Shown: positions 1 through 64,000 of the stretch, one piece after another
Layout of the letters: every line of letters begins with the position of its first letter
Numbering within the stretch: position 1 is the stretch's first letter
NCBI GenBank assembly: GCA_965228475.1
Contig: OZ245817.1
Span: 4,398,264 to 4,462,263, forward strand
Direction: 5' to 3'
Source of the DNA: Myxococcota bacterium
GTDB taxonomy: Bacteria; Myxococcota_A; UBA9160; JAFDDA01
DNA: 64,000 bases
Made by a program: the position numbers and the translations under genes
Notes under the pieces: generated by a model
The model's input: only the letters and a program-made list of their open reading frames with translations
What the model was told of the DNA's origin: nothing
Databases searched by the model: none

Positions 1-1055
1 GTCATGCCGACCAGGCCGACGAGGAAGATCGCGGAGGCCTTGAGCAGCGTGTCCCCGGAGAAGGGTGCGCCCGAGAGGGCGGCCTGCGGATTCCACATCT
101 CCAGGTGGCGGCCTTCGGCGCGGCGGAGCGCGGCGCAGAACGCGGCCAGGGCCTTGTCCTGGAGATCCTGGGGAAGGGAGACCGTGGTATCGACGAGATT
201 CGCCAGGTCGATCTGCGCGACCGAAACCTGGGTGTTGTCCTGCAGGTGGGCGACGAAGGGGCCGAGCTCGAAGGGAGACGGCAGGACCCAGAGCGCCTGC
301 GCCGGCACGCGGCCGAAGTTGCTCTCGAAGTAGTCGAGGGAGCGCTGCACCTCGAGCAGCACGTTCTCGAGGTCCGGGCCGATCTCCTCGGAAGCCGACT
401 CGAGGCCCGAGAACGTCTCGAGCACCGAGAGGTCGGTCACGAGGTCGCGCGCCATGCAGAGGTCGCCGCCGCGCGTGACGCCGAAGCGGCTCCGCTTGGG
501 CGAGAGGCGGAGGAAGGCCTGGCCTTCGCTGGCGTCGCCGACCACGGGCGAGAGGTTCAGGAGGGCCGTCTCCCGGATCTCGACGGCGGCGGGCTCGAGG
601 CCGCTTTCGCGCAGCGTCTCGACCACCTGGTCGATGAGCTCCGCGCGGGCCGCCACGGCGAACATGCTTCGGCTCGCGTCCGGCCCTTCCACCGGGAGCG
701 GCAGGCAATCCACGACCGCGTGCACGGGGTCGAAGTCGAGCTCGTCGCGAAGCGCCCAGCGCGTGGCTTCGCGCAGCTCGTCGTCGGGAACGTCGGGCGC
801 ATCGATGGGCCGGACCACGTAGGCATCGGAAGGCAGCACGGCGGTCGCGGGAACTCCGGCGAGCCCGTGCTCGCGAACCGCACCGGAGAGTGCGAGCGCG
901 AACTCGTCGGGCCCGTCGAACTTCACGTACTCGCACACTTCGAGCGCAGGACGATCGTCCCCGTCCATCAGGTGCACGAGTGCGAAGCCATCTGTATCGA
1001 TCGCGACGCCGACACGGCCTCGCGCCGCGCCGCTCGCCTTCCAGCCTAGAACCAT
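1..1055 (-). CDS. PilM/MshI-like type IV pilus (MSHA-type) assembly protein; 3' end lies beyond the window start
   Basis: Not in the ORF track because no stop falls in the window. My translation of the minus strand from ATG 1055 gives MVLGWKASGAARGRVGVAIDTDGFALVHL...VLPSDAYVVRPIDAPDVPDDELREATRWALRDELDF...LLEVQRSLDYFES..., then a hydrophobic helix (LLKASAIFLVGLVGM) as in PilM-PilN type fusions. The + strand ORF 105..1049 is its antisense shadow. Confidence 0.55.
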   Translation of the reverse strand, partial: MVLGWKASGAARGRVGVAIDTDGFALVHLMDGDDRPALEVCEYVKFDGPDEFALALSGAVREHGLAGVPATAVLPSDAYVVRPIDAPDVPDDELREATRWALRDELDFDPVHAVVDCLPLPVEGPDASRSMFAVAARAELIDQVVETLRESGLEPAAVEIRETALLNLSPVVGDASEGQAFLRLSPKRSRFGVTRGGDLCMARDLVTDLSVLETFSGLESASEEIGPDLENVLLEVQRSLDYFESNFGRVPAQALWVLPSPFELGPFVAHLQDNTQVSVAQIDLANLVDTTVSLPQDLQDKALAAFCAALRRAEGRHLEMWNPQAALSGAPFSGDTLLKASAIFLVGLVGM

Positions 1056-1213
1056 GGGTCACCCCAGCCCGGACCCCTCCAAGGGCCCTCAGGCGTTTCC
1101 CATCGCCTTCTAGAACGGCAAAACGACAGAGAACCTGAAACGAGTCAGGCCCGTTTTCGGTTCCACCGGGGAAAGCCCGAGGGCCGAACCCCTCGCGATG
1201 CTAACGTCGCTCG

Positions 1214-1975
1214 ATGCTTCGCCGGATCTACTCGTCGCTGTACTGGGGCTTCGTGACCGCGAGCTCGATCGCGCTGTTCCCGGTGGCCTTACTAGTATGG
1301 GCGGTGACGGCGCCCTTCGATCGGCGCAAGGTGGTGCTCCACCGCTTCACCTGTTTCTGGGCGTCGCTCTACACCTGGTTCAACCCGGCCTGGCCGGTCA
1401 CGGTGACGGGCCGGGAACACATCCAGCCCGGCGAGACCTATGTGATGGTCGCCAACCACCTCTCGGTGATCGACATCTTCGTGCTCTTCCGGCTCTGGCG
1501 GCACTTCAAGTGGGTGTCCAAGGTCGAGAATTTCCGCATTCCGTGCATCGGCTGGAACATGCACCTGAACGGCTACGTCCCGCTCCGCCGAGGCGACCGC
1601 GCGAGCGTGATCGAGATGATGCGGGCCTGCGAACGGGAGCTCGCCGCGGGCAGCTCGATCATGATGTTCCCCGAGGGCACGCGCTCGATGACGGGACAGC
1701 TCCGCCCCTTCAAGACCGGCGCCTTCGAGCTGGCGCTGAAGGCCCGCAAGCCCATCCTGCCGATCGCGCTCTCGGGCACCCTCGAAGCGCTGCCCGACCG
1801 CGGCGTCCTCCTCCAGGGCTACCACCCGATCGAGCTCAAGGTGCTCGAGCCGATTCCCTACGAGAGCTTCGCGGGCGCCTCGGCCGAGGACACGGCGCTG
1901 CGCGTGCGCGAGATCCTTGCCGCCGAGCTCGCCGACAAGAACCTGACGCCCTCGGACGCCACGCCAGAGGGCTAG
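1214..1975 (+). CDS. 1-acyl-sn-glycerol-3-phosphate acyltransferase family protein (PlsC-like)
   Basis: N-terminal TM helix. Acyltransferase boxes NHxxxxD (VANHLSVIDIF) and FPEGTRS are present. Confidence 0.85.
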   Translation: MLRRIYSSLYWGFVTASSIALFPVALLVWAVTAPFDRRKVVLHRFTCFWASLYTWFNPAWPVTVTGREHIQPGETYVMVANHLSVIDIFVLFRLWRHFKWVSKVENFRIPCIGWNMHLNGYVPLRRGDRASVIEMMRACERELAAGSSIMMFPEGTRSMTGQLRPFKTGAFELALKARKPILPIALSGTLEALPDRGVLLQGYHPIELKVLEPIPYESFAGASAEDTALRVREILAAELADKNLTPSDATPEG

Positions 1976-1981
1976 GGAGCG

Positions 1982-3532
1982 CTAGGCCGGGAGCGGGATG
2001 CGGATGCGGAACTCCGTCCCGCCGCCCTCGCGCTCTTCCGCCACGACGTCACCGCCAACGTTCTCCACCTGCGCTCGCACGATCGCGAGCCCGAGGCCCG
2101 TGTGGCGGTCGCGCGGGGCCGAGCCGGGCCGGTAGCTGAAGAAGCGGTCGAAGATGCGCTCGCGGTGTTCGCGCGGGATCCCGGGGCCGCGGTCGAGGAC
2201 GCGCACGACGGCGAAGTCCTCTTCGCGCGAGAGCTCGACCCGGATCCCGGCGTCGGGCGGCGAGAACCCGGCGGCGTTGTCGATGACGTTCTCGATGGCG
2301 CGCGCGATTCCGTCCGCCGGCACCGAGACCTCGACGGGCTCCTCGGGATGGACGACCTCGATGCGCCGCTCGCCGCGCGTCCGGAAGGACTCCGCCAGCC
2401 CGTCGAGGAGCGCGGCGAGATCCACGGCTTCGGGCGCTTCGGGCCAGGCGCCCGCGTCGAGACGGGAGACCTCCTGCACGCCGGCCAGCAGGAGCTCCAT
2501 GCGTGCGATCTCGCGCTGGATCATCTCGAGGAAGCGCTTGCGCTCCCCGGCGTCGTCGACCTCGGCGAGCATCTCGCTCGCGGCGCGGATGGAACCGAGC
2601 GGGTTGCGCAGCTCGTGGGAGACGTCCGAGGCGAAGGATTCGACCCAGCCGATGTGGGCGTCGAGCCTTCGCGTGAGTGCTTCGAGCGCGCGGCCGAGGT
2701 CGCCGATCTCGTCGCGCCGGTTCGAGGCGTGGAGCGGCCCGCGCAGGCGGCCGCGCGCATCGAGCAGCGAGTCGGCCTGGTTGCGCAACCGGACGAGCGG
2801 GCGCGCGATGGTCGTCGAGACGACGAGCGAGAGCACGACCGCGGCGACCAGAGAGGCGAGGAACACGCGCAGCACGTCCATGCGGAGCTGATAGAGCTTC
2901 TGGAGGATCCGGTAGGTCGATTGCGAAACCAGCACGACGCCGGTCACGTCGTCGCCGCGGCGGATCGGCAGCGCGCTGTAGAGCGTGACCGAGCGCTGGC
3001 CGCCCGAGGAGATGCGCGTCGCGGCGCCGTAGTTCCCGTTCAGGGCCGCGCGGATCTCGCGGCCCTCGAGCGGGCCGCCGCCGGTGTAGGCGTCGGCGCT
3101 CGCGTGGGGCGCTTCCGGGGGCAACAGGTACTCGCGCCACAGGCGGAACGGCAGGGCCCCCAGGCGATAGAGCAGCCCGTCCCGCGGCCCGGGAGGCCGG
3201 TTCAGGATCGGGTCGTCCGGGCGCAGCGCGCCGAGCTGGCTCGAGTCCACGAGCAGCCGCCCGGCGGCGTCGAGCACGCGCAGGCGCGCTTCAGATTCCT
3301 GGTCGAGGGCGACGAGCGTCCGACGCGCGTCCTGCTCCCCGAGCGGCGAACGGCCGGAGAGCGCTGCGGCGAGCAGACGGCCCTGGTGCACCATCGCCCG
3401 CTCCTGATCGCGCAGGAGCTGCTGCTCGTAGGTATCGAGGAAGAGGACGCCGGCCGCGGGCAGGAACACGAGCAGGACGTTGAAGGCGAGCAGGCGCACC
3501 TGGATGCGCGCCAGGGCCTTGCGCAGCCTCAC
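1982..3532 (-). CDS. Sensor histidine kinase (dedicated-sortase-system type)
   Basis: TM / periplasmic domain / TM / HAMP layout. H-box SHELRNPLGSI and ATPase boxes (IDNAAGF, GLGLAIV). Start overlaps the RR stop by 4 nt. Confidence 0.85.
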   Translation of the reverse strand: MRLRKALARIQVRLLAFNVLLVFLPAAGVLFLDTYEQQLLRDQERAMVHQGRLLAAALSGRSPLGEQDARRTLVALDQESEARLRVLDAAGRLLVDSSQLGALRPDDPILNRPPGPRDGLLYRLGALPFRLWREYLLPPEAPHASADAYTGGGPLEGREIRAALNGNYGAATRISSGGQRSVTLYSALPIRRGDDVTGVVLVSQSTYRILQKLYQLRMDVLRVFLASLVAAVVLSLVVSTTIARPLVRLRNQADSLLDARGRLRGPLHASNRRDEIGDLGRALEALTRRLDAHIGWVESFASDVSHELRNPLGSIRAASEMLAEVDDAGERKRFLEMIQREIARMELLLAGVQEVSRLDAGAWPEAPEAVDLAALLDGLAESFRTRGERRIEVVHPEEPVEVSVPADGIARAIENVIDNAAGFSPPDAGIRVELSREEDFAVVRVLDRGPGIPREHRERIFDRFFSYRPGSAPRDRHTGLGLAIVRAQVENVGGDVVAEEREGGGTEFRIRIPLPA

Positions 3533-4269
3533 GAAGCCGGGGCCTCCCGGCCCGCTCGACGGTAGCGGTAGCCGAGCCCGTGGACGGTCTCGACGCAGGC
3601 GAAGCCCTCGGTCACGGTCTCGAACTTCCGCCGGATGCGCTTGATGTGGCTATCGATGGTGCGCTCGCTCACGAAGGCGTCGTGCGGGTAGCCCTCTTCC
3701 ATGAGCTGGCGGCGCGTCTTCACCTGGCCGGGGCGCCGCGCCAGCGCCGCGAGGATCAGGAACTCGGTGACGGTGAGGGCGACCTCCTGGCCGTCCCAGC
3801 GGGCGGTGTAGCCGTCGAGGTCGAGCACCAGTTCGTCCACTTCGACGGCGGTGCCGTCGGCGGCGGGCTCGGCGCCACGCAGCAGCGCGAGGCGGCGGAA
3901 GAGCACCTTCACGCGCGCCGTGAGCTCGCGCATCGAGAACGGCTTGCACAGGTAGTCGTCGGCCCCGAGTTCGAGGCCGAGGATGCGGTCGAGCTCCTCG
4001 TCCTTCGAGGTCAGGAAGATGATGGGCATCGTCTCCGAGAGCGTGCGGAGCTTGCGGCAGAGTTCGAGGCCGTCCATGCGGGGCATCAGGATGTCGAGCA
4101 CGGCCACGTCCGGGAGGGCGCCGTTCGAGAAGCTCTCCCACGCGGCGGCGCCGTCCGCATGGCTCTCCACGACGTAGCCTTCGCGATCGAGGGCGAAGCC
4201 CACGCTCTCGCGAATGCTCTGCTCGTCGTCGACCACCGCGACGCGTCCGAGGGCGGGTTCCTTGGCCAT
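3529..4269 (-). CDS. OmpR-family response regulator
   Basis: Receiver domain (VAVVDDEQSI...VLDILMPRMDG...LTSK) plus a winged-helix output domain (...TVHGLGYRY). Confidence 0.9.
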   Translation of the reverse strand: MAKEPALGRVAVVDDEQSIRESVGFALDREGYVVESHADGAAAWESFSNGALPDVAVLDILMPRMDGLELCRKLRTLSETMPIIFLTSKDEELDRILGLELGADDYLCKPFSMRELTARVKVLFRRLALLRGAEPAADGTAVEVDELVLDLDGYTARWDGQEVALTVTEFLILAALARRPGQVKTRRQLMEEGYPHDAFVSERTIDSHIKRIRRKFETVTEGFACVETVHGLGYRYRRAGREAPAS

Positions 4270-4473
4270 GCCGCGAGGCTACCGCCTCCCCGTCCGTGCG
4301 GGAAGCGGGCCGCCGGCGCGTGCGGTGGATTGCCCCAGACTCGCCACATCTTTCCCCGTCATCGCCCCGGGAGGCGGCCGCCCCTGCCCTCTCCTGCTGC
4401 TTTCCTGCAGCCGTGCCGCGCTCGGTCGCCGACCACGGAGCCGCGGATGAGAGGCAACAGGGAAGGAGCGGGC

Positions 4474-6570
4474 ATGACGTCGTGGCGGGAGAAGGCCGGG
4501 GGATGCGGGGGTCGCGGGTGTTCGGGGTGCGGGGGCCCCCGGCGCTGGCGGCGGACCGTCGAGGCCTTCCTGCTCGTGGCGATGGCATCGCTCGCTCCTT
4601 CCCGAACGCTCCTGGCCCAGACGGTGCCGGACGCCACCTCCGCCGAAACGCCGCCGGGAGGTCACCTGCTGCTGCGCGCGGCGGATGGCAGCGAGAGCGT
4701 CGCGCCGGTGCTCGAGGTCGACGTCGTCCTGCGCGTCGCGGGCATGGTGGCCCGGGGGAGCGTTTCGCAACGCTTCGCGAACCCGAGCGATCGCTGGCTC
4801 GAGGCGCTCTACGTCTTCCCGCTCCCCGAGCATGCGGCGGTCGACGGCCTGCGCATGCAGATCGGCGAGCGGCGCATCGAAGGGGAGATCCGCGAGCGCG
4901 AACAGGCGCGGCGCGTCTACGAGGCGGCGCGGGCGAACGGGCAGCGCGCTTCGCTGCTCGAGCAGCACCGGCCGAACGCCTTCACCTCGCGGGTGGCGAA
5001 CATCCCGCCCCGCTCCGAGATCCGCGTCGAGATCGATTTCCAGCAGTCCGTCGCGTACCGCGACGGGGAGTTCGACCTGCGGCTCCCCTGGATCGTGGCC
5101 CCTCGCTACTTCCCGCCGGGAGCGACGAGCGGCGAAGCGGTTGCGGACGACGCGGCGATGCTCTCCCGTGAGGCCGCGGCGGCGGCGGCGGCGGAGGGCG
5201 TGGCGCCCGACGTCGCGCTCGCGATCGATCTCGACCCCGGCGTCGCCCTCGACGCGATCGAGAGCCCGACCCACGCGCTGCGCTTCGAACACCTCGATGC
5301 CAACCGCCTGCTCGTCACCCTCGAGGACGACACCGTACCCGCGGACCGCGACTTCGTGCTCCGCTGGCGCCCGACGCCGGGCCGCCAGCCGATGGCGAGC
5401 CTCTTTCGCGAGGAGCGCGACGGGGAGCACTACCTGCTGCTCATGCTACTCCCCCCGGCCGCGTCTGAAGCGGAGGGCCCACCCGCGCGTGCGCCGGAAG
5501 CGCGGGAGATCGTCTTCGTGATCGACACCTCGGGCTCCATGGGCGGCGCCTCGATCGTGCAGGCGCGCGCGGCGCTCCGCCTCGCGATCGAACGCCTCGA
5601 ACCCCGCGACCGCTTCAACCTCATCGCGTTCGCTTCCGAAACCCGAACGCTCTTCCCGAAGTCGACCCACGCCGACCCGGGCGCCGTCGAGAGGGCTCTC
5701 GACTTCGTCGACGGCCTCGAAGCGGGCGGGGGAACCGACATGCTCCCGGCCCTGCTTGCCGCCCTGCGCGACGAACGCGGCGGGGACGGCCTGCGCCAGA
5801 TCGTCTTCGTGACCGACGGCTGCGTCGGCAACGAGGCGCAGCTCTTCTCGGCGGTCCGCGCGGGGCTCGGACGCTCGCGCCTGTTCACCGTCGGCATCGG
5901 GAGCGCACCGAACGGACACTTCATGGACGGGGCGGCGCGCTTCGGGCGCGGCGCACGGGTCTCGATCGCTTCTCCGGAGGAGGTCGGAACGAGGATGGAA
6001 GCGCTCTTCGCGAAGCTCGAGCGGCCGGCGCTGACGGAGCTCGAGATCGCGTGGCCGGACCGCACCGAGAGCTGGCCCGCGCGGCTGCCCGACCTCTACT
6101 TCGGCGAGCCGCTCGTCGTCACCGCACGCGTCTCGCGTTTCCTCGGCGACGTCCGGGTCTCCGGGATTCTCGGCGGCCGGCCGTGGGAAGCGGCGCTCCC
6201 CTTCACCCCGGGCCGCAGCGAACTCGGCATCGAGAAGCTCTTCGGGCGGCGCAAGATCGCAGCCCGCATGGATGGGCTCATCACCGGCGATTCGGAGGAA
6301 CACGTGAAGCGTGACGTCCTGGAAACCGCCCTCGAACACGGCCTCGTCTCCCGGTACACGAGCCTCGTGGCGGTCGAGCGAACGCCCGCGAGGCCGCTCG
6401 GCGAAGGGCTCGCCGAGGGCCGGGTCGCACCGGGGACGCCGGCCGGCTTCGTACTTCCCCAGGGCGCGACGCCCGCACCGCTCTGGCTCGCCTGGGCGCT
6501 GACCTCTGGCCTCGCCGGAGTCGGCTTCGCCCTGCGAGCGCGCTGGACGGCGCAACGAGAACGGCCGTGA
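4474..6570 (+). CDS. Sortase target protein with VIT and von Willebrand A domains and a C-terminal LPQGA-TM-basic sorting signal
   Basis: Start chosen at the ATG behind GGAAGGAG; the track ORF 3580..6570 has a spurious N-terminal extension across the RR gene. VIT-like N-terminus (LEALYVFPLPEHAAVDGLRMQIGERRIEGEIRERE). vWA MIDAS motif (VFVIDTSGSMGG). C-terminus reads FVLPQGATPAPLWLAWALTSGLAGVGFALRARWTAQRERP. Confidence 0.8.
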   Translation: MTSWREKAGGCGGRGCSGCGGPRRWRRTVEAFLLVAMASLAPSRTLLAQTVPDATSAETPPGGHLLLRAADGSESVAPVLEVDVVLRVAGMVARGSVSQRFANPSDRWLEALYVFPLPEHAAVDGLRMQIGERRIEGEIREREQARRVYEAARANGQRASLLEQHRPNAFTSRVANIPPRSEIRVEIDFQQSVAYRDGEFDLRLPWIVAPRYFPPGATSGEAVADDAAMLSREAAAAAAAEGVAPDVALAIDLDPGVALDAIESPTHALRFEHLDANRLLVTLEDDTVPADRDFVLRWRPTPGRQPMASLFREERDGEHYLLLMLLPPAASEAEGPPARAPEAREIVFVIDTSGSMGGASIVQARAALRLAIERLEPRDRFNLIAFASETRTLFPKSTHADPGAVERALDFVDGLEAGGGTDMLPALLAALRDERGGDGLRQIVFVTDGCVGNEAQLFSAVRAGLGRSRLFTVGIGSAPNGHFMDGAARFGRGARVSIASPEEVGTRMEALFAKLERPALTELEIAWPDRTESWPARLPDLYFGEPLVVTARVSRFLGDVRVSGILGGRPWEAALPFTPGRSELGIEKLFGRRKIAARMDGLITGDSEEHVKRDVLETALEHGLVSRYTSLVAVERTPARPLGEGLAEGRVAPGTPAGFVLPQGATPAPLWLAWALTSGLAGVGFALRARWTAQRERP

Positions 6571-7160
6571 CGGCGCGTGCCGCGGCGGCAGCGTGCGGAC
6601 TGTTCGCGGCGGTCTGCGCAGCGAACGCGCTGTGGCTTCCGGCGAAAGCCGCGCTCGCCCAGGTGCTCCTCGACGCGGCGTACCAGCGGACCCTCCTCGC
6701 CGGGAACGCCGCGCGCCCGTGGCCGTGGTCCGATGCCTGGCCGGTCGCGCGCATCGAAGCGCCGGAGCGTGGGCAGCGCTTCGTCGTCCTCTCCGATGCC
6801 TCGGGGCGCTCGCTCGCCTTTGCGCCCGGCCACCTTTCGGGAACGGCCCTTCCGGGAGGTGCCGGCACGAGCATCGTCGCCGGGCACCGCGACACGCACT
6901 TCGCGTTCCTGCGCGAGCTCGTCGCGGGGGATCTGGTGACGGTCGAAGACGCACGCGGCGGGCACCATCGCTTCCGGGTGCGGGAGACCGCCGTGGTGCA
7001 CGAACGCGACGCGCGCGTCGCGGGCGTGGGCGTCGCGGACCGGCTCGTGCTCGTGACCTGCTGGCCCTTCGACGCCGTGCGCCCCGGAACGAAGTGGCGC
7101 TACGTCGTGATCGCCGAGCGGGAGGACGCCGCGCCCGCGATCCCCTCGCGGCGCGTCTAG
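6567..7160 (+). CDS. Sortase (proteobacterial / class GN type)
   Basis: GTGA overlap with the target gene. Catalytic His context IVAGHRDTHFAFL, Cys context LVLVTCWPF, and a conserved Arg further on (TKWRYVV). Confidence 0.8.
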   Translation: MTARAAAAACGLFAAVCAANALWLPAKAALAQVLLDAAYQRTLLAGNAARPWPWSDAWPVARIEAPERGQRFVVLSDASGRSLAFAPGHLSGTALPGGAGTSIVAGHRDTHFAFLRELVAGDLVTVEDARGGHHRFRVRETAVVHERDARVAGVGVADRLVLVTCWPFDAVRPGTKWRYVVIAEREDAAPAIPSRRV

Positions 7161-7175
7161 CTGCAGCCCTCCCGG

Positions 7176-7955
7176 CTACTCGCGCGTCATGCGGGCCAGC
7201 AGTTCGCCGAGCCGGCGCGGCACTTCGTTCAGCATCCCGAGGGAAGCGGTCGCGCGCGGCAGGCGGACGTGGCGCCGGTCGTTCTTCACGGCATCGATGA
7301 TCGCGTCCACGACCTGCGACACCGGCATCTGGACCTCCTTCGCGCCCTTGCCGCCGCGGAGCTTCGCGTAGGGGCCGTAAGCCTGGGTGGCGTCGTCCAT
7401 CTCCGTTGCCGCGCTCCCGATCTCGACCAGCGTCGTGCCGATGCCGCGCCCCGAGAGGTCGACACGCAGCCCGGCCGTGTAGTGGGACAGGCCGGCCTTG
7501 CTCGCGCCGTAGTAGACGAGCCCGGGGGGCGCTAGGATCGCCGCGATCGAGGACATGTTCACCACGTGGCCGCCGCCCCGCTCGAGCCAGCGCGGAATGA
7601 GCTTCGCCGTGATCTGCATCGGCGCGAGCAGGTTCGTCTGGACGATCTGCTCGATCTCTTCGGGCGAGTTGTCGAGCATGTGCTTCACGTGGGAGACGCC
7701 GGCGTTGTTCACGAGCACGTCGATCGGCCCGGCCTCGCTCTCGACGCGATCGACGAGGCCGAGCACCTGCTCGCGGTCCATCAGATCGCAGACGTGCGCG
7801 GTGCCCCCGTGCTGGCCGACGAGCTCCTCGAGCGGTTCGGCTTTCCGCGCGGAGAGCGCGAGGACGCACCCCTCGCGTGCGAAGGCCTCGACCATCCCGC
7901 GCCCGAGCCCGCGCGAGGCCCCGGTGATGAGTACGCGCTTGCCTCGAAGATCCAC
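7176..7955 (-). CDS. Short-chain dehydrogenase/reductase (SDR)
   Basis: GTG start 7 nt after GAGGAG. Rossmann motif ITGASRGLG, plus NNAG and YGASK catalytic motifs. The track ORF start at 8063 would overlap the upstream gene. Confidence 0.8.
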   Translation of the reverse strand: MDLRGKRVLITGASRGLGRGMVEAFAREGCVLALSARKAEPLEELVGQHGGTAHVCDLMDREQVLGLVDRVESEAGPIDVLVNNAGVSHVKHMLDNSPEEIEQIVQTNLLAPMQITAKLIPRWLERGGGHVVNMSSIAAILAPPGLVYYGASKAGLSHYTAGLRVDLSGRGIGTTLVEIGSAATEMDDATQAYGPYAKLRGGKGAKEVQMPVSQVVDAIIDAVKNDRRHVRLPRATASLGMLNEVPRRLGELLARMTRE

Positions 7956-7969
7956 CTTTCGCTCCTCGC

Positions 7970-8557
7970 TCAGGGAACCGCGAAGCCGCGCGCATCCTCG
8001 CTCCACGCGGGAGCGTTGCGCACGGCCTCGAGAACCTCGTCCGAAGTTTCGACGACGGACCACATCTCACGGTGCCGCTCGTCCATGAACCGTTCCTCGA
8101 CCGCGGATTCGAGCAGGCGGATCGCCGGGTCGTAGAAGCCGCGCACGTTCACCAGCACGATCGGGTTCGCATAGAGCCCGAGCCGCTTCCAGGTGATCGC
8201 CTCGAAGAGCTCCTCGAAGGTTCCGCAGCCCCCGGGCAGGGCGACGATCGCGTCGGCCCGGTCGATCATCAGCCGCTTGCGTTCGTGGAGATCCGCCACG
8301 ACGTGCAGGTCCGTCAGGCGGGGGTGGCCCCACTCGAGGTCGTGCATGAAGCGGGGTAGGACGCCTTCGACCCGGCCGCCGCGCGCCAGGGCGCCGTCCG
8401 CGAGCGCGCCCATCGAGCCGACCGCGCCGCCGCCGTAGACGACGGTCGCACCGGCTTCCGCCAGAAGTTCGCCCAGGCGGCCCGCCGACTCCCGGAACGC
8501 CGGGTCGGCCTGCCGGCTCGACGCGCAGTAGACGGTGACGGTGGAAGGCGTCGACAT
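7970..8557 (-). CDS. LOG-family (TIGR00730-type) nucleotide 5'-monophosphate nucleosidase
   Basis: Motifs VVYGGGAVGSMG and PGGCGTFEELFE. Confidence 0.85.
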   Translation of the reverse strand: MSTPSTVTVYCASSRQADPAFRESAGRLGELLAEAGATVVYGGGAVGSMGALADGALARGGRVEGVLPRFMHDLEWGHPRLTDLHVVADLHERKRLMIDRADAIVALPGGCGTFEELFEAITWKRLGLYANPIVLVNVRGFYDPAIRLLESAVEERFMDERHREMWSVVETSDEVLEAVRNAPAWSEDARGFAVP

Positions 8558-8799
8558 CGCTCGGGTTCCCTGGGCTCGGGGCCTGAAAGACCCCGGGTTC
8601 GGGGCTAGAAAGAAGATGGGCCGAGCTTAGCCCGCCCCGCTGCAGGTGGCGTGCTGCATCGGCGGGTTCGTGGCGGCGAAGTGCGGCGGGCGGTGAATCA
8701 AACCGGAACCGGTTGCGTCCGTTCGGGTTGAACGGGAGTCGACGAAGTGGCCCCGGGACGTCCCGGCCACCCCGCTCCCGCCTTCCGGAAGGAGGATCC

Positions 8800-9300
8800 A
8801 TGGTCCCCGCTTCGACCCGCCCCTTCGGGCCCGCCGCCCGCTGGCCTTCGGCGCTGACGGCCCTCGCGCTGGCCCTCGGTCTCACGGCGTGTGTGGCCTC
8901 GGCGCCGCGAAACGTTTCAACCGCCTCGGGGCTCGCCGAGGAATCGCGCGCCGCGATCGAAGACGGCGTCCGCCTCTACGAGGCGGGCGAGTACGCCATG
9001 GCAGCGCGACGCTTCGGCGACGGCGCGAGCATGGCCGACCGCATGGGCGACGATGCCCTCGCCTGGCGCTCCGTCGCCGCCGAGTGCACGAGCTGGCTGC
9101 TCGCGCGGCTCCTGCGCGAGTTCGACGCCTGCAGCGGCCGGCTCGAGACCGCCCAGCGCCGCGCCCACGAAACGAGCGGCGGCACGAACGCCCTGATCTC
9201 CCTCGGCGCCGTCGCCGGGGGCCGCGGACAGCCCGCCGTGAACGTCCCCCGGGCCGTGCGCAGCGTCGTGCGCCACCGCCCGCAGCCGGAGGACTTCTGA
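8800..9300 (+). CDS. Lipoprotein of unknown function (TPR-like helix pair)
   Basis: ATG behind GGAAGGAGGA. Lipobox LALGLTAC. High GC3. First gene of a coupled operon. Confidence 0.6.
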   Translation: MVPASTRPFGPAARWPSALTALALALGLTACVASAPRNVSTASGLAEESRAAIEDGVRLYEAGEYAMAARRFGDGASMADRMGDDALAWRSVAAECTSWLLARLLREFDACSGRLETAQRRAHETSGGTNALISLGAVAGGRGQPAVNVPRAVRSVVRHRPQPEDF

Positions 9301-10331
9301 TGTCCCCCACGAACCGACTCCGCTCGCCCCGCGCAACGCGCCGCTCGCTTCGCACAACGCGCCGTTCGCTTCGCCGAGGAATTCCCATGCTTCACCGCAT
9401 CTCCCTGCTCGCCGTGTTCGCAGCGGCTCCGCTCGTCACCTCCCTCGCCCTGCCCGCCAGCGTCACCGCCGCTGGCCGGGAACGCGCCTCCGAACTCATC
9501 CCGGAGCTGATGGGGCGGATCCTCGAATCCCAGGAGCAGATCCGCGAGCGCGAGGGCGAGTACTCGCCGCTCATCCAGCGCTACAACGAGAAGCTCGTCG
9601 CTTCGCGCCAGGCCATCCAGGACGCCGGCTCCGACGAGGTCGCCGCCGAGGCCCTCGTCGACTACGTCGAGACCTATGCGGCCCGGCTCGAGGTCCAGGA
9701 GGAGGGGCTCGACGGGATCCGCTCCTCCCTCGTGCGCATGCGCGCCGATGCACGCGAGCTCGTGCGCGTGGCCGAGCGCTCGGGCGCCCGCGGCGAGGAA
9801 TCGCCGGACGAGCGCAAGCCGTTCTACGAAGACCAGTTCCAGGGCGTCGCCGCGGGAACCGCCGAGCTCGCCGAGCGACTCGGCCGCGAGGCGGAGATCG
9901 CCACCACGGGCTCGGTGCTCCAGGCCGCGTGGGCCGTGCACGGGGAGATGGCGATCCCCCTGCCGGAGCTCGGACCGGACAGCGCCCTCGCCTTCGCGCG
10001 ACGGGTGGAGGGGCTCTACGCCCAGTACCAGGCCCGCGCGAACCAACTGCGGACCGAACGCCGCGCGACGCGCCGGCTGCTCGACCTGCTGATCGAGCGC
10101 CAGCTCGGCCAGCGGCTCGACGCCCTGTTCGCCGGCAACGAATCCGTCGGCCTCGGCGCGCTGCTCTCCGCCGAGGGCAAGACGGAAGACTGGAACGATC
10201 TCGGCCGCGTGGTTTCGCGCGTGGTCGGCATGCCCAACTACGACGCCGATGGAGACGGACGCGACGACGCCTACGAGCGCCTCGACTTCTTCGCCCGCGG
10301 CGTCCACCGGGACGAGGAGAAGGTGCGATGA
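9300..10331 (+). CDS. Secreted coiled-coil protein of unknown function; N-terminus carries two TRRSL(R) motifs
   Basis: ATG overlaps the previous stop (TGATG). Alternative start is ATG 9387 (MLHRISLLAVFAAAPLV...VTA-AG signal peptide). The rest is Glu/Arg/Leu-rich and helical. Confidence 0.55.
   Translation: MSPTNRLRSPRATRRSLRTTRRSLRRGIPMLHRISLLAVFAAAPLVTSLALPASVTAAGRERASELIPELMGRILESQEQIREREGEYSPLIQRYNEKLVASRQAIQDAGSDEVAAEALVDYVETYAARLEVQEEGLDGIRSSLVRMRADARELVRVAERSGARGEESPDERKPFYEDQFQGVAAGTAELAERLGREAEIATTGSVLQAAWAVHGEMAIPLPELGPDSALAFARRVEGLYAQYQARANQLRTERRATRRLLDLLIERQLGQRLDALFAGNESVGLGALLSAEGKTEDWNDLGRVVSRVVGMPNYDADGDGRDDAYERLDFFARGVHRDEEKVR
9330..9371 (+). repeat. In-frame 21-nt tandem duplication (2 copies, 2 mismatches)
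   Basis: cgcgcaacgcgccgctcgctt / cgcacaacgcgccgttcgctt, encoding RATRRSL / RTTRRSL. Confidence 0.85.
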
Positions 10332-10810
10332 AGTCCTTCCAGACGAAGCTTCGGTTCTCCAAAGCGCGACGCCGTGCGCTCGGCCGCTTCACCGCGGCGG
10401 CCATGCTCGCCGGCGCGGGCCTTTTCCTCGCCGCTCCCGCCCAGGCGGACTCGTGCCGCGAGTGGCGCGTCGAGCACCACGAGTGGAAGAGCGAGGCCGT
10501 CCGCCGCTACCTCGACGGCTCGCCGGGCAAGGACCTCGACAACGCGGTCTTCGAGATGCTCCAGCGCGAGGCCTACCTGACCTCCTGCAACATGCCCGTC
10601 CGCCGGGCGCGGCAGGCGTTCGTCGGCTGGCGGCTCGTCGGGCGCGGCGCGGACGAGTACGGCCGCGCGGTGGTCGAGTCCCTGCTCGAGGAAGCGGGGA
10701 TGGACCTCACCGTGCGCAACTGGTTCGGTCCGATGCTCGGTGCTGCCGGCCCGACCGCGAGCCTCGCGGACCCCGCCTACGGCGACCCGACGGGCTCGAC
10801 CCGGCGCTAG
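10328..10810 (+). CDS. Secreted protein of unknown function
   Basis: ATGA overlap with the upstream gene. Signal peptide ...AMLAGAGLFLAAPAQA-DS. High GC3. Confidence 0.6.
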   Translation: MKSFQTKLRFSKARRRALGRFTAAAMLAGAGLFLAAPAQADSCREWRVEHHEWKSEAVRRYLDGSPGKDLDNAVFEMLQREAYLTSCNMPVRRARQAFVGWRLVGRGADEYGRAVVESLLEEAGMDLTVRNWFGPMLGAAGPTASLADPAYGDPTGSTRR

Positions 10811-10813
10811 CCG

Positions 10814-11332
10814 ATGCGCGGGACCTTCGTCGCAGCCTGTCTCGGCGTGCTCGCCGCGGCGCCGGTCGTCGCACTGGCGGTCGCCGGCGTTTCGCCCGGC
10901 GAGCTGCCGGGCGCGAGCGTCCGCGGGCTGCGCAACGAGGTCGCCTCGGTCGGCTGGGTGCTCGTCCCGCAGCTCGTGCTCGCGGTGGCGATCCTCGGCC
11001 TGGCGCTCCAGCAGGCGGTGCGCCGCGCCGCGCGGCTCGAGCGCCTGACGCCGCCGGGATGGCTCTCGCCGGCGGTCGAGTCGGCCCTGCTGCTCGGCCT
11101 GCTCGGCACGATCAGCGGCATGGTGGCCGGCTTCCTCGGAACGTCGCCGGACGCCCTCGAGCCCGGACCGCTCGTGCACGGGCTCGGCGCCGCACTGCGC
11201 AGCACCTTCGTCGGCTTCGCCATCGCCCTGGTCGGCGTCTGGCTGAAGCAGGACGAACCGAACGTCTCAAGGGAGGGGCCTCCGTTTCCGCCACACCTCT
11301 CCCCGAGCGGTCGGCCGGGGAGTCTTCCGTGA
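10814..11332 (+). CDS. MotA/TolQ/ExbB-family proton channel protein (short form, 172 aa)
   Basis: Family signature LLLGLLGTISGMVAGF followed by GLGAALRSTFVGFAIALVGVWL. Three predicted TM helices. Confidence 0.75.
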   Translation: MRGTFVAACLGVLAAAPVVALAVAGVSPGELPGASVRGLRNEVASVGWVLVPQLVLAVAILGLALQQAVRRAARLERLTPPGWLSPAVESALLLGLLGTISGMVAGFLGTSPDALEPGPLVHGLGAALRSTFVGFAIALVGVWLKQDEPNVSREGPPFPPHLSPSGRPGSLP

Positions 11333-11724
11333 GCGGAAGCTCCCCGGTCGGCTACGCGCTCTACTTCATCGACGTCCTCGCATGCCTGCTCTTCTGCATC
11401 GTGCTCACGCTGGTGGGCGCGCGTTTCTCGACGGAGACGACGGTCCTCGTCGACCTTCCGGATCTCGCGGGCTCCGCCGGCGTCGCCGCGGAACCGGATG
11501 CGCTCTCCGTGACGGTCCTCGAAGCGGACGGAACGACGCGCTTCTACCTCGAGGACGAGGCCGTGTCCTTCGAAGAGCTGCGCGAACGCCTTCGCTTCGC
11601 CGCCCCGGAGACGGTGCGCATCCGCTCCGAAGAAACGGCCCTCGCCCGGGTGATCGGGCTGGCCCATGAGTCGGGCATCGGCGACGTCGAGCTCGCCTAC
11701 GAAACGCGCGGAGGATCCCGATGA
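11329..11724 (+). CDS. ExbD/TolR-like protein
   Basis: GTGA overlap with the ExbB-like gene. One N-terminal TM helix (YFIDVLACLLFCIVLTLV), then VLVDLP... and a periplasmic alpha/beta domain, as in ExbD. Confidence 0.65.
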   Translation: MSGSSPVGYALYFIDVLACLLFCIVLTLVGARFSTETTVLVDLPDLAGSAGVAAEPDALSVTVLEADGTTRFYLEDEAVSFEELRERLRFAAPETVRIRSEETALARVIGLAHESGIGDVELAYETRGGSR

Positions 11725-12350
11725 TTCGTTTTCTCACGACCCTCGTGATCACACTCGCCCTCGCCGTGGCCGCGGCGGCCTGGTGGACCGGTGCGGACGA
11801 TCCGGAGCCCGTCGCGATCGAAACGGGTGAGGCGAGCGCCGCGCTCGAGCCCGGTCTCACGCCGGTGGAACCCGAGGCCGCGCCGTCCGTCCCTGCCCTT
11901 CCCGAGTTGGCGAGTCCGGCGAGGACGGTCCCGGACCCGAAGCCGCCCGAGCCGGCCGCCCGCGAACTCCCGCCGATCCCGCCGATCCCGGCGCCCCACT
12001 TCGAGGCGCCTCCCGTGCGGACGCTCGCGGCCATCCCGGCGCCCGAGTTTGCGCGCCCCGAGCAGGAGCCGCCCCCCGAGGCGGCCGCCGCGCTCCCCGA
12101 AGAAACGCCGCCCGTCGAGGAAACGGAGCTTCCGACCCTTCCGGCCTTCGAGACCCCCGCGCCGGGCGAGCCCACGACCATCGAGGCGATTCTCGCCGCG
12201 AACCCGGACCTCGGACCGACCGCCGAGGAAGAGCTCGAGCAGTGGGAAGAGAGCCAGAAGACGGTCGCCCTGGGGAGCGAGCACGACCGAAGTGCCTCGC
12301 GCATCCGCCGGCTGCTCGACGTCTACGAAGGGTTGCGGGGGCGCCGCTAG
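11721..12350 (+). CDS. Single-pass membrane protein with Pro-rich spacer (TonB-like architecture, no recognisable TonB C-domain)
   Basis: ATGA overlap. TM helix FLTTLVITLALAVAAAAWW, then about 140 aa rich in P/E/A. Confidence 0.6.
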   Translation: MIRFLTTLVITLALAVAAAAWWTGADDPEPVAIETGEASAALEPGLTPVEPEAAPSVPALPELASPARTVPDPKPPEPAARELPPIPPIPAPHFEAPPVRTLAAIPAPEFARPEQEPPPEAAAALPEETPPVEETELPTLPAFETPAPGEPTTIEAILAANPDLGPTAEEELEQWEESQKTVALGSEHDRSASRIRRLLDVYEGLRGRR

Positions 12351-13474
12351 TGCCGACCGATCGCGCCATCCGCTGGGCCTGTCAGCTCGTGGTCATCGTC
12401 TGGCTCGCCACCGCCCTCGGCTGGCGCGAGCTTGCGCCGCGCGAGGTGCGCGTCGCGGTGCAGCCGACCTCGGTCGAGGCCGTCGCGCTCCCGCCAGTAC
12501 CGGCCGCCGAACCCGAGGAAGAGACCGAGGCGGAGCCCGAAAACGCCGCGGCGCCCGAACCCGCTGCCCCCGAGATCGCCGAGGCGCCCGAGCCCGAACC
12601 GGCACCGCCCGAGCCGGCCGAGGCGCCCGAACCCGAGCCCGCCCCGCCCGAAGTCGCCGAAGCGCCGGTGCCGGAGGCACTTCCCGAGCCCGAACCCGAG
12701 CCCGCCCCGGTGGACGTCGCCGAGGCCCCCGAGCCCGAGCCCATCGAAGCGGCCGAGATCCCCGAGCTCGCTGCGGCGGAGGAGCCCGAGCCCCTCGAAG
12801 CGGAGCCTGCCCCCCTCGAACCGGCCGAGCTCCCCGAGGCGGACCCGGCCCCGCTCGAGGTCGCCGAAGCCCCGGCGCCCGAACCCGCGCCTACTCTAGA
12901 AGCTCCCCTCGCCGCTCCGCCCCTCCCCCTCCAGACCGTCAGCGAGGCCGACGTCGCCCGGGGCGGAACGCTGCTCACCGGGGACGAAGGCTTCCCCGTG
13001 CTCGAGAGCCGCTACGAGGCCTTCGGGAGCTTCGGCGACTACGCCCGCGCGATGCAGGCCCTCGGAGCCCGCTTCGTCGTGGTGGAGCGCCACGCCATCC
13101 TGGGAACGATCGACCCGTGGACCCTCGAGGCCGGCACCCTGGCCGACGCCGCCGCCCTCTCTCCCCGCGCCCGCGACTACGCGGGGGAGCCCGCCCTGCT
13201 CGCCGCCAGCCGCACCGTCCGTCGCCGCCACGGGAACCGGGCCGAGATCATGATGCTCGTGCCGCGCCGCATCGACGCGGCCCTCTTCGGCGGCATCACC
13301 CGGGCCCTCGAAGCGCGGGGCCGCGCACCGGGCGCCTACCGGCAGATCCTGGCCCGGTACGAACGCGGGCCGGGCGGAAGCCTCCGCCTGCGGGTCGAGG
13401 CGGCGGTCGGCAAGGATGGCCGCAAGGAACCCCTCCCGCTGCTCTTCGACCTCTCCCGGCTCGTCCGCACCTGA
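12350..13474 (+). CDS. Single-pass membrane protein with long (Pro-Glu)-rich spacer and an unassigned C-terminal domain of about 180 aa
   Basis: GTG overlapping the previous TAG (TAGTG). TM helix WACQLVVIVWLATALGW. AEAPEPEPAPPEPA-type repeats. Globular C-terminus (GFPVLESRYEAFGSFGDYARAMQALGARFVVVE...). Confidence 0.65.
   Translation: MPTDRAIRWACQLVVIVWLATALGWRELAPREVRVAVQPTSVEAVALPPVPAAEPEEETEAEPENAAAPEPAAPEIAEAPEPEPAPPEPAEAPEPEPAPPEVAEAPVPEALPEPEPEPAPVDVAEAPEPEPIEAAEIPELAAAEEPEPLEAEPAPLEPAELPEADPAPLEVAEAPAPEPAPTLEAPLAAPPLPLQTVSEADVARGGTLLTGDEGFPVLESRYEAFGSFGDYARAMQALGARFVVVERHAILGTIDPWTLEAGTLADAAALSPRARDYAGEPALLAASRTVRRRHGNRAEIMMLVPRRIDAALFGGITRALEARGRAPGAYRQILARYERGPGGSLRLRVEAAVGKDGRKEPLPLLFDLSRLVRT
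12488..12931 (+). repeat. Coding low-complexity Pro/Glu/Ala repeat, including two tandem 39-nt units at about 12581..12658
   Basis: gaggcgcccgagcccgaaccggcaccgcccgagccggcc / gaggcgcccgaacccgagcccgccccgcccgaagtcgcc encode EAPEPEPAPPEPA / EAPEPEPAPPEVA. Confidence 0.8.
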
Positions 13475-13572
13475 GGCCCCGCCGGGTTCGCATCCGCGAT
13501 GCCGGCGAGCTGCGCTTCCCCCCGGAGGCCGCTCGGTGTTAGTTTGGGCCCCTACCGTTTCAGGGGGTCCCC

Positions 13573-15369
13573 ATGGCAGCGTTCAACGGCACCGAGCAGG
13601 TCAGAAAGGTCGACAACTTCATCCAGGCCTTCCACATCATGTCCGAGGCCGTGCCCGAACGAGAGGCCCTGCGCACGTCGGACGGTCAGTCCTCGCTCTC
13701 CTGGGGCGAGGTGCGGCAGCGGGTCGACGCCATCGCCGGCGGGCTCGCGAAGCTCGGCGTCGCGCGCGGCGAGACCGTCGCCCTGATGCTCTCGAACCGG
13801 CCCGAGTTCCACCTGTGCGATCTCGCCACCATGAGTGCCGGCGGAACGCCCTTCTCGATCTACCAGACGCTCCCGCCGGAATCGATCGAGTACGTCGTGG
13901 GCGATGCGGGCGCGCGCGTCGCGATCATCGAGCGCGCCTTCTTCGAGAACTTCATGAAGGCGCGCCAGAACCTCCGGGACCTCGAGCACGTGATCGTGAT
14001 CGACGGCGAGGGCGAAGGCGGCACCCTCACGCTCACCGAGATCGAAGGTTCGAACCCCGGCTTCGACACCGCCGCCAGCGCTGCGGGCATCGGCGCCGAG
14101 GACCTCCTCACGCTGATCTACACCTCGGGCACCACGGGCCCGCCGAAGGGCGTGCAGCTCACCCACGCGAACCTGCTCGCCGGCGTGCGGATCCTCGACC
14201 AGGTGATCAACATCCCGGACGGCGCGCGCGTCATCTCCTGGCTGCCGACGGCCCACATCGCGGAGCGCGCCGCCAACTACTACATCCCGCTCGTCTTCGG
14301 GGCGACCATCACCACCCTCGACGACCCGCGCAGCATCATCAAGGTGCTGCCCGAGGTGAAGCCGAACTTCTTCTTCGCCGTGCCGCGCATCTGGGAAAAG
14401 ATGAAGGCCGGCATCGAAGCCCAGCTCGAGCAGCTGCCGGAGGAGACGGCCGCGCTCGCGAAGAAGGCCATCGAGGCCGGCATCCAGAAGGTCCGCCTCG
14501 AACAGGCCGGGCAGGAGGTTCCGGCGGAGCTCGCCGCGGTCTGCGAGCGCGCGGACGGTGAGCTCTTCGCGCGGCTCCGGGCGCTCCTCGGACTCGAGGA
14601 AGCCCGCGCCATCAACACGGGCGCCGCGCCGACGCCCGTCGAGGTGCTCGAGTTCTTCCACGCGATCGGGCTCGAGCTCGCGGAACTCTGGGGCATGTCG
14701 GAGACCTGCGGCGCCGGTACGACGAACCCGCCCGGCAAGGTGCGGCTGGGAACGGTCGGCCCGCCGGCCCCCGAGATCGAGATCAAGCTCGACGGCGACG
14801 GCGAGATCCTGATCCGCGGCCCCATCCTCATGCAGGGCTACCGCAACCTCCCGGAGAAGACCGCCGAGACCTTCACCGAGGACGGCTGGCTCCGCACCGG
14901 CGACATCGGCGAGTTCGACAGCCACGGCTACCTGAAGATCGTCGACCGCAAGAAGGAGCTGATCATCAACGCCGCGGGCAAGAACATGGCGCCCATCAAC
15001 ATCGAGGGGAAGCTCAAGGGATCGAGCCCCTTCATCGGGCAGGCCTGCGCGATCGGCGATGCGCGCCCCTACAACACGGCGCTGATCGTCCTCGATGCGG
15101 ACTACGTCCCCGCCTGGGCGGCCCAGAACGGCATCGAGGAGACTACGCTGGAGGCGCTCGCGGAGAACGAGAAGATCGTGGCCGCCGTCGAGGCGGGCGT
15201 CGCCTCGGCGAACGAGAAGCTCTCCCGCGTCGAGCAGATCAAGAAGTTCCACATCGTCCGCGGCGATTGGCTGCCGGGCGGCGACGAACTCACGCCGACC
15301 ATGAAGCTCAAGCGCAAGCCGATCGCCGAGAAGTACGCCCGCGAGATCGAGGAGCTCTACGCGAAATGA
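13573..15369 (+). CDS. AMP-dependent long-chain acyl-CoA synthetase
   Basis: AMP-binding motif LIYTSGTTGPPKGV, plus GWLRTGD and ...TPTMKLKRK. Confidence 0.9.
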   Translation: MAAFNGTEQVRKVDNFIQAFHIMSEAVPEREALRTSDGQSSLSWGEVRQRVDAIAGGLAKLGVARGETVALMLSNRPEFHLCDLATMSAGGTPFSIYQTLPPESIEYVVGDAGARVAIIERAFFENFMKARQNLRDLEHVIVIDGEGEGGTLTLTEIEGSNPGFDTAASAAGIGAEDLLTLIYTSGTTGPPKGVQLTHANLLAGVRILDQVINIPDGARVISWLPTAHIAERAANYYIPLVFGATITTLDDPRSIIKVLPEVKPNFFFAVPRIWEKMKAGIEAQLEQLPEETAALAKKAIEAGIQKVRLEQAGQEVPAELAAVCERADGELFARLRALLGLEEARAINTGAAPTPVEVLEFFHAIGLELAELWGMSETCGAGTTNPPGKVRLGTVGPPAPEIEIKLDGDGEILIRGPILMQGYRNLPEKTAETFTEDGWLRTGDIGEFDSHGYLKIVDRKKELIINAAGKNMAPINIEGKLKGSSPFIGQACAIGDARPYNTALIVLDADYVPAWAAQNGIEETTLEALAENEKIVAAVEAGVASANEKLSRVEQIKKFHIVRGDWLPGGDELTPTMKLKRKPIAEKYAREIEELYAK

Positions 15370-16811
15370 CCCAGCCCCTGGATCTCGACGCCACCGCCCA
15401 GGCGGAACTCGTCCGCAGCGGTGAAGTGAAGCCCCAGGAGCTGGTGGATGCCGCCATCGAGCGCGCGGAGCGCCTCGACGAGGATCTCAACGCCGTGATC
15501 CTGCCGCGCTACGAGGAAGCGCGCGGCACGGCGGCGGGCGAGCTTCCGGACGGCCCCTTTCGCGGCGTCCCGTTCCTGCTGAAGGATCTCGGTGCGAACT
15601 TCGCCGGCTGGCCCAACCACAACGGGATGCAGGCGCTGAAGGACGCCGGCTGGACGACGCCCGTCGATTCCGTGCTGGCCGCGCGCTTCCGGGAGGCCGG
15701 CTTCGTGACGCTCGGGCGCACCAACTCGCCGGAGCTCGGGCTCGCACCGATCACCGAGCCGAGCGCCTACGGCCCGGCGCGAAACCCCTGGGACCTCGAT
15801 CACTCGCCGGGCGGCTCGAGCGGTGGCTCCTCGGCGGCGGTGGCCGCGGGAATCGTCGCGGTCGCGCACTCGAGCGACGGCGGAGGTTCGATCCGCATCC
15901 CGGCAGCGCATGCGGGCCTCGTCGGCCTGAAGCCCTCGCGCGGGCGCAACTCCTTCGGCCCGGAAGTGGGCGAGCGCTGGTTCGGCTGCTCCTGCGAGGG
16001 TGTCGTCTCGCGCACGGTGCGCGACACCGCGGCCGTGCTCGACGCCACCCACGGCCCGGCCGCGGGCGACCCCTACGGCTGCCCGCCCCCGGCTCGCTCC
16101 TATCGAGAAGAAGTCGGGGCGGCCCCCGGCCCGCTGCGCATCGGCCTGCTCGATCACGGCCCGCGCGGGGTCGACATCCACGAAGACAACGCCATCGCCG
16201 TGCGCAACGCCGCGCGCGCGCTCGAGGGCCTCGGGCACACCGTCGAGCCCTCCCATCCGAGCGTGCTCGACGATCAGGAGATCGTGCTCTCCTTCGTGAA
16301 GGTCGTGATGGCCTCGTGTGCGGCGGCCCTCGATTCCTGGGGCCAGAAGATCGGCCGTGCGATCGAGGAGAAGGACGTCGAGCCCATGACCTGGGCGATC
16401 GCCTCGCGCGGCCGCGACATCAGCGCGCCGGACCTGGCCGCCGCCGTCTCGTTCATGCACGCCGCCGGCCGGAACACCGGCGCCTGGCACGAGAGCGGCT
16501 ACGACCTGCTGCTCACGCCCACGTGCGGCCAGCCGCCGCCGCAGATCGGAGAGCTCGTCTCGCCGCCGGAGGAGCCGCTGCAGGGTTACATCCGCTCGGG
16601 GCCCTACGGCATGTTCACGTCGCCGTTCAACATGACGGGCCAGCCCGCCATCAGCCTTCCGCTGCACTGGAACGACGCCGGGCTTCCGATCGGCGTGCAG
16701 CTCGTCGCGCCGTATGCGGGGGAGGACCGGCTCCTTCGCGTCGCCGCGCAGCTGGAACAGGCCCTCCCCTGGGCCGACCGTCGGCCGACGGTCAACGCAT
16801 TCGGGACCTGA
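15366..16811 (+). CDS. Amidase (amidase-signature family)
   Basis: ATGA overlap with the ligase gene. [14 protein letters not shown] signature and [12 protein letters not shown]. Confidence 0.9.
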
Positions 16812-16849
16812 ACCCTGGGAGGTTGCAGGTCCACTCCTCCGAGAAGCGA

Positions 16850-16892
16850 CCGGCGGGGGAAAGGGTTGGACCCGCCGGCCGCTCTCGGCCGG
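16850..16892. terminator. Two adjacent GC-rich hairpins between convergent genes (possible bidirectional terminator)
   Basis: CCGGCGGG-N13-CCCGCCGG overlapping CCGGCCG-CTCT-CGGCCGG. No clear U-tract. Confidence 0.35.
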
Positions 16893-16896
16893 AGCG

Positions 16897-17487
16897 CTAG
16901 CGACGCCCCCGGCGCCAGATTCCCACCAGGGCACCGGCAACCAGCAGGGCGGCACTGGGCTCGGGCACGCTTGCGCCGCCATAGGTCCCGTCACCCCCAC
17001 CCACGGTGTAGCTGGCGTTGAGCCCGAAGTTGAAGTGCTCACCGAGGCTGATGAGTCCCGTGGGCCCGAAATCGAAGATCTCGTTGAACCCCATGCCGAT
17101 GCCATAGTGGACTTGATCGAACCCGTGCGAGAAGCTCCCGCTGGGGTTGAGCCCCGGCGGGGTGCCTCCCAGGTGGTAGACACCGGCGAAGCTGTGGAGG
17201 TATCCGTCTTCGAAGACGACGGTGCCCTCGTAGGTGAACGGACCATCGCCTGCGTTGGGCTCCTCCCGGAACGTCACGTTGAGGTCCCAACCCCAGACGC
17301 AACCCCCATAGGCGCAGGAATCGAAGGTCACTTCGCTCGCGGCGCTTGACTCGAGGATGAAGAGCGCGTTGTAGCCGACCTCCGCCTCGTTCGAGTAGAC
17401 GACGGTCAGGCTCACGGCCGAGGCCGGGGCTCCGGAGAACAACATGGCCAGGCCCAGGGCCAAGCCGGCAAGGAATCGAACAGACAT
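16897..17487 (-). CDS. PEP-CTERM sorting-domain secreted protein
   Basis: Signal peptide. C-terminal VPEPSAALLVAGALVGIWRRGRR (PEP motif, TM helix, Arg cluster). ATG behind AAGGAGG. Confidence 0.8.
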   Translation of the reverse strand: MSVRFLAGLALGLAMLFSGAPASAVSLTVVYSNEAEVGYNALFILESSAASEVTFDSCAYGGCVWGWDLNVTFREEPNAGDGPFTYEGTVVFEDGYLHSFAGVYHLGGTPPGLNPSGSFSHGFDQVHYGIGMGFNEIFDFGPTGLISLGEHFNFGLNASYTVGGGDGTYGGASVPEPSAALLVAGALVGIWRRGRR

Positions 17488-17564
17488 GAACAACAACACC
17501 TCCTTGCCCGCCGATGCGTCTAAACAGTCGAAAGGGCAATTTTAATTATACCGAGTGAACTATT
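17488..17564 (-). promoter_or_regulatory. Conserved AT-rich leader, paralogous to 19275..19345
   Basis: About 85% identity over about 52 nt with the other leader (AATAGTTCACTCGGTATAATTAAAATTGCCCTTTCG vs AATATTCCGATCGGTATATTTAAAATTGTCCTTTCG), plus an identical GGGCAAGGAGGTG at the RBS. Confidence 0.6.
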
Positions 17565-17580
17565 TGCAACCGACGTGCCA
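17565..17580 (-). promoter_or_regulatory. Sigma-54 (-24/-12) promoter
   Basis: Minus strand reads TGGCACGTCGGTTGCA, matching TGGCAC-N5-TTGCA exactly. It lies 78 nt upstream of the ATG. Confidence 0.75.
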
Positions 17581-17668
17581 TCTCGCCCCGTCGCAGGGTC
17601 CGACTCTCAAGCTGCCGGAAACAGGAAGGTTTTCACCTCGACTCGACCGCGACCTCCAGATCGCATTG

Positions 17669-17682
17669 GGAACGACGGTTCC
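17669..17682. promoter_or_regulatory. Candidate enhancer (UAS) palindrome, proximal
   Basis: GGAACGACGGTTCC (GGAAC-N4-GTTCC), about 110 nt upstream of the -12 element. Confidence 0.55.
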
Positions 17683-17699
17683 TCTCTAGCCACCAGAGA

Positions 17700-17713
17700 G
17701 GAAAAATTGTTCC
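17700..17713. promoter_or_regulatory. Candidate enhancer (UAS) palindrome, distal
   Basis: GGAAAAATTGTTCC, 31 bp centre-to-centre from the proximal site. Confidence 0.5.
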
Positions 17714-17744
17714 GTCGGTCTATTCGCATGGGGACGCCTTTCCC

Positions 17745-18707
17745 TTACGGGTGATGCGTCAGCTCAGGATCGATGCGGATGACACAGGGCCGTCCGAAAT
17801 CGTCGTCCCGGATCTCGAAACGCCACTCGGGCGCCATCCAGATGATCTGGGCCCAGGGCAGCTGGGCCTCGTAGATCGCCTGGACCGAGATGTACTCGGT
17901 GAGCTCCGGGCATCGATCGTCGAGGATCGTGATGTCGACGGTGGTCGTTTGCTCGTGGGCAGGAAACGTGAAGGGCAACAGCTCCGGATAGGTCGTTACC
18001 GGCCCATCGAAGTCTTCCCCCGCCTTCGCGGTCGAGCCGAAGGCGATCCAGAAGTCCAGAACCGGGATGGCGAAACGCCCAGAGTGCATGGCGTAGTAGT
18101 CCGTCACCGGTTCGTCGACCTTGAACATCTGCGAGAAGGTGAGGGTCTCGGTCCGCGTGGGCGACTCGTCGAAGGGCGCGTTCTCCGCGGTGACGTCGAT
18201 CAACGGAGGCCAGGCCGTGAACTGTGCACCCTGGATACAGATCGTTCCGTTCTGTTCCATCTGCGCCCACAGCGTATGGAGGCCGGGGTTGAGCGCGTAG
18301 CCCGGGGGCTCGTCGTCGAAGTCCGACGTGATCACGCTGATGAAGGCGTACTGATCGGCGGTCTTCACCTGCTCGACGCCGCCGGTGGTGTTCCCGTCCA
18401 GCCACAGCGTGACGAAGGGGCCGAGCGCCGCGTTCGGAAGAGTCCAGCTCAGCTCGAGGTTGCCCGACCCGTTGTGGTAGAGCGGCCATTCCGTGCCGAA
18501 TGAGCCTGAGGTGACGAGGAACGGTTGGCAGCCCGCCCCTTGAACGGCGCCGATCGAAGGCGGCTCCGGTGTTGCCGTCGGGCTGAGCGGGGATCCGCTG
18601 GGCTCGACCGGAACGACCCCGGAGAGCGAGGCAACGGCAGGGAGAGCGAGAAAGAACGTCACCGAAGCCAGCAGTGCGGTGCGTTGGACGAGAGTTCCGA
18701 ATTTCAT
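17745..18707 (-). CDS. Secreted protein with C-terminal Calx-beta-like domain
   Basis: ATG behind AAGGAAAC. Signal peptide. Calx-beta pattern GSTAKAGEDFDGPVTTYPELLPFTFPAHEQTTTVDITILDDRCPELTEYISV. Confidence 0.7.
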   Translation of the reverse strand: MKFGTLVQRTALLASVTFFLALPAVASLSGVVPVEPSGSPLSPTATPEPPSIGAVQGAGCQPFLVTSGSFGTEWPLYHNGSGNLELSWTLPNAALGPFVTLWLDGNTTGGVEQVKTADQYAFISVITSDFDDEPPGYALNPGLHTLWAQMEQNGTICIQGAQFTAWPPLIDVTAENAPFDESPTRTETLTFSQMFKVDEPVTDYYAMHSGRFAIPVLDFWIAFGSTAKAGEDFDGPVTTYPELLPFTFPAHEQTTTVDITILDDRCPELTEYISVQAIYEAQLPWAQIIWMAPEWRFEIRDDDFGRPCVIRIDPELTHHP

Positions 18708-18782
18708 GGTGGGTTTCCTTGGTCGAGGGCCGGCCTGCGGGTGGGCCACGCCCGTCGAACGGGCCCACCCCTCCAGGCGAGT

Positions 18783-19274
18783 TCAGGGCTGTCGAGAGCC
18801 GAGCGGCGGGCGGCGAGCGCCGGCCAGGGCGACCACGACGAGCAGGGCAAGGGCGGGCTCGGGCACACCGACGTGTCTTCCACTGAAGATGAAATCGCCG
18901 GACGGCGAGCCCCCGTCATGGACCGCCGAGTAGACGTCCATCCCGTTGCCGTGGGGGACGGTGCCGCTGAGCGACGTGCCGGTGGTTCCGGCGAAGAGCC
19001 AGGTCTCACCGTCCTCGTGGGTACTTCTCCCTGACCAGGCGAGCACACCTCCGGCTTCGCTGAAGAGGATGCTCACGTCCCAGAAACAATTCCCGGCGAC
19101 GCAGGAGTTGAAGGCGACGTCCTGGCCGCCGTCGAGGACGACTTCCAGACGCAGGCCGTAGCTCTCGGCGCTGTTGTCCTCGAACTCCACGTTGATGGTC
19201 ACCGCCGACGCAGGGCCGGCGGCCAGAATCAGAGCCAACCCGAGGACCGGCCAGGCAAAGGACCGAGCAGACAT
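18783..19274 (-). CDS. PEP-CTERM sorting-domain secreted protein (paralog of 16897..17487)
   Basis: ATG 7 nt after AAGGAGG. C-terminal VPEPALALLVVVALAGARRPP. Shares FNSCVAGNCFW / FDSCAYGGCVW with the paralog. Confidence 0.8.
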   Translation of the reverse strand: MSARSFAWPVLGLALILAAGPASAVTINVEFEDNSAESYGLRLEVVLDGGQDVAFNSCVAGNCFWDVSILFSEAGGVLAWSGRSTHEDGETWLFAGTTGTSLSGTVPHGNGMDVYSAVHDGGSPSGDFIFSGRHVGVPEPALALLVVVALAGARRPPLGSRQP

Positions 19275-19345
19275 GAGCACACCTCCTTGCCCTTTCGAGT
19301 CAATAAAACCGAAAGGACAATTTTAAATATACCGATCGGAATATT
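19275..19345 (-). promoter_or_regulatory. Conserved AT-rich leader with an SD-proximal hairpin
   Basis: See 17488..17564. Hairpin TGTCCTTTCG-N11-CGAAAGGGCA lies immediately 5' of AAGGAGG. Confidence 0.6.
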
Positions 19346-19361
19346 TGCAACGGGCGTGCCA
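19346..19361 (-). promoter_or_regulatory. Sigma-54 (-24/-12) promoter
   Basis: Minus strand reads TGGCACGCCCGTTGCA, 72 nt upstream of the ATG. Confidence 0.75.
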
Positions 19362-19451
19362 TCCGGGGCAGCGCACGGACTGCCGGGCGCAAGCCTTCGC
19401 CGGCGAAGGGATTTCCGAATGGCTGAGGAACGGAGCGAGCCCGGGGCGTTG

Positions 19452-19465
19452 GGAACGCCGGTTCC
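19452..19465. promoter_or_regulatory. Candidate enhancer (UAS) palindrome, proximal
   Basis: GGAACGCCGGTTCC. The flanks TTGGGAACGNCGGTTCC are shared with 17665..17682. Confidence 0.55.
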
Positions 19466-19482
19466 GTCCGAGCCGCAAAATG

Positions 19483-19496
19483 GGAAAAACGTTTCC
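19483..19496. promoter_or_regulatory. Candidate enhancer (UAS) palindrome, distal
   Basis: GGAAAAACGTTTCC, 31 bp centre-to-centre from the proximal site. Confidence 0.5.
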
Positions 19497-19570
19497 CACG
19501 AGACGGATCATCGCCTCGACTCGCGGCGGTCGGCCAGGGGCTGGGATCGCCCTGAAAAGCCGGTCTGAGC

Positions 19571-20227
19571 CTACTTGCGGCGGTCCGAACTCGGCGGAGG
19601 CTCGCCGGACTCGAGCTCGGCGGCGTCTCGCTGGGCCTGCTCGACGATGGCCCGGACCGCGAACTGCGTCATCTCGCGGTAGATCTCCGGCGCGCGGCGG
19701 GTCCCCAGCCAGAGGGCCTCGGCTCCGTGGCCCAGCGCCGTGATCGCCTCGGCGGCCGGACGGCCGACCTCCTCAGGCAGGCCCAGGAACTCCTGGATGA
19801 TGTTCACCCGGTGCTCGATGGAGAGCTTCGCCACGACAGCATGGCCGTCGTTGACCATGGCGCTGGCCATCAGCTGCTGCATCGCGCTGGCGAAGGTTCG
19901 CAGCTCGGGCCGGAAGTGCAGAGCCAGCTGAGCGTCCAGCCGTTCGCTCCAGTCGCCGGGGGTCTGAGTGAGGATTCCGGTGAAGGCCTGGTGGGCTCGA
20001 GCGGCGATGGCTTGGAAGAGCCCCTCGCGCGAGCCGAAGTGGTGGAGGACCGAGGTCTTGCTGGTGTCCGCCTCGCGCGCGATGTCGGCCAAGGAGATGG
20101 CCATTCCCTGCTCGCCGATCAGACGGATCGTCGCGAGGAGGATCGCCTCCTTGGACTCCTCTCCCGCGCGCCCCTTCGGTCGCCCGGCCTTGCGGGCGGG
20201 CTTCGAAGGCGGGGATTCCGGAGCCAT
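19571..20227 (-). CDS. TetR-family transcriptional regulator
   Basis: HTH region ILLATIRLIGEQGMAISLADIAREADTSKTSVLHHFGSREGL. Confidence 0.85.
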   Translation of the reverse strand: MAPESPPSKPARKAGRPKGRAGEESKEAILLATIRLIGEQGMAISLADIAREADTSKTSVLHHFGSREGLFQAIAARAHQAFTGILTQTPGDWSERLDAQLALHFRPELRTFASAMQQLMASAMVNDGHAVVAKLSIEHRVNIIQEFLGLPEEVGRPAAEAITALGHGAEALWLGTRRAPEIYREMTQFAVRAIVEQAQRDAAELESGEPPPSSDRRK

Positions 20228-20340
20228 TGAAAGAGGTTAGCAGTTCCCTCCTCTCTCTTTTTTCCTCAGCCTCGATTTTATTAGACCATTCGCTCAATAG
20301 CATGTTAATAGATCAGTCAGTCTATTCAAAGGAGACTCCC

Positions 20341-23331
20341 ATGGCCCTTCTGCGCCTCTGGACCCTGCTCTGTTCCGTGCTCTTCCTTGCGGTGTCCCCC
20401 GCCCAGGCGGAGTCCGTCATTCCGGACCCGCCGGAATGCTTGCCCGCCTCGGTCCTGGCTGCGCTCGAGGGGGCCGGCCTGCTCCCCACCGAAGAGGGCG
20501 AGGACGGAGACGTGGGCGCTGGGGGCGGCAGCCAGGGCGGCGGCGGGAATGACGGCATGCAAGGCTCGGACGGCGGCGCGACCGGGCCCGATCAGGGCGA
20601 CGGGAGCGGGCACGACTCCGGTGACGGCGACCCGGACGCTCCCTGGTGGACGAACATCCCCACCGACCTGCCCGAGGACTTCGAAGCCCCCTTCTACTGG
20701 ATCTACTACTGGTCCAATGGCTACGGCCCGCCGCCTCCGGCCTGCGAGGACCTCCCGCCGCCGCCGGTCTCCTTCCTGTTCATCGAGATCACCGACCCGG
20801 AAGAAGACCCGTTCCACACGGTTCACGAGACCCAGAGCCTCGCCGGCGAAATCATCTCCGGCAACGGCTCCCCGCTCCAAGAGATCCAGTTCTTCAACCA
20901 GCGGAACCTGGACTGGGGCCTGGTCGACGTCTCCGGCGAAGCGTTCGACGTAGAGGGCATCGAACTCGAGATCGGGGAGAACCCGATCGTCGTCTTCGGC
21001 TCGAACGTAGCCGGCGCCTCGGACTCGGACACCATCACGGTGATCCGCAAGGACAAGCACTGCAACACCCACCAGGGCAACGTGCTCTGCACGGAACCCT
21101 GGTGCGACGGCAGCTTGCCGATGTCGCTGATCAAGCCCCAGTACCGGACCTGGCTCGAGCAGCATCCGAGCGGGATCGGTGTGCTCTACCCGATGCACGG
21201 CGACTTCCCGCCGGCAACGGACCTTCCTCCCCCGCCGGCAGACCCGCTCGACGCAGAGCTCACCTACTCGGTCTTCCAGGAGAACGGTCAGCCGATGATC
21301 CGCTTCCACGCGGAGCTTCGCAGCTTCGACTCGCTGCCGACGCCCTTCACACTCGGGGAGGTGGCCGTGGAGGTCACGGCCTCCGGTGAGAACGGCGACA
21401 CGACGATGCTGCTCACGCCGTTCTGCTACGACGACGCCGAGGCCTTCTACGACCTGAACGGCGAGGTCTTCGGCTACGTCGACGCCATCCTCCCCTACGA
21501 CGGGACGACGACGGTTACGGCGACACTCGTCGAGGTCGACGACGAGGGCGAACCGATCGTCCCCACCGTCACCCTCGGCACCGACCGCAACACGTTCATT
21601 CCGAACGACAACCCGATCGCGACCACCGACCCCGTCCCGAACGGACTCGTGGCCCAGATCAACGACACCGGCCTCGACGCGGTGGCCGGTGCCTTCAGCG
21701 GCCAGGTCAGCACGCTGATCAAGGACGGCCTGGCGGATACGGTTGGGGTGCCGCTACCGCAGTTCTCGTTCGAAACCACCTTCGAAGAGCTCGAGGTGAC
21801 CTCCGTCGGTCTTGCGCTGAGCGAAACGAGCGCGCTCAACACGACCTTGGCGCTCAACGGTCTGAAAGGCCACCTGAAGGTCAACATTCCCATACTCGGG
21901 GATTGTCACATCTGGTTCGAGACCGACAGCGCCACCGTGGCGGCCAGCTTCACCCAGCTCCCCGCATCCGACGCCCACCAGATCGATCTCGCGCCCGCGG
22001 GTACAACGCTGTCGTTCTCGACGCCAACGTACGAATACAGCGACAGTATCCTTTTCCCCGGCTGCGGCCCCGTCATGCTGTACCTCGGCCAGTCCATGGA
22101 CGAGATCGTCGATGACATCATCACCGGGATCCTGGAAGGGGTCGACAAGGAACTCGAGCCGGGGCTCGAGAACGAGATCAACGGGCTCGGCCTGGGCTCG
22201 ATGGTCGGAGACCTCCTGCAGGTGAAGTTCGACGGGACCTTCTCGTCGATCGACGACTTGACTGCGATCGCCCGCTACAACGTCGACGCGCACTTCGAAG
22301 CCATCTCGGACAACGTGCTGGTGACGGAGTCCTTCGCGCCGCCGGATGATTTCATGCCCTTCGGCACGACCGCGCCGGGCGTCGGCGGCTTCGATCTCGG
22401 GGTGTATCTCACGCCCGCCGCCTTGAACCAGGTCCTGGCCGCGCGCACGAACGATGGCATGCTCAGTGGCCAGATCACGGAGCTGACACCGGGTCAGCCC
22501 CTCACGGTCGACCTGCTGAACACGTTCGGCGTTTTCTTCCCGGACGACGCGCAGAAGACCGACCCCGTCGTCGTGGAGCTCGTGCCCACGATGGCCCCCA
22601 TGACGGACGGCGGGCCCGGGCCGGACGGCGACATGTACCAGCTCGACATCTGGCAGCTCATCCTGAAGGTCCTCTGGACCGACGGTCAGGGAGAGGAAGT
22701 CGAAGTTCTTCGCGCGGCGGTGGACTTCTCCCTCGGGTTCGACATCGGGTTCCCCGAACCCTGGGCGCCTCCGGCCACCGAGCTCAGCCCGCCGACCGCA
22801 CCGGCCGTAGTGAAAGTCCTCTTCGCTCCGTACGGAGTGAACGACTTCATCTTCCCGATTGCGGTGAGCGGCGTGCTGGCAACGAGCTTCGATGCTCTCG
22901 TGGGCGGCCTGTTCGGGGACGGCAACGGCGGCCCGATCGGCGTCCTCGGACTGGACGTGGAGGGCGAGGGAGCCTTGCGAGCCGGGGACGCCATGGCGTT
23001 GCTCTTCGATCTCTCCATCGCACCGACGCAAGCCAACCTCGTCTACGAGCAGGACGACATCGAGGACATCTCGGTGGAGTTCACGGTGACGTTCCCCTTC
23101 GACGGTGTCTCCTTCGCCTGGGACTTCGGCGACGGCGATACGCAGACGACCTCGGGGCCGAGCGTCACCCACATCTACGGCGGCCTTCCGGGCTACAACG
23201 GGCTCCCGCCCGGCCTCCACGACTTCGGTGTGAAGGTGGACGTCACGCGGGAGAACGGCGCCGTGGTCTCGGGCAACACGGCCATCCTGATCTGCATCAA
23301 GGAGAACCCGGACGACGTCTGCGAGCAGTGA
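20341..23331 (+). CDS. Large secreted protein (996 aa): Gly/Asp-rich N-terminal region, long unassigned middle, C-terminal PKD domain
   Basis: ATG behind AAAGGAG. Signal peptide LLCSVLFLAVSPAQA-ES. PKD signature FAWDFGDGDTQTTSGPSVTHIYGG...GLHDFGVKVDVTRENG. The track start 20227 lies in an AT-rich non-coding leader. Confidence 0.8.
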   Translation: MALLRLWTLLCSVLFLAVSPAQAESVIPDPPECLPASVLAALEGAGLLPTEEGEDGDVGAGGGSQGGGGNDGMQGSDGGATGPDQGDGSGHDSGDGDPDAPWWTNIPTDLPEDFEAPFYWIYYWSNGYGPPPPACEDLPPPPVSFLFIEITDPEEDPFHTVHETQSLAGEIISGNGSPLQEIQFFNQRNLDWGLVDVSGEAFDVEGIELEIGENPIVVFGSNVAGASDSDTITVIRKDKHCNTHQGNVLCTEPWCDGSLPMSLIKPQYRTWLEQHPSGIGVLYPMHGDFPPATDLPPPPADPLDAELTYSVFQENGQPMIRFHAELRSFDSLPTPFTLGEVAVEVTASGENGDTTMLLTPFCYDDAEAFYDLNGEVFGYVDAILPYDGTTTVTATLVEVDDEGEPIVPTVTLGTDRNTFIPNDNPIATTDPVPNGLVAQINDTGLDAVAGAFSGQVSTLIKDGLADTVGVPLPQFSFETTFEELEVTSVGLALSETSALNTTLALNGLKGHLKVNIPILGDCHIWFETDSATVAASFTQLPASDAHQIDLAPAGTTLSFSTPTYEYSDSILFPGCGPVMLYLGQSMDEIVDDIITGILEGVDKELEPGLENEINGLGLGSMVGDLLQVKFDGTFSSIDDLTAIARYNVDAHFEAISDNVLVTESFAPPDDFMPFGTTAPGVGGFDLGVYLTPAALNQVLAARTNDGMLSGQITELTPGQPLTVDLLNTFGVFFPDDAQKTDPVVVELVPTMAPMTDGGPGPDGDMYQLDIWQLILKVLWTDGQGEEVEVLRAAVDFSLGFDIGFPEPWAPPATELSPPTAPAVVKVLFAPYGVNDFIFPIAVSGVLATSFDALVGGLFGDGNGGPIGVLGLDVEGEGALRAGDAMALLFDLSIAPTQANLVYEQDDIEDISVEFTVTFPFDGVSFAWDFGDGDTQTTSGPSVTHIYGGLPGYNGLPPGLHDFGVKVDVTRENGAVVSGNTAILICIKENPDDVCEQ

Positions 23332-23353
23332 CGCCCTTCCATGGTGTAAGTTG

Positions 23354-23383
23354 GAGCGGCCCTACCCCACGGTAGGGCCGCTC
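23354..23383 (+). terminator. Strong 13-bp stem hairpin after the PKD-protein gene
   Basis: GAGCGGCCCTACC-CCAC-GGTAGGGCCGCTC. No U-tract. Confidence 0.5.
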
Positions 23384-23412
23384 TGCGGGCGCGGTCAGCC
23401 TGGTGCGGGACG

Positions 23413-24078
23413 ATGCGGATGAAGTCGAAGCGCAAGAGAGGGCGGCCGCGCGGGAGCGATCCGGCGCCGAGCAAGGACGACATCCTCGAAGCCGCCGTCG
23501 CCTCGGTGGCGGAAGTGGGCCTGCAGCGCGCTTCGATCTCCCACGTGGCGGAGAAGGCCGGCGCCAGCAAGACCTCCGTCCTCTACCATTTCCGTAATCG
23601 TGAGGGCCTCGTGGCCGCGCTGGCGCTCAAGGTCTTGAGCGACTTCCAGGAAGGCGTCTCCACCGGCTCGAAGCTCCCCAGGGGCGACGTCGCGCGCGCC
23701 GAGGCGGGCGTCCGGGCGTTCTTCAAGCCCGAGTACCGCGAATCGCTCGTCGTGATGCGCGAGCTCATGACCCAGGGCGCCTTCGACAAGCGCATGGGCG
23801 AGCTGGTGCGGTTCGCCGTCGAGACGCGCGTCCAGATGATCGCGTCGCTGCTCGACCTCCCCACGCCCCTCGCGCTCTCCACCGCGCGCAACCTGGTGAT
23901 GGCCGTGCAGGGTGCCGTCGACGCCTGGGTCTGCAGCGGAAGCCGCAACCCGGCGCCGTATTGCGAATCCGCGATCGAGACCGCGCGCGCCCTGATCGAG
24001 AGCGCCGGCAACCGGGCTCGGCTCGTCGCGATCCCCGACGATGAAGAAGAGGAGTTCCCCGCCGACGACGAGGGCTAG
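23413..24078 (+). CDS. TetR-family transcriptional regulator
   Basis: HTH region ILEAAVASVAEVGLQRASISHVAEKAGASKTSVLYHFRNREGL. Confidence 0.85.
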   Translation: MRMKSKRKRGRPRGSDPAPSKDDILEAAVASVAEVGLQRASISHVAEKAGASKTSVLYHFRNREGLVAALALKVLSDFQEGVSTGSKLPRGDVARAEAGVRAFFKPEYRESLVVMRELMTQGAFDKRMGELVRFAVETRVQMIASLLDLPTPLALSTARNLVMAVQGAVDAWVCSGSRNPAPYCESAIETARALIESAGNRARLVAIPDDEEEEFPADDEG

Positions 24079-24105
24079 CGCCCTCGCCGTCGACGGAGGG
24101 GTGCC

Positions 24106-24855
24106 TCAGTCCTTGTAGCTCGGATCCAGGCGATCCAGCTGGCGGCGCATCGCCGGCCAGAGGAGCGCGTTCCCGACGACCGGCAGGCCGTTGCCCTGCT
24201 GGGCCGTCTTCTCGACGACGGCCGGCTCGACCTCGACCGCGCCCTGGCTCCCGGAGAGCGTCCGCACCTGCATCGAGCACGCGCGCTCGAGGTAGTACAT
24301 GCGGGTGAACGCTTCGGCGACGGTCGAGCCGACGGTCAGCGTGCCGTGGTTGTGGAGCAGCATCAGGTGCTTGTCGCCGATGTCCCGCACCAGGCGCTCG
24401 CGCTCGTCGAGGTCGAGGGCCACGCCTTCGTAGTCGTGATAGGCGATGTCCTCGCGCACGAGCAGCGCGGTCTGGTTCAGGGGCAGGAGCCCTTCCTTCT
24501 GGGTCGAAACCGCCGTGCCGTCGAGGGTGTGGAGGTGCAGCACGCACATCGCATCCTCGCGCGCCTGGTGGATCGCGCTGTGGATCACGAACCCGGCGGG
24601 GTTCACGGGGTGGCCCGAGTCGAGCACGACGTTCCCGTCGAGATCGATCTTCGCGAGGCTCGAGGCGGTGATCTCGTCGAAGAGCAGCCCGAAGGGGTTG
24701 ATCAGGAAGTGGTGCTCGGGCCCGGGGACCCGGACGGAGATGTGGGTGAAGATCAGGTCGTCCCAGCCGAGCCGGGCCACCTGGCGGTAGCAGGCCGCGA
24801 GGTCCTCGCGGATCGCCCATTCTTCTTCGGATACCTGGTCGCGGATGGATGCCAT
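24106..24855 (-). CDS. Class II aldolase/adducin-family protein
   Basis: Family-typical motifs THISVRVP, GFVIHSAIH and LLHNHGTLTVG. Confidence 0.85.
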   Translation of the reverse strand: MASIRDQVSEEEWAIREDLAACYRQVARLGWDDLIFTHISVRVPGPEHHFLINPFGLLFDEITASSLAKIDLDGNVVLDSGHPVNPAGFVIHSAIHQAREDAMCVLHLHTLDGTAVSTQKEGLLPLNQTALLVREDIAYHDYEGVALDLDERERLVRDIGDKHLMLLHNHGTLTVGSTVAEAFTRMYYLERACSMQVRTLSGSQGAVEVEPAVVEKTAQQGNGLPVVGNALLWPAMRRQLDRLDPSYKD

Positions 24856-24931
24856 GGGTTCGTCTCCTTCGTGTGGAGAGGATCCTATGGCAGCGGAACA
24901 TCATTGAAAATTAGATCTTTGTCGCTTAAAC

Positions 24932-24946
24932 ATAACGCAACGTTAT
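24932..24946. promoter_or_regulatory. LysR-type T-N11-A box
   Basis: ATAAC-GCAAC-GTTAT, a perfect inverted repeat in the AT-rich divergent region between the aldolase and LysR genes. Confidence 0.55.
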
Positions 24947-24957
24947 GGAGAAACGTC

Positions 24958-25869
24958 GTGGAGATCCGGCAATTGGAGCACCTGGTGGCCGCCGTGGAGC
25001 TCGGCACCCTGCGCGAGGCCGCCGAGCGCTGCCACATCTCCCAGCCGGGCCTCTCCATGAGCCTGCGGCGGCTCGAGGATTTCCTCGGGGTGAAGGTGCT
25101 CGAGCGCGAGCCGCGCGGCGTCGTCCCCACCCGCTACGGCGAGGTCCTCTGCCGCCACGCGAAGATCGTGCTCGCCCACGTGCGCCACGCCACCAGCGAG
25201 ATCGAGAGCCTGCGCGGCGAGGGCGCCGGCGAGCTCCGCATCGGGGTCGGCGCGAGCTTCATGAACCGGGCGCTCGCGCGGGTGGTGGCGCGGCTCATCG
25301 AGAGCCGGCCGGGCTTCGCCCTCCACGTTTCCGAGGGCGTCGCCGAGGACCAGATCCCCCGCCTTGCCGAGGGCGAGCTCGACCTCGCCCTGGTGCGCTT
25401 CCCGTCGACGCCGCCGGACGCGACGCTCGTCTACGAAACGCTCCATCGCCGCGAGCTGTGCGCCTGGGTGCGCGCCGGGCACCCGCTCGCCGAGCGGGCG
25501 CAGGAACTCACGCTCGAAGATCTCGTCCAGGCCCGGTGGAGCACGCCGGACGATGCGCCCCAGGAGATCGCGGGCCCGATCTACCGGGCGCTCCAGCGCG
25601 CCGGCTTCGCGACGCGCCCGACGGTGCAGACCAACTCGGTGCCGTTCCTGAAGCGGCTCGTGCTCGCGAGCGATTGTCTGGCGCTGCTGCCCGAGGGCGC
25701 CGTGGCGGACGAGGTCGCCGATGGGGAGCTCGTCGGGTTGAAGCTCCCGGGCGTCGATCTCAGCGACGAGGTGGGCGCCGTCTACCGGCGCGAGCTCGCG
25801 GAGCTTCCCGTCCTCGGCGAGATCGTCGAGGCCCTGCGCGAAGAGCTCCCACGCGCGGGGCTCGAGTGA
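24958..25869 (+). CDS. LysR-family transcriptional regulator
   Basis: GTG 7 nt after GGAG. HTH region IRQLEHLVAAVELGTLREAAERCHISQPGLSMSLRRLEDFLGVKVLER. Confidence 0.85.
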   Translation: MEIRQLEHLVAAVELGTLREAAERCHISQPGLSMSLRRLEDFLGVKVLEREPRGVVPTRYGEVLCRHAKIVLAHVRHATSEIESLRGEGAGELRIGVGASFMNRALARVVARLIESRPGFALHVSEGVAEDQIPRLAEGELDLALVRFPSTPPDATLVYETLHRRELCAWVRAGHPLAERAQELTLEDLVQARWSTPDDAPQEIAGPIYRALQRAGFATRPTVQTNSVPFLKRLVLASDCLALLPEGAVADEVADGELVGLKLPGVDLSDEVGAVYRRELAELPVLGEIVEALREELPRAGLE

Positions 25870-25894
25870 GGGGAAAGCCGGCGCGCGCGGCCCG

Positions 25895-26416
25895 CTAGCC
25901 CTCGTCGACGAGCTTCTCGAGGATGCCGTCGATCGCCTTTTCGGCGATCTCCACCATCTCGCCGTCGGTGCGGTCCTGGATGGGGTGCTGGACGAAGACG
26001 GCCGCCGGATCGGCGCCGAGGGCCCGGGCCTGGGCCTCCGCCGCGTCCACGAACTCCGTCGTCGCGACGAACACGCCGGGGATGCCGCGGGCTTCGAGGT
26101 CGACCGTGTCGTGCACACTGCACGACGTGCAGCTGCCTCAATCGGCGAGCGCTTCCACCACCGCATCGCACTCGACGGCGATCTCCTGACGGAGATCGGG
26201 CGGGGCGGGCTTCGTGAAGGTCGGCTTCTTGTAGCGGCGCACCTCGGCGCCGCGCTCGCGCAGGCCCTGCTCGAGCCGGTCGAGGAAGACGTCGCCGCGG
26301 GCCTTCGAGATGTCGAGCAGGCCGACGGTGCGGCCGGCCAGGGTGTCGAGCCGGGCCAGGCGCTCGCGCGTGGCCGCGCTCCGCTCACTCGTCGGGTCGA
26401 GGAGGATGCGGGTCAC
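25895..26416 (-). CDS. Candidate selenoprotein (173 aa) with an in-frame UGA in a U-G-S-C-x-x-C motif
   Basis: Track ORFs 26138..26416 and 25895..26116 are in the same frame, separated only by TGA 26140..26138. The read-through gives ...VVEALAD-U-GSCTSCSVHDTVDLEARGIP... GC3 stays high across the junction. Confidence 0.6.
26108..26126 (-). other. Candidate SECIS-like hairpin 11 nt 3' of the UGA
   Basis: GUCGUGCA-GUG-UGCACGAC (8-bp stem). An alternative 6-bp hairpin CUGCAC-GUC-GUGCAG lies 5 nt after the UGA. Confidence 0.4.
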
Positions 26417-26435
26417 GGGCGTACCCCAGGGTGCG

Positions 26436-27875
26436 TCACGGCCGGATCTCCTTCATCACCGGGGTGCTGCCGACCTCGCCGGAGACCCACCCGGGGATGA
26501 TCGCAGAGAAGAGTCCGGCGCCGCCACCGCAGTGCACGATGCGCAGGCCGCCGGGCCGGAACTTCGGGAGCGTCGCGTCCTTCAGGCCTTCGGGAACACC
26601 CTCGGCGATGCCGCCCGCGCCGCGTACCAGCTCGGCCCCCGGGATCAGCAACAGCTCGCCGAGCTTCGCGATCAGGTCGTCCTTGCTCCAGCCGGCCTCG
26701 CGAAAGATGCGCGCGTGCTCGGGGCCGACGGCGAGGATCGCGTCGAAGGCCATCACGAGCTTCGGGTGCGTGAGCGGGCGCAGCGCGGCGGCGTAGCTGC
26801 GCGAAAGCGACTCCGGGTCACGCGAGAGCTGGTCGACGAGCGTGTTCGGGCCCTCGCCGCAGAAGGCGGTCACGGCGTCCTGCCCGGGCGCGGCGCCAAA
26901 CTCGGTCGCCAGCGGCGTCCACGGCGAGTTCTCCTCGTCCTCGGCGAAGCAGAAGGAGAGCTTGCTCGGGTTGCCGTGGGCCGCGCGGTCGATCTCACCC
27001 GGGCGTCCGCCGCCGACGTTACGCACCACGAGCTGGACGGCGCGGCCGATCGTCGAGTTCGCGCGGTTGCCCTGGCCGAAGACGTTCTTCCCGGAGTTCA
27101 TGCCGATGCGCCTGCGGACCGGGCCGTTCACGACGAGGACGGGCGCGACGGGCATGGTCGTCGCGAGCACGCCGTGGATGTTGAACGCGTCCGTGCAGAT
27201 CGCCTCGACGGCGGCGAGCACGACGGGCAGGTACTCGGGCTTGCAGCCGGCGAGCACCGCGTTGATCGCGACCTTCTCGACCGTGCACGGCACGAGGTCC
27301 GGCGGAACGGTCGCGACGATCTCGTCGGCCGCGCGCTCGGTGCCTTCGAGCATCGCGAGCACGCGCCGCTCGGTGGGCGGGACGAGCGGGAGGCCATCGC
27401 TCCAGCCGCGCTCGAAGAGGGCCTCCATCTCATCCTCGAGGGGCGCGAGCTCGACGCGGCGGGCGGAGAGCTTGTGCCCCTCGAAGCGCACGGCCAGATC
27501 CGGCGCGAGGTCCGGGTCCACGGACTTCGAGCCGCAGCCCGGACGCCACTCCGGGAGCTCGGGCCCGAGACCGGAGAGCCCCGTCAGCTGCTCCCAGTCG
27601 GCGCGGTGCCAGCCGAGCGCGCGCCCGACCTCGCGGCCGTCCTCGATGCGCAGGAGCGTCGGCACGGTCTCGATCCGGTGGTGGTAGGAGACGGCGAGGC
27701 CGGTGTCGTCGACGGGCGACACGCCCTCGGGGAAGGCGACGTCGTCCTGGGTGTAGACGGTGAGCTCGGTGCGCGCATCGAGATCCCGCAGGACCGGCGC
27801 GACGAGCTCGCACGTCGGGCACTCACGCTTCACGACCGCGACGAGGCCGGAGGGAAGGTCTCGAACCGTCTCCAT
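26436..27875 (-). CDS. Thioredoxin-fold (CPTC) N-terminal domain fused to an unassigned domain of about 370 aa
   Basis: ATG 6 nt after GGAGG. VAVVKRECPTCELVAPVL...TVPTLL is thioredoxin-like. The remainder has no motif I recognise. Confidence 0.75.
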   Translation of the reverse strand: METVRDLPSGLVAVVKRECPTCELVAPVLRDLDARTELTVYTQDDVAFPEGVSPVDDTGLAVSYHHRIETVPTLLRIEDGREVGRALGWHRADWEQLTGLSGLGPELPEWRPGCGSKSVDPDLAPDLAVRFEGHKLSARRVELAPLEDEMEALFERGWSDGLPLVPPTERRVLAMLEGTERAADEIVATVPPDLVPCTVEKVAINAVLAGCKPEYLPVVLAAVEAICTDAFNIHGVLATTMPVAPVLVVNGPVRRRIGMNSGKNVFGQGNRANSTIGRAVQLVVRNVGGGRPGEIDRAAHGNPSKLSFCFAEDEENSPWTPLATEFGAAPGQDAVTAFCGEGPNTLVDQLSRDPESLSRSYAAALRPLTHPKLVMAFDAILAVGPEHARIFREAGWSKDDLIAKLGELLLIPGAELVRGAGGIAEGVPEGLKDATLPKFRPGGLRIVHCGGGAGLFSAIIPGWVSGEVGSTPVMKEIRP

Positions 27876-27938
27876 GGGAAGCCTCCGACGGGAGAGCATA
27901 CCTCGACTTCGGAGAGCTAGGCAGGAACGTCCCCCTGG

Positions 27939-28433
27939 TCAGGGGGTGGGGGAGGCGGGCGGGGGTGTCTGGCGTTCGCGCTCGGCGCGGGCGCGGCGGG
28001 TCTTCTTTCGCTCGACGATGTCGCCGTGCATCGGTGCGAGGCGGGCGAGCAGGCGGTTCTGGGCCCCGGTCGGCGTCCCCTCGGTCTCCATCGCGTCGAT
28101 CAGGTCTTCGACGAGCGCGTTGAAGTCTCCCTCGCTGACGCCCATGCCGCGGTGGACGTCCGCCATGCTGTCGCCGGTGTACTCGCAGGGTCCGTCGGAG
28201 ACCTGACAGAGCTGGTCGATCAGGTGGCGGCGGAAGCGCGAAATCTTCGTCTCGGCGAAGTGGTGGACGATGCGCTCGTCGGCCGCGAGCTCGCGCAGGA
28301 AGGAATCCACGATCGCCTCGATCCCCGCGTGGCCACCGAGGTCGTCGAACAGGGTCCGCGGCTCCGCGCGCGGCAGCGCGCAGGCCGTGGCGAGCAGCCC
28401 CGCCAGCGCGATGCATCGCAACGGCGCCCTCAC
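27939..28433 (-). CDS. Group-1 truncated hemoglobin with lipoprotein signal
   Basis: GTG start in a GTGA overlap with the upstream gene. Lipobox LLATAC. trHb pattern LFDDLGGHAGIEAIVDSFLRELAADERIVHHF...VHRGMGVSEGDFNALVEDL. Confidence 0.8.
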   Translation of the reverse strand: MRAPLRCIALAGLLATACALPRAEPRTLFDDLGGHAGIEAIVDSFLRELAADERIVHHFAETKISRFRRHLIDQLCQVSDGPCEYTGDSMADVHRGMGVSEGDFNALVEDLIDAMETEGTPTGAQNRLLARLAPMHGDIVERKKTRRARAERERQTPPPASPTP

Positions 28434-29311
28434 AGGCTCGCCTGCACGGAGAGGTACACGCCGTTCTGGCTCCGGAAACCGGCGATGTCGCCGAGCATCG
28501 CGTAGGAGGCGACGAGCCCGACGTGTTTGTTCGGGAACCACGCGACGAAGACGTCCATCCAATCCGATTCCTTGGCGAACTTCAGGTTGCTTCCCTTCTG
28601 GCGATACTCGAAGCCGAGCGCGAGGCGCCGGTTCATGAAGAGAGCTGCCGAGCCCTCGAACAGGGCCCGGTAGCCGCCGCGCCGGTCGCCGCCGAAGCCG
28701 AGCAGGCCGAGTTCGTTGGCCCGGGTCGCGCGCACGGTTCCGTTCAAGACGAGGTTGCGGCCGAGCACGGCACCGAGGAAGAGCTTCGTCGCGGAGAGAT
28801 AGGCGTCGACCCCCCAGTGTCTGCGAGCTCCGACGGCTTCGGGCAGGGCGAAGTCCATGTTGTGCTTGTACTGGACGCCGGCCGCGAACTGGGGCCAACC
28901 GCCGTAGACCACGTCGCCGAAGAGTCGGACCTTCGCGCTCGCGACGTTCATGCGCAGGCGCGTATCGAGCGGACGCACGAAGAAGCGCTGGTGGGCGAAA
29001 GAGAACTCGACGCGATTCCAGAAGCCGACCGAGGCACCGTAGGACTCGAGTCTGAAGTCCGGCAGCCGGACGTTCGTCGCACTGATTCCGCCGCCGATCT
29101 GATCTTCGGTGCCGGTTCCCGCGATCACCGCCCAGGGAACGAGCCCGCCCCCGGCCGAGCCCTCGACCTGGGTCACGCCACCGGTCGCGAGCAGCCGCCC
29201 GCCGGCGGAAGCGAGGGTCGGCGTGAGCGCGATCGCCGCGAGCATCGCCGCGGCCAGGGCGCCCTGTCTACGCCGCCGGCTCCGTGAAGCCCCCTGCCTT
29301 CTGGTACGCAT
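28430..29311 (-). CDS. Outer-membrane beta-barrel-like protein (DUF3034-like, from memory)
   Basis: Signal peptide, GGGLVPWAVIAG, and alternating beta-strand pattern to the C-terminus. Alternative start at 29245. Confidence 0.65.
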   Translation of the reverse strand: MRTRRQGASRSRRRRQGALAAAMLAAIALTPTLASAGGRLLATGGVTQVEGSAGGGLVPWAVIAGTGTEDQIGGGISATNVRLPDFRLESYGASVGFWNRVEFSFAHQRFFVRPLDTRLRMNVASAKVRLFGDVVYGGWPQFAAGVQYKHNMDFALPEAVGARRHWGVDAYLSATKLFLGAVLGRNLVLNGTVRATRANELGLLGFGGDRRGGYRALFEGSAALFMNRRLALGFEYRQKGSNLKFAKESDWMDVFVAWFPNKHVGLVASYAMLGDIAGFRSQNGVYLSVQASL

Positions 29312-31604
29312 CCATCCACTCCAAGAAATCCGGCTCGGCGAGGGGGCGGCTGATCCCGTAGCCCTGGGCGACGTCGCATCCGGCCCGGGCGAGCAGCCGC
29401 CAGACCAGCCGATCCTCCACGCCTTCGGCGACCACCCGGAGCCCGAGGGCGTGGGCGAGCTCCACGGTGGAGCGCACGATCACCTCGTCGGGCGTGCCCT
29501 CCCGCATGTGGCGAACGAACGCCTGATCGATTTTGAGTTCATCGACCGGAAGCCGCTTGAGTTGAGCCAGGGACGCCTGGCCGGTCCCGAAGTCGTCCAG
29601 GGAAACCCGGATGCCCGCGCCGCGCAGATCGCCGAGGATCCGGGCGCCGCCCTCCGGGTCCGCCATCACCGCGCTCTCGGTGACTTCGACATGCAGACTG
29701 CCGGGTGCGAGCCCCGCTTCTCCGACGTGCCGACGGATCCGCTGGGCGAGGCGCGGGTCGGCCAGGTCGTGGGCGGACAGGTTCACCCCGACCTTGATCT
29801 CGTAGCCCCGCGTGGCCCAGGCCGCGGCGCGTGTCGTCGCGTGGCGCAGCACCCATTCCGTCAACGCCCCGATGCTGCCCGCCTGCTCCGCGAGGGCGAC
29901 GAAGAGGTCCGGGCGCATGGGGCCGAGCTGCGGGTGCTCCCAGCGGATCAGCGCCTCGACGCCCACGAGCTCGCCCGTCGCCATCTCGATCTTGGGCTGG
30001 TAGTGCATGTCGAGGGCGTCATCGACGATCGCCTGGCCGAGATCCGAAAGGATCGCGACCCGGCGACGATTGTCTTCCTCGTGGCCGGGCTCGAACTCGG
30101 CCAGCGGAAGGCGCTCCGCCTTCGCCGTCACCATCGCGAACTCCGCGCGTCGCAGGAGATCTTCGGCGGAGCCGCCATCCTCGGGTGCGCGCAAGACGCC
30201 GGCCGTCGCCCGGATGCCGACGCGCGCGCCGCCGTAGGTGAGGGGTTCCTCTAGATCCGCGAGAAAACCTCGAACCCGCTCGACGCCATCGGCGGAGCCG
30301 TCCTCCGGGAAGACGACCAGGAACTCGTCGCCGCCGACCCGGGACACGAACCCGGAACCGGCGAGCCTCGTCTGAAGACGCTCGGCGACGGTCCGCAGGG
30401 CAGCGTCGCCCGCGGGCTGGCCGAGCGCCGCGTTCACGTCCTTCAGCCGATCGATGTCGAGCAGCGCGATGCGTAGCGAGGCCCCGCTCTGCGCGCTCTC
30501 CTCGATCAGCCAGTCGAGCGCCGTCGGCGCGACGGTCCGGTTGGGGAGGCCGGTCAGGCCGTCGTGGGACGCCTGACGACGGATTTCCTGCTCGCGTTCG
30601 CGGATCGCCCCCTGCATCGTGCGGAAGGTCTCGGCGAGGACGCCGATCTCGTCGGCGCTCGAGACGGCGACCTCCGTCCCGTAGTCGCCGCTCGAGATCC
30701 GCTTGGCCGCGTCGGCGAGGGCACGGATGGGCCTCGCGAAGCTGCGCGCGCTCAGCATGGAACCGGCGAGCGCACCCGCCAGGCTGAGTGCGAACAGCAC
30801 GAGGAGCTCGGCCCGCAGGGCTTCGTACGGCGCCATGGCTTCGGAATGGGACGTCTGGAGCACGGCGCCGGCGCCGCCGTTTCCGAACCTCACGGAGAGC
30901 GTGATCCAATCCGAACCCTCCGGCCGCGCCGGGACCGACTCTGCGGGCAGGCCCTCGTGAGACGCCACCCACCGGCCGAGGCTTTCGCGCTCGGCCGCGG
31001 GCAAGGTCGAGGCCGGGAGCGCGTCACGAGCGCCCACGAAGGAGACTTCGAGGCCGGAGAGCTCGCGCAGGGCCAGCGCGAGTTCGTCGTCGAGGGCAAA
31101 GCCCATGGCGACCCAGCCCACGCGGAGCGGCGCGTGGACCGGAACCAGCACGACCTGGTGCGGAGCGCCGGCCAGCTCGAGGACCGTCGTCGTGGCTTCT
31201 CCCTCCGACCGGCCGACGAGGTGCGTGAAGACACCGTCGGCGGAGACCGGCGGGAAGGCCGCGGTCTGCCTGCCCTCGAGATCGAGCAACAGCGTGACGT
31301 CCGAACCGATCCGGCCGCCGTGGTTCTCGAGTACGGACGCGATCGTCGGGACGTCCCGGGTCGCGACGGCGCGCTTGAAGCCGAAGTCGGAGGCGAGGAT
31401 CTCGACACTCGAGAGAAGCTGACGCTCGCGGTCGGCCAGCAGGCGGTCGAAGTCGCGGCCACCGCGCTCGAGGGCCTCGTAGGCATGGTTCTCGGCGCTG
31501 CGCTCCGTCGCGGCAAGCACCAGCACGATGGTCACGCCCTGGCTCGCGAGGATCAGGCCGAGCATCCAACGCAGCAGGCGGGTTCGAACGCTCGCCGCGC
31601 TCAT
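29268..31604 (-). CDS. Membrane sensor / HAMP / GGDEF / EAL protein (c-di-GMP turnover)
   Basis: ATGA overlap with the upstream gene. Two TM helices flank a periplasmic domain. HAMP, then GGDEF (RVGGDEFLVVF), then EAL (EALIRW, DDFGTG, KIDQAFV). The track ORF 29268..34115 is a read-through artefact. Confidence 0.9.
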   Translation of the reverse strand: MSAASVRTRLLRWMLGLILASQGVTIVLVLAATERSAENHAYEALERGGRDFDRLLADRERQLLSSVEILASDFGFKRAVATRDVPTIASVLENHGGRIGSDVTLLLDLEGRQTAAFPPVSADGVFTHLVGRSEGEATTTVLELAGAPHQVVLVPVHAPLRVGWVAMGFALDDELALALRELSGLEVSFVGARDALPASTLPAAERESLGRWVASHEGLPAESVPARPEGSDWITLSVRFGNGGAGAVLQTSHSEAMAPYEALRAELLVLFALSLAGALAGSMLSARSFARPIRALADAAKRISSGDYGTEVAVSSADEIGVLAETFRTMQGAIREREQEIRRQASHDGLTGLPNRTVAPTALDWLIEESAQSGASLRIALLDIDRLKDVNAALGQPAGDAALRTVAERLQTRLAGSGFVSRVGGDEFLVVFPEDGSADGVERVRGFLADLEEPLTYGGARVGIRATAGVLRAPEDGGSAEDLLRRAEFAMVTAKAERLPLAEFEPGHEEDNRRRVAILSDLGQAIVDDALDMHYQPKIEMATGELVGVEALIRWEHPQLGPMRPDLFVALAEQAGSIGALTEWVLRHATTRAAAWATRGYEIKVGVNLSAHDLADPRLAQRIRRHVGEAGLAPGSLHVEVTESAVMADPEGGARILGDLRGAGIRVSLDDFGTGQASLAQLKRLPVDELKIDQAFVRHMREGTPDEVIVRSTVELAHALGLRVVAEGVEDRLVWRLLARAGCDVAQGYGISRPLAEPDFLEWMDAYQKAGGFTEPAA

Positions 31605-32320
31605 CGCGCTCCCTTGCGGAAGAGGTGTTGGAGCGGATCCTCTTCTTCGTGCGCCTCGTCCTCGTTCACCTCGTGTTTCGCTCGGGGATCCGGGGCGAGT
31701 TTCCCGGGGATTCTCAAGACGACTTCGTTGCCGGCCTCGAGGTCGAACGTGCCCAACGGGACGCCTTGCTCGGGAAGTCGCGGATGCAGGACCTGGACCC
31801 GGTGAGACCCGGGGCGCTTCAACCCGGTCGAAGCGCGACCCCCTTCGTCGGTCACCGCATGGGCCGCGCCGTCGAGCACATAGACGTACCCGATCATGTG
31901 GTCGTGGATGTTGCAGCCGAGCACGACCGTACCGGCCGTCTCGAAGGTCACGGGGGGTGCCTCCACACCGGCGTAGAGCTTCAACTCGAAGGTCTTGGCG
32001 GTAGAGAAGGAGTAGACGTGGTGGCGGGTCTGGTCGCTGTTGGGGAAGGAGACCTGCGTTCCGCGCGGGACGGCCAGGACGTAGGGCGAGAACTGCTTCT
32101 CGCGCTGGTCCACGACGGCCCGCAACGCAGGCGCGATGGCCGGCTCCGCTCCGAGAACCGCCACGACGGCGTTCGGGAGCGGAGCTCCCGAGACGTCCAG
32201 GACCTGCCAGCGCACCTCCGCAGCGGAGGCGAGGCTCGAGCCACAGCAGGCGAGCAGGAGAACCACGGCCCGGGCCAGCGGCAACGAGCGGCGGAAATCG
32301 CGACGCAGAAGCGCACCCAT
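31601..32320 (-). CDS. Periplasmic cupredoxin-like protein ('methylamine utilization protein' type)
   Basis: Signal peptide. Candidate copper ligands in RHHVYSF and GCNIHDHM. Confidence 0.65.
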   Translation of the reverse strand: MGALLRRDFRRSLPLARAVVLLLACCGSSLASAAEVRWQVLDVSGAPLPNAVVAVLGAEPAIAPALRAVVDQREKQFSPYVLAVPRGTQVSFPNSDQTRHHVYSFSTAKTFELKLYAGVEAPPVTFETAGTVVLGCNIHDHMIGYVYVLDGAAHAVTDEGGRASTGLKRPGSHRVQVLHPRLPEQGVPLGTFDLEAGNEVVLRIPGKLAPDPRAKHEVNEDEAHEEEDPLQHLFRKGAR

Positions 32321-32422
32321 CCGGGTGTCTTCGACGCTCTTCCGGACGGTCTTGAGATCGCCGCCGAAGTCCCGCCGGGAATGGCCGGAGCGTCCGGGGA
32401 AACCCCGAGACGCGGTCGCCGC

Positions 32423-33451
32423 CTAGAGCTTGCCGCGCTCGAGCAGGGCCTCGGCGATCTGCACCGCGTTGGTCGCGGCGCCCTTGCGCAGGTTGTCCGA
32501 CGTCTGCCACAGCCAGAGCTTGTCGCTCGCCGTGTCGCGGCGGATGCGGCCCACGAGCACTTCGTCCGTCCCCTCGACGTCCGCCGCCGTGGGGAAGGCC
32601 ATCGTGGCCGGGTCGTCCACCACGCGGCAGCCGGGGAACGCGGCGATGGCCTCGCGCGCGGCCTCGGGCGTGATCGGCTTCTCCGTCTCCACGAGCACGG
32701 TGGCCGAGTGTCCGACCGGGACCGGAACCCGCACGCAGGTCATCGAGACGTCCACGTTCGGGAGACCCATGATCTTGCGGGTCTCGTCGAGGAGCTTGCG
32801 CTCCTCGTCGGTGTATCCGTCGTCGCGGAACGAACCGCACACGGGCACCGGGTTGTAGGCGATCTGGTGCGCGAAGACCTCGGGCGGCGGCACGGGCTCG
32901 CCCGCCTGCACGGCCTTCACCTGGGCGTCGAGCTCGTCGATGCCCGGCGTCCCCGAGCCCGAGACGGCCTGGAGCGTCGTCACGACGAGGCTCTTGAGCC
33001 CCGCCGCGCGGCGGATCGGCTCGACGGACATCACCAGCCCGGTGGTGGTGCAGTTCGGGTTCGCGACGATGCCGCGGTGCTTCTCGAGGGCGTCGGCGTT
33101 GATCTCCGGCACGACGAGCGGCACCTCGTCGTCCATGCGCCAGGTGCTCGACTTGTCGATCACGACCGCCCCGCGCTTCACGGCCTCCGGCGCGAGCTCC
33201 TTCGAGAGCCCGCCGGTCGCCGCGAAGAACACCAGGTCGACGCCCTCGAAGGCCTCGGGACAGGCGACCTCGACCTTCGCCTCCTGCCCCGCGAACGTCA
33301 CCGTCGTGCCCGCGCTTCGCGTGCTCGCCAGCGGCTTGAGCTGGGAGACCGGGAAGTGGCGCTCTTCCAGCACCCCGAGGAGAACTTCCCCCACGGCACC
33401 GGTGGCGCCGACGACGGCGACGACGGGTTGTTTCTGCGAGACCTTGGACAC
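32423..33451 (-). CDS. asd: Aspartate-semialdehyde dehydrogenase
   Basis: GTG 6 nt after AAGGAG. VAVVGATGAVG and active-site NPNCTT. Confidence 0.9.
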   Translation of the reverse strand: MSKVSQKQPVVAVVGATGAVGEVLLGVLEERHFPVSQLKPLASTRSAGTTVTFAGQEAKVEVACPEAFEGVDLVFFAATGGLSKELAPEAVKRGAVVIDKSSTWRMDDEVPLVVPEINADALEKHRGIVANPNCTTTGLVMSVEPIRRAAGLKSLVVTTLQAVSGSGTPGIDELDAQVKAVQAGEPVPPPEVFAHQIAYNPVPVCGSFRDDGYTDEERKLLDETRKIMGLPNVDVSMTCVRVPVPVGHSATVLVETEKPITPEAAREAIAAFPGCRVVDDPATMAFPTAADVEGTDEVLVGRIRRDTASDKLWLWQTSDNLRKGAATNAVQIAEALLERGKL

Positions 33452-33470
33452 GACCTTCTCCTTGCGCGGG

Positions 33471-33491
33471 GCGCAAACCCTCCGTTTGCGC
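33471..33491. promoter_or_regulatory. Perfect 8-bp inverted repeat in the asd/TetR divergent region (candidate operator)
   Basis: GCGCAAAC-CCTCC-GTTTGCGC. Confidence 0.4.
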
Positions 33492-33539
33492 CGTATCCGG
33501 CTGGACGGCGATGATGGCGCATGTTTCAATCCACCGCCC

Positions 33540-34172
33540 ATGAGCGAGGAAGCCGGCGAGAGCGAGGAGACCGTCGCAGGGACGGAGGGCGAAGGCTCCC
33601 CCCCGACGCGCCTGGCCACGAGCCAGGTCAAGCGGCTCCGGCGCATCGTCGACGCGGCGTCGAAGCTCGCCGAGGAAGGCGGGTTCGAGGCCGTCCGGCT
33701 GCGCGACGTGGCCGAGGCTTCCGGGGTCGCCCTCGGCACGCTCTACCGGTATTTCCGCAGCAAGGAAGACATCTTGGTGTTCGTCCTTGCCGAACAGGTC
33801 GACGGGCTCGAAGCCGCGCTCACCCGCCGGCCCCCCACCGGCGCGACCCCCGCCGAGCGCGTGGGCGTCGTCTTCGGCCTGACCACCCGCGCCCTGACCG
33901 GCCGCCCGCACCTCGCCCGCGCGCTCCTGCGGGCGGTCTCCGCCGGCGAGCCCGAAACCAAGGAGAAGGTGGCTTCCTTCCATCTCCGGGTGAGCCGGAT
34001 CGTGCTCGACGCCCTGCGCGGCGAGGGCGAAGCGACACCGCGGCTCCACGGCGTGGCGACCATCCTCCAGCAGGTCTGGTTCGCTTCGCTCGTAGGCTGG
34101 ACGGGCGGCCTGCACGACGCGAAGACCGTCATCCGCCAGACGGACGACGCCGCCGCCCTGCTTCTGGAGTAG
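33540..34172 (+). CDS. TetR-family transcriptional regulator
   Basis: ATG at MSEEAG. HTH region IVDAASKLAEEGGFEAVRLRDVAEASGVALGTLYRYFRSKEDIL. Confidence 0.85.
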   Translation: MSEEAGESEETVAGTEGEGSPPTRLATSQVKRLRRIVDAASKLAEEGGFEAVRLRDVAEASGVALGTLYRYFRSKEDILVFVLAEQVDGLEAALTRRPPTGATPAERVGVVFGLTTRALTGRPHLARALLRAVSAGEPETKEKVASFHLRVSRIVLDALRGEGEATPRLHGVATILQQVWFASLVGWTGGLHDAKTVIRQTDDAAALLLE

Positions 34173-34175
34173 CGG

Positions 34176-34895
34176 TCAGCCCTCTTCGCCGTAGTTCCGG
34201 ACGCGGCACTCCTGGCCTTCGTCGCAGAGCTCGGCCATCTCCCGCTCGAGCAGGCGGGTCCACTTCTCGATCAGGAACGTGTTGTAGGTGCCCGACGTCT
34301 CGGAGTCGAAGGCCTCGTGGCGCTCGTCGGTGTGGCGAAGCGTGATCTCGTAGACGCGCCGCAGGAACCCGTCGGTGCGCTTCTCGACGGGGATCGCGGC
34401 GATCTTCTGGTTGAGCCGGCGCGTGGCCACCTCGGCGATCGCGAAGTGGATCTGCTCGTGCTGGAGGATGTACCAGTCCGGCGGGCGCCCGCCGAAGCTC
34501 ATCGCGCCGACCGCAGCGAGCCCGAGGCGAGCCGCGCGCCCGACGGGGCTGATGATCTTGTTCCAGAACGAACAGTCGGGGCGCATCAGCGCGACGAACT
34601 CGCCGCTCGCCTCGTAGTCCTCGGCGGGGCGGATGAGCAGACAGACCTCGGCGTCGTGGGCGAAGTTCCCCCACGCCTTGTACGACGTCGCCGACTCGAA
34701 GTGATCCTTGGTGATGAGCTGGTAGCGGAGGACCGCGTCGCCGACCCAGGAGTCCGGGTCGCCGAAGACGCCGAGCTCCGCGTGCGCGCCCCCGGCTTCG
34801 GCCGTCTCGCTGACCGACGCCGCCCGGCCGGCGGGCTGCCGGCTGCAGCCCGTCACCAGGACGAGGAGCGAGAGCGCGAGGACCGTCCGACGCAT
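34176..34895 (-). CDS. Lipoprotein with HExxH motif (putative secreted Zn-peptidase-like)
   Basis: Lipobox LVLVTGC. LQHEQIHFAI contains HEQIH. Confidence 0.65.
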   Translation of the reverse strand: MRRTVLALSLLVLVTGCSRQPAGRAASVSETAEAGGAHAELGVFGDPDSWVGDAVLRYQLITKDHFESATSYKAWGNFAHDAEVCLLIRPAEDYEASGEFVALMRPDCSFWNKIISPVGRAARLGLAAVGAMSFGGRPPDWYILQHEQIHFAIAEVATRRLNQKIAAIPVEKRTDGFLRRVYEITLRHTDERHEAFDSETSGTYNTFLIEKWTRLLEREMAELCDEGQECRVRNYGEEG

Positions 34896-34935
34896 GCGCC
34901 CATTCTACAGACTGACCAGGGGGACGTTCCCCTGG

Positions 34936-36051
34936 TCAGTCGGCGGCGAGGGTACGACCCAATTCGGCGAGTTGGCGGTGCGCCGAGCCGAGGGTCAGCT
35001 CGATCTGGCGGGCCCACAGGTAGTAGCGGTGCACCGGGTAGTCGACGTCGACGCCCATGCCGCCGTGCAGATGGACCGCGGCGTAGGTCGCGTTGTGCCC
35101 CCCCTCGGCGGCCCAGTACTTGGCCACCGCGACGGCCTCCTCCGCGGGCTCGCCGGCCGCGAGCCGGCTCGAGGCCTGCCAGCTCGTGAGACGCATCGCC
35201 TCGATGCCGACGTAGGCATCCGCCGCGCGCTGGTGGACGGCCTGGAAGCTTCCGATCGGGCGATCGAACTGTTCGCGCTGGGTCGTGTACTCGGCGGTGA
35301 TGCGGATGGCGCGCTCCGCCACGCCGAGCGCCACGGCGCAGAGCGCGGCCTTCGCGCGCAGGGCCAGCCACGCGACGGCCGCCGCGCCCTCCTCCGGGCC
35401 CGCGAGCACGTCGTCGGCGTCGATGCGCGCACCGGAGAGCACGACGTGGGACTGCGGCTCGGAGTTCGTCGCCTCGACCGCCTGGAGCTCGACGCCATCC
35501 GCCGCCGGGTCGAGCAGGAAGAGCCCGATGCCCGTGTCGGTCCGGGCCGGGACGAGGATGCGCTCGGCCAGCGCGGCGAAGGGCACCGAGAGCTTCATGC
35601 CGTCGAGGCGCCAGCCGTCGCCGTCGCGCGAGGCCACGGTGGCGGGCGTCGCCGGGTCTTCGTTCTCGGGCTCCGCGAGGGCCGCGGTCAGCACCGCATC
35701 GCCCGACGCGACGCGGGGCAGGAAGTGCGCCTTCTGCGCGTCGCTTCCGAACTCCTCGATCGGCAGCGCCCCGAGCACGAGCGTCGGAACGAGCGGCACC
35801 GGGGCGACCGCGCGGCCGCCCTCCTCGAGCAGCAGGGAGAGCTCCAGGAACCCCATGCCCATGCCCCCGTGCGCCTCGCCGATGGCGATGCCGAGCAGGT
35901 TCGACTTCGCGAGCTCGGCCCACAGCGTGCGGTCGAAGCACTCGCCGGCCTTTTCCAACTCGCGCAGGCGATCGTGCCCGCACAGGTCCGCGAAGATCTT
36001 CGCCGAGAGCTCGCGCAGGCTGTCCTGTTCGTCGGAGAACGAGAAGTCCAT
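34936..36051 (-). CDS. Acyl-CoA dehydrogenase family protein (second gene of an adjacent pair)
   Basis: MDFSFSDEQ... N-terminus and ...QFDRPIGSFQAVHQRAAD... The ATG is 2 nt after the upstream gene's stop. Confidence 0.85.
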   Translation of the reverse strand: MDFSFSDEQDSLRELSAKIFADLCGHDRLRELEKAGECFDRTLWAELAKSNLLGIAIGEAHGGMGMGFLELSLLLEEGGRAVAPVPLVPTLVLGALPIEEFGSDAQKAHFLPRVASGDAVLTAALAEPENEDPATPATVASRDGDGWRLDGMKLSVPFAALAERILVPARTDTGIGLFLLDPAADGVELQAVEATNSEPQSHVVLSGARIDADDVLAGPEEGAAAVAWLALRAKAALCAVALGVAERAIRITAEYTTQREQFDRPIGSFQAVHQRAADAYVGIEAMRLTSWQASSRLAAGEPAEEAVAVAKYWAAEGGHNATYAAVHLHGGMGVDVDYPVHRYYLWARQIELTLGSAHRQLAELGRTLAAD

Positions 36052-36053
36052 GG

Positions 36054-37226
36054 CTAGTCCTTGTAGTGGGGCATGCCGAGGCCGGCCATCGCGATGATGT
36101 CGCGCTGGACCTCGTTGGTGCCGCCGCCGAAGGTGAGGATCAGCATCGAGCGGTACATCATCTCGATGCGGCCCATGAGCGCGGATTCGGGCGAGCCGCG
36201 CCGGATGGCGCCGTTCGCGCCGAGCACTTCGCCGAGCAGCCGGTAGCCGGCGATGTTGAACTCGCTGCCGAACACCTTGACCGCCGAGGCGTCGGCCATC
36301 GCGAGGTTGCCTTGGGTGAGCGCCCAGGCCTGTTTCCAGTTCATGAGCTTCAGCGTCTCGGCGTGGGCCTTCGCCTTGGCGAGGTTGAGCTGCACCCACG
36401 GCTCGTCGATCACGCGCTGGCCGTTGCGCTTCGTGTTGCGGGCCCACTCGACGACGAGCTCGACGTTGCGCTCGAGCGTCCCCGAGGCCATGAGCGAGAC
36501 GCGCTCGTGGTTCAGCTGATTCACGATCAGGCCCCAGCCGCCGTTCTCCGGGCCGACCAGGTTCTCGACGGGGACGCGCACGTCGTCGTAGTACGTCGAG
36601 TTCGTCGAGATGCCGCCCACCGTCGGCGTCGGCGTCATGCGGAAGCCTTCGGCATCGGTCGGGACGATGATCATCGAGATGCCGCGGTGCTTCGGGGCAT
36701 CGGCGTCCGTGCGGCACGCGAGCCAGACGTAGTCGGCGTAGCCCGCGAGGCTCGTGAAGCTCTTCTGGCCGTTGATCACCCACTCGTCGCCGTCGCGCAC
36801 GGCGCGGGTCACGAGCGAGCCGAGGTCGGTGCCGGCCCCCGGCTCGGAGTAGCCGATGCAGAAGAAGATCTCGCCGGCCAGGATCTTCGGCAGGAAGTAG
36901 CGGCGCTGCTCTTCGCTGCCGAACTGCATGAGCGTCGGGCCGACGGTGTTCAGCGTCAGGAAGGGGAGCGGAAAGCCCGAACGCTGCGCTTCGTCCGAAA
37001 ACAGGTACTGCTCGATCGAGGAGCGCGCCTGGCCGCCGTACTCCTTCGGCCAGCCGATGCCGAGCAGACCGTCGCGGCCCATCTGCTTCATGGCGGCGCG
37101 GAAGAGCGGGCCGCCGCCCTCCGTACCGGAAATCTCCTCGACCATCTCCGGCGTCATGACCCGCTCGAAATACGTCCGCATCTCGTCGCGGAAGGCGCGC
37201 TGGTCGGGGGTGAGATCGATGTGCAT
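36054..37226 (-). CDS. Acyl-CoA dehydrogenase family protein (first gene of the pair)
   Basis: Start at MHIDLTPDQ. YSEPGAGTDL and ...GGGTNEVQRDIIA. Confidence 0.85.
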   Translation of the reverse strand: MHIDLTPDQRAFRDEMRTYFERVMTPEMVEEISGTEGGGPLFRAAMKQMGRDGLLGIGWPKEYGGQARSSIEQYLFSDEAQRSGFPLPFLTLNTVGPTLMQFGSEEQRRYFLPKILAGEIFFCIGYSEPGAGTDLGSLVTRAVRDGDEWVINGQKSFTSLAGYADYVWLACRTDADAPKHRGISMIIVPTDAEGFRMTPTPTVGGISTNSTYYDDVRVPVENLVGPENGGWGLIVNQLNHERVSLMASGTLERNVELVVEWARNTKRNGQRVIDEPWVQLNLAKAKAHAETLKLMNWKQAWALTQGNLAMADASAVKVFGSEFNIAGYRLLGEVLGANGAIRRGSPESALMGRIEMMYRSMLILTFGGGTNEVQRDIIAMAGLGMPHYKD

Positions 37227-37308
37227 GGAAGGCTCCGTTCGCTCGAGGGGCCGTGGGCCGGCGGGGTCGGGGCCGGCGGCGAAGAACGCCATCATTCTAC
37301 CTTGGAAT

Positions 37309-37322
37309 TAGAACGCGTTCTA
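37309..37322. promoter_or_regulatory. KstR-type operator palindrome
   Basis: TAGAACGCGTTCTA, in the divergent region between the ACAD pair and the ferredoxin gene. Confidence 0.6.
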
Positions 37323-37402
37323 GTATCCTGTGGCCCCCCGGACGCCCTCGACGTGATAGCGTTCCGGCCTGATTTCCCTAGCGGGAACGGGAGGATGCCT
37401 GC

Positions 37403-37594
37403 ATGAAGATCATCGTGGACTACGACCTGTGCGAAGCCAACGCCGTCTGCATGGCCGAAGCGCCGGAAGTCTTCGAAGTGGACGACGACGACAACCTGAA
37501 CATCCTCGACGAGAACCCGGGCGAAGCGCTGCGGGCGAAGGTCGAGGCCGCCGTGCGCCTGTGCCCGAAGCAGGCGCTCAAGCTCGAAGGCTGA
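37403..37594 (+). CDS. Small ferredoxin (single-cluster, 3Fe-4S/4Fe-4S type)
   Basis: 63 aa. Matches the small actinobacterial-type ferredoxin pattern: VDYDLCEANAVCMAEAP...CP. Confidence 0.75.
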   Translation: MKIIVDYDLCEANAVCMAEAPEVFEVDDDDNLNILDENPGEALRAKVEAAVRLCPKQALKLEG

Positions 37595-37603
37595 GCCCCG
37601 GCC

Positions 37604-38785
37604 GTGGACTTCCGCGACTCCGAGAGCGAGGCCGCCTTCCGGACGGAAGCGCGCGCGTTCCTCGACGCCCACGCGCCGGACCCCGCGGAACTCTACGGCG
37701 AGGATCCGCTCGCGGCGTCGAACGTCGACGCCCACCGGGCGTGGCAGCGCACGCTCTACGAGCACGGCTGGGCCGGCCTCACCTGGCCGAAGGCCTACGG
37801 GGGCCGCGGCCTCGGCCCGATCGAGCAGATCATCTGGAACCAGGAGCTCGCGCGGAAGGAGGTCGGGCTCTCGATGTTCATGCCCGGCCTCGCGATGGCC
37901 GGGCCGACGCTCATCGCCCACGGCACCGAGGAACAGAAGCAGCGCTACCTCGAACCGCTGCTCCGCGGGGACGAGCTCTGGTGCCAGCTCTTCAGCGAGC
38001 CCGGGGCCGGGAGCGACCTCGCCGGGCTCGCCTGCCGCGCCGAGCGCGACGGCGACGAGTGGGTGATCCAGGGCCAGAAGACGTGGTCGTCGGGCGCCGA
38101 GGACTCCCAGTTCGGGATCCTCCTGTGCCGCACCGACCCGACGGTGCCGAAGCACGAAGGCATCACCTACTTCCTGCTTCCGATGGATGCGCCGGGCGTC
38201 GAGGTCCGGCCGATCCGCCAGATGAACGATTCGACGCACTTCGCCGATACCTTCCTGAACGAGGTGCGGATCCCGGACGCGTGCCGCCTCGGCCCCGTCG
38301 GGGGCGGCTGGTCCTGCGCGATGACCACGCTCCTGAACGAGCGCATGGGCATGGGCGGCATGGAGACGTTCCGCTTCGAGGATCTGGCGGCGCTGGCGCG
38401 CGAGAACCGCGGCCGCCTGGACCCGGTGATGCGCGACGACCTCGTGAAGGTCTGGGGCCACGGCAAGACGCTCGAGCTGCTGAACGCCCGCATCATCACC
38501 AAGCTCGGCCAGGGCGTGATGCCCGACGCCGAGAGTTCGGTCATGAAGCTCGCGATCGCACGGCTGATGAGCGAAGGCGCGGACATGGGCCTGCGCCTGC
38601 TCGGGCCGGACGCCCTGCTGCGGGCGGGCTCGTGGCAGAACCAGTTCCTGTTCGCCCCGGCCATGCACGTGGCCGGCGGCACGGACGAGATCCAGAAGAA
38701 CGTCGCCGCCGAGCGCACGCTCGGCCTCCCGAAGGAGGAGCGGGGCGACCGCGAAACCGCCTTCCAGGATCTGCCCCGGAACTGA
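37604..38785 (+). CDS. Acyl-CoA dehydrogenase family protein
   Basis: MDFRDSESE..., FSEPGAGSDL and ...GGTDEIQKNVAAE. Confidence 0.85.
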   Translation: MDFRDSESEAAFRTEARAFLDAHAPDPAELYGEDPLAASNVDAHRAWQRTLYEHGWAGLTWPKAYGGRGLGPIEQIIWNQELARKEVGLSMFMPGLAMAGPTLIAHGTEEQKQRYLEPLLRGDELWCQLFSEPGAGSDLAGLACRAERDGDEWVIQGQKTWSSGAEDSQFGILLCRTDPTVPKHEGITYFLLPMDAPGVEVRPIRQMNDSTHFADTFLNEVRIPDACRLGPVGGGWSCAMTTLLNERMGMGGMETFRFEDLAALARENRGRLDPVMRDDLVKVWGHGKTLELLNARIITKLGQGVMPDAESSVMKLAIARLMSEGADMGLRLLGPDALLRAGSWQNQFLFAPAMHVAGGTDEIQKNVAAERTLGLPKEERGDRETAFQDLPRN

Positions 38786-38807
38786 CCGCCCGCTATCCTC
38801 CGGGGCG

Positions 38808-39092
38808 ATGTCCGAGAGCCCCTACGAAGTCCGCTGCCATCACTGCGACGTGAGCTTCCCGGTCGGCACGAAGACCTGCCTGCACTGCGGCGAGCGGGTG
38901 GGCGGGGGCCCGTTCTTCCGGATCGGCACCGACCCGACGGAGTCGGTCTTCGAGCAGGAACCGGTCTTCGGCGAGGCGGAGGCGGCCGAGGAACCCGACG
39001 CCCCGCGGCGGCCCTTCCGCTTCGGGGTCACCATGATCTGGCTCGCGGCCCTCGTCCTCTCGGCCGCCCAGCGGGCCTGCCAGGGGAACTAG
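38808..39092 (+). CDS. Small zinc-ribbon membrane protein
   Basis: CHHC...CLHC pairs followed by a C-terminal TM helix (VTMIWLAALVLSAA). High GC3. Confidence 0.55.
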   Translation: MSESPYEVRCHHCDVSFPVGTKTCLHCGERVGGGPFFRIGTDPTESVFEQEPVFGEAEAAEEPDAPRRPFRFGVTMIWLAALVLSAAQRACQGN

Positions 39093-39149
39093 CCCCAAGG
39101 GGACCTTCCGACCACGGGTCCCCGCTTCCGACCGCGAGTCGCCGGGATG

Positions 39150-39163
39150 GGAAAGGGTTTTCC
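39150..39163. promoter_or_regulatory. Candidate UAS palindrome of the same type as at 17700 and 19483
   Basis: GGAAAGGGTTTTCC, about 140 nt upstream of the -12 element at 39294. Confidence 0.4.
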
Positions 39164-39280
39164 CTTCGCGCGCACCCAGTTTTCCCTCCCGGCCAAGAGT
39201 CCACATCCGGGAAACCCGCCAAGGTCCTGATTTCCTTTCATTTTCACGCGCCTGGCCGCGGTGGGGCGGCGAGCCCCAGT

Positions 39281-39296
39281 TGGCTCGAAACTTGCT
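39281..39296 (+). promoter_or_regulatory. Sigma-54 (-24/-12) promoter
   Basis: TGGCTCGAAACTTGCT has GG and GC at the correct 10-nt spacing. It lies 40-50 nt upstream of the candidate ATGs. Confidence 0.55.
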
Positions 39297-39336
39297 CTCT
39301 TTTCGGTTGCTTCTCTCTTGCTGCTCGAAGACAAGG

Positions 39337-40080
39337 ATGCGACCCATGCGATTCCGCGCCCTCCCGATCCTCGCCACTGCCCTGCTCGTCGCCGGCCCGG
39401 CCTCGGCCCTCACGAGCTACGGGGACTTCAGCGGCGCCGACCTGGACTTCATCGACGTGAACGAGACGTCCCTGTTCGGCGACCCGGAGCCCTTGTTCGG
39501 CGCGCCGACCACGGCCGGGAACTCGCTCTTGTTCTTCCCGACGACCTTCACGGCCACCAGCGCTGGAGGCGGCGTCGACGGCACGGGCTCCCTTCTGAAC
39601 CTCACCCTCGAGGCCACGGGCGGGAACACGCTCACGACCTTCTCGATCACCGAGTTCGGTGACACCTCGCTCTTCGGCGCGGGGACGGCGGCCACCGGAA
39701 GCTTCATCGGCCTCTCCGGCTTCCTGACCGTCACGGAGGATCTGAGCGGATCCATCACGCCCGTCGTGATTCCCTTTACCGGCGTCGTGACGCCGACGAC
39801 CGTGCCCGCTGGCACCTTCACGCTGCCGACCAACCCGGGCGTGACCCTCTGGACGGCGAGCGTGGTCATCGACATCACGAGCTACGTGCCGGACGCGACC
39901 GTCGCCGAGCTTCAGCTCAACAACGTGCTCAACGCTGCGAGCGAAGCCGGCACGAGCGCCCTGATCCAGAAGAAGGTCGTGAGCGGCCCGTCGGTCATTA
40001 TCACGGTGCCCGAGCCGGCCACCCTCGCGGTGATCGCCATCGGCCTCCTGGGCGCGCTCGGCCTTCGCCGCCGCGCCTAG
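39337..40080 (+). CDS. PEP-CTERM sorting-domain secreted protein
   Basis: Start at ATG 39337 or 39346, since the track start 39280 lies inside the promoter. Signal peptide. C-terminal VPEPATLAVIAIGLLGALGLRRRA. Confidence 0.8.
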   Translation: MRPMRFRALPILATALLVAGPASALTSYGDFSGADLDFIDVNETSLFGDPEPLFGAPTTAGNSLLFFPTTFTATSAGGGVDGTGSLLNLTLEATGGNTLTTFSITEFGDTSLFGAGTAATGSFIGLSGFLTVTEDLSGSITPVVIPFTGVVTPTTVPAGTFTLPTNPGVTLWTASVVIDITSYVPDATVAELQLNNVLNAASEAGTSALIQKKVVSGPSVIITVPEPATLAVIAIGLLGALGLRRRA

Positions 40081-40207
40081 GCTTCGGAAGTTTTTCTGCA
40101 TGTGTTTTTGGGGAACTGGGAGACCAGCGTAAGGAAGGGTGCGCTCAGCGCCTGACATAGTGCTCCGTCGCTGTTGCTGGTTTCGTTGGGGGGTGAAGGA
40201 GCTCGTG

Positions 40208-42961
40208 GTGAAGTTGTTCGTTTCTCTTGGCGCAGTCTTTGCGCTGTTGGTGGCCCAGCCCGCACGGGCCACGGTCAATCACGGGGATTTCCTCGGAACC
40301 AGCGTCGATTTCATCGCCGTCTCCGAGACCACCCAGACCGCCGGCGACCCGGAGCCGATCTGGGGCGCGCCGTCGATCGGCGGTTCGGGCGACCAGCTCG
40401 TCTTCTTCCCCGCCGCGTTCACCTCGTCCTGCTCCCTCGGCAGTTCGGACGTCACCACCTCGATCCTCACGACGACGATCACCGCCCAGCCCGGCGGCCA
40501 CATCGACAACGTGACCCTGGTCGAGTCCGGCGACGCCACGCTCACCGTGTTCCCGCCCTTCGGCGACCCGTCGACGAACGTGACGGCCGCGCTCACGGGC
40601 ACCGTCACCGTCACCGAGACGACGAGCGGCCCGATCGCCCCGGTCGTGATCCCCTTCACCGGGAGCTTCACGCCGAGCGACACGTTCTCCCTGCCGATCA
40701 ACTTCGGCCTCTCCACCTGGTCCGGCTCGATCAGCGTCGACGTCGCTTCCGTCGTGCCGCTCGCGACGGTGGCCGAGCTCTCCCTCGACAACACGCTCAC
40801 TTCGAACTGCGGCCCGGGCAACACGAGCGCCCTGATCCAGAAGAAGGTCGTGAGCGGCCCGAGCGTGGCCATCCTGGTGAACCCGATCGAGTGCGAGCTC
40901 GAGCTCGACAAGACCTGCTGCGTCACCCAGCCCGCCCTGCCCGACCTCGGCAGCTGCGAGGGCGACATGACGCGGGTCGTGTTCGAGTACACCGGCGACA
41001 AGTGCTGGAAGTCGAACAACGACCAGGGCCACGCCTTCCGCTGCTACGGGCGGCGCCCCGTGGGCGACTCGGCGGACCTGACCTTCCTGCGTGACGCCGC
41101 GACGCTGTCCGCGACGCCGATGACCGACATCGACCGCGGCGACCTCATCGAGATCACGAGCAGCACGGGCACGCTCCCGAACAAGCTCAAGATGAAGATC
41201 CGCGACGATTGGTGGCGGCGTCAGATCGTGAAGATCGACACCTCCTGCGAGAAGGCCTTCGCCTGCGACGACCAGTTCGGCGCCTTCAAGGTCGTCGAGT
41301 TCGAGAGCACCGAGGGCGGCCTCGTGGACTGCAACGCGCCTCCGGGGCCGCCGGTCTGCGCCGTCTCCGGCGACCCGGCGGGAACGCCGTGTGACGCGAA
41401 GCTCGTGGACGTGGTCTACGAGTACACCGGCCAGGACTGCCAGGATCCGCTCGCGAACGGCCAGAACGGCGAAGCGAGCTGCTCGGGCGACGCCACCGGC
41501 GGAAGCAACGTCGGCATCGTTTATGCCGGCCAGCACGCCTGGCGCCACCGGGTCTCGCCGGCCAGCGGCATCAACGACGGCGACCGCATCCGCGTGACCT
41601 CGCGGCACCGCGGCAGCCTGTTCCCGAACCAGAAGTACCTGATCACCGACGACAGCGGCGTGCTGCAGGAGATCGAGCTCCACACCTCGTGCTCCGAGCC
41701 CCTCGCCCTCGGCGACGAGTTCGGCAGCCTGAAGGTGGTCGAGTTCACGACGAAGAACGGCACGCGCGTGGCGCTCGGCAGCGGCGACGACGGCCCCTTC
41801 GACGCCTGCGAAGTGCCGCTCTCGCCGCCGGGACCGCACTGCACGAGCGACCTCCAGGAGCTGACGCTGGTCTACATCGGCGACTACCTGGGTGAAGGCT
41901 GCACCGTGAGCAACTCCCAGAGCGGCTACGCCCACTGCACGGGCGACGCCGATCCGGGCGATCCGGTCTCGGTGGTCCCGGGCGCCGGCCTCGAGGCCGA
42001 CCCGCTCGACACCATCGAGTTCGGCGACCTCGTGACCTTCACGGCCACGAGCGGTGGCGACCTGCCGAACTTCGTGACCCTCGACGTCACGGGCGCCGGC
42101 GGCAGCCAGTGGATCCAGATCAAGACCTCGTGCCACAAGCCCCTGAGCCTCGGAGACCGCTTCGGCTCCTTCGTGGTCTTCGGGATGGACCGTGAGGACG
42201 AGGGCGCGATCAGCCTCGGTGGCAACGTCCAGTACCAGTACACGGTCACGAACCCGGGCACCTCGACGGTCGACAACGTGTCGATCGACGACGACCAGCT
42301 CGGCCTGATCACGAGCGGCGTCTCCCTCGCCCCGGGCGAGAGCCAGACGTTCGTGCAGCCCGCGACGCTCTACGGCACCACCACGAACGTGGCGACGGCC
42401 ACGGGCGACGTGGCCGGGGACGTCTGCGCCCCGGGCGTCGATCAGGTGACGATCGGCGTGACGGCGCCGCCCCAGGGCTCCTTCCGATGCGCCTGCTACC
42501 AGTCGCTGACGGAGGTCACCCTGGTGTGGGACGGCGAGGACACCGTCGACATCGTGGCCTGGGACGGAAGCCCCGGCGGCACGATGCTCGCCATGGTGGA
42601 CGACGTGGCACCGGGCGAGGCCGTGACGGTCACCGGGTTCACCCAGGACGATTCGATCTGGGAGATCTTCGACGAGACCGGAACGACCAAACTCGGCGAG
42701 TCGACCTTCGAACTCACCTGCCGCGACAAGGCGATGAACGGCATCGAGGACTGCGGCAAGCGGGTGGGCGACGGGAAGTACAACGACCCGGGCTTCATCA
42801 ACGACTGGCTCGTCGAGGGCATGGTCGACGACGACGAGACCCTGGTCTGCTCGCCGCTGCTCGCGGGGCCGCCGCCGGCCTGCGGCTTCGGTCCGGAGCT
42901 CCTGCTGATCCTGCCGGGACTCATGTTCTGGCACCGCCGCAGCCTGCGCGAAGAGGCCTAG
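40208..42961 (+). CDS. Large secreted multidomain protein (917 aa)
   Basis: The N-terminal domain is paralogous to the upstream PEP-CTERM protein, followed by three or four Cys-rich repeat modules and a DUF11-like repeat, with an atypical C-terminal hydrophobic/basic tail. GTG behind GAAGGAG. Shares SALIQKKVVSGPSV, PVVIPFTG and ATVAEL with 39337..40080. Modules end in (I/L)xTSCxxP(L)xxGDxFGxxxV. YQYTVTNPGTSTVDNVSIDD is DUF11-like. The tail reads GFGPELLLILPGLMFWHRRSLREEA. Confidence 0.8.
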   Translation: MKLFVSLGAVFALLVAQPARATVNHGDFLGTSVDFIAVSETTQTAGDPEPIWGAPSIGGSGDQLVFFPAAFTSSCSLGSSDVTTSILTTTITAQPGGHIDNVTLVESGDATLTVFPPFGDPSTNVTAALTGTVTVTETTSGPIAPVVIPFTGSFTPSDTFSLPINFGLSTWSGSISVDVASVVPLATVAELSLDNTLTSNCGPGNTSALIQKKVVSGPSVAILVNPIECELELDKTCCVTQPALPDLGSCEGDMTRVVFEYTGDKCWKSNNDQGHAFRCYGRRPVGDSADLTFLRDAATLSATPMTDIDRGDLIEITSSTGTLPNKLKMKIRDDWWRRQIVKIDTSCEKAFACDDQFGAFKVVEFESTEGGLVDCNAPPGPPVCAVSGDPAGTPCDAKLVDVVYEYTGQDCQDPLANGQNGEASCSGDATGGSNVGIVYAGQHAWRHRVSPASGINDGDRIRVTSRHRGSLFPNQKYLITDDSGVLQEIELHTSCSEPLALGDEFGSLKVVEFTTKNGTRVALGSGDDGPFDACEVPLSPPGPHCTSDLQELTLVYIGDYLGEGCTVSNSQSGYAHCTGDADPGDPVSVVPGAGLEADPLDTIEFGDLVTFTATSGGDLPNFVTLDVTGAGGSQWIQIKTSCHKPLSLGDRFGSFVVFGMDREDEGAISLGGNVQYQYTVTNPGTSTVDNVSIDDDQLGLITSGVSLAPGESQTFVQPATLYGTTTNVATATGDVAGDVCAPGVDQVTIGVTAPPQGSFRCACYQSLTEVTLVWDGEDTVDIVAWDGSPGGTMLAMVDDVAPGEAVTVTGFTQDDSIWEIFDETGTTKLGESTFELTCRDKAMNGIEDCGKRVGDGKYNDPGFINDWLVEGMVDDDETLVCSPLLAGPPPACGFGPELLLILPGLMFWHRRSLREEA

Positions 42962-42995
42962 GCGCAAGGGATCGGTAGGTCCAGTGCAAGAACGC

Positions 42996-43029
42996 AACGC
43001 CCCGGCTTCGGCCGGGGCGTTCGCGTTTC
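42996..43029 (+). terminator. Rho-independent terminator
   Basis: AACGCCCCGGC-TTCG-GCCGGGGCGTT followed by CGCGTTTC. Confidence 0.65.
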
Positions 43030-43099
43030 AGGGCCCGCGCGAGTCCGCAGGACCCGCCGATTCCGCCCACACGCCGGGCCGCGAAGGTAAGATGTCGCC

Positions 43100-43873
43100 G
43101 TGCTGCCCTACATCGAACAGCCCGTCCTCGACCTCGGCTTCTACCGCATCGAAGCGTTCCCCGTCCTCGCGCTCCTCGCGATCGTGGCGCAGTTCCAGAT
43201 CACGCTGCGGCGCGCGCCGACGGCGGGCATCTCCCGGCGCGACGCCTCCTCGCTCTGCGGCTGGGCCATCGCCCTCGGCCTCGTCGCCGCCCACGTCTTC
43301 GACGTCATCGCCTACCAGCCCCAAGCGCTCCTCGAGAACCCGATCATCCTGTTCACGATCTGGAGCAGCCTCTCGTCCTTCGGCGGAATGCTCGGCGGCA
43401 TCGGGGGGCTGGCCTTCCTCATGCACCGCCGGGGCATGAGCGCCGAGGACCAGATCCGCTTCGTCGACACCCTGATCTACGCCCTGCCCTTCACCCTGGC
43501 GATCGGCCGCTTCGGCTGCGGGCTCCTGCACGATCACCCGGGCCGCGCCTCGACCCACTGGCTGGCCGTCGACTTCCCCGACGTCTCGCGCTTCGACACC
43601 GGGCTGCTCGAATCCTTCTACACCGCGGCGATCGCGGCGCTCTTCCTCGTGCTCGGGCGCAAGCCGCGGCCGGCGGGCTTCTTCATCGGCGCCTTCTTCC
43701 TGCTCTATGGGCCGGTGCGCTTCCAGCTCGACGCCCTGCGCATCATGGAGGCGCGCTACCTCGGCTGGACGCCGGGCCAGTACCTCTCCATCGTGGCGAC
43801 GGTGGTGGGCGCGGGCGTGCTCTTCTGGGCGCTGCGGCGCGGCTCGGTTCAGGAGCGGCGCACGGCGGTCTGA
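43100..43873 (+). CDS. lgt: Prolipoprotein diacylglyceryl transferase family protein
   Basis: Polytopic membrane protein. SSFGGMLGG and AIGRFGCGLLHDHPG are Lgt-like. Confidence 0.7.
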   Translation: MLPYIEQPVLDLGFYRIEAFPVLALLAIVAQFQITLRRAPTAGISRRDASSLCGWAIALGLVAAHVFDVIAYQPQALLENPIILFTIWSSLSSFGGMLGGIGGLAFLMHRRGMSAEDQIRFVDTLIYALPFTLAIGRFGCGLLHDHPGRASTHWLAVDFPDVSRFDTGLLESFYTAAIAALFLVLGRKPRPAGFFIGAFFLLYGPVRFQLDALRIMEARYLGWTPGQYLSIVATVVGAGVLFWALRRGSVQERRTAV

Positions 43874-44463
43874 TAGGCCCAGACCGCCACGATCAGACCC
43901 GCCGGCAGATCCACGAACCAGTGCTGCCGGGTCGCCATCGTCGCGTAGAAGATCAGACCGCCCCAGACGAGCCCGGCCGCGAGGAGCAGCGGCTTCTTCC
44001 GGCCGAACACGTGGGCGGCGAAGAGCAACGAATACACGGTCAATCCCGCGTGCAGGGACGGGAACGAGTTCGAAGGGCGGTCGACGCCGACGATCGCCCG
44101 GTAGACCGCGTGGTCCGGTACCTCCGCCGGCCGCGGCCCCTCGACGGGCATGAGCAGGAAGAACGCGAAGCACACGAAGCAGAGCCGGAAGAGGCCCTTC
44201 GCATAGCGAAGGAGATCCGCGCGGCGCTCGGCCAGGAGGGGCGCGAGCGGAACGAGCAGCGCGAGGGAGGCATAGGGCCATACCCAGGCCGGGTCGAAGG
44301 CGACGAGGCCGTCGATGGGGGTCGCGGGCACGTCGCGCGTCGGGAAGAGATGAACGCGCTGGAGGGTGAAGTAGGGGACGCAGATCCCGACGGCGAGCCC
44401 GAGCCAGACGGCGACCTTGGTGCGGAGTTCGGCGCCGAAGCGAGCGGCCAGGCTAGAAGCCAA
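43849..44463 (-). CDS. PAP2-superfamily membrane phosphatase/transferase
   Basis: SFPSLHAG ... TRQHWFVD phosphatase motifs. The 3' end overlaps the convergent lgt by 25 nt. Confidence 0.7.
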   Translation of the reverse strand: MASSLAARFGAELRTKVAVWLGLAVGICVPYFTLQRVHLFPTRDVPATPIDGLVAFDPAWVWPYASLALLVPLAPLLAERRADLLRYAKGLFRLCFVCFAFFLLMPVEGPRPAEVPDHAVYRAIVGVDRPSNSFPSLHAGLTVYSLLFAAHVFGRKKPLLLAAGLVWGGLIFYATMATRQHWFVDLPAGLIVAVWAYQTAVRRS

Positions 44464-45559
44464 GTTCGTCCGCGATGCGCGCCCGGTGCCAGGTGGCGTC
44501 CCCGAGCAGCTCGAGGCTCGACCGCGCGCGCTTGTAATAGTGGTGCGGGGCGGCTTCGTCGGTCACGCCGATCCCGCCGTGGATCTGGATGTTGCTCGCC
44601 GCGCACTGCTGGTAGGCCTCGCTGCAGAGCGACTTGGCGAGGCTCGCGGCCTGGGGCAGCTCGGCGTCGCCTTCGGCGCAGGCCCAGGCGGCCCAGTAGG
44701 CCGCCGTCCGCGCGCCCTCGAGGGCGAGCAGCATGTCCGCACACCTGTGCTTGATCGCCTGGAACGCGCCGATCGGACGGCCGAACTGCATGCGCTCCTT
44801 GGCGTAGGCCACGGCCATCTCGAGGCACGCCTCGGCGCCGCCGAGGCACTCGAGGGCGAGCTGCGCGGCCGCCTCGTCGAGGGCCCGCGCGAGGCCGGCC
44901 GCGGCGTCGCCGCCGACCCGCACCGCCCGCGCCCCGTCGAGCTCGAGGTCCGCGAGCCGGCGCGTCGGGTCGAGGGTGGGCTGCGCGCTCGCCTTCGTTC
45001 CCGGAGCACCGGCCTCGAGCGCGAAGAGCGCCAGGCCGTCGGGCGCCCGCGCCACGACGAGCAGCAGGTCCGCCGTGTGGCCATCGACGACGAAACGTTT
45101 CGCGCCGTCGAGCATGAAGACGTCCCCGTCGGCGCGGGCCGTCATCGTGACGTCCGAGACGTCCCAGCTCGAACCCTCGACCCAGGCGAGGGTGGCCGTG
45201 CGCCGTCCGGAGGCGACGTCCGGCAGCCAGGCCGCGTGGTCCGCAGCGTCGCCGACGTGAACCAGCGCCGGCGTCGCGAGGCAGGCGGTCGCGAAGAACG
45301 GCGTGCAGGCGAGGGTGCGCCCGAGCTCCTCCTGGACGATGCCGAGTTCCAGGGGCCCGAAGCCCTGGCCGCCGTGGGCCTCGGCGATGGCGATCCCGGG
45401 CAGGCCGAGCTCTTCGCTCATGGCCTTCCATAGCGCCGGGGCCCAGCCCTCGGCGCGGGCGCTCGCCTCGCGAACCTCGCTGAGCGGCGAGCGCTCGGCG
45501 AGGAAGCGCCGGATCTCGGCGCGGAAGGCTTCCTGTTCTTCACCGAATGCGAAGTTCAT
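44453..45559 (-). CDS. Acyl-CoA dehydrogenase family protein
   Basis: MNFAFGEEQEAF... and ...QFGRPIGAFQAIKHRCAD... Confidence 0.85.
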   Translation of the reverse strand: MNFAFGEEQEAFRAEIRRFLAERSPLSEVREASARAEGWAPALWKAMSEELGLPGIAIAEAHGGQGFGPLELGIVQEELGRTLACTPFFATACLATPALVHVGDAADHAAWLPDVASGRRTATLAWVEGSSWDVSDVTMTARADGDVFMLDGAKRFVVDGHTADLLLVVARAPDGLALFALEAGAPGTKASAQPTLDPTRRLADLELDGARAVRVGGDAAAGLARALDEAAAQLALECLGGAEACLEMAVAYAKERMQFGRPIGAFQAIKHRCADMLLALEGARTAAYWAAWACAEGDAELPQAASLAKSLCSEAYQQCAASNIQIHGGIGVTDEAAPHHYYKRARSSLELLGDATWHRARIADELGF

Positions 45560-45706
45560 GGGCGGGAGGAGCCAGCGATGAGGGCGGCGGGAGGGCCGGG
45601 CGTCATGGTGGCGGGAGGGTAAGGGGCCTTCGAGAAGTCGGCCCCCGCCAATCCACCCCGGGCGGGTTCCTGTTACACCGGAGCAGTCTGACGGGGGCCG
45701 TCGAAA

Positions 45707-45720
45707 TAGAACCTGTTACA
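45707..45720. promoter_or_regulatory. KstR-type operator-like palindrome (degenerate)
   Basis: TAGAACCTGTTACA. Confidence 0.45.
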
Positions 45721-45728
45721 ATTATTAT

Positions 45729-45742
45729 TAGAACACGTTCCA
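45729..45742. promoter_or_regulatory. KstR-type operator-like palindrome
   Basis: TAGAACACGTTCCA, 22 nt (start to start) from the previous box, in an AT-rich island between divergent ACAD genes. Confidence 0.55.
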
Positions 45743-45819
45743 GCCCGTTGTGCAACCATGAATCGGAGCGGGCCGGCCGCCGAGGCCGCCCCCCACAGAA
45801 AAAGCCTTCGAGGACGAGC

Positions 45820-47004
45820 ATGTACGTCGATTTCACCGCCGAGCAGGACGCCCTTCGCATGCGCATCCGCGCCTACTACGAGGGGCTCCTGACCCCCGAG
45901 ATCCGGGCGGAGCTGGCGGCGGAGGAGGACGGCGGCGCCGGCGGAACGGCCTACCGGCGGGTCGTCGCCCAGATGGGCAAGGACGGCTGGCTCGGCGTCG
46001 GCTGGCCCGAGGAGTACGGCGGCCAGGGCTTCACCCCGATCGAGCAGTTCATCTTCTGGGACGAGACCTACCGCGCGCGGGCGCCGCTTCCGATCATCCC
46101 GGTCAACACGATCGGCCCGGCGATCATGCAGTTCGGCAACGAGGTGCAGAAGAAGGAGTACCTCCCGCCGATCCTGCGCGGCGAACTCCACTTCGGCGTC
46201 GGCTACACCGAGCCCGGCTCGGGCACGGACCTGGCCTCTCTCACCACCCGGGCCGACCGCGTCGGCGACGAGTACATCGTGAACGGTCAGAAGATCTTCA
46301 CGACCCACGGCCACGACTGCGACTACATCTGGCTCGCGGCGCGCACGGACCCGGATGCGCCGAAGCACAAGGGCATCTCGATCCTGCTCGTCCCGACGAG
46401 CGCCGAGGGCTACTCGGTCACGCCGATCCACACCCTCGGCGGCGAGCGGACCAACGCCACCTACTACGAGAACGTGCGCGTGCCCGTGAGCAATCTGGTC
46501 GGGCCCGAGAACGGCGGGTGGTCGCTCGTCGTCTCTCAGCTGAACCACGAGCGCATCACCCTCGCGACGCCCGGCACCGCCGACCGCCTGCTCGAGGAGG
46601 TCTGGCGCTGGGCCGCCGCGACCGATTCACCCGAGGGCGGGAAGATGATCGAGCGCGAGTGGGTGCAGACGAACCTCGCCCGGATCTACGCGAAGCTCGA
46701 AGCGCTGAAGCTCCTGAACTGGCGCTCCGCGTGGTCCCTCACCGCGGGGCACCCGCGCATGGAGGAGGCCAGTGCCGTCAAGGTGATGGGGACGGAGTTC
46801 TTCGTCGAGTGCTACCGGCTGCTGCTCGAGATCACTGGCGAGGCGGGGCTCGTGCGCGGCGGGGAGCCGGGCATGCTCTTCGGCGGGCTGCTCGAGCACG
46901 CCTATCGCAGCGCGGTCACGCTGACCTTCGGCGGCGGGGTGAACGAGGTCCAGCGCGACATCATCGCCATGGCCGGCCTCTCGCTGCCGCGGGCGCGGCG
47001 CTAG
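45820..47004 (+). CDS. Acyl-CoA dehydrogenase family protein
   Basis: Start at MYVDFTAEQDAL. YTEPGSGTDL and GGGVNEVQRDIIA. Confidence 0.85.
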   Translation: MYVDFTAEQDALRMRIRAYYEGLLTPEIRAELAAEEDGGAGGTAYRRVVAQMGKDGWLGVGWPEEYGGQGFTPIEQFIFWDETYRARAPLPIIPVNTIGPAIMQFGNEVQKKEYLPPILRGELHFGVGYTEPGSGTDLASLTTRADRVGDEYIVNGQKIFTTHGHDCDYIWLAARTDPDAPKHKGISILLVPTSAEGYSVTPIHTLGGERTNATYYENVRVPVSNLVGPENGGWSLVVSQLNHERITLATPGTADRLLEEVWRWAAATDSPEGGKMIEREWVQTNLARIYAKLEALKLLNWRSAWSLTAGHPRMEEASAVKVMGTEFFVECYRLLLEITGEAGLVRGGEPGMLFGGLLEHAYRSAVTLTFGGGVNEVQRDIIAMAGLSLPRARR

Positions 47005-47086
47005 TTCTCACACGCGGCGCTAGTTCTCACACGCGGCGCTAGTTCTCACACGCGGCTCCAGCTCGCGCGTGCGGCGCTAGTTCGCG
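46997..47086. repeat. 19-bp tandem repeat: three perfect copies, one degenerate copy and one partial copy
   Basis: The unit GGCGCTAGTTCTCACACGC occurs three times (46997..47053), followed by ggctccagctcgcgcgtgc and ggcgctagttcgcg. The first copy holds the TAG of the + gene. The last holds the CTA (stop) of the convergent - gene. Confidence 0.85.
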
Positions 47087-47838
47087 GCGCCGAACACCTT
47101 CTTCAGGAGATCCGTGCTGCGGGCCGCCGGCTCCTTGCGGATCTTCGTTTCTTCCTGCGCGAGCACGGTGAACAGGCCCGAGAGCGCGCCGTCGGTCACG
47201 TGGTTGCGCAGGTCCGGCGGCTGCTGCCTCGAGAAGGCGGAGAGCGGGTTCGCCTCGTAACGGGCGACGAGGTCGTCGTAGAGCTTCACGAGGCCGACGG
47301 CCGACATCTTCTCCTCGACGATCGGCGCGAAGCGCCCGCGCAGCTCGTCGGAGGTCGTGCGCCGGAAGTAGTCCGTCGCGGCGGTGTCGCCGCCCTCGAG
47401 GATCCCGAAGGCATCCTCGATCGTCATCTGCTGGACGCCGTTCCAGAAGACCGAGGCCGCCTCCCCCGCCGCCTGCTCCGCCGCGCGGTTCATGGCGATC
47501 TCGAGCTCGTCGACCTGGCGCCCCATGCCGACGGCGCGCAGCGTCTTGGTCATCGTCCCGAGGGATTCGGGCGTGTGGATGCGGATCAGCTCGTTCGCGA
47601 GGAAGCCGTCGAGCTTCGAAGTGCTCGCGACCGTCCGGTCCGTTCCGACGCGCAGGGCCTCCTTCAGGCCCGCCACGACGGTCCCCGCATCGAGGGCGGC
47701 GTTCTGGGTCACCCCCGCCTGCTCGAGCACGGCGTTCAGGTCCGAGAACTTCGGCCCGCCGTCGGCGCAGCCCGTCACGAAGACGAACGGCAGGACTGCG
47801 AACCAGCTGGCGGAGCCGAGCGAGAACCGATCATGCAT
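47077..47838 (-). CDS. DUF4197-like lipoprotein
   Basis: Lipobox FVFVTGC. VAGLKEALRVGT...MNRAAEQAA...TIEDAFGILEGGDTAATDYF pattern. Confidence 0.7.
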   Translation of the reverse strand: MHDRFSLGSASWFAVLPFVFVTGCADGGPKFSDLNAVLEQAGVTQNAALDAGTVVAGLKEALRVGTDRTVASTSKLDGFLANELIRIHTPESLGTMTKTLRAVGMGRQVDELEIAMNRAAEQAAGEAASVFWNGVQQMTIEDAFGILEGGDTAATDYFRRTTSDELRGRFAPIVEEKMSAVGLVKLYDDLVARYEANPLSAFSRQQPPDLRNHVTDGALSGLFTVLAQEETKIRKEPAARSTDLLKKVFGAAN

Positions 47839-47861
47839 CCACGTGCCCTCCTGGCCCTTGC

Positions 47862-48224
47862 TTAGCGCATGTCGTCGAGGGCGGCGGCAGCGGCCTTCTC
47901 GGCGTCGTCGGCCTCTTCCTCGATCGCATCGCCGAGGTCTTCGGCGCCCTGCTCGATGCCGGCGGCCACGTCGGTCGCCGTCTCCTCGGCGGCGGCCGCG
48001 ACGTCCCGAGCCGCATCTTCCGCGGCGTCGACCATCTCACGAGCCGCTTCGGTGCCCTCTTCGACGGCGCGCTCGGCCGCTTCCTTGGCTTCCGCGGCGG
48101 CTTCCTTCGCACGTGTCTCCATCCGGGCCATGGCGTCCGGCGTCGTCGCGTCTTCCTGCGCGTCTCCGCAGCCGATCATGGTGAACCCGAGCACGGCGGC
48201 GAGCAGCATTCCCTTGCGAACCAT
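47862..48224 (-). CDS. Small Ala/Glu-rich lipoprotein
   Basis: ATG 8 nt after AGGAGG. Lipobox FTMIGCG. The upstream part of the track ORF is Arg-rich shadow. Confidence 0.6.
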   Translation of the reverse strand: MVRKGMLLAAVLGFTMIGCGDAQEDATTPDAMARMETRAKEAAAEAKEAAERAVEEGTEAAREMVDAAEDAARDVAAAAEETATDVAAGIEQGAEDLGDAIEEEADDAEKAAAAALDDMR

Positions 48225-48313
48225 GTTCATTCCCTCCTGAGGACGCGATCGGTCCTCGCACAAAGATCGGGGCGACGCCCGAAGGCGCCGCCCCGAAGTG
48301 GCGGACAGTCGTT

Positions 48314-49294
48314 CTAGCGGACCCGGACGCCCAGAGCCTCGACCGTCGCGATCGTCAGGTTGCCCGTGGGCAGACCCTTCGCACGCTGGAAGGCGTTCAC
48401 GGCGGTCATGGTCTGGCCACCGAGCTGGCCGTCGATCGGGCCCGGCTCGTGGCCGGCGGCCTGCAGCGCGCGCTGGATGTCGCGCACGATGCCGGGCGAA
48501 ACGTTCGTCTCGCACAGGATCTCACGCCAGGCCATCTGGCCCTCGGTCACCTTCGCGGTGCGGGTCACGGTCTGGTACTCGGCCGGGATCTCGATCGTGC
48601 GGCTCTTCTCCGGCTCGACCAGGCGTCGAACGCGGACCGTCTCGTACTTGGCCGGGATCTCGATCTTGCGCGTCGTCGGCCCCGCCGTCATCACGCGCTT
48701 GCGCACGGACTTGTACTCCTCGGGGATGGCGATCTCACGCGTGGTCGCCGCCGACTTCAGGACGCGCTTGCGCACGACCTTGTAGGTCGCCGGAACCTCG
48801 ACGAGGCACAGGATCTCGCCCGTCGTGTTGTTGACGCGCTCGATCGGGCCGCGGCCCTTCTTCCAGACGGTGTGGGCGGGCTGGTCGAGCACGCGCTCTT
48901 CCGTCCACTCGTAGACGGCCGGAACCTCGACGATCTGCTTGCTGGCCGGCTTCACGAGGACCTCTTCCGTGCGCCACTCGTACTGGGCCGGAACGACCTC
49001 GAGCCGCTCGGAGGCTTCCTGCACGAGAACCTGCTCGGTGGCCCACTCGTAGCGAGCCGGGATGACCTCGATCTTGGTGCTGGCTTCGCGCTTCAGCACG
49101 TCGTAGGAGTCCGTGCGGAACGTCGCCGGAACGAACACGCGGGCGTAGCACTCGCCGGGGTTCGCCGAGGGCGGAAGCAGGTCGGCACCGACGAACTTCG
49201 CCGGGGCGGCGCCGACGGGCGGCGCATCTTGGGCGCTCGCCATCGGGGCGACGCCGAGGGCGACGACGGCCGCCAGGGTGGTCGTGAACTTCAT
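48314..49294 (-). CDS. Secreted protein with seven (I/V)PxxYE-type repeats of about 20 aa and a C-terminal peptidoglycan-binding domain
   Basis: Signal peptide ...APMASA-QD. Repeats include EVIPARYEWATEQVLV, EVVPAQYEWRTEEVLV and EIPAKYETVRVRRLV. PG_binding_1-like IVRDIQRALQAAGHEPGPIDGQLGGQTMTAVNAFQRAKGLP. Confidence 0.8.
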   Translation of the reverse strand: MKFTTTLAAVVALGVAPMASAQDAPPVGAAPAKFVGADLLPPSANPGECYARVFVPATFRTDSYDVLKREASTKIEVIPARYEWATEQVLVQEASERLEVVPAQYEWRTEEVLVKPASKQIVEVPAVYEWTEERVLDQPAHTVWKKGRGPIERVNNTTGEILCLVEVPATYKVVRKRVLKSAATTREIAIPEEYKSVRKRVMTAGPTTRKIEIPAKYETVRVRRLVEPEKSRTIEIPAEYQTVTRTAKVTEGQMAWREILCETNVSPGIVRDIQRALQAAGHEPGPIDGQLGGQTMTAVNAFQRAKGLPTGNLTIATVEALGVRVR

Positions 49295-49431
49295 GGGGGA
49301 TCCTCTTTCGTTTCAGTGGTTCGGGTCACGACCCGGCGCCTCGCGCCGGGTCCGCATTCAACCGGTGCGGTTCTTCTTCCGCACCCGGCACAATGCTTCG
49401 TGTTTCCGGAACGTCACGAAAACGATCGGCC

Positions 49432-49773
49432 CTACTCACTTTCCCGAAGCGGCGGGGTTTCGCGAGGGGGATCGGCCTCGGGAGCCTCGGGGCGAACCGC
49501 CGTGGCGAGGCGCCGCGCGACGGGCAGGACCGTCGAGGAGAAGAATCCGAGGGTGCAGAGGTCGACGAGGTCGTGCGCCATCAGGCGGACGTTCACCCGC
49601 GCGCGAACGCGCTCGACGAGCCCCGGCGGCTCGGGGCTCTCGTCCTCGCCCAGGCTCGAGAGCAGCAGCCGGGCGACGGTGCGGTCCCAGACCGGCGACC
49701 CTTCGGAAGAGAGGCCCGGGGCTTCCGGGTCGAGGGGAGAGTCGCCCGGAGCGCCCGGCTCCGGGCGAGACAT
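49432..49773 (-). CDS. Small membrane protein, paralog of the mini anti-sigma-like protein at 53649..53900
   Basis: Shares the pattern EDxSxxPxxLxExxxxxVRAxxxxRxxxxDL(I/V)DLxTLxF. Begins 1 nt after the DUF4332 gene stop. Confidence 0.5.
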   Translation of the reverse strand: MSRPEPGAPGDSPLDPEAPGLSSEGSPVWDRTVARLLLSSLGEDESPEPPGLVERVRARVNVRLMAHDLVDLCTLGFFSSTVLPVARRLATAVRPEAPEADPPRETPPLRESE

Positions 49774-49774
49774 C

Positions 49775-50182
49775 TCAGTACTCGACCTTGCGCGGGAGCT
49801 CCGCGGCCTGGGCCACCCAATCCGTGACCTGCTTGGCGGAGGGAACCTGGCGGGTGAGCTTCTTTTCCTCGTTCACCTCGGCCATCTTGGCGGCGAGGTT
49901 CTCGGCGTTGCGCTGGGCGAGCTCCTTCACCGTGTCGACGCCCGAGCACTCGAGCAGCTCCGCGTACTCGCCGGCGACGCCCTTGATGCGGAAGAGATCG
50001 GCCATGTTCACCCAGCCGAGCACGAGCTTGTCGGAGAGGTCGCACTTCTCCGCGATCTCCTTGCGGCCCTTGGGCGTGCAGCCCTTCTCGAGCAGGTCGT
50101 CCGTGGTCTTGATGCCCGCGGCCTCGAGCTTCTCGCCGTAGGCGGGGCCGATGCCTTCGATCTCCTGGATGGGCTTTCCCAT
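49775..50182 (-). CDS. DUF4332 (tandem helix-hairpin-helix-like) protein
   Basis: IQEIEGIGPAYGEKLEAAGIKTTDDLL and LFRIKGVAGEYAELLECSGVDTVKELA. Confidence 0.75.
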   Translation of the reverse strand: MGKPIQEIEGIGPAYGEKLEAAGIKTTDDLLEKGCTPKGRKEIAEKCDLSDKLVLGWVNMADLFRIKGVAGEYAELLECSGVDTVKELAQRNAENLAAKMAEVNEEKKLTRQVPSAKQVTDWVAQAAELPRKVEY

Positions 50183-50333
50183 TGCGTTCCTCCTTGGTTG
50201 CGGGCCTGTCCATCGGACCCGCTGCGGGCAGCATATCTCGCTGCGCCGACGGGTCCGGCGGGAACGGGCAAACCGCCCGACGTTTTCTCGGAGTTCAATG
50301 CAACGGACGGCGGCGGCGTCACACCGCGGGAGG

Positions 50334-52811
50334 TCAGGCCAGGGACGAGGCGTCGAAGAGCGGCTCGGGACGGCCCCCGGGGCCCGTCCGCCACGGGGTC
50401 CAGACCAGCAGGATCGGCTCGACGGCCAGGTCGCCCTTGCGCGGACGGACCGTACGCGTCTTCACCTCGACCGCCTCGACGTCGACGGGCATCTCGAAGG
50501 CGGCCAGGGCGTCCTTGAACTCGGCCTCGAGCGCCTCGAGCTTCTCGACCAGGGCGGCGTGCTTTTCCACGGCCCGCTCGACGTCGCCCCGCTCCTGGGA
50601 GACGCGGCCCATCGTCCGCGCCGTCGTCGCCGCGCGCCCGACGGTGCCGACGCTCTTCACCTTGCGGCCGAACAGGGCGCCGATCACGGTCGCCCCCATC
50701 GAGACCATCGTCTTCATCTTCTGGTGCTTGACCTGCTCCTGCTCCTTCTCGATGCGCGCCTCGGCCGTGCGGATGCGCTCCTCGAGCCGGGCCAGTTTCG
50801 GCCCGTAGCGCTTGCGGAGCTTCTCGACCTCGAGATCGCGCTTCTCCCGCAGGGCGTGGCGGAGGCTCCCCCGGAACTCGGCCTCGCTCTCGCCGGGCTT
50901 CGACCAGCGCTTGAGCTTCGTGTGGCCATAGAGGGTCAGCGGGTGCTCACGGTAGAGGGAACTCTTGAGCCGCTTCCCCCAGGTCCCGTAGCTCTTCGCG
51001 CGCTGGGCCTTGCCCGGCAGCGGATCGAAGGAACCCGTGGCCGGAGGCTCCCCCTCGAGCGGGGGCAGCGAGGGCAGGACCTCCGCGTCCGTCCACGGAT
51101 CCGAAGCGACCGGCTCGTCGAGCAGGGCCAGGGCGTGGACGTCGCGCCAGAAATCGACGCCGGAGGTGCGGTCCGCATAGTGGAGCTGGGCCGAGCCGAG
51201 CAGCGCGGGGCGCCAGAAGATCTCCCCCGCGCCCGACGGCCCCGGGACGAGGAAGCGTTCGGCCACCTCGGGCGGGAGGATCGGGCGGCCTTCGGCTTCG
51301 GCCTCCGCGGGCACCGGCGCGCTCTGGCTCTTCGCCGCGCGCTTGCGCTTCGTCTTCTTCGCGACCTTCTTCTTGGCCTGCTCCGCCTTCGGCGCGTCGG
51401 CGCCGGCGAGCTCGCGGATCTGTTGGCGCGTGAGCGGCCCGCGCAGGTACGAGAGCGCCCAGCGCGTGTGGAACAGGACCGGCGCGTCCTCGTGCACGTT
51501 GTTCATCAGGAAGACGCGGCTCTTCAGGCCCGAGAGCATGCGATCCATCTCGGCCCGGTCGAAGCTCGCGCCGGAGGAGGTGGCCGCACCTTCGAGGCCG
51601 TCGAGCACGCGCAGCTTGTCGCGCTCCGCCTGGAGCCGGCCGAGGAACCAGGTGCCGCAGTTCGCGAGGCCCTTGTAGTCGAGATCCACGGGGTTCTGCG
51701 TCGAGAGCACGCAGCCCACGCCGAAGGCACGCGCCTGCTTCAAGAGCGTGAGCATCGGGCGCTTCGAGGGCGGCTCGGCGCTCGGCGGGAAGTAGCCGAA
51801 GATCTCGTCCATGTAGAGCAGCGCGCGCAGGCTCGACGTGCCGGGCTGGCCGCGCATCCACGCGACGAGCTCGTTCAGGAGCTGGGTCACGAAGAACATC
51901 CGCTCGCGGTCCGAGAGGTGCGCGATCGAGAGCACCGCGATGCGCGGGCGGCCGTCCTCGGCATAGAGCAGGCTCCCGATGTCGAGAGGCTCGCCCTCCA
52001 TCCACGCCGCGAAGCCCGGCGAGGCGAGCAGGTTGTTCATGCGCATGGCGAGCTCGAAGCGGTCGTCGGCGGGGAAGAAGCTCTCGAGGTCGAGGACGCC
52101 GAGGCGATCGAAGGGCGGTTGCTGGATCTCGGCCACGAGGCGGGCGAAGTCGAGGTCGCGGCCTTCGCGCCAGGCCCGGTCGAGCAGGTTCGAGAGCAGG
52201 ATGTGCTCGCGGCTGCGGATCGGGTCCGCATCCACGTCGAGCAGCGAGAGCAGGCCCGAGACCGTGGCGGCGACGCGGTCGGCCATGGCGTCCGGATCCT
52301 CGGCGAGCTCCGGCGGCGGCGCGGCGAGCGAGCGCAGCACGCGCAGCGGCCGGCCCGCGCGGCTGCCGGGTGTATAGATCGTGAGGTCGGCGCGCTCGCG
52401 CAGGCGGCGGATGCGCTTGCCGTCCTGCCCCCAGCTCGCGAGCCCGTCCTTCCAGAGCTTCGCGGTCTTGGCCGCGTGGGAGGCGACCGTCTCGCCCTTG
52501 CGCGCGGCCTCCGCCGGGTCGATCCACGGCTCGAAGGAGGCGGCGTCGAGCTTCGGGAAGGTGAGCAGGAGGTTGCCGAGGTCGCCCTTCGGATCGATCG
52601 CGAGCGCCGGGATGCCGTCGATGGCCGCCTCTTCGAGGAGCGAGAGACAAAGCCCCGTCTTCCCGCTGCCCGTCATGCCGACGCACAGGGCGTGGGTCGT
52701 CAGATCCTTCGAGTCGTAGAGCAGCAGCTCGTCGCGGGTCTCCCCGGCCTCCGCATCCCACGTCTTGCCGAGATAGAACGAACCGAGCTTCTCGAAATCG
52801 ACCTTCGCCAA
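50334..52811 (-). CDS. HerA/FtsK-like P-loop ATPase (DUF853/YjgR-like core) with a long C-terminal extension containing a coiled coil and a hydrophobic segment
   Basis: Walker A CVGMTGSGKTG and Walker B ALLYMDEIFGYFP, plus STQNPVDLDYKGLANCGTWFLGRLQ. The C-terminus has a Lys-rich linker, EKEQEQVKHQKMKTMVSMGATVIGALFG. Confidence 0.8.
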   Translation of the reverse strand: MAKVDFEKLGSFYLGKTWDAEAGETRDELLLYDSKDLTTHALCVGMTGSGKTGLCLSLLEEAAIDGIPALAIDPKGDLGNLLLTFPKLDAASFEPWIDPAEAARKGETVASHAAKTAKLWKDGLASWGQDGKRIRRLRERADLTIYTPGSRAGRPLRVLRSLAAPPPELAEDPDAMADRVAATVSGLLSLLDVDADPIRSREHILLSNLLDRAWREGRDLDFARLVAEIQQPPFDRLGVLDLESFFPADDRFELAMRMNNLLASPGFAAWMEGEPLDIGSLLYAEDGRPRIAVLSIAHLSDRERMFFVTQLLNELVAWMRGQPGTSSLRALLYMDEIFGYFPPSAEPPSKRPMLTLLKQARAFGVGCVLSTQNPVDLDYKGLANCGTWFLGRLQAERDKLRVLDGLEGAATSSGASFDRAEMDRMLSGLKSRVFLMNNVHEDAPVLFHTRWALSYLRGPLTRQQIRELAGADAPKAEQAKKKVAKKTKRKRAAKSQSAPVPAEAEAEGRPILPPEVAERFLVPGPSGAGEIFWRPALLGSAQLHYADRTSGVDFWRDVHALALLDEPVASDPWTDAEVLPSLPPLEGEPPATGSFDPLPGKAQRAKSYGTWGKRLKSSLYREHPLTLYGHTKLKRWSKPGESEAEFRGSLRHALREKRDLEVEKLRKRYGPKLARLEERIRTAEARIEKEQEQVKHQKMKTMVSMGATVIGALFGRKVKSVGTVGRAATTARTMGRVSQERGDVERAVEKHAALVEKLEALEAEFKDALAAFEMPVDVEAVEVKTRTVRPRKGDLAVEPILLVWTPWRTGPGGRPEPLFDASSLA

Positions 52812-52833
52812 GGGACCCTCCTCGGCCCCTAGC

Positions 52834-53652
52834 TTACTTGATCACCTCGTCGACGAGGCGGGCGTTCGGCACGCGGAAGGTCTTCTCGCCGTCCCGGAAG
52901 ACCGTGTGCACGGGGCCGATCTCCTCGACCACGCCGCGCTCGCCGGCGACTTCGAGCTGCCGCTCGGTCGGCAGCGTCTGCCGGAGATAGTGGCCGGCGA
53001 GGATGCCGCGCATGACCGTCTGGGCCCCGAGGGCGAAGGCGAGCCCCATGCCGGCCATGACCGCCGCCACCGTGACGGTGATGACCGTCGTCAGGATCTG
53101 GGTGTCGACGCCGAGCTGCTCGAGCGTCACCACGCCGACCATGACGACGATCGCGGTGCGGGCCACGGCGCCGAGGCCTTCGGCGTAGGAGAGGTTCGCC
53201 GCCGCGCCGCCCGAGGTGACGAGGTTCCCGACGAAGCGCGCGAGGAAGACGCCGGCCGCGAGCACCAGCGCCGCGGAGATCACGCTCGGGATGTACCCGA
53301 AGATCCGGGCGATCGCGTTCGAGACGGCCTCCATGCCGAGAATCTGCGCGCAGGCCATCAGCACCGAGATCATAACGAGCCAGTAGACGACGCCCCCGAG
53401 GATCTCGCTCGGCGTCGAGGTCATGGACGTGCGCTCGAGCGCCCGGTTCAGGCCCGTTCGATCGAGGACCGCATCGAGCCCGGCGCGGACCGACCGCTCG
53501 AGCACGGCGCGCACCAGCCGTGCAAAGAGCCAACCGATGAGCAGCACGACGAGCGCGCCGACCAGCTTCGGCAGGAACAGCACGGCCGTCTCGATCGATT
53601 GTTGAACCATCCCGAGCAGCAGCTCGCGGATCTCGGTGAATTGCTCGGTCAT
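52834..53652 (-). CDS. Mechanosensitive-channel-like membrane protein ('conserved TM helix' repeat type)
   Basis: Repeated TM helix units and a C-terminal beta domain (VEEIGPVHTVFRDGEKTFRVPNARL). ATGA overlap with the upstream small gene. Confidence 0.7.
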   Translation of the reverse strand: MTEQFTEIRELLLGMVQQSIETAVLFLPKLVGALVVLLIGWLFARLVRAVLERSVRAGLDAVLDRTGLNRALERTSMTSTPSEILGGVVYWLVMISVLMACAQILGMEAVSNAIARIFGYIPSVISAALVLAAGVFLARFVGNLVTSGGAAANLSYAEGLGAVARTAIVVMVGVVTLEQLGVDTQILTTVITVTVAAVMAGMGLAFALGAQTVMRGILAGHYLRQTLPTERQLEVAGERGVVEEIGPVHTVFRDGEKTFRVPNARLVDEVIK

Positions 53653-53900
53653 CGGTCTTCTCCCGGGTCTTGTTCCGGTTCGTGCCCCAGGAGCGCCGCG
53701 ATCAGGTCGATCAACGGCGCACAGAAGCGCAGCACGAACACGAGCGTGGTGAGGTCGATCAGGTCCCTCGTGGTGATCAATGCACGGACCTTCTGAATCG
53801 TCTTTTCCGGCAGGTCCTCGGGCGTCTCGGAGGCGTCCTCGCGCAGGAGCTCGAGGAGCTCCTCCGCGACCTGCTCGTCGGGTCGGGGATCACTGGCCAT
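53649..53900 (-). CDS. Mini anti-sigma-like membrane protein (83 aa, no zinc-binding anti-sigma (ZAS) motif)
   Basis: Overlaps the 3' end of the ECF sigma gene by 11 nt. Acidic N-terminus plus one TM helix. Confidence 0.55.
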   Translation of the reverse strand: MASDPRPDEQVAEELLELLREDASETPEDLPEKTIQKVRALITTRDLIDLTTLVFVLRFCAPLIDLIAALLGHEPEQDPGEDR

Positions 53901-54468
53901 CGTCTCCCCCCCTTCCTTCTTTGCCGGCGATGCGCCGCTCGTAGAGCTCCCGCAGGCGCTTGGCGCCCCGGGAGACCCTCATCTTGGCGGCGGACTCCGA
54001 GAGATCGAGCTCGGCCGCGATCTCCCCGAAAGTGTGCCCGTCCACGAAGCGCATGAGCAGGGGAATCCGCGTCCCCGGGTCGAGTTCGTCGAGCATCTCG
54101 AGGACGACGGCGCGCAGGGCCGGGTCCGTCGGGGTCGGACTCTGCGTCCGGGGCACCTCCACGGCGACGGCCTCGCGCTTGCGCTCGAGCTGGCTGCGCT
54201 TGCGCAGGAGCATCCGGCAGGCGTTGAGCGTCACGACGTTCAGCCAGTGGCCGAACGGGCGTTCGAAGCGGTAGGCCGGGAGGTTCTTGAAGGCCGCCAG
54301 GAAGACGTCCTGGACGGCCTCTTCCGCATCGGCCTGGGAGCGCAGGATCCGGTAGGCGCGCTGGTAGATGCGCGGCGAGTGCCGCCGCACCAGGACGTCG
54401 AAGGACTTCGTTCCGTACGGGAGCTCGCCTTGCGCGCGCTCGACGAGCTCCCGATCCGGATCCAACAC
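53890..54468 (-). CDS. ECF (group IV) sigma-70 family sigma factor
   Basis: Region 2 (AEEAVQDVFLAAFKNLPAYRFERPFGHWLNVVTLNACR) and region 4 (GHTFGEIAAELDLSESAAKMRVSRG). Confidence 0.9.
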   Translation of the reverse strand: MLDPDRELVERAQGELPYGTKSFDVLVRRHSPRIYQRAYRILRSQADAEEAVQDVFLAAFKNLPAYRFERPFGHWLNVVTLNACRMLLRKRSQLERKREAVAVEVPRTQSPTPTDPALRAVVLEMLDELDPGTRIPLLMRFVDGHTFGEIAAELDLSESAAKMRVSRGAKRLRELYERRIAGKEGRGGDDGQ

Positions 54469-54488
54469 GTTCTAGAGCAGGGTTCGCT

Positions 54489-54902
54489 TCAGGAAGCGCG
54501 CTGCGCGAGCAGGTCGCGAATCTCGGTGAGGAGCACCTCTTCCTTCGGCGGCTCCTTCGGCTTCTCCTCTTCCTTCTCCTTGAGCGAGTTCACGCCCTTC
54601 ACGAGCAGGAAGACGGCGAAGGCGACGATCATGAAGTCGAGGGCCGTGTTGATGAACGCGCCGTACTTGATCGTGGCGGCACCGGCGGCCTCGGCGGCCT
54701 CGAGACTCTCGTAGCTCCCACCGCCGAGCGTGACGAAGAGATTCGAGAAATCGACCCCGCCGACCAGCTCACCGATGGGCGGCATCATCATGCCCTGGGT
54801 GAACGCGTTGACGACGTCCTTGAACGCGGCGCCCATGATGATGCCGACGGCCATGTCGAACACGTTGCCCTTGGCAACGAACTTCTTGAACTCCTCCAAC
54901 AT
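54489..54902 (-). CDS. mscL: Large-conductance mechanosensitive channel
   Basis: [27 protein letters not shown]... and ...[23 protein letters not shown]. Confidence 0.9.
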
Positions 54903-55028
54903 GCGGACCCCTCCCTGCGCGGGCCCTGAAACGCCCGCGCCTTGCGATTTTTCGGCGCACGCCTGCCATCGGGGCCCGCGCCTCGCCGCCCATGTAATGC
55001 GGGGACGGGAGAAAAAGCAACGAAGGGG

Positions 55029-55886
55029 TCAGCCGAGGGCGGGATTTTCCTTCGGCGGCGCCAGCGAGCCGCGGGTTCGGCTCCAGACCTGGGTGAACTC
55101 CGCCCCGAAGAAGAGGATCTGCGAGGAGTAGTAGACCCAGAGCAGCACCACGACGAGCGAGCCGGCGGCGCCGTAGACCGAGGTCGCCGAGGTCTGGCCG
55201 AGGTAGAGCCCGATCAGCTCCTTGCCGACGGCGAACAGCAGCGCCGTGCCCGCCGCGCCGGCCCAGACGTCGCGCCAGGCGATCTTCGTGTCCGGCAGGT
55301 ACTTGAAGATCAGCGCGAAGAGCAGGGTCACGACGCCGAAGGAGACGACGAGGTTCGCGCCGCGGGCGAGCACGTCGGCGCCCGGGAAGAGGCCCGAGAG
55401 CCACGTGTCGAGCGCCGAGACGGCGGCCGTCAGCACGAGCGAGACCAACAGCAGGAAGCCGACGACGAGGATCATCGAGAAGGTCGTGAGCCGCGCGAGG
55501 AAGTAGGCGCCCCAGCCCTGGTTCGGGTCGGCCTCGACGTCCCAGACGGTGTTCATGGCGTCCTGGAGTTCGCCGAACACCGTCGACGCCCCGAGGATCA
55601 TCGTCGCCAGTCCGATCACCGTCGCCGCGACGCCTTCCTTGGGCTGGTTCGCGTTGGCGATCATCTGCTGGACGCCGGCGGCACCGTCCTCCCCGAGCAT
55701 GCCCTCGAGCTGGGCGAGGATCTCGCCCTCGGCCGCGCGCTCCCCGAAGAAGAAGCCGATCCCGGCGATCACCAGGACCAGCAGCGGCGCCAGCGAGAAG
55801 ACGGTGTAGTAGGCCAGCGCGGCGCCGAGCCGGAGGCAGCGGTCCTCGCTCCACTCGCTGTAGGTGAGCTTGAGCAACTCGAACAT
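55029..55886 (-). CDS. YihY/BrkB-family membrane protein
   Basis: LGAALAYYTVFSLAPLL and a six-TM layout. Confidence 0.8.
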   Translation of the reverse strand: MFELLKLTYSEWSEDRCLRLGAALAYYTVFSLAPLLVLVIAGIGFFFGERAAEGEILAQLEGMLGEDGAAGVQQMIANANQPKEGVAATVIGLATMILGASTVFGELQDAMNTVWDVEADPNQGWGAYFLARLTTFSMILVVGFLLLVSLVLTAAVSALDTWLSGLFPGADVLARGANLVVSFGVVTLLFALIFKYLPDTKIAWRDVWAGAAGTALLFAVGKELIGLYLGQTSATSVYGAAGSLVVVLLWVYYSSQILFFGAEFTQVWSRTRGSLAPPKENPALG

Positions 55887-55947
55887 GGACGGATCCCCCG
55901 GGGGAATGCGGCGGACGCTTGCGATGGAGCGCCATCCGGAGATAAAA

Positions 55948-55961
55948 TAGAACGTGTTCTA
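55948..55961. promoter_or_regulatory. KstR-type operator palindrome
   Basis: TAGAACGTGTTCTA, 66 nt upstream of the hydratase/DUF35 gene. Confidence 0.6.
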
Positions 55962-56026
55962 CCCGGAGCGGCCGGCCCCATCCACGGAGAGCCGCTCCCC
56001 CTGCCTACTACTAGAGAGGCGTCGAG

Positions 56027-57019
56027 GTGTCCATGAGCAACCCCGCCGAAGCCAAGCGGGAGCTTGAAGCGAAGCTCCAGGAATTCGTCGGCCAGGAGAC
56101 CGGGCCGGCGACGCTCGGGCTCGACACGGTCAACGAGCCGATGATCCGGCACTGGTGCGAGACCATGGGCGACGCGAACCCCGTCTACACCGACGCCGGC
56201 GTGGCCGAGAAGTCCGCCCACGGCGGCATCGTGGCGCCGCCGACCATGATGCAGGCCTGGATCATGCGCGGCGTCAGCATGGCGCGGCCGCCGGCCGGGG
56301 ACGTCACCGACCGCCAGAACGAACTCCACGCCCTGCTCACCGAGAGCGGCTACCCCTCGGTCGTCGCCACGAACTGCGAGCAGGAGTACCACCGCTACCT
56401 GAAGCCCGGCGACGAAGTCGCGGCGAGCACCGTGATCGAATCCGTCTCCGAGCAGAAGGCCACGGCCCTCGGCATCGGATACTTCATCGACACGCGCACG
56501 AAGTTCGAGGTCGACGGAGAAGAGGTCGGCTGGATGACCTTCCGCGTGCTGAAGTTCAAGCCGAACGCGGCGCCGGCCGCGGCGGCCAGCGACGAAGACG
56601 CGGGCGGGCCCATGTCCGGCACGCCGAAGCGGCTGCGTCCCAGCCTCGGCCACGACAACCAGTGGTGGTGGGAGGCCGTCGACGCGGGGAAGTTCCTCGT
56701 GCAGAAGTGCTCCTCGTGCGGCGTCGTGCGCCACCCGCCGCGCGCGATGTGCGGCGAGTGCCAGTCGATCGAGTGGGAGGGCGTCGAGGCCGAGATGAAG
56801 GGCACCGTGCACAGCTTCACGGTGATCCATCATCCGCAGGTGCCCGGATACGAATATCCCCTCGTCTCGGCGCTGATCGACCTCGAGATCGGCACGCGCT
56901 TCGTCTCGAACGTGGTCGGCTGCGACCCGGCCGACGTGCACGTCGGAATGAAGGTCGTCGGAACGATCGAGGCGGTCGACGACGAAATGAACCTCCCGAT
57001 CTTCCGGCCGGCGAACTGA
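56027..57019 (+). CDS. MaoC-like hot-dog domain fused to a DUF35 OB-fold/zinc-ribbon domain (ChsH2-like)
   Basis: N-terminus VNEPMIRHWCETMGDANPVY. C-terminus LVQKCSSCGVVRHPPRAMCGECQS...TVHSFTV. Alternative ATG at 56033. Confidence 0.8.
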   Translation: MSMSNPAEAKRELEAKLQEFVGQETGPATLGLDTVNEPMIRHWCETMGDANPVYTDAGVAEKSAHGGIVAPPTMMQAWIMRGVSMARPPAGDVTDRQNELHALLTESGYPSVVATNCEQEYHRYLKPGDEVAASTVIESVSEQKATALGIGYFIDTRTKFEVDGEEVGWMTFRVLKFKPNAAPAAAASDEDAGGPMSGTPKRLRPSLGHDNQWWWEAVDAGKFLVQKCSSCGVVRHPPRAMCGECQSIEWEGVEAEMKGTVHSFTVIHHPQVPGYEYPLVSALIDLEIGTRFVSNVVGCDPADVHVGMKVVGTIEAVDDEMNLPIFRPAN

Positions 57020-57020
57020 G

Positions 57021-58139
57021 ATGGATTTCGACTACAGCGACGAACAGGAATCCATCCGCGATCTCGCCCGCGAGATCCTCGAGAACGAGATCGACGCCGA
57101 CCGTCTGAAGGAGATCGGCGCGAGCGACGCCTGGTTCGACGAGGCGCTGTGGAAGCAGCTCGGCGAAGCGAACCTGCTCGGCGTGGCCGTGCCCGAAGCC
57201 CACGGCGGGATGGGGTTCGGCTTCGAGGAGCTCTGCGTCCTGCTGGTCGAGCAGGGGCGTGCGCTCGCCCCCGTCCCGCTCCATGCGACGGCGACGGCGG
57301 GGCTGGCCCTGGCGCGCGCGGGGAGTGCCGCGCAGCAGGAGGCCTGGCTCCCGGGTGTGGCGAGCGGCGAGGCGATCTTCGCCCTGGCACTGGACGATGC
57401 CGCCTCGGTCTCGCCCGAAGCTCCGGCCACGCGTGCCGAACCCAAGGGCGACGCGTTCACGCTCACGGGCACGAAGCGGTTCGTGCCCTCCGCGCATCTC
57501 GCGAAGCGCCTCGTCGTTCCTGCGAGCATCGCGGACGGCGCCGCGCTGTTCCTCGTCGCTCCCGATGCGCCCGGCGTGACGCTGACCCGGCAGCGCGCCT
57601 CCAGCGGCGAGCCGCTCTTCGCACTGACCCTCGACGGCGCCGCCGCCGAACGCATCGGGGATTCGGACGGAGCCATCGTTCGCTGGCTGCACGAAGCCGC
57701 GACGATCGGCCTGTGCGCCCTCCAGACGGGCGTCTCCGAGAAGGCGCTCGAGATCACCACGGGCTACGTGCGCGAACGCGAGCAGTTCGGCGGGCCGATC
57801 GGCGCCTTCCAGGCCGTGCAGCACCGCTGTGCGGACGGCTACATCGACCTCGAATCGATCCGCTGGACGATGTGGCGCGCGGCCTCCCGGCTGGCCCGCG
57901 GCCTCGCGGTTCCGCGCGAAGCGGCCGTCGCGAAGTTCTGGGCGGCGGACGGCGGCTCGCGCGTCGCCGGCTCGGCGCAGCACCTCCACGGCGGCATCGG
58001 TGTCGACGTCGACTACCCGATCCACCGCTACTTCCTGTGGACGAAGGCCCTCGAGTTCCGGCTCGGCGCCGCCACGCCCACCCTGGTCCAACTCGGCCGC
58101 GACCTCGCCGCCGCACCCCCGGAGCCCGCCCGCGCATGA
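57021..58139 (+). CDS. Acyl-CoA dehydrogenase family protein
   Basis: MDFDYSDEQESI... and QFGGPIGAFQAVQHRCAD. Confidence 0.85.
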   Translation: MDFDYSDEQESIRDLAREILENEIDADRLKEIGASDAWFDEALWKQLGEANLLGVAVPEAHGGMGFGFEELCVLLVEQGRALAPVPLHATATAGLALARAGSAAQQEAWLPGVASGEAIFALALDDAASVSPEAPATRAEPKGDAFTLTGTKRFVPSAHLAKRLVVPASIADGAALFLVAPDAPGVTLTRQRASSGEPLFALTLDGAAAERIGDSDGAIVRWLHEAATIGLCALQTGVSEKALEITTGYVREREQFGGPIGAFQAVQHRCADGYIDLESIRWTMWRAASRLARGLAVPREAAVAKFWAADGGSRVAGSAQHLHGGIGVDVDYPIHRYFLWTKALEFRLGAATPTLVQLGRDLAAAPPEPARA

Positions 58140-58549
58140 GCCAGACGCTTTCCTACGCCGAAGTCTCCGTCGGCGACGAACTGCCGGCCCTCGACGTGCC
58201 CCTCGACACGACCCTGATCGTGAGCACGGCCATCGCCTCGCGCGACTTCACGCCCGTGCACCACGACAAGGCCGCGGCCCAGGCCCAGGGCATGGGCGAC
58301 GTCTTCATGAACATCCTCACCACGAACGGCTTCGTCGGCCGCTTCGTGACGGACTGGGCGGGCCCCGATGCGGTGCTCAAGAACGTCGCGATCAAGCTCG
58401 GCGCACCGAATCTGCCGGGCGACACCATGAAGATGCGCGGCAAGGTCGAGAGCAAGGACGGAGGCGTCGTGTCCGTCTCCGTCGTGGGCAAGAACAATTG
58501 GGGCGACCACGTCACGGGCACCGTGAAGCTGTCGCTGCCGGGAGCCTAG
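58136..58549 (+). CDS. MaoC-like (R)-hydratase hot-dog protein (ChsH1-like)
   Basis: ATGA overlap. ASRDFTPVHHDKAAAQAQG. Confidence 0.8.
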   Translation: MSQTLSYAEVSVGDELPALDVPLDTTLIVSTAIASRDFTPVHHDKAAAQAQGMGDVFMNILTTNGFVGRFVTDWAGPDAVLKNVAIKLGAPNLPGDTMKMRGKVESKDGGVVSVSVVGKNNWGDHVTGTVKLSLPGA

Positions 58550-58551
58550 GC

Positions 58552-59721
58552 ATGCCGACGACGCTCAAGGACGAAGCCGCCATCGTCGGCATCGGGCAGA
58601 CCGAGTTCAGCAAGAACTCCGGCCGGTCGGAGGTGCAGCTCGCGAGCGAGGCGATCGCCGCCGCCATCGCCGACGCCGGCCTCGAGCCGAGCCAGATCGA
58701 CGGCCTCACCACCTTCACGATGGACACGAGCGACGAGATCGAGGTCGCCCGCGCCGTCGGCATCGGCGACATCACCTTCTTCAGCCGCATTCCGTACGGC
58801 GGCGGCGCCGCCATCGGCGTGATGCACCAGGCGGCCATGGCCGTCGCGACGGGCACCGCCAAGTACGTCGTCGTCTACCGCGACCTGAACGGCCGCTCGG
58901 GTCAGCGCTACGGCGAGGGCATCGCCAACGGGCCCACCACGAGCGATCTCATCCACTGGAGCTGGTACATGCCCTGGGGCCTCATGACCCCCGCCAGCTG
59001 GGTCGCCATGTTCGCCACGCGCTACATGCACGAGACGGGCACGAAGAGCACGGACCTCGCCGAGGTCGCGGTGCAGCAGCGCAAGCACGCGGTGAACAAC
59101 CCGGCGGCGTTCTTCTACCAGCAGCCGCTCACGATCGAGGAGCACCAGGCCTCGCGCATGATCGCCGAGCCGCTCCACCTCTATGATTGCTGCCAGGAGA
59201 CCGACGGCGCGACGGCCTGCATCGTGACGACGCCCGAGCGCGCCCGCGACCTCGCCCAGCCGGGCGTCGTGATCCGCGCCGTGGCCCAGGCCGCGGGCGC
59301 CGACGCCGAGCAGATGACGAGCTTCTACCGCGAGGACCTGACGCGTCTCGTCGAGATGGAGATGGTCGGAAAGCAGCTCTGGGAGACGAGCGGCCTCGGC
59401 CCGAACGACATCGACGCCGCGGTGCTCTACGACGCCTTCACCCCGAACGTGCTCTGGCAGCTCGAGGCCTTCGGCTTCTGCGGCTTCGGCGAGGCGAAGG
59501 ACTTCGTGAAGGACGGCGCCTTCGGGCTCGGCGGGCGCCTGCCCACGAACACCCACGGCGGTCAGCTCTCCGAAGCGTATCTGCACGGCATGAACGGCGT
59601 GAACGAAGGCGTCCGGCTCGTGCGCGGCACGTCCCACAATCAACCCGAGAAGAACGACCACGTGCTCGTCACCGCCGGCGTCGGCGTCCCCACGAGTGGC
59701 ATGGTGCTCGGAAAGCTCTAG
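58552..59721 (+). CDS. Thiolase-fold lipid-transfer protein (SCP-x/Ltp2-like)
   Basis: AAIVGIGQTEFSKNSGRSEVQL...NTHGGQLSEAYLHGMNG. Lacks the classical thiolase N-terminal Cys context. Confidence 0.8.
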   Translation: MPTTLKDEAAIVGIGQTEFSKNSGRSEVQLASEAIAAAIADAGLEPSQIDGLTTFTMDTSDEIEVARAVGIGDITFFSRIPYGGGAAIGVMHQAAMAVATGTAKYVVVYRDLNGRSGQRYGEGIANGPTTSDLIHWSWYMPWGLMTPASWVAMFATRYMHETGTKSTDLAEVAVQQRKHAVNNPAAFFYQQPLTIEEHQASRMIAEPLHLYDCCQETDGATACIVTTPERARDLAQPGVVIRAVAQAAGADAEQMTSFYREDLTRLVEMEMVGKQLWETSGLGPNDIDAAVLYDAFTPNVLWQLEAFGFCGFGEAKDFVKDGAFGLGGRLPTNTHGGQLSEAYLHGMNGVNEGVRLVRGTSHNQPEKNDHVLVTAGVGVPTSGMVLGKL

Positions 59722-60912
<1,191 letters not shown>

Positions 60913-60916
60913 CGAT

Positions 60917-61837
60917 ATGGGTTCTTTGGACGGAAAGGTCGCGGTCGTCACCGGCGCCGCGCACGGACTCGGACGGCTCCACGCGCTCGGCCTCGCGGCC
61001 GAGGGCGCGAAGGTGGTGGTGAACGATCTCGGCGTCGCCGCCGACGGCTCGGGCCGGGACGACAGCGCCGCCCAGGCCGTGGTCGACGAGATCAAGAGTG
61101 CCGGCGGCGAGGCCCTGGCCCACTCGGGCGACGTCGCGAACTTCGCCGATGCGGAAGGCATGATCCGCGCCGCCATCGACACCTACGGCGACCTCGACAT
61201 CCTGATCAACAACGCCGGCTTCACCCGCGACGGCACGATCTTCAACCTCACCGAGGACGAGTTCGATTCCGTCATGCGCGTCCACGTGAAGGGCCACTTC
61301 GCGCCCTCGAAGTTCGCCATGGCCCACTGGCGCGCGAAGTCGAAGGAAGCGGGCGGCCCGGTCTACGGCCGGCTCGTCTCGACGGCGAGCGAGTCGTTCC
61401 TATTCGCCCCGCCCGGCCAGCCGAACTACTCGGCCGCCAAGGCCGGCATCGTCGCCATGACCATGGGCCTCGCGCAGCTCGGCCAGCGCTACGGCGTGAC
61501 GGCCAACGTCGTTCTCCCGCGCGCGCGCACGCGCATGACCCTGGTCGGCCCGACCGCGGCGATCTTCCAGAAGCCCGAGGAAGGCTTCGACAACTTCGCC
61601 CCGGAGAATTCGAGCCCGCTCTTCGTGTACCTGTGCACGCCCCAGGCCGAGCGCATCTCGGGCCACGTCTTCGTGGTCTGGGGCCAGCAGGTGAAGGTGG
61701 TCGGCCGCCCGGACCCGAACGCCGCGATGTTCCAGACCGGCGAGCACTGGAACCTCGAGACCCTCCACGCCGAGCTCGGCCCCCACTTCGAGAAGCTCGA
61801 GCCCGTCACCGACGGCTACAGCGTCCCGGCGATGTAG
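60917..61837 (+). CDS. SDR-family dehydrogenase (hydroxyacyl-CoA dehydrogenase-like)
   Basis: VAVVTGAAHGLG, NNAG and YSAAKAG. Confidence 0.85.
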   Translation: MGSLDGKVAVVTGAAHGLGRLHALGLAAEGAKVVVNDLGVAADGSGRDDSAAQAVVDEIKSAGGEALAHSGDVANFADAEGMIRAAIDTYGDLDILINNAGFTRDGTIFNLTEDEFDSVMRVHVKGHFAPSKFAMAHWRAKSKEAGGPVYGRLVSTASESFLFAPPGQPNYSAAKAGIVAMTMGLAQLGQRYGVTANVVLPRARTRMTLVGPTAAIFQKPEEGFDNFAPENSSPLFVYLCTPQAERISGHVFVVWGQQVKVVGRPDPNAAMFQTGEHWNLETLHAELGPHFEKLEPVTDGYSVPAM

Positions 61838-61864
61838 GGAGCGGGGCGCCGCCTCCGAGCTCCG

Positions 61865-61905
61865 AAGAACGCCCCTGGCCCCCGGCCGGGGGCGTTCTTT
61901 CTTGG
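61865..61905 (+). terminator. Rho-independent terminator
   Basis: AAGAACGCCCC-N13-GGGGCGTTCTT followed by TCTT. Confidence 0.65.
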
Positions 61906-61969
61906 GCGGATCGGGCTCCCCCGTGACATTTCGAGATGCGGGGCTCCACCCAATCGCAGGAGGACCCGA

Positions 61970-62602
61970 ATGCCCCGCCCGCTTGCTCACTGCCTCGCCC
62001 TGCTGCCGCTGCTGCTCGCGCCCTCCGCGCAGGCGGCCAGCATCCAGATCCTGACCCAGCTCACGAGCAACCCGGCCTTCATCCTCGGGCCCCAGGCGGG
62101 GATCTTCACGCCGGGCGAGGACGTGCTGATCGAGATCACCTTCGACGAGATGGCGGTCGACGGAAATCCCTCGATGGGGATCGGCACCTTCCTCTCCGCG
62201 GTGAGCCAGCTCGACGTGAGCTTCCAGACGTCGGGGCTCTCCTTCCAGTTCGGCAACCCGCTGTCGTCGATCGGGACGGCCGACGACATGCCGTCGGGCA
62301 CGGACTCCGTCGCCTTCAGCTCCTCCAGCCGAATCGGGGGCAGCATGCCGGGCGGCGTGCCGGCCTCGATCTCGGTACTCCTCGTCCAGATGGGCGGCGC
62401 CGGTGACCTGGTCGTGAACGACCGCCCGGCGACGGGGCCCGTCGCCTTCACGAGTGCCACCTTCGACCTCAACACCACCGGCATCGGCGCAACGAACATG
62501 CTGCTCGAAGGCGGCACGGTCGTGGTCCCCGAGCCGGGCAGCGCCGGCCTCCTCTTGCTGGCTGGCGTCGCGGGCGCGGCGATCCGCTTCCGACGCCGCT
62601 AG
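61970..62602 (+). CDS. PEP-CTERM sorting-domain secreted protein (family member 1 of 3)
   Basis: ATG 7 nt after AGGAGG. Signal peptide. C-terminal VPEPGSAGLLLLAGVAGAAIRFRRR. Confidence 0.8.
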   Translation: MPRPLAHCLALLPLLLAPSAQAASIQILTQLTSNPAFILGPQAGIFTPGEDVLIEITFDEMAVDGNPSMGIGTFLSAVSQLDVSFQTSGLSFQFGNPLSSIGTADDMPSGTDSVAFSSSSRIGGSMPGGVPASISVLLVQMGGAGDLVVNDRPATGPVAFTSATFDLNTTGIGATNMLLEGGTVVVPEPGSAGLLLLAGVAGAAIRFRRR

Positions 62603-62844
62603 CCGCGCTCGGTGGGTTCCGCGGGGCCACCTTCAGCGGGCTCTGCGTCCTCGCCGCGCTTGCGCATCCGGCCGATCAGCAGCGCCACGAGCGCCAGCAG
62701 CGCTTCGTCCACGAACGGCAACGGGTCCGGAACGAAGACGTTCACCGCGGCCAGGGCGAGCACCAGCCCGAACAGCACGGGGAAGCGCCGGCGCGACGCC
62801 CAGCGGACGAGCGGTGCGAGGAAGGCGGTTCGGGCCAGAGCCAT
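62599..62844 (-). CDS. Small membrane protein (81 aa), possibly DUF1232-like
   Basis: High GC3. VNVFVPDPLPFVDEALLALVALLIG. Located between two + strand paralogs. Confidence 0.45.
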   Translation of the reverse strand: MALARTAFLAPLVRWASRRRFPVLFGLVLALAAVNVFVPDPLPFVDEALLALVALLIGRMRKRGEDAEPAEGGPAEPTERG

Positions 62845-62902
62845 CTCCCGACGTTGCCACTTTCGACCCCGGGTCACCACCAAGCTGGGTGGAGGACCCG
62901 AA

Positions 62903-63583
62903 GTGAAGCCCCGATCTGCCCCGCTCGCCCTGGCCCTCGCTCTCACCTTCGCGCTCGCGAAGCCCAGCGCGGCCGCCATCATCCAGGTCGAGATCGCGTC
63001 GACCCTGAGCCAGATCTTCTCCACCGACCACACCCTGCCCATGATGGTGGGGGACGAGATCGTCGTCCGCTTCCAGCTCGACGATGCGGTGCCGGACCTG
63101 AACCCCGTCGCGGGTTCGGGCCAGTTCCAGAACGCGATCGTCCAGGCCTCGGTGGAGTTTCCGGAGCAGGGCCTCTTCTTCGACTTCCCGCTCGGCAGCT
63201 TCAGCGTGCTCACGACCCTCGACAACCAGCCGAGCGGGCCCATCACCACCGACGCCTTCGCCTTCAACTCCCTCGGAGACTCGGTCGGCGGGGACATGCT
63301 GGACGGGGATACCCCGAACTCGATGATCTTCGGCTTCGCCCAGGCTCTCTTCGGCAGCGACCCGACCCTGGTCGTGAACGATCGCCTGAACCCGCCCTTC
63401 AGCTTCGACGGCCTCGGCGCCTCCCAGGTCACGCTGGTCGGGCCGATCGGCACGACGGGCGCGAACTTCGTCGACACCTTCGGCCTGAACGCCGGAAGCG
63501 CCGTCGTGGTGCCGGTGCCCGAGCCGGCGCTGGGCGCCCTGGCCCTGGTTTCGATCTTCGGCCTCGTCCGCCGCCGCACCTGA
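62903..63583 (+). CDS. PEP-CTERM sorting-domain secreted protein (family member 2 of 3)
   Basis: GTG behind GGAGGACCCGAA, the same RBS context as member 1. C-terminal VPVPEPALGALALVSIFGLVRRRT. Confidence 0.8.
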   Translation: MKPRSAPLALALALTFALAKPSAAAIIQVEIASTLSQIFSTDHTLPMMVGDEIVVRFQLDDAVPDLNPVAGSGQFQNAIVQASVEFPEQGLFFDFPLGSFSVLTTLDNQPSGPITTDAFAFNSLGDSVGGDMLDGDTPNSMIFGFAQALFGSDPTLVVNDRLNPPFSFDGLGASQVTLVGPIGTTGANFVDTFGLNAGSAVVVPVPEPALGALALVSIFGLVRRRT

Positions 63584-63648
63584 AGAGAGCGATTGCCGCG
63601 GGCCTGACACTTCCGGCGCCGAGCCACCACGAGGTATCGGAGGATCCC

Positions 63649-64000
63649 GTGAAGCCTACGCTCGCCGCTCTCGCTCTCGCCCTGACCGTCCCTTTCACCC
63701 AGGCCGCCAACGCCGCCACCGTCTCGGTCGAAATCGATACGACGATCTTCGCCGTGGTCAGCTCTCGCGCCATCCCGATCACGATGGGTGAGAACCTGGT
63801 CATCCAGTTCAGCTACGACGACGCGGTCGAAGACACCCAGCTCACCGACGGCTTCGGCCAGTTCGAGAACGCGGTCTCCTCCCTGAGCGTGGTGTTCCCG
63901 GACGACGGCCTGTCCCTCACGTTCAACGGAGGAGACAGCGAGATCGCGACGATCGACGACTTCGGTTCGCCGGGCTCCGAGCTCGACACCTTCACGATCA
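63649..64000 (+). CDS. Paralog 3 of the same secreted family (3' end beyond the window)
   Basis: Own translation from the GTG after GGAGGATCCC gives VKPTLAALALALTVPFTQAANAATVSVEIDTT...GENLVIQFSYDDAVEDTQLTDGFGQFENAVSSLSVVFPDDGLSLTF. It aligns with members 1 and 2. Confidence 0.65.
   Translation, partial: MKPTLAALALALTVPFTQAANAATVSVEIDTTIFAVVSSRAIPITMGENLVIQFSYDDAVEDTQLTDGFGQFENAVSSLSVVFPDDGLSLTFNGGDSEIATIDDFGSPGSELDTFTI

Follow-up and report, generated by a model that had tools for sequence, protein, structure and literature searches.

A conserved seven-gene cassette of Myxococcota and remoter bacteria that probably encodes a new Ton/Tol-class envelope machine

The gliding machinery of Myxococcus, which belongs to the same phylum as the DNA analysed here, pairs the Tol-like AglRQS motor with two single-pass, proline-rich proteins, GltG and GltJ, both of which end in TonB_C domains. 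The Ton system (ExbB–ExbD–TonB), encoded in one operon, combines a channel of the MotA/ExbB family, an ExbD-family partner that has a transmembrane aspartate, and an arm composed of an N-terminal helix, a proline-rich spacer and a C-terminal globular head. Tol-Pal (TolQ–TolR–TolA–TolB–Pal–CpoB) shares this motor class and arm plan and adds a lipoprotein as well as a periplasmic component of coiled-coil or TPR-like type. The closest published concept to the locus described here is that of motor-linked 'force transducers' with vWA heads (Williams-Jones et al., Mol Biol Evol 2025; PMC12204202), where tolQ/tolR-like genes adjoin a gene for a helix, a disordered proline-rich linker and a head unrelated to those of TonB and TolA; a TPR gene is often close by. 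Features of all these systems recur in a cassette of seven genes (g1–g7) within the window, i.e. the whole 64,000-nt stretch of Myxococcota DNA analysed here, and so does a plausible link to peptidoglycan processing, as in Tol-Pal. The seven open reading frames lie on the same strand and, as read from the sequence, span positions 8800–13474:

8790-8795, +: Shine-Dalgarno-like AGGAGG, 5 nt 5′ of the g1 ATG
8800-9300, +: g1, 166-aa lipoprotein; lipobox LTAC; helical motif of TPR-like type (LYxxGEYxxAAxxF)
9298-9302, +: g1/g2 junction, TGATG overlap
9300-10331, +: g2, 343-aa exported all-helical (coiled-coil-like) protein (AF2 model)
10328-10331, +: g2/g3 junction, ATGA overlap
10328-10810, +: g3, 160-aa exported protein with a signal peptide (alignment A4)
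10808-10816, +: g3/g4 junction, TAG-CCG-ATG, a 3-nt gap
10814-11332, +: g4, 172-aa minimal MotA/ExbB-family subunit (PF01618 match)
11329-11332, +: g4/g5 junction, GTGA overlap
11329-11724, +: g5, 131-aa ExbD/TolR-family subunit (PF02472 match)
11721-11724, +: g5/g6 junction, ATGA overlap
11721-12350, +: g6, 209-aa single-pass protein with an N-terminal hydrophobic helix, a Pro/Ala/Glu linker and a basic C-terminal helix
12348-12352, +: g6/g7 junction, TAGTG overlap
12350-13474, +: g7, 374-aa TonB/TolA-like transducer: transmembrane helix, short beta-strand-like motif, long linker, globular head
12365-12421, +: g7 transmembrane helix, residues 6–24, with a conserved [S/C]-[Q/R/H]-x5-W motif
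12440-12460, +: g7 EVRVAVQ, residues 31–37, alternating and beta-strand-like; candidate 'motor box'
12485-12931, +: g7 linker, residues 46–194 (31% Pro, 27% Glu, 25% Ala)
12932-13471, +: g7 C-terminal head, 180 aa, alpha/beta fold (AF2 model)

Start and stop codons overlap by 1 or 4 nt at every junction except g3/g4, and tight coupling is also kept in distant loci, e.g. L016 (overlaps at 6560/6563, 7549/7552, 8483/8486, 8911/8914, 9543/9546 and 10340/10343). The g7 start (MPTDRAIRW) is the annotated one in the public copy P0127; g2 has two candidate starts, at 9300 (coupled, 343 aa) or at 9387 (directly at the signal peptide, 314 aa). Comparison with the closest relative gave dN/dS values of 0.16–0.32 for the cassette (g1, 0.30; g2, 0.16; g3, 0.32). 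This range resembles the 0.27 of a housekeeping neighbour, the adjoining acyl-CoA synthetase gene; the cassette genes are real and under purifying selection.

An earlier note, made from the letters of this DNA, had proposed seven coupled genes around a minimal ExbB/ExbD-like motor. All reading frames and junctions could be confirmed on the + strand, and the motor is borne out by Pfam matches and retained Asp and Thr residues: g4 scores 28.6 bits against PF01618 (cut-off 22.9) and g5 30.8 bits against PF02472 (cut-off 25.4), placing them in the MotA/ExbB and ExbD families. Both scores barely exceed their cut-offs, and g4 is the weakest of the seven PF01618 matches in the genome. Hydropathy analysis places four hydrophobic segments in g4 (residues 5–23, 43–61, 91–109 and 124–144), which contains LLGLLGTISGMVAGF. 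Unlike its Ton counterpart, g4 lacks the usual cytoplasmic domain, the loop at the site of that domain in ExbB/TolQ comprising only ~25 residues, and it has ~70 residues fewer than ExbB of E. coli. The proton-carrying residues of such motors are kept. In alignments, conservation is complete or almost complete for the LLGxLGT motif with Thr99 and for the ALRSxFVGF helix of g4; the LGT threonine is invariant, as is Asp15 of g5 in its transmembrane helix (YFIDVL; 16 sequences).

g6 and g7 each possess one N-terminal hydrophobic helix, followed by linkers of 24–31% Pro, 17–27% Glu and 18–25% Ala. Transmembrane helix, linker and head of g7 correspond to the TonB/TolA plan. However, the g7 helix of the window, with C-Q at the [S/C]-[Q/R/H] positions, lacks the SHLS motif of TonB/TolA: some relatives carry His at the site of its Gln, and the spacing is not the same. 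Of 42 family members, 16 have R at the polar position, 11 have Q, 10 have H and 5 have another residue. EVRVAVQ may represent a 'motor box', a concept taken from PMC12204202; (A/V)R(V/I)x(V/P)-like motifs recur behind the helix in near and distant homologues. The g7 linker comprises imperfect 39-nt tandem units (Tandem Repeats Finder: 12553–12666, period 39, 2.9 copies) and is visibly shorter in relatives outside the window's own clade. In each of the 13 Myxococcota-type loci examined, the putative second arm, g6, separates g5 from g7, and its C-terminal motif [LI][IV]RRML[AS]hY is conserved; its linker evolves fast, while the basic C-terminal helix (RIRRLLDVY) is conserved.

The head of g7, with invariant motifs including SPRARDY and VPRxxDAxLFGG, was modelled confidently by AF2 (pLDDT 92.8, pTM 0.86). 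Foldseek retrieved no relative from PDB (best E 0.17, TM at most 0.22) or BFVD (best E 0.14; TM at most 0.24 over both databases), hmmsearch of PDB sequences returned nothing below E 0.5, and Pfam, NCBIfam and PADLOC yielded no match. Hence, TonB_C and TolA-III were rejected as identities of this head on grounds of both sequence and fold, and the predicted fold is unlike any solved structure. The head family forms 291 clusters at 50% identity, and the domain is C-terminal in the members listed.

Among the exported proteins, g1 retains its lipobox Cys wherever aligned pieces extend to the N-terminus, and its C96 and C111 are nearly invariant (alignment A5, 16 loci); a Pfam search gave nothing above cut-off. 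g2 is the best-conserved accessory gene (52–85% identity among Myxococcota-type loci). Its AF2 model contains helices of ~50 residues (mean pLDDT 65), and PDB searches by sequence and by fold produced no match. g3 carries a conserved Cys pair (C43, C87; alignment A4) and has no family match in Pfam or NCBIfam.

The cassette was found in 17 species-representative genomes, 12 of them labelled Myxococcota or delta-proteobacterial; remoter versions are labelled Rokubacteria or lie within a Lentisphaerota-like genome. All seven genes keep their order in many genomes at 40–85% protein identity. In the Lentisphaerota-like locus, the accessory genes agree with the window cassette in size and order, while homology to g1 and g2 is undetectable and that to g3 marginal. 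Genes for outer-membrane proteins are not among the conserved members of the cassette. Linkage of head and motor occurs in three gene orders, namely the window type, a type with an additional small gene 5′ of an SLT lytic transglycosylase gene (L037, L047, L048) and a rearranged type with the motor 3′ of the head gene (L038, L044). In 17 of 22 loci, an SLT gene is located at or beside the g7-like gene. In most relatives, it is the translationally coupled last gene of the operon; in several, a TPR-like gene opens the operon. These SLT and TPR-like flanks are absent from the window locus. The SLT gene is missing from the window's clade, and the best SLT match of the genome lies in an unrelated context.

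The same genome encodes a canonical tolQ-tolR-tolA-tolB locus at about 3.00 Mb; away from the cassette, it also has six TonB_C proteins, accompanied by canonical motors, and four further ExbD genes. Given these separate Tol and Ton genes, the cassette is a system additional to both. This and the non-TonB_C head support the earlier note's view of a machine distinct from canonical Ton and Tol. Two further statements made there, that the ~180-aa C-terminal domain is unlike TonB_C and that no TonB-dependent receptor, Pal or TolB gene is adjacent, agree with the database and fold searches above and with the genes adjoining the cassette, respectively. A known annotated system, which the note had named as a possible refutation, did not emerge: we found no curated family, defence model or paper naming the cassette. 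The note did not mention the spread over phyla, the usual lytic transglycosylase gene and frequent TPR-like gene, or the parallel with the transducers of PMC12204202.

The cassette is conserved across several bacterial phyla yet unnamed, and its usual last gene encodes a cell-wall-cutting enzyme; a novel type of envelope machine is therefore probable. On balance, we favour an undescribed Ton/Tol-class system for envelope force transduction, putatively proton-driven. Here, g4 and g5 would form a 5:2-type inner-membrane motor, on which g7 would dock through its N-terminal helix and 'motor box', like TonB and TolA. The Pro/Glu-rich rod of g7 would span the periplasm and bear the novel alpha/beta head, for which motor-linked transducers with non-TonB heads offer a published precedent (PMC12204202). 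g6 may serve as a second anchored arm with its basic C-terminal helix as docking element, and the head may act on lipoprotein g1, long-helix g2 and small disulfide protein g3 as periplasmic or outer-membrane partners. Because the operon of most relatives ends with a coupled SLT gene and several open with a TPR-like gene, gene neighbourhood points to a force-transducing module with a probable link to the remodelling of peptidoglycan. Its most likely job would be to use energy to control or position the cleavage of peptidoglycan and the remodelling of the envelope. The window's clade may have dispensed with the SLT partner or encode it elsewhere.

Compared with the vWA-headed transducers, this system differs in a head that is not vWA and whose fold has no detectable relative, in a minimal motor subunit, in the absence of SHLS and in the extra genes g1–g3, g6 and SLT. 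A divergent Ton system, with the g7 head binding a TonB-dependent receptor or other outer-membrane transporter encoded elsewhere and the cassette powering import, would account for the ExbB/ExbD-family pair and the arm plan, and Ton genes commonly lie apart from those of their receptors. We nonetheless consider it very unlikely: neither sequence nor fold makes the head a TonB_C domain, none of the loci examined contains a receptor gene, canonical motors and six TonB_C proteins are already present in the genome, and four extra conserved periplasmic proteins and the usually attached SLT gene would be left unexplained. The second arm protein (g6) and three additional exported proteins also set the cassette apart from Ton. 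A Tol-Pal paralogue, in which lipoprotein g1 and coiled-coil g2 would be Pal- or CpoB-like and the outer membrane would be tethered or constricted at division, seems unlikely. The TPR-like motif of g1 and the coiled coil of g2 fit this reading, as CpoB is a coiled-coil and TPR protein that was reportedly a lipoprotein in its ancestral form (PMC12204202). A link between Tol-Pal and the processing of septal peptidoglycan has been published (PMC7391070), and two distant loci adjoin FtsW/RodA or dcw genes. However, a Pfam search detected no OmpA-like Pal domain in g1, the cassette lacks TolB and does not match the tol-pal gene order, its head differs from TolA domain III in fold searches, and the host has its own complete tolQRAB locus. 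Moreover, of 401 genomes sampled from the phylum, just 9 carry the head, making a core division function a poor fit.

Alternatively, the cassette could be the module that energises a larger machine spanning the envelope and pierces the wall for it, in the service of secretion, DNA transfer or surface motility; the SLT enzyme would open the wall for assembly like VirB1- or FlgJ-type enzymes. SLT genes are typical of such machines, and two loci are suggestive: L047 has genes for a DUF87/TrwB-like ATPase and two large unknown proteins 3′ of the cassette, and L018 has one for a short secretin directly 3′ of it. The earlier note's loose analogy to motor plus TonB-like pairs in gliding machineries, of which Agl–Glt, with a motor and two TonB-like proteins, is an example, points the same way; unlike GltG and GltJ, however, g6 and g7 do not end in TonB_C, the cassette contains no other Glt gene, and the head has the narrow distribution given above. 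Since ATPase and secretin occur in one locus each, the seven-gene core and SLT recurring without them, since the window has neither, and since the cassette has no conserved pilin, secretin or barrel gene, we regard this explanation as quite unlikely. Lastly, long spurious reading frames abound on both strands of this genome (72% G+C), which, together with the Pfam scores of g4 and g5, might suggest chance frames or a functionless decayed remnant. This negligibly probable reading is refuted by the seven-gene order and protein identities conserved across genomes and by the dN/dS values, and further opposed by the invariant functional residues of g4 and g5 and the confident model of the g7 head.

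The cassette unites, in tight genetic linkage, a motor pair of recognizable family carrying its key residues, an arm protein of TonB-like architecture and, at the end of this arm, a novel head domain. Its seven genes lie in a window of 72% G+C, itself located within a single 5.0-Mb contig:

upstream flank: histidine kinase; VIT-vWA sortase substrate and its sortase; short-chain dehydrogenase; LOG-family protein
8800–9300, plus strand: g1, lipoprotein, 166 aa
9300–10331 (alternative start 9387), plus strand: g2, exported protein, 343 aa
10328–10810, plus strand: g3, small exported protein, 160 aa
10814–11332, plus strand: g4, ExbB-like channel subunit, 172 aa
11329–11724, plus strand: g5, ExbD-like protein, 131 aa
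11721–12350, plus strand: g6, single-pass arm protein, 209 aa
12350–13474, plus strand: g7, single-pass arm protein, 374 aa
downstream flank: acyl-CoA synthetase; amidase; PEP-CTERM protein

The gene junctions listed in the earlier note (TGATG, ATGA, a 3-nt gap, GTGA, ATGA and TAGTG) proved exact when read off the sequence, and an AGGAGG motif lies upstream of g1. As high-G+C DNA gives rise to many spurious ORFs, g1–g7 were checked for reality. All seven are retained in identical order in related genomes, and start/stop overlaps between them are found in distant loci as well. Relative to the closest relative (locus L020), dN/dS ratios were 0.30 (g1), 0.16 (g2), 0.32 (g3), 0.21 (g4) and 0.28 (g5), as compared to 0.27 for the adjacent acyl-CoA synthetase. 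In-frame stops seen in g2 of two loci turned out to be BLAST extensions beyond the true stop codon. A scan for promoters and terminators gave no signal beyond shuffled expectation. A viral or mobile origin of the cassette was discarded, since viral contigs contained no relatives and the flanks are syntenic with those of close relatives. Within the upstream flank, the genes for the histidine kinase, the VIT-vWA protein and then the sortase (window 1982–7160) form a dedicated sortase set of proteobacterial type; it has no relation to the cassette, beside which it is not conserved in relatives.

Searches of all seven proteins against Pfam, NCBIfam and PADLOC returned family matches only for g4 and g5, both to motor families: g4 matched PF01618 (MotA_ExbB) with 28.6 bits (cut-off 22.9) and g5 matched PF02472 (ExbD) with 30.8 bits (cut-off 25.4). 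In the family alignment, Thr99 in the LGT of the g4 motif LLGxLGT is invariant and the ALRSxFVGF helix nearly so, while Asp15 in the ExbD helix of g5 (YFIDVL) is invariant across 16 sequences. g4 comprises four hydrophobic segments, the second at residues 43–61 and the third at 91–109; the loop between these two, the site of the cytoplasmic domain in ExbB and TolQ, spans only ~25–30 residues. Among the seven PF01618 matches in the genome, g4 is the weakest. It is also the smallest MotA/ExbB-type subunit seen in this analysis and, as such, offers a way to probe the role of the cytoplasmic domain.

The larger arm protein, g7, consists of an N-terminal helix, a strand-like motif (EVRVAVQ), a linker rich in proline, glutamate and alanine, and a C-terminal head of 180 residues. 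The linker measures ~150 residues (31% Pro, 27% Glu and 25% Ala) and is partly built of 39-nt repeats, present as imperfect tandem units at window 12553–12873. Since it is visibly shorter in relatives beyond the window's own clade, the spacer has expanded within this clade. The helix of the window protein (A-C-Q-L-V-V-I-V-W) does not keep the SHLS motif (Ser-x3-His-x6-Leu-x3-Ser): the polar position is occupied by histidine in only 10 of 42 relatives, with different spacing. The head family instead has the helix motif [S/C]-[Q/R/H]-x5-W, with glutamine in the window protein. EVRVAVQ, as well as the (A/V)R(V/I)x(V/P)-type motifs of relatives, occupies the position of the TonB/TolA ‘motor box’. 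Given the absent SHLS pattern and a strand-like motif at this place, the mode by which g7 would dock on the motor may be analogous rather than identical to that of TonB and TolA.

When modelled by AlphaFold2 from a 23-sequence alignment, the head (residues 195–374) folded confidently (pLDDT 92.8, pTM 0.86), and PDB-based tools assigned this predicted fold no known relative. A Foldseek comparison against 350,542 PDB chains found nothing below an E-value of 0.17, with TM-scores of at most 0.22. TonB and TolA heads were absent from these matches, which included a few insignificant ones to the TolB N-terminal domain. Likewise, a fold search against BFVD yielded nothing below E 0.14, and hmmsearch of the head profile against PDB sequences nothing below E 0.5. 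Neither g6 nor g7 contains a Pfam match to PF03544 (TonB_C). That the head differs from the TonB C-terminal domain, as claimed from the sequence beforehand, is thus borne out by the PDB-based tools. We also considered the head as a duplicated periplasmic domain of ExbD/TolR type, an idea that was rejected once the profiles of the head and of the ExbD family in the cassette showed no relation. Motifs that are invariant across the head family, e.g. SPRARDY and VPRxxDAxLFGG, likely mark functional surfaces.

The second arm protein, g6, was found in all 13 Myxococcota-type loci checked. Its N-terminal helix leads into a Pro/Ala/Glu linker that evolves fast, and the protein closes with a basic C-terminal helix of conserved sequence ([LI][IV]RRML[AS]hY). 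As for the accessory proteins, g1 has the lipobox LTAC, a TPR-like motif and a near-invariant cysteine pair, and g3 harbors a conserved cysteine pair as well. g2, the best conserved of the accessory genes, encodes a protein of long helices; its model was of moderate quality (pLDDT 65) and matched generic long-helix bundles, none significantly. Translated from 9300, g2 carries two tandem RxTRRSL units (window 9330–9371) ahead of its signal-peptide core. Its homologues either begin at what corresponds to 9387 or carry short extensions of unrelated sequence, so that g2 may start at 9300 or at 9387 and may or may not use Tat-type export.

By textbook accounts, double-membraned bacteria use Ton, Tol and Mot to transmit inner-membrane energy outwards. 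The cassette would work like Ton or Tol yet lacks the defining features of both, and those of Mot, Zorya and the vWA-headed transducers, too. With Ton it shares a PF01618 channel with its pore-helix threonine and a PF02472 partner with its essential transmembrane aspartate, but neither TonB_C, SHLS nor a linked receptor; moreover, the large helical domain that ExbB has in the cytoplasm between its transmembrane helices 1 and 2 is missing from the 172-aa g4. As the earlier note observed, none of the flanking genes in the window encodes a TonB-dependent receptor, Pal or TolB, and a receptor gene was absent from every related locus examined, although unlinked receptors may exist. In Tol-Pal, the motor is accompanied by TolB and by the OmpA-like lipoprotein Pal, whereas the cassette has no match to TolB_N or OmpA; and while the Tol arm ends in TolA domain III, the Foldseek PDB search with the g7 head returned no TolA entry. 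In the flagellar stator, MotA possesses a large cytoplasmic torque domain, for which g4 has no counterpart, and MotB an OmpA-like peptidoglycan-binding domain, whereas g5 matches ExbD only and has no OmpA match. Zorya (ZorAB) combines ZorB and the partners ZorC/D or ZorE with a ZorA that is extended by a long C-terminal tail; PADLOC returned only a sub-threshold ZorA match to g4 (E 0.006, 13 bits) and none of the other components.

Among published concepts, the nearest is a class of transducers that are linked to a motor and bear a non-TonB head (PMC12204202). Like the cassette, these vWA-headed proteins have a helix, a disordered proline-rich linker and a non-TonB head encoded beside tolQ/tolR-like genes; their head, however, is a von Willebrand A domain, for which g7 shows neither a VWA Pfam match nor a vWA fold match. 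Recent work suggests that many more such systems with other ‘heads’ exist, and the cassette is a well-defined case, with two different arm proteins and a repeated genetic association with an enzyme that cleaves the cell wall. It combines a new head fold with a minimal channel subunit, a second arm and four partners without family; literature searches found no description of it. Elsewhere in the genome, TonB_C proteins number six, and besides g5 and g4 there are four further ExbD and six further MotA/ExbB genes; a canonical tolQ-tolR-tolA-tolB locus is also present, at 2.9998–3.0031 Mb. The only TolB_N match in the genome (contig C1:3000715–3001020) lies beside the canonical tolQ, tolR and tolA. 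Given these separate canonical Tol and Ton genes, the cassette is an addition rather than a replacement. Within 8 kb of the same contig (C1:1860237–1867984), MotA/ExbB, ExbD and TonB_C have two matches each, which could represent a multi-gene Ton or gliding-type cluster.

A g2 search of species-representative genomes identified 17 loci, 12 of them labelled as Myxococcota or delta-proteobacterial metagenome-assembled genomes (MAGs). Four others (L022, L030, L035 and L036) are labelled Spirochaetales or Gammaproteobacteria; their g2 proteins, 54–62% identical to that of the window, fall within the spread of the Myxococcota-labelled MAGs, and the four are probably mislabelled. The head domain occurred in nine of 401 sampled genomes of the phylum, seven from the window's order and two, with a weaker match, from a different order of its class. 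Run against 1.84 billion representative proteins, the head profile retrieved 291 clusters (counted at 50% identity), 171 of which at E <1e-10. Listed members carry the domain at their C-terminal end, and full-length ones that we inspected begin with helix and linker. None of the members looked up bore a name beyond ‘hypothetical protein’, and naming the family would improve the annotation of many metagenome genomes. Hosts of the cassette are mostly known as metagenome assemblies only; G+C contents of the fetched loci ranged from 43 to 75%. One member is labelled Candidatus Rokubacteria, and L048 resides on an 8.6-Mb contig where the neighboring ThyA is closest to Lentisphaerota and Victivallales sequences. 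In this Lentisphaerota-like locus, both motor and head show homology to their counterparts in the window; three upstream genes agree in size and order, but only g3 shows any homology, which is marginal, and none could be detected for g1 or g2. The head is linked to a short ExbB and ExbD in three gene orders, namely that of the window; a second with an extra gene (~125–145 aa) ahead of a lytic transglycosylase (SLT) gene (L037, L047, L048); and a rearranged third, with the motor placed after the head gene (L038, L044). In a further variant, L049, the motor precedes three accessory genes.

In 17 of 22 readable loci, the SLT gene comes after the g7-like gene, mostly overlapping it, and in three loci one small gene separates the two. 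Upstream of the cassette, seven Myxococcota-type loci encode a weakly TPR-like protein (~420 aa); in two more loci, a diverged TPR protein is encoded near the cassette. The SLT and TPR-like genes are absent from the window, from its congener L002 and from the upstream flank of L020, which have LOG/SDR and acyl-CoA-synthetase flanks in common. The best SLT match in the window's genome (C1:1482926–1483735; 56% identity over the catalytic part) sits beside an L-aspartate-oxidase-like and other unrelated ORFs, arguing against relocation of the SLT gene within the genome; the upstream TPR-like gene has no homologue there.

Mechanistically, the putative 5:2 motor would convert proton flow into force, exerted via g7, and perhaps g6, on the periplasmic partners g1–g3. 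Gene neighborhood, with its recurrent SLT gene, hints at peptidoglycan cleavage or envelope remodelling as the probable output. As a loose precedent, Tol-Pal influences septal wall processing (PMC7391070); coiled-coil wall-hydrolase regulators, another loose precedent, gave only insignificant fold matches. If the SLT link is functional, the proton-motive force would be coupled directly to peptidoglycan cleavage, something at which Tol-Pal only hints. A more far-reaching reading, which we consider rather unlikely, is that the cassette constitutes, beside Ton and Tol, a third class of proton-driven periplasmic force transduction: an ancient unit, common to Myxococcota, Lentisphaerota and Rokubacteria-type lineages, in which a minimal motor devoid of a cytoplasmic domain would pull, by way of a head of new fold and a second arm, on a periplasmic coiled-coil and lipoprotein assembly that mechanically gates or positions the SLT, so that membrane energy directly sets the sites of wall cutting.

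Individual relatives have further neighbors. At L045 (10285–15267) and L048 (12356–13525), FtsW/RodA-family or dcw genes for cell-wall synthesis neighbor the cassette, an arrangement that may be coincidence and is consistent with a wall-related role. At L047 (7148–13625), cassette and SLT gene are followed on the same strand by genes for a 763-aa DUF87/TrwB-like ATPase and two large family-less proteins, a hint that the cassette may belong to a larger apparatus or else to a mobile element. Two genes downstream of the rearranged cassette of L049, a TPR and SlipAM (Slam-like) outer-membrane protein is encoded (12066–13610); as it shows no similarity to the TPR-like upstream protein, the latter was rejected as a Slam-type outer-membrane protein. 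Finally, a 281-aa short secretin with a Secretin_N domain is encoded directly downstream of the cassette in L018 (11073–11918), and its 41%-identical homologue in the window's genome (C1:3692753–3693544) lies far from the cassette.

Follow-up and report, generated by a model that had tools for sequence, protein, structure and literature searches.

NtrC-type activators have a REC-AAA+-Fis-HTH organization, and the regulator's own gene carries binding sites. At glnAp2, and at the enhancers of related bEBPs, the sites are dyad-symmetric, arranged in tandem and positioned ~100-150 bp upstream of the sigma-54 promoter. Among proteobacterial PEP-CTERM genes, 99 of 167 are preceded by a bipartite enhancer and a sigma-54 site, with 71 ± 38 nt between the latter and the start codon (Haft et al., 2006; PMC1569441). 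According to the textual description of this enhancer, motif 1 is a 17-nt element that ends in TTTACA and precedes the sigma-54 motif by 63 ± 11 nt (PMC1569441). The site was reported in Proteobacteria only, and other motifs and regulators were anticipated explicitly elsewhere (PMC1569441). In 2023, transcription of pepA in the betaproteobacterium Aquincola tertiaricarbonis, which possesses genuine PrsK and PrsR, was found to be rpoN1-dependent, with a mapped start site and a TGGCAC-type -24 element (PMC9850573). Regulation of PEP-CTERM genes by sigma-54 thus was on record from 2006 onward and was tested in 2023, which refutes the assertion in a first-pass annotation of the present DNA that cis-elements at these genes are poorly documented. 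The locus described here is a lineage-specific variant with a different activator site and a different likely activator.

The window is a 64,000-nt stretch of contig OZ245817.1 from a Myxococcota bacterium with a 5.0-Mb genome. It includes two genes, A and B, that specify paralogous proteins (31% identity over 129 amino acids; E = 1e-14), each with a signal peptide and a C-terminus that, as judged by eye, consists of VPEP, a hydrophobic stretch and an Arg-rich tail. The first-pass annotation of the pair as PEP-CTERM paralogs is borne out. The genes and their upstream regions comprise the following features.

19482..19497, minus strand: unit A distal box GGGAAACGTTTTTCCC, perfect match to GGGAA-N6-TTCCC, center ~-154 from the predicted transcription start
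19451..19466, minus strand: unit A proximal box CGGAACCGGCGTTCCC, one mismatch, center ~-123, 31 bp center-to-center from the distal box
19361..19346, minus strand: unit A -24/-12 element TGGCACGCCCGTTGCA, sigma-54 type, no mismatches, predicted transcription start ~19335
19275..19335, minus strand: unit A leader, with AT-rich block GGTATATTTAAAATTG (19333..19318), a hairpin and the SD sequence AAGGAGG (19288..19282)
18783..19274, minus strand: gene A, 163-aa secreted protein with PEP-CTERM-like tail VGVPEPALALLVVVALAGARR...
17699..17714, minus strand: unit B distal box CGGAACAATTTTTCCT, two mismatches, center ~-153
17668..17683, minus strand: unit B proximal box AGGAACCGTCGTTCCC, one mismatch, center ~-122, 31 bp from the distal box
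17580..17565, minus strand: unit B -24/-12 element TGGCACGTCGGTTGCA, sigma-54 type, no mismatches, predicted transcription start ~17554
17488..17554, minus strand: unit B leader, with AT-rich block GGTATAATTAAAATTG (17552..17537) and the SD sequence AAGGAGG (17505..17499)
16897..17487, minus strand: gene B, 196-aa secreted PEP-CTERM protein, ...SVPEPSAALLVAGALVGIWRRGRR
17745..18707, minus strand: 320-aa secreted protein of unknown family that lacks a PEP-CTERM tail, between units A and B
19571..20227, minus strand: gene for a TetR-family regulator, immediately upstream of unit A, at most a putative member of the system

Against the Pfam PEP-CTERM model (PF07589/TIGR02595 class; cut-off 20.7), gene B scored 19.8 bits when its protein was searched and 23.7 bits in six-frame translation, and gene A had no match in Pfam or NCBIfam so that its membership derives from the motif. 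Gene A and the gene for the 320-aa protein, which have a 9-bp GC hairpin between them at 18770..18739, may form one transcription unit.

Both -24/-12 elements exhibit GG and GC dinucleotides exactly 10 bp apart in a TGGCAC-N5-TTGCW context. The pattern TGGCAC-N5-TTGCA occurs twice in the window, at units A and B only, compared to 0.00 expected from 100 shuffles, and genome-wide there are seven matches to it and none to its reverse; for the shorter TGGCAC-N5-TTGC, the corresponding counts are 27 and seven. The elements are placed 72 nt (unit A; ATG at 19274) and 78 nt (unit B; ATG at 17487) from start codons that each are preceded by an AAGGAGG sequence, distances which resemble the ~71 nt in the system of Haft et al. 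Thus, both the pair of exact 16-mers on the minus strand and their distances to the ATGs were as described in the first-pass annotation. The predicted transcription starts were positioned by canonical sigma-54 geometry. The genome encodes RpoN (TIGR02395, 459 bits; cut-off 277), whose absence would have spoken against sigma-54 control, and ~21 EBPs with a Sigma54_activat domain. The window lacks any EBP gene, as the earlier reading had it. Two EpsH-family exosortases (186 and 170 bits) are nearest to XrtA, yet are below the XrtA cut-off.

Units A and B each possess two 16-bp GGGAA-N6-TTCCC palindromes, 31 bp apart, with centers at roughly -122 and -153 relative to the predicted start, within the range of ~80-200 bp upstream for activator sequences of sigma-54 promoters. 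These boxes were overlooked in the first-pass annotation, as was a third unit in the same window:

39149..39164, plus strand: unit C box GGGAAAGGGTTTTCCC, perfect GGGAA-N6-TTCCC, third regulon member in the window
39281..39296, plus strand: unit C element TGGCTCGAAACTTGCT, sigma-54-like, 132 nt beyond the start of the box, predicted transcription start ~39308
39337..40080, plus strand: unit C gene, 247-aa PEP-CTERM protein (Pfam, 32.8 bits)

Genome-wide, 12 of 85 sigma-54-like sites have boxes 80-160 nt upstream compared to none of the 85 at the mirrored position 80-160 nt downstream, and 11 of these 12 units, including unit C, precede PEP-CTERM genes. Perfect copies of GGGAA-N6-TTCCC number 11 versus two for the reversed pattern. 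Seven perfect copies are intergenic, the distal box of unit A among them: four are located before sigma-54 promoters of PEP-CTERM genes and three before g885, an EBP gene considered below. The sigma-54-like motif, with up to one mismatch allowed, was detected at 11 of 73 PEP-CTERM genes and at 41 of 3674 others (odds ratio 15.7, p = 2e-9; antisense 0/73), the enrichment across PEP-CTERM genes on which the first-pass annotation had made its proposal depend. The region from -300 to +150 around predicted starts was scanned because longest-ORF starts conceal promoters inside over-extended ORFs. The box expression GAA-N3-5-TTTTCC was present upstream of 10/73 PEP-CTERM genes and 6/3674 others (odds ratio 97, p = 3e-14). 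These enrichment figures are approximate, since the 3747 genes were called with a custom GC3 procedure and the PEP-CTERM genes were compiled from both HMM and regex matches. Enrichment of exact 8-mers upstream of PEP-CTERM genes did not recover the enhancer, but instead the leader word GGGAAGGG; the box is recoverable only by gapped or degenerate searches.

The arrangement parallels the system of Haft et al. in that an activator site and a -24/-12 promoter precede PEP-CTERM genes that are mostly monocistronic and have long non-coding leaders. It similarly resembles Aquincola pepA in the TGGCAC-type -24 element of a PEP-CTERM gene, although in that case the start was mapped experimentally and the regulator set is different, whereas the present units were defined from sequence alone. 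In contrast to motif 1, as known from its text description, the box is a palindrome that usually is in tandem, the box begins 98-144 nt before the start of the -24 element across the units of the genome instead of ~63 nt, and TTTACA is absent from the spacers of both units A and B. The tandem dyads are reminiscent of NtrC sites at glnAp2, and the candidate regulator gene g885 likewise carries boxes, but the target genes and box sequence differ from those of NtrC, as presumably does the signal.

Among 40 related genomes, homologs of genes A and B were not found, except for one weak match to residues 112-196 of gene B. Promoters A and B consequently have no phylogenetic footprint, and support for these units is drawn from non-homologous genes of the same architecture. 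Box and sigma-54 units were detected in at least 16 of the 40 genomes, and those with a readable complete ORF (G002, G033, and G003) precede PEP-CTERM or other secreted proteins. As the search pattern was very strict (exact TTTTCC and TGGC-N7-TTGCW), absence of a unit from a relative is weak evidence. Five of 11 inspected pattern matches in relatives lacked boxes and were set aside as other sigma-54 promoters. Overall, there is good reason to regard the GGGAA-N6-TTCCC boxes as the probable enhancer of these promoters.

Candidates for the activator are two genes, located at 1.19 Mb of the genome in an exopolysaccharide locus of XrtA type:

1193179-1194609 of the genome: g885, NtrC-family response-regulator EBP, with three perfect boxes (genome 1192918-1192973) in its own promoter region
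1186762-1188204 of the genome: g881, paralogous response-regulator EBP, with g882, a cytoplasmic PAS histidine kinase, as its partner

The families TIGR03027, TIGR03007, and TIGR03015 represent the export, chain-length and ATPase components, respectively, of XrtA/PEP-CTERM exopolysaccharide systems, and g885 is the first gene of an operon with relatives of all three. Each candidate has the REC domain, sigma-54-interaction AAA+ domain and C-terminal Fis-type HTH, and aligns over its full length with the AtoC, NtrC, and PrsR models (370-445 bits), below every equivalog cut-off. Their recognition helices, SYKALLYK and SYKTLLQK, are near-identical. Location of an NtrC-type response regulator close to exosortase-associated exopolysaccharide genes is a further likeness to the system of Haft et al., whereas the cytoplasmic candidate kinase g882 is unlike PrsK which is a multi-pass membrane protein.

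It is unlikely, albeit with an appreciable share of the probability, that the boxes are functional but are bound by another of the ~21 EBPs or by a non-EBP factor which also regulates g885. The specificity of EBPs is not readable from sequence, and g885 has no clear sigma-54 promoter in this genome, nor a good -24/-12 element in this genus. The phylogenetic profile is noisy: g881 is present in 16/16 unit-bearing relatives and g885 in 12/16, the four exceptions being fragmented or incomplete assemblies. Against this alternative, each of the 23 g885 orthologs that could be aligned retains triple boxes directly upstream (62 boxes versus 5.5 expected), both candidates reside within the PEP-CTERM-type exopolysaccharide locus, and none of the seven relatives that lack both EBPs has a unit. 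On balance, the activator that binds the boxes appears not to be PrsR and is most likely g885 or g881.

The leaders of units A and B share a 26-nt AT-rich block within which TATAAT (17550..17545) and TATATT (19331..19326) are conserved, and this block is unique to the two units in the genome. A sigma-70 holoenzyme could be envisaged to transcribe the genes from these hexamers, the -24/-12 look-alikes being incidental or merely modulatory. However, a lenient scan revealed no sigma-70-type promoter at either unit, with no -35 element 16-18 nt from the hexamers, the AT-rich block is missing from the ten other box and sigma-54 units, and the sigma-54 motif and boxes are coupled statistically to PEP-CTERM genes. 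This explanation is very improbable. The leader of unit A is predicted to form a stable hairpin that extends to the SD sequence (-25 kcal/mol, z = -5.5). The fold of the unit B leader was not significant (z = 0.16), no conserved RNA element is claimed, and an Rfam search of positions 16700-19700 (E ≤ 1) produced no match. Overall, the presence of rpoN, the genome-wide enrichment, the shared activator box and the lack of a sigma-70 alternative strongly support the original proposal that sigma-54 promoters drive both PEP-CTERM paralogs, and the motifs of units A and B are very likely to be functional sigma-54 promoters.

A slightly smaller probability still attaches to the view that the promoter likeness is residual ancestry, devoid of function, from a local duplication. 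The paralogs are 1.8 kb apart and their upstream regions align at 77%. Nevertheless, conservation is block-wise, with 73% nucleotide identity in the boxes and 75% from the -24 element to the ATG, whereas spacer and coding sequence reach 55% and 56%, respectively. Moreover, the same architecture recurs in relatives and at ten other units of this genome whose genes have no evident sequence relation to A or B.

Least probable, and largely refuted, is the canonical proteobacterial system, whose PrsK/PrsR pair was invoked in the first-pass annotation and in which PrsK-phosphorylated PrsR would act at motif 1 ~63 nt upstream of the sigma-54 site: the overall logic and promoter-to-ATG distance are the same and the lineage once was placed in the Deltaproteobacteria, but the best EBP scored 418.5 bits against PrsR (TIGR02915; cut-off 502.6), g885 reached 400 bits with that model and more with those of AtoC and NtrC, the best PrsK match (TIGR02916) was 97.9 bits versus 300 and was limited to the kinase core at profile positions 458-679, the best single PrsT match (TIGR02917) was 144 bits versus 312, and the boxes diverge from motif 1, as described in the text, in both sequence and position. 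An 828-aa TPR ORF (genome 1207360-1209666) with four partial PrsT matches that sum to ~296 bits possibly is a divergent PrsT relative.

The favored explanation, to which a probability of ~0.75 is assigned, is that RpoN-dependent promoters direct production of secreted PEP-CTERM proteins under an NtrC-family EBP that acts at the boxes, as part of a regulon of at least 12 units. The RpoN-holoenzyme would occupy the promoter as a closed complex, and the EBP would bind as tandem dimers to the two boxes ~122 and ~153 bp upstream, which would be on the same face of the helix because they are 31 bp apart. Looping of the bound EBP would then permit remodeling of the closed complex by ATP hydrolysis and only at that point would transcription start. 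The supply of surface proteins thereby could be coupled to exopolysaccharide export through the locus that includes g885 and g881.

A more elaborate scheme for this order of uncultured, mostly marine Myxococcota is offered tentatively: a PrsR-independent regulon with a private 16-bp enhancer that mostly is repeated in tandem with helical phasing, a two-EBP cascade or feed-forward loop, and a second layer at genes A and B. The PAS kinase g882 would phosphorylate g881, which would switch on the PEP-CTERM genes as well as the g885 operon, that is, a second activator together with the exopolysaccharide export machinery. The additional layer at genes A and B would involve their unique AT-rich leader, which may be able to sequester the ribosome-binding site and which also might be an operator for the adjacent TetR regulator.

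PEP-CTERM/exosortase systems are widespread in bacteria of biofilms, flocs and sediments, and the only regulation described for them so far is that through the PrsK/PrsR box of Proteobacteria. The general principle that exosortase substrates are under sigma-54 control is not new. Instead, a large uncultured myxobacterial lineage gains a defined enhancer sequence, ~12 target promoters, two candidate activators and a candidate kinase.

The first-pass annotation had placed near-identical sigma-54 promoters ahead of two PEP-CTERM paralogs, gene A and gene B. Both motifs were present on the minus strand, and the distances from motif end to start codon of 78 nt for gene B (ATG at 17487) and 72 nt for gene A (ATG at 19274) were confirmed. 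The sequence AAGGAGG precedes the ATG in both cases. Each promoter region with its gene is termed unit A or unit B, and the elements of their upstream regions are:

19497..19482, minus strand, distal box of unit A, GGGAAACGTTTTTCCC, a version of GGGAA-N6-TTCCC
19466..19451, minus strand, proximal box of unit A, CGGAACCGGCGTTCCC, a version of GGGAA-N6-TTCCC
19361..19346, minus strand, sigma-54 element of unit A, sequence read TGGCACGCCCGTTGCA
17714..17699, minus strand, distal box of unit B, CGGAACAATTTTTCCT, a version of GGGAA-N6-TTCCC
17683..17668, minus strand, proximal box of unit B, AGGAACCGTCGTTCCC, a version of GGGAA-N6-TTCCC
17580..17565, minus strand, sigma-54 element of unit B, sequence read TGGCACGTCGGTTGCA

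The pattern TGGCAC-N5-TTGCA matched only twice in the 64-kb window (positions 4398264-4462263 in a genome assembled as one contig; 5.006 Mb, 70.5% G+C), compared with 0.00 matches expected from shuffles. Across the genome the pattern occurred at seven sites versus none for its reversal, and the shorter TGGCAC-N5-TTGC at 27 versus seven.

The initial reading of the upstream regions was correct for the -24/-12 element, but overlooked the two boxes at each promoter. Box pairs are spaced 31 bp centre to centre in both units. When the predicted +1 was set twelve nt 3' of the -12 C, as canonical geometry implies (about 17554 in unit B and 19335 in unit A), the box centres fell at about -122 and -153, which is within the usual distance range of bacterial enhancers. 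Alignment of the two upstream regions revealed 77% identity arranged in blocks. The boxes (73%) and the stretch from -24 to the ATG (75%) are better conserved at the nucleotide level than either the spacer (55%) or the coding sequence (56%), which speaks for selection acting on the regulatory blocks rather than for common ancestry alone.

The products of gene A (163 aa) and gene B (196 aa) each possess a signal peptide and a C-terminal end comprising VPEP, a hydrophobic stretch and an Arg-rich tail, and the two share 31% identity over 129 residues (E = 1e-14). Gene B is borderline for Pfam PEP-CTERM (cut-off 20.7; 19.8 bits for the protein and 23.7 bits in a six-frame scan) and gene A was assigned by motif only. 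Between them is a gene for a secreted protein of 320 aa that belongs to no known family. Two further features of the locus are:

18739-18770, minus strand, GC-rich 9-bp hairpin (GGGTGGGCC ... GGCCCACCC) lacking a T tract, in the interval separating gene A from the 320-aa gene
19571-20227, minus strand, TetR-family regulator gene just upstream of unit A

Possibly acting as a terminator or attenuator, the hairpin may determine whether the 320-aa gene is co-transcribed. A distance of 74 nt separates the end of the TetR-family gene from the distal box of unit A.

As an alternative, transcription from TATAAT and TATATT hexamers had been envisaged. The hexamers are real, and both belong to a 26-nt AT-rich block that spans about +3 to +28 relative to the predicted start sites, but a lenient scan of 16700-19700 detected no sigma-70-type promoter. 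The core of the block is:

17537-17552 and 19318-19333, minus strand, 16-nt AT-rich core GGTATAWTTAAAATTG in the leaders of units B and A, respectively

A search of the whole genome (70% G+C) found GGTATAWTTAAAATTG confined to these two promoters and not in the remaining regulon members. The unit A leader was predicted to fold into a stable hairpin (-25 kcal/mol, z = -5.5) in which the AT-rich block is base-paired to the ribosome-binding region, the unit B leader gave no significant fold (z = 0.16), and the region 16700-19700 had no match in Rfam at E <= 1. The TetR-family protein might exert a second layer of local control on both paralogs, for example via this block. Units A and B lack an 8-mer, GGGAAGGG, seen elsewhere. 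This word is enriched upstream of and around PEP-CTERM gene starts (16/73 versus 78/3674 genes) and is found in the leader of many other regulon members, typically 15-30 nt 3' of the -12 element.

The genome contains a single RpoN (459 bits; cut-off 277), as the sigma-54 reading demands, and a complete sigma-54-interaction domain was detected in ~21 proteins. There are two exosortases, both XrtA-like and below the XrtA cut-off, and at least 47 PEP-CTERM domains exceed the Pfam cut-off. For genome-wide comparisons, 73 PEP-CTERM genes (HMM and regex matches combined) were distinguished among 3747 genes from a GC3-based call. Sigma-54-like sites (GG and GC fixed, at most one other mismatch; -300 to +150 scanned) accompany 11/73 PEP-CTERM genes versus 41/3674 others (odds ratio 15.7, p = 2e-9), and 0/73 in the antisense control, showing that the motif is enriched at PEP-CTERM genes. 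The box regex GAA-N3-5-TTTTCC was upstream of 10/73 versus 6/3674 genes (odds ratio 97, p = 3e-14). Perfect GGGAA-N6-TTCCC palindromes number 11, seven of them intergenic, versus two for the reversed pattern. A box with at most one mismatch lies 80-160 nt upstream of 12 of 85 sigma-54-like sites and the same distance downstream of none. As 11 of these 12 units precede PEP-CTERM genes, the promoters of units A and B are members of a regulon. Unit C is a third member in the window:

39149-39164, plus strand, perfect box GGGAAAGGGTTTTCCC
39281-39296, plus strand, sigma-54 element TGGCTCGAAACTTGCT of the same unit
39337-40080, plus strand, PEP-CTERM protein of 247 aa downstream of TGGCTCGAAACTTGCT

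On this sequence evidence, units A and B very probably have functional sigma-54 promoters (probability about 0.85), probably with the boxes as their enhancers, an arrangement that is ordinary in principle. The sole unit without a PEP-CTERM gene, at 4722022-4723109 of the genome and outside the window, has tandem boxes and TGGCGCGCCGCTTGCA; its 266-aa product ends in GIECVVEGQLPY. Two more PEP-CTERM genes are situated at the window end (62525-63583, plus strand). These were not flagged in the box and sigma-54 coupling scan, and thus the regulon excludes some PEP-CTERM genes.

The PrsK/PrsR pair that had been invoked as the regulator was not found: the best enhancer-binding protein (EBP) in the genome scored 418 bits (PrsR cut-off 502.6), and the best kinase 98 bits (PrsK cut-off 300), with the match limited to the catalytic core. 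The best single TPR match to PrsT in the genome reached 144 bits versus 312. Four partial PrsT (TIGR02917) matches in an 828-aa TPR protein (genome 1207360-1209666, within the same exopolysaccharide locus as the candidates below) sum to ~296 bits, so this protein is possibly a diverged relative of PrsT. Of the seven perfect palindromes in intergenic DNA, three are in tandem (genome 1192918, 1192937 and 1192958), directly upstream of the following gene:

about 1193179-1194609 (genome), g885, NtrC-family response-regulator EBP

The gene wecB is divergent from g885. Located 3' of g885 are relatives of TIGR03027 (exopolysaccharide export protein; 168 bits, cut-off 180), TIGR03007 (chain-length determinant; 217 versus 279) and TIGR03015 (associated ATPase; 300 versus 324), which are XrtA/PEP-CTERM-system families. 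Another EBP, g881, shares 51% identity and a closely similar recognition helix with g885. It is encoded 5 kb away alongside g882, a cytoplasmic PAS histidine kinase. Either g885 or g881 is probably the activator of the units. In a plausible cascade, g882 would signal to g881, which in turn would act on the PEP-CTERM genes and the g885 operon.

Clear g885 orthologs (67-85% identity) were evident in ~25 of 40 related genomes; the named relatives are all MAGs, either of uncultured Myxococcota or "Deltaproteobacteria" or bearing labels that are evidently loose. Upstream regions were obtainable for 23 orthologs, and MAFFT alignment disclosed a conserved GGAA-N6-TTCC array at -165 to -265 in every one; these regions contain 62 boxes (at most two mismatches) versus 5.5 expected. 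A -24/-12-like element follows triple boxes in about nine orthologs (e.g., TGGCACGGAACTAGCA; loci among L025-L044), indicating that g885 is itself a box and sigma-54 target in relatives. The element is degenerate in this genome and its congener, which suggests that autoregulatory or cascade wiring has been altered in this genus. Among 16 relatives in which units were checked by eye or script, g881 was present in 16 and g885 in 12. The four without g885 comprise two highly fragmented assemblies, an assembly of 480 contigs and a single contig rated 68% complete, in the last of which the best match was a g882/g881-type pair without boxes. None of seven relatives lacking both EBPs possessed units.

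Cis-elements at PEP-CTERM genes had been described as poorly documented, which is wrong in light of earlier work. In Proteobacteria, PEP-CTERM genes are mostly monocistronic and have long upstream regions; a 17-nt motif 1 that ends in TTTACA, a spacer of 62.8 +/- 10.6 nt and a sigma-54 motif occur in this order at 99 of the 167 genes, with a mean of 71 nt between sigma-54 motif and start codon (Haft et al., 2006; PMC1569441). The phylogenetic profile of the site is that of PrsK, PrsR and PrsT; it was found in Proteobacteria only, with other motifs and regulators expected elsewhere (Haft et al., 2006). Moreover, transcription of Aquincola pepA is rpoN1-dependent and its start site maps behind a TGGCAC element (PMC9850573). 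In contrast to the system of Haft et al. (2006), the enhancer here is different in sequence and farther away (98-144 nt between the starts of the box and the -24 element), PrsK, PrsR and PrsT are absent, and the candidate sensor is different. As read from sequence, this is a known regulatory scheme that is new in its enhancer variant, with a well-defined putative enhancer and two candidate activators, which are testable targets.

Follow-up and report, generated by a model that had tools for sequence, protein, structure and literature searches.

Tandem GGAA-N6-TTCC palindromes located upstream of sigma-54 promoters in this genome of an uncultured Myxococcota order most probably (with a probability of roughly 0.85, judged from sequence) serve as docking sites (UAS) for a sigma-54 activator. 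From the computed anatomy, statistics and conservation we infer binding, phosphorylation dependence, looping and activator identity as follows. Each dyad would be bound by one dimer of an NtrC-family sigma-54-dependent bacterial enhancer-binding protein (bEBP), and two dyads placed on the same helix face would form a UAS centred approximately 100-160 bp upstream of a -24/-12 promoter. Phosphorylation of the receiver domain would allow the bound dimers to nucleate an active AAA+ ring, looping of the intervening DNA would bring this ring into contact with the closed sigma-54 holoenzyme at TGGCAC-N5-TTGC, and ATP hydrolysis would then open the promoter. The predicted regulon comprises about 15 promoters, of which two-thirds drive genes for PEP-CTERM (exosortase-sorted) secreted proteins, and the most likely activator is a REC-AAA+-HTH_8 protein (genome positions 1193183-1194609), which may autoregulate via three tandem upstream sites.

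Paired palindromes in the window

The window, i.e. the whole 64-kb stretch of DNA that was analysed, contains three loci at which the dyads are paired. Their features are:

16897..17487, minus strand: locus 1 gene, encoding a 196-aa secreted PEP-CTERM protein (signal peptide; ...SVPEPSAALLVAGALVGIWRRGRR; PF07589 19.8 bits, just below the 20.7 cut-off)
17566..17580, minus strand: locus 1 sigma-54 promoter TGGCACGTCGGTTGC, 10/10 match to TGGCAC-N5-TTGC
17669..17682, no strand assigned: locus 1 proximal candidate activator site GGAACGACGGTTCC, centre at about -121 from the inferred start
17700..17713, no strand assigned: locus 1 distal candidate activator site GGAAAAATTGTTCC, centre at about -152 from the inferred start
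17745..18707, minus strand: gene of a 320-aa secreted protein without family match, directly downstream of the locus 2 gene
18783..19274, minus strand: locus 2 gene, encoding a 163-aa secreted paralog (VPEP, hydrophobic stretch and Arg tail) without Pfam match
19347..19361, minus strand: locus 2 sigma-54 promoter TGGCACGCCCGTTGC, 10/10 match to TGGCAC-N5-TTGC
19452..19465, no strand assigned: locus 2 proximal candidate activator site GGAACGCCGGTTCC, centre at about -123 from the inferred start
19483..19496, no strand assigned: locus 2 distal candidate activator site GGAAAAACGTTTCC, centre at about -154 from the inferred start
39150..39163, no strand assigned: third locus, exact distal site GGAAAGGGTTTTCC
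39172..39185, no strand assigned: third locus, degenerate proximal partner GCACCCAGTTTTCC with an intact right half-site, 22 bp from the distal site
39281..39295, plus strand: third locus sigma-54-like promoter TGGCTCGAAACTTGC, 9/10
39346..40080, plus strand: third locus gene, encoding a 244-aa PEP-CTERM protein (PF07589 28.5 bits, above the cut-off)

At loci 1 and 2 the genes and promoters all lie on the minus strand, and the 320-aa secreted protein gene is probably co-transcribed with the locus 2 gene. Within a dyad the centres of the GGAA and TTCC half-sites are 10 bp apart, i.e. one helical turn, and the start-to-start distance between the paired sites is 31 bp at both loci. An earlier note on this DNA had reported these four sites and their spacing, and the sequence agrees on both counts; the distances to the -12 element given there (about 110-112 and 141-143 nt) correspond to measured values, from the C of the -12 GC to the site centres, of 109.5 and 140.5 bp at locus 1 and 111.5 and 142.5 bp at locus 2. 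In total, the window holds 6 GGAA-N6-TTCC sites, compared with 0.73 expected from shuffles (none of 100 shuffles had 6). The site at 6840 (GGAACGGCCCTTCC) was treated as a chance occurrence, as it lies within a coding ORF with no promoter near.

The surrounding DNA had also been described as otherwise not alignable between the two loci. This is correct for the spacer of approximately 85 nt between UAS and promoter, which has diverged to random level, and for the DNA upstream of the sites, but the promoter, a 24-nt leader block and the RBS can be aligned too. The sites are 11/14 and 16/17 identical. Because the two genes are paralogous, with 31% aa identity, their identical site spacing is inherited and not independent; what counts is that the sites were kept while the spacer was randomised. 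No further conserved element besides the dyads was found between -200 and -30 at these loci.

The same paralogy would fit a reading in which no protein is involved and the palindromes are duplication leftovers, or RNA/DNA hairpins ending or stabilising upstream transcripts. Both pairs are indeed positioned just downstream of the preceding gene's stop, and a perfect 9-bp inverted repeat bridges the locus 1 sites, where the DNA folds better than shuffles (z -3.0 and -4.6). At locus 2, however, such a fold is missing (z -0.4 and -0.95) and no terminator-like site was called; with unusual folding confined to locus 1 and no terminator call, the terminator/hairpin reading was rejected. Moreover, the motif, its phase and its distance to the promoter recur at unrelated genes here and across the order, which neither duplication nor hairpins can explain, and this reading is very improbable.

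Footprinting of the orthologous promoters of the two window genes yielded nothing to compare, as the 171-bp regulatory DNA and the 163-aa protein had no counterpart in 40 relatives (the sole match was a weak one in a family-level relative). The window cargo genes are, on this sequence comparison, lineage-specific, and therefore the evidence was drawn from the regulon.

Genome-wide distribution and conservation of the pairs

The whole genome contains 84 exact GGAA-N6-TTCC sites, among which 9 pairs lie within 40 bp of each other, in 7 clusters, whereas approximately 0.06 close pairs are expected (analytically, 84 x 84 / 5.0e6 x 40). All 7 clusters are found in regulatory DNA: 6 of them precede a sigma-54-like promoter by 75-145 bp, and the seventh precedes a gene for an enhancer-binding protein. 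The earlier note had named pairs common at random positions as one observation that would speak against an enhancer, and this search finds them to be non-random. When 154 promoter-like sequences were considered, 17 exact sites were present between -260 and -30, compared with none between +45 and +275 and a density expectation of 0.6.

An in-phase pair (spacing of 20-22 or 30-31 bp) was identified 100-200 bp upstream of 15 sigma-54-like promoters, while four control palindromes of equal composition gave 0, 1, 0 and 0 such promoters. In 14 of these 15 the site centres fall between -100 and -163; the weakest candidate (genome position 4080229) has them at -168 and -198. Site spacings in this genome show peaks only at 21-22 (16 counts), 31 (4) and 40 bp (3), with 0.055 expected per value; the two-turn spacing (21-22 bp) is found at most other promoters and the three-turn spacing (31 bp) at the two window loci. 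Since the motif core was used in site selection, the information content of the motif is circular, and only flanks, positions, spacing, gene association and cross-genome conservation constitute independent evidence.

Ten of the 15 paired-site promoters drive PEP-CTERM genes, of which there are about 54 among roughly 4000 genes (an estimate), and the targets of the remaining promoters include a PilZ protein and a GH20-type glycosidase. The regulon thus looks like a cell-surface and matrix programme. The module is present at only about 10-13 of the ~54 PEP-CTERM genes.

Pairs were detected in 27 of 41 genomes of the same order, and a reversed-pattern control gave none in all 41. In a sample of the phylum, they were present in 9 of 24 same-order genomes and in none of 127 genomes from elsewhere in the phylum; by these sequence counts the motif is order-restricted. 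In the relatives, the pairs again precede sigma-54 promoters of genes for secreted or PEP-CTERM proteins, at a distance of 76-144 bp, and both spacing classes occur (gap 8 is dominant, a second class has gap 15-17, and none has gap 12-14). Upstream-only enrichment, helical-phase spacing and order-wide conservation of the module all argue for the enhancer (UAS) reading put forward in the earlier note.

The candidate activator and its rivals

The protein encoded at 1193183-1194609 stands slightly better than an even chance, on sequence grounds, of being the bEBP that acts at the paired sites. It has a REC domain (PF00072, 109.1 bits), a Sigma54_activat domain (PF00158, 239 bits) and HTH_8 (PF02954, 44 bits), together with EKGAFTGA, the receiver residues DD...D...S...K and the Walker A sequence GPSGTGKE. 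Its gene is the first of an XrtA-like exopolysaccharide locus, in which XrtA/PEP-CTERM polysaccharide genes score near cut-off, and no kinase gene adjoins it. Among the 22 bEBP genes it alone has exact sites in the 1.5 kb upstream, namely three in tandem (genome positions 1192919-1192972). At about 70 orthologous loci in related MAGs the site density is 1.86 per kb between -450 and -20, compared with 0.023 per kb elsewhere (80-fold), and the triple site is the sole conserved block in these upstream regions.

Orthologs of the candidate (at least 67% identity) were found in 19 of 23 other same-order genomes sampled and in none outside the class. In the phylum sample, the candidate (own copy or ortholog) is present in all 9 pair-bearing genomes, and pairs are missing from the 4 same-order genomes that lack an ortholog. 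Inside the order, some MAGs carry pairs with no ortholog of at least 60% identity detected in them, and co-occurrence at this level is not significant (about P = 0.13). For at least one of these MAGs the apparent absence is technical, the copy being frameshifted and having sites upstream, and another concerns a 1.9-kb contig. The phylogenetic profile is only partly informative: it agrees with the candidate across the phylum sample and is blurred within the order by fragmented MAGs.

Those modules (UAS, sigma-54 promoter and PEP-CTERM gene) in MAGs without a detected ortholog are one reason for considering that the sites are a genuine sigma-54 enhancer bound by another bEBP, i.e. the neighbouring one at 1186762-1188204 or another of the 22, with the triple site being a cascade input to the polysaccharide operon and not a device of autoregulation. 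The neighbour, which is 51% identical to the leading candidate, is co-transcribed with a PAS histidine kinase and so has a kinase of its own, while the candidate has none adjacent; paralogs of the neighbour's type are also widespread in the order (50-54% matches). Against this, the 1.5 kb upstream of the neighbour, and of every bEBP gene besides the leading candidate, is free of sites, some of the candidate's absences are assembly artefacts, and the conserved triple site is tied to its orthologs at the ~70 loci. This assignment is unlikely, albeit one to be taken seriously.

The triple site may act in repression or in activation, because most orthologs have no good sigma-54 promoter there: in the stretch from the triple site to the start codon, one was found in 9 of 68 orthologs, and this genome's copy is without it. 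Positive autoregulation via sigma-54 was thus rejected as a general rule, and another regulator, one that controls the polysaccharide operon, could just as well use the triple site as its operator. The third site merges into a conserved TT(A/C)CACAC block, usually without a sigma-54 promoter after it, which resembles an operator over a sigma-70-type promoter. This would suit a reading in which the regulator on the dyads is no bEBP but perhaps an architectural protein, a repressor or an anti-activator that modulates these promoters; the true activator would then act from solution or bind at another place. However, bEBPs themselves commonly repress sigma-70 promoters via the same sites, as NtrC does at glnAp1/glnL and as PspF does. 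Furthermore, the position at -100 to -160, the tandem in-phase layout and the exclusive link to -24/-12 promoters are a signature of bEBP sites, and the two window loci offer no other conserved element between -200 and -30. A non-bEBP ligand is accordingly improbable, and a bEBP, with the product of 1193183-1194609 as the leading candidate, remains the preferred occupant of the dyads.

Comparison with known systems

Bacteria of sediment, soil and biofilms commonly carry PEP-CTERM/exosortase systems. To our knowledge, regulation of these systems has been predicted only for Proteobacteria (PrsK/PrsR), and even there the enhancer is un-footprinted. The present analysis supplies a cis-element that is concrete and can be tested, along with a named candidate activator, for a second, unrelated lineage that metagenomes alone have revealed. 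The regulon list (about 10 PEP-CTERM cargo genes, the PilZ protein and the GH20 glycosidase) ties expression of exosortase cargo to a polysaccharide locus, and the same dyad at two-turn and three-turn spacing constitutes a natural experiment on enhancer geometry. The general picture, in which sigma-54 controls cell-exterior functions, is unchanged. A literature search of limited coverage found no description of the GGAA-N6-TTCC motif; the type of switch is familiar, while the DNA motif is apparently undescribed and the candidate regulator is not PrsR.

The system resembles the PEP-CTERM box/PrsK-PrsR-PrsT regulon in several respects. In both, most PEP-CTERM operons consist of one gene with a long upstream region, in which a -24/-12 sigma-54 promoter (a -24 GG/-12 GC promoter upstream of PEP-CTERM genes is present in this genome) is preceded by a conserved, sometimes repeated, activator motif. 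A gene for a REC-AAA+-Fis-type bEBP lies beside exopolysaccharide genes, and its locus also encodes a PrsT-like TPR lipoprotein (819 aa, genome positions 1207306-1209765), which scores 296.6 bits on the PrsT model TIGR02917, just below the cut-off of 312.2. Exosortases are present as well: two of the EpsH family (TIGR02602, cut-off 105.55) score 166.6 and 127.9 bits, and about 54 PEP-CTERM-like ORFs were found.

The differences concern the motif, the proteins and the lineage. The PEP-CTERM box is a 17-nt motif ending in TTTACA, located on average 63 nt (32-92) upstream of the sigma-54 motif, and was seen only in Proteobacteria, further motifs being expected still to be discovered (Haft et al. 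2006). Here, by contrast, a tandem GGAA-N6-TTCC dyad is found in an uncultured Myxococcota order, with a longer distance between proximal site and promoter (75-120 nt). TTTACA is absent between -110 and -25 from all 15 regulon promoters and from all 154 promoter-like sequences, which rules out the proteobacterial box as the motif. PrsK is usually in tandem with PrsR (Haft et al. 2006), whereas no kinase gene adjoins the candidate regulator and no protein of this genome reaches the cut-offs of either model. On the PrsR model (TIGR02915, cut-off 502.6 bits) the best protein scores 418.5 bits and the candidate 400.2 (protein scan) or 395.5 bits (genome scan), with similar scores on the AtoC and NtrC models; on the PrsK model (TIGR02916, cut-off 300 bits) the best score is 97.9 bits and covers the generic kinase core only (positions 458-679). 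PrsR/PrsK is thereby ruled out as the cognate system, and the advice of the earlier note to try PrsR-like activators first is not supported, the candidate being a different NtrC-family protein.

Tentatively, an order-level lineage may have swapped PrsK/PrsR for a non-orthologous, kinase-orphan NtrC-type bEBP as master regulator, encoded at the head of the exosortase polysaccharide operon, autoregulated via a triple operator and using one dyad in two conserved architectures, with two-turn and three-turn tandems on different secreted-cargo families. If so, a single regulon could contain promoters that differ in activation threshold or in oligomer geometry, depending on the kind of tandem.

Among solved structures, the closest to the candidate are Aquifex aeolicus NtrC1/NtrC4 (1ny5, 4l4u, 3dzd; E 1e-106, residues 5-379), which share its REC and AAA+ architecture; the match is limited to these domains and is uninformative on the DNA-binding domain or its specificity. 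In layout, the window loci are similar to the enteric glnAp2 enhancer, in which two NtrC dyads about three helical turns apart, centred at roughly -140 and -108, act as an oligomerisation scaffold and reach the sigma-54 holoenzyme by looping; NtrC also binds the sigma-70 promoters of its own operon. Two dyad sites about three turns apart and a REC-AAA+-Fis-type activator (here a candidate) are common to both systems. They differ in half-site sequence (TGCACC-N5-GGTGCA for NtrC) and in regulon, which for NtrC is nitrogen assimilation, and two-turn spacing is the commoner arrangement here.

Paired palindromes of loci 1 and 2

The paired GGAA-N6-TTCC palindromes (sites, or dyads) found ahead of two PEP-CTERM-type genes are very probably (approximately 0.85) a real and conserved enhancer, as predicted computationally. 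All four 14-mers reported in the earlier note occur exactly where it placed them. Both pairs, each regarded as an upstream activator sequence (UAS), precede a perfect sigma-54 promoter, and the centres of the sites are located 109.5 and 140.5 bp (locus 1) or 111.5 and 142.5 bp (locus 2) from the C of the -12 element, in agreement with the distance that the note had given.

Table. Features of loci 1 and 2 (window coordinates; sites read from the sequence).
17669-17682: locus 1 proximal site, GGAACGACGGTTCC
17700-17713: locus 1 distal site, GGAAAAATTGTTCC
17580..17566, minus strand: locus 1 sigma-54 promoter, perfect TGGCAC-N5-TTGC
16897-17487, minus strand: locus 1 gene, small secreted protein (C-terminus VPEP + hydrophobic + Arg-rich)
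19452-19465: locus 2 proximal site, GGAACGCCGGTTCC
19483-19496: locus 2 distal site, GGAAAAACGTTTCC
19361..19347, minus strand: locus 2 sigma-54 promoter, perfect TGGCAC-N5-TTGC
18783-19274, minus strand: locus 2 gene, small secreted protein (C-terminus VPEP + hydrophobic + Arg-rich)

The two proteins share 31% identity and are paralogs. Alignment of the control regions revealed that both dyads, the promoter, a 24-nt leader block and the RBS were kept, while the UAS-to-promoter stretch (~85 nt) diverged to the random level. The view that the non-coding DNA is otherwise not alignable holds for this stretch, but not for the promoter, leader block and RBS. As the loci are paralogous and their spacer has diverged, the identical spacing is inherited, and the signal is the retention of the sites.

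The AT-rich leader block (TCGGTATAwTTAAAATTGyCCTTTCG; 17528-17556 and 19309-19337, minus strand) occupies roughly positions +3 to +30 of the two inferred transcripts, amid diverged flanking DNA. It was not seen at other regulon promoters and could act as an RNA element or as an operator particular to this paralog pair. The RBS context GGGCAAGGAGGTG is likewise kept between the loci. In locus 1, a perfect 9-bp inverted repeat, TTCCTCTCT-N7-AGAGAGGAA (17678-17703), absent from locus 2, spans the gap between both sites. Imperfect pairing extends it to a stem of about 16 bp, which lies 32-76 nt past the stop codon of the 320-aa gene upstream; this may be incidental, or a hairpin at the 3' end that has no U-tract. 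A hairpin or terminator reading of the paired sites was rejected, as unusually good folding is confined to locus 1 (z -3.0 and -4.6, vs -0.4 and -0.95 for locus 2), and no terminator was called.

Site frequency, spacing and the predicted regulon

The window contains 6 matches to GGAA-N6-TTCC, with 0.73 expected. The sixth, GGAACGGCCCTTCC (6840-6853), is placed within a coding ORF, has no sigma-54 promoter in its vicinity and is probably a chance match. Within the host genome (5.0 Mb, 70.5% GC, single contig) 84 exact sites were identified, including 9 pairs (in 7 clusters) at most 40 bp apart, with ~0.06 pairs expected. Six of the 7 clusters face a -24/-12-like element from 75-145 bp upstream, and the seventh comprises three sites upstream of a response-regulator gene. 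Pairs common at random positions, which the earlier note had named as evidence against an enhancer, are thus not what the genome contains. In the surroundings of the 154 promoter-like sequences (TGGCAC-N5-TTGC at ≥9/10), 17 exact sites were found in -260..-30 and none in +45..+275 (0.6 expected from density). The spacings were 21-22 (16 cases), 31 (4), 40 (3) and 19 bp (3), with almost nothing else (0.055 expected per value); in helical turns, these amount to two, three and four.

Fifteen promoters combine a sigma-54-like element with a pair of sites at a spacing of 19-23 or 29-32 bp (at least one site exact, ≤2 mismatches in total), while four control palindromes of equal composition gave 0, 1, 0 and 0. 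Ten of the 15 drive PEP-CTERM proteins, of which the genome encodes about 54 such ORFs. Among these promoters, only loci 1 and 2 have a clear 31-bp arrangement; the sole other member of this spacing class is a weak 30-bp pair (genome 4080229), and the remaining ones have 20-22 bp.

Table. Other members of the predicted regulon.
Window 39150 (exact site), 39172 (degenerate partner), 39281 (promoter), 39346-40080 (PEP-CTERM gene): third window locus, one of the 15
Genome 2168606: stand-alone PilZ protein, 104 aa (PF07238, 36.8 bits), non-cargo
Genome 4080339: GH20-type glycosidase, 671 aa, non-cargo; site pair weakest of the 15
Exported protein, 859 aa, non-PEP-CTERM
Unknown protein, then MoxR-like ATPase, non-PEP-CTERM

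In the proposed mechanism, one dimer of a sigma-54-dependent enhancer-binding protein (bEBP) would occupy each dyad (half-site centres 10 bp apart), two dimers on the same helix face would, once a kinase had phosphorylated the receiver, nucleate the ATPase ring, and looped DNA would carry the ring to the closed sigma-54 holoenzyme. A different kind of binder is unlikely, given the position and phasing of the sites and their exclusive link to -24/-12 promoters.

The candidate activator and conservation in relatives

The genome encodes about 22 bEBPs, and only one of their genes, that of the candidate activator, has exact sites within 1.5 kb upstream. This 475-aa protein has a REC + Sigma54_activat + HTH_8 architecture, with GAFTGA and canonical receiver residues.

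Table. Candidate activator locus (genome coordinates).
1192919, 1192938, 1192959 (span 1192919-1192972): triple site, 19 and 21 bp apart, 224-264 bp upstream of the gene
1193183-1194609: candidate activator gene, NtrC-type bEBP

The gene heads a row of polysaccharide genes of XrtA/PEP-CTERM type with near-cut-off scores, encoding an export protein, a TIGR03016-like outer-membrane protein, a chain-length determinant, a TIGR03015-like ATPase and, farther on, a PrsT-like TPR lipoprotein. The row (1193183-1209765), within which a Crp-family regulator is situated, scores just under the curated cut-offs (bits/cut-off: TIGR03027 167.9/180, TIGR03007 217.5/278.85, TIGR03015 299.8/324.5, TIGR02917 296.6/312.2) and appears to be the XrtA system in a diverged, Myxococcota form.

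MAGs supplied about 70 orthologous loci (62-77% identity), in which exact sites reach 1.86/kb in -450..-20 vs 0.023/kb elsewhere. The sole conserved block upstream comprises three sites in tandem at intervals of about 20 bp, the third merging into a conserved TT(A/C)CACAC block. Orthologs of ≥67% identity were present in 19 of 23 other same-order genomes sampled and in none from the rest of the phylum; sister-order homologs show 55-63% identity, and those of 53-59% from other phyla mostly lack sites. A good sigma-54 promoter follows the triple site in 9 of 68 orthologous loci. Since most lack one, the candidate more likely acts at its own gene through a promoter of sigma-70 type, in the manner of NtrC and PspF; alternatively, the triple site could be input from another regulator.

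The main rival for the activator role is a second bEBP, encoded 5 kb away, 51% identical to the candidate and paired with a PAS kinase, but having no sites nearby. UAS modules within the order also occur in MAGs where the candidate's ortholog went undetected. One apparent absence is accounted for by L103 (a relative's locus, G022:C4:133500-137800), in which the ortholog (positions 2003-3605; 83% identity, receiver part) is split over several reading frames, by either an assembly indel error or pseudogenization. It adjoins the export gene and has retained two exact sites, some 140-180 bp upstream. In another ortholog-negative MAG the contig is just 1.9 kb.

Orthologs of the window cargo genes were absent from 40 relatives, apart from one weak match, and footprinting was therefore done at the regulon level. 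Exact pairs (gap 5-19) were present in 27 of 41 same-order genomes (reversed non-complemented control pattern, 0/41), with gaps of 8 (about 38 cases) or 15-17 (9 cases) and none of 12-14. In a phylum-wide sample, pairs at gap 7-9 occurred in 9/24 same-order genomes vs 0/127 others (control 0 throughout). In the loci examined in relatives, pairs precede the sigma-54-like promoters of genes for secreted or PEP-CTERM proteins by 76-132 bp. The 29-30-bp class also precedes such promoters (-80/-110 to -115/-144), often ahead of one small secreted protein family. At L106, L109, L110 and L111 (genomes G017, G031, G039 and G011) this family is consistently preceded by a 30-bp UAS (about -110/-80), and its proteins are small, with Asp-rich calcium-binding-like repeats and a Cys-containing C-terminus. 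The UAS spacing class may go with the cargo family.

Comparison with known systems

The three-turn layout of loci 1 and 2 (centred at about -122 and -153) closely resembles that of the NtrC sites of glnAp2. In the literature searched, no description of GGAA-N6-TTCC in a PEP-CTERM enhancer role was found. Experiments in Aquincola showed that a PEP-CTERM gene depends on RpoN (PMC9850573), and in a Desulfovibrio DAP-chip assay a PrsR-type regulator enriched PEP-CTERM gene targets (PMC3333781). A PrsR-like activator, which the earlier note had put first, is not borne out by the best genome score (418.5 vs the PrsR cut-off of 502.6). The genome has two exosortases and no PrsK (best score 97.9 vs a cut-off of 300), and its promoters lack the proteobacterial motif 1, ending TTTACA (PMC1569441). 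Haft et al. (2006) detected their motif in Proteobacteria alone and expected further motifs to be discovered (PMC1569441). Their PEP-CTERM-box system is functionally the same idea as the regulon described here, but three of its defining features, PrsR, PrsK and motif 1, were not found, and the regulon thus appears to work like that system without being a member of it. On computational evidence, the predicted enhancer represents a known type of regulon in a non-orthologous variant.
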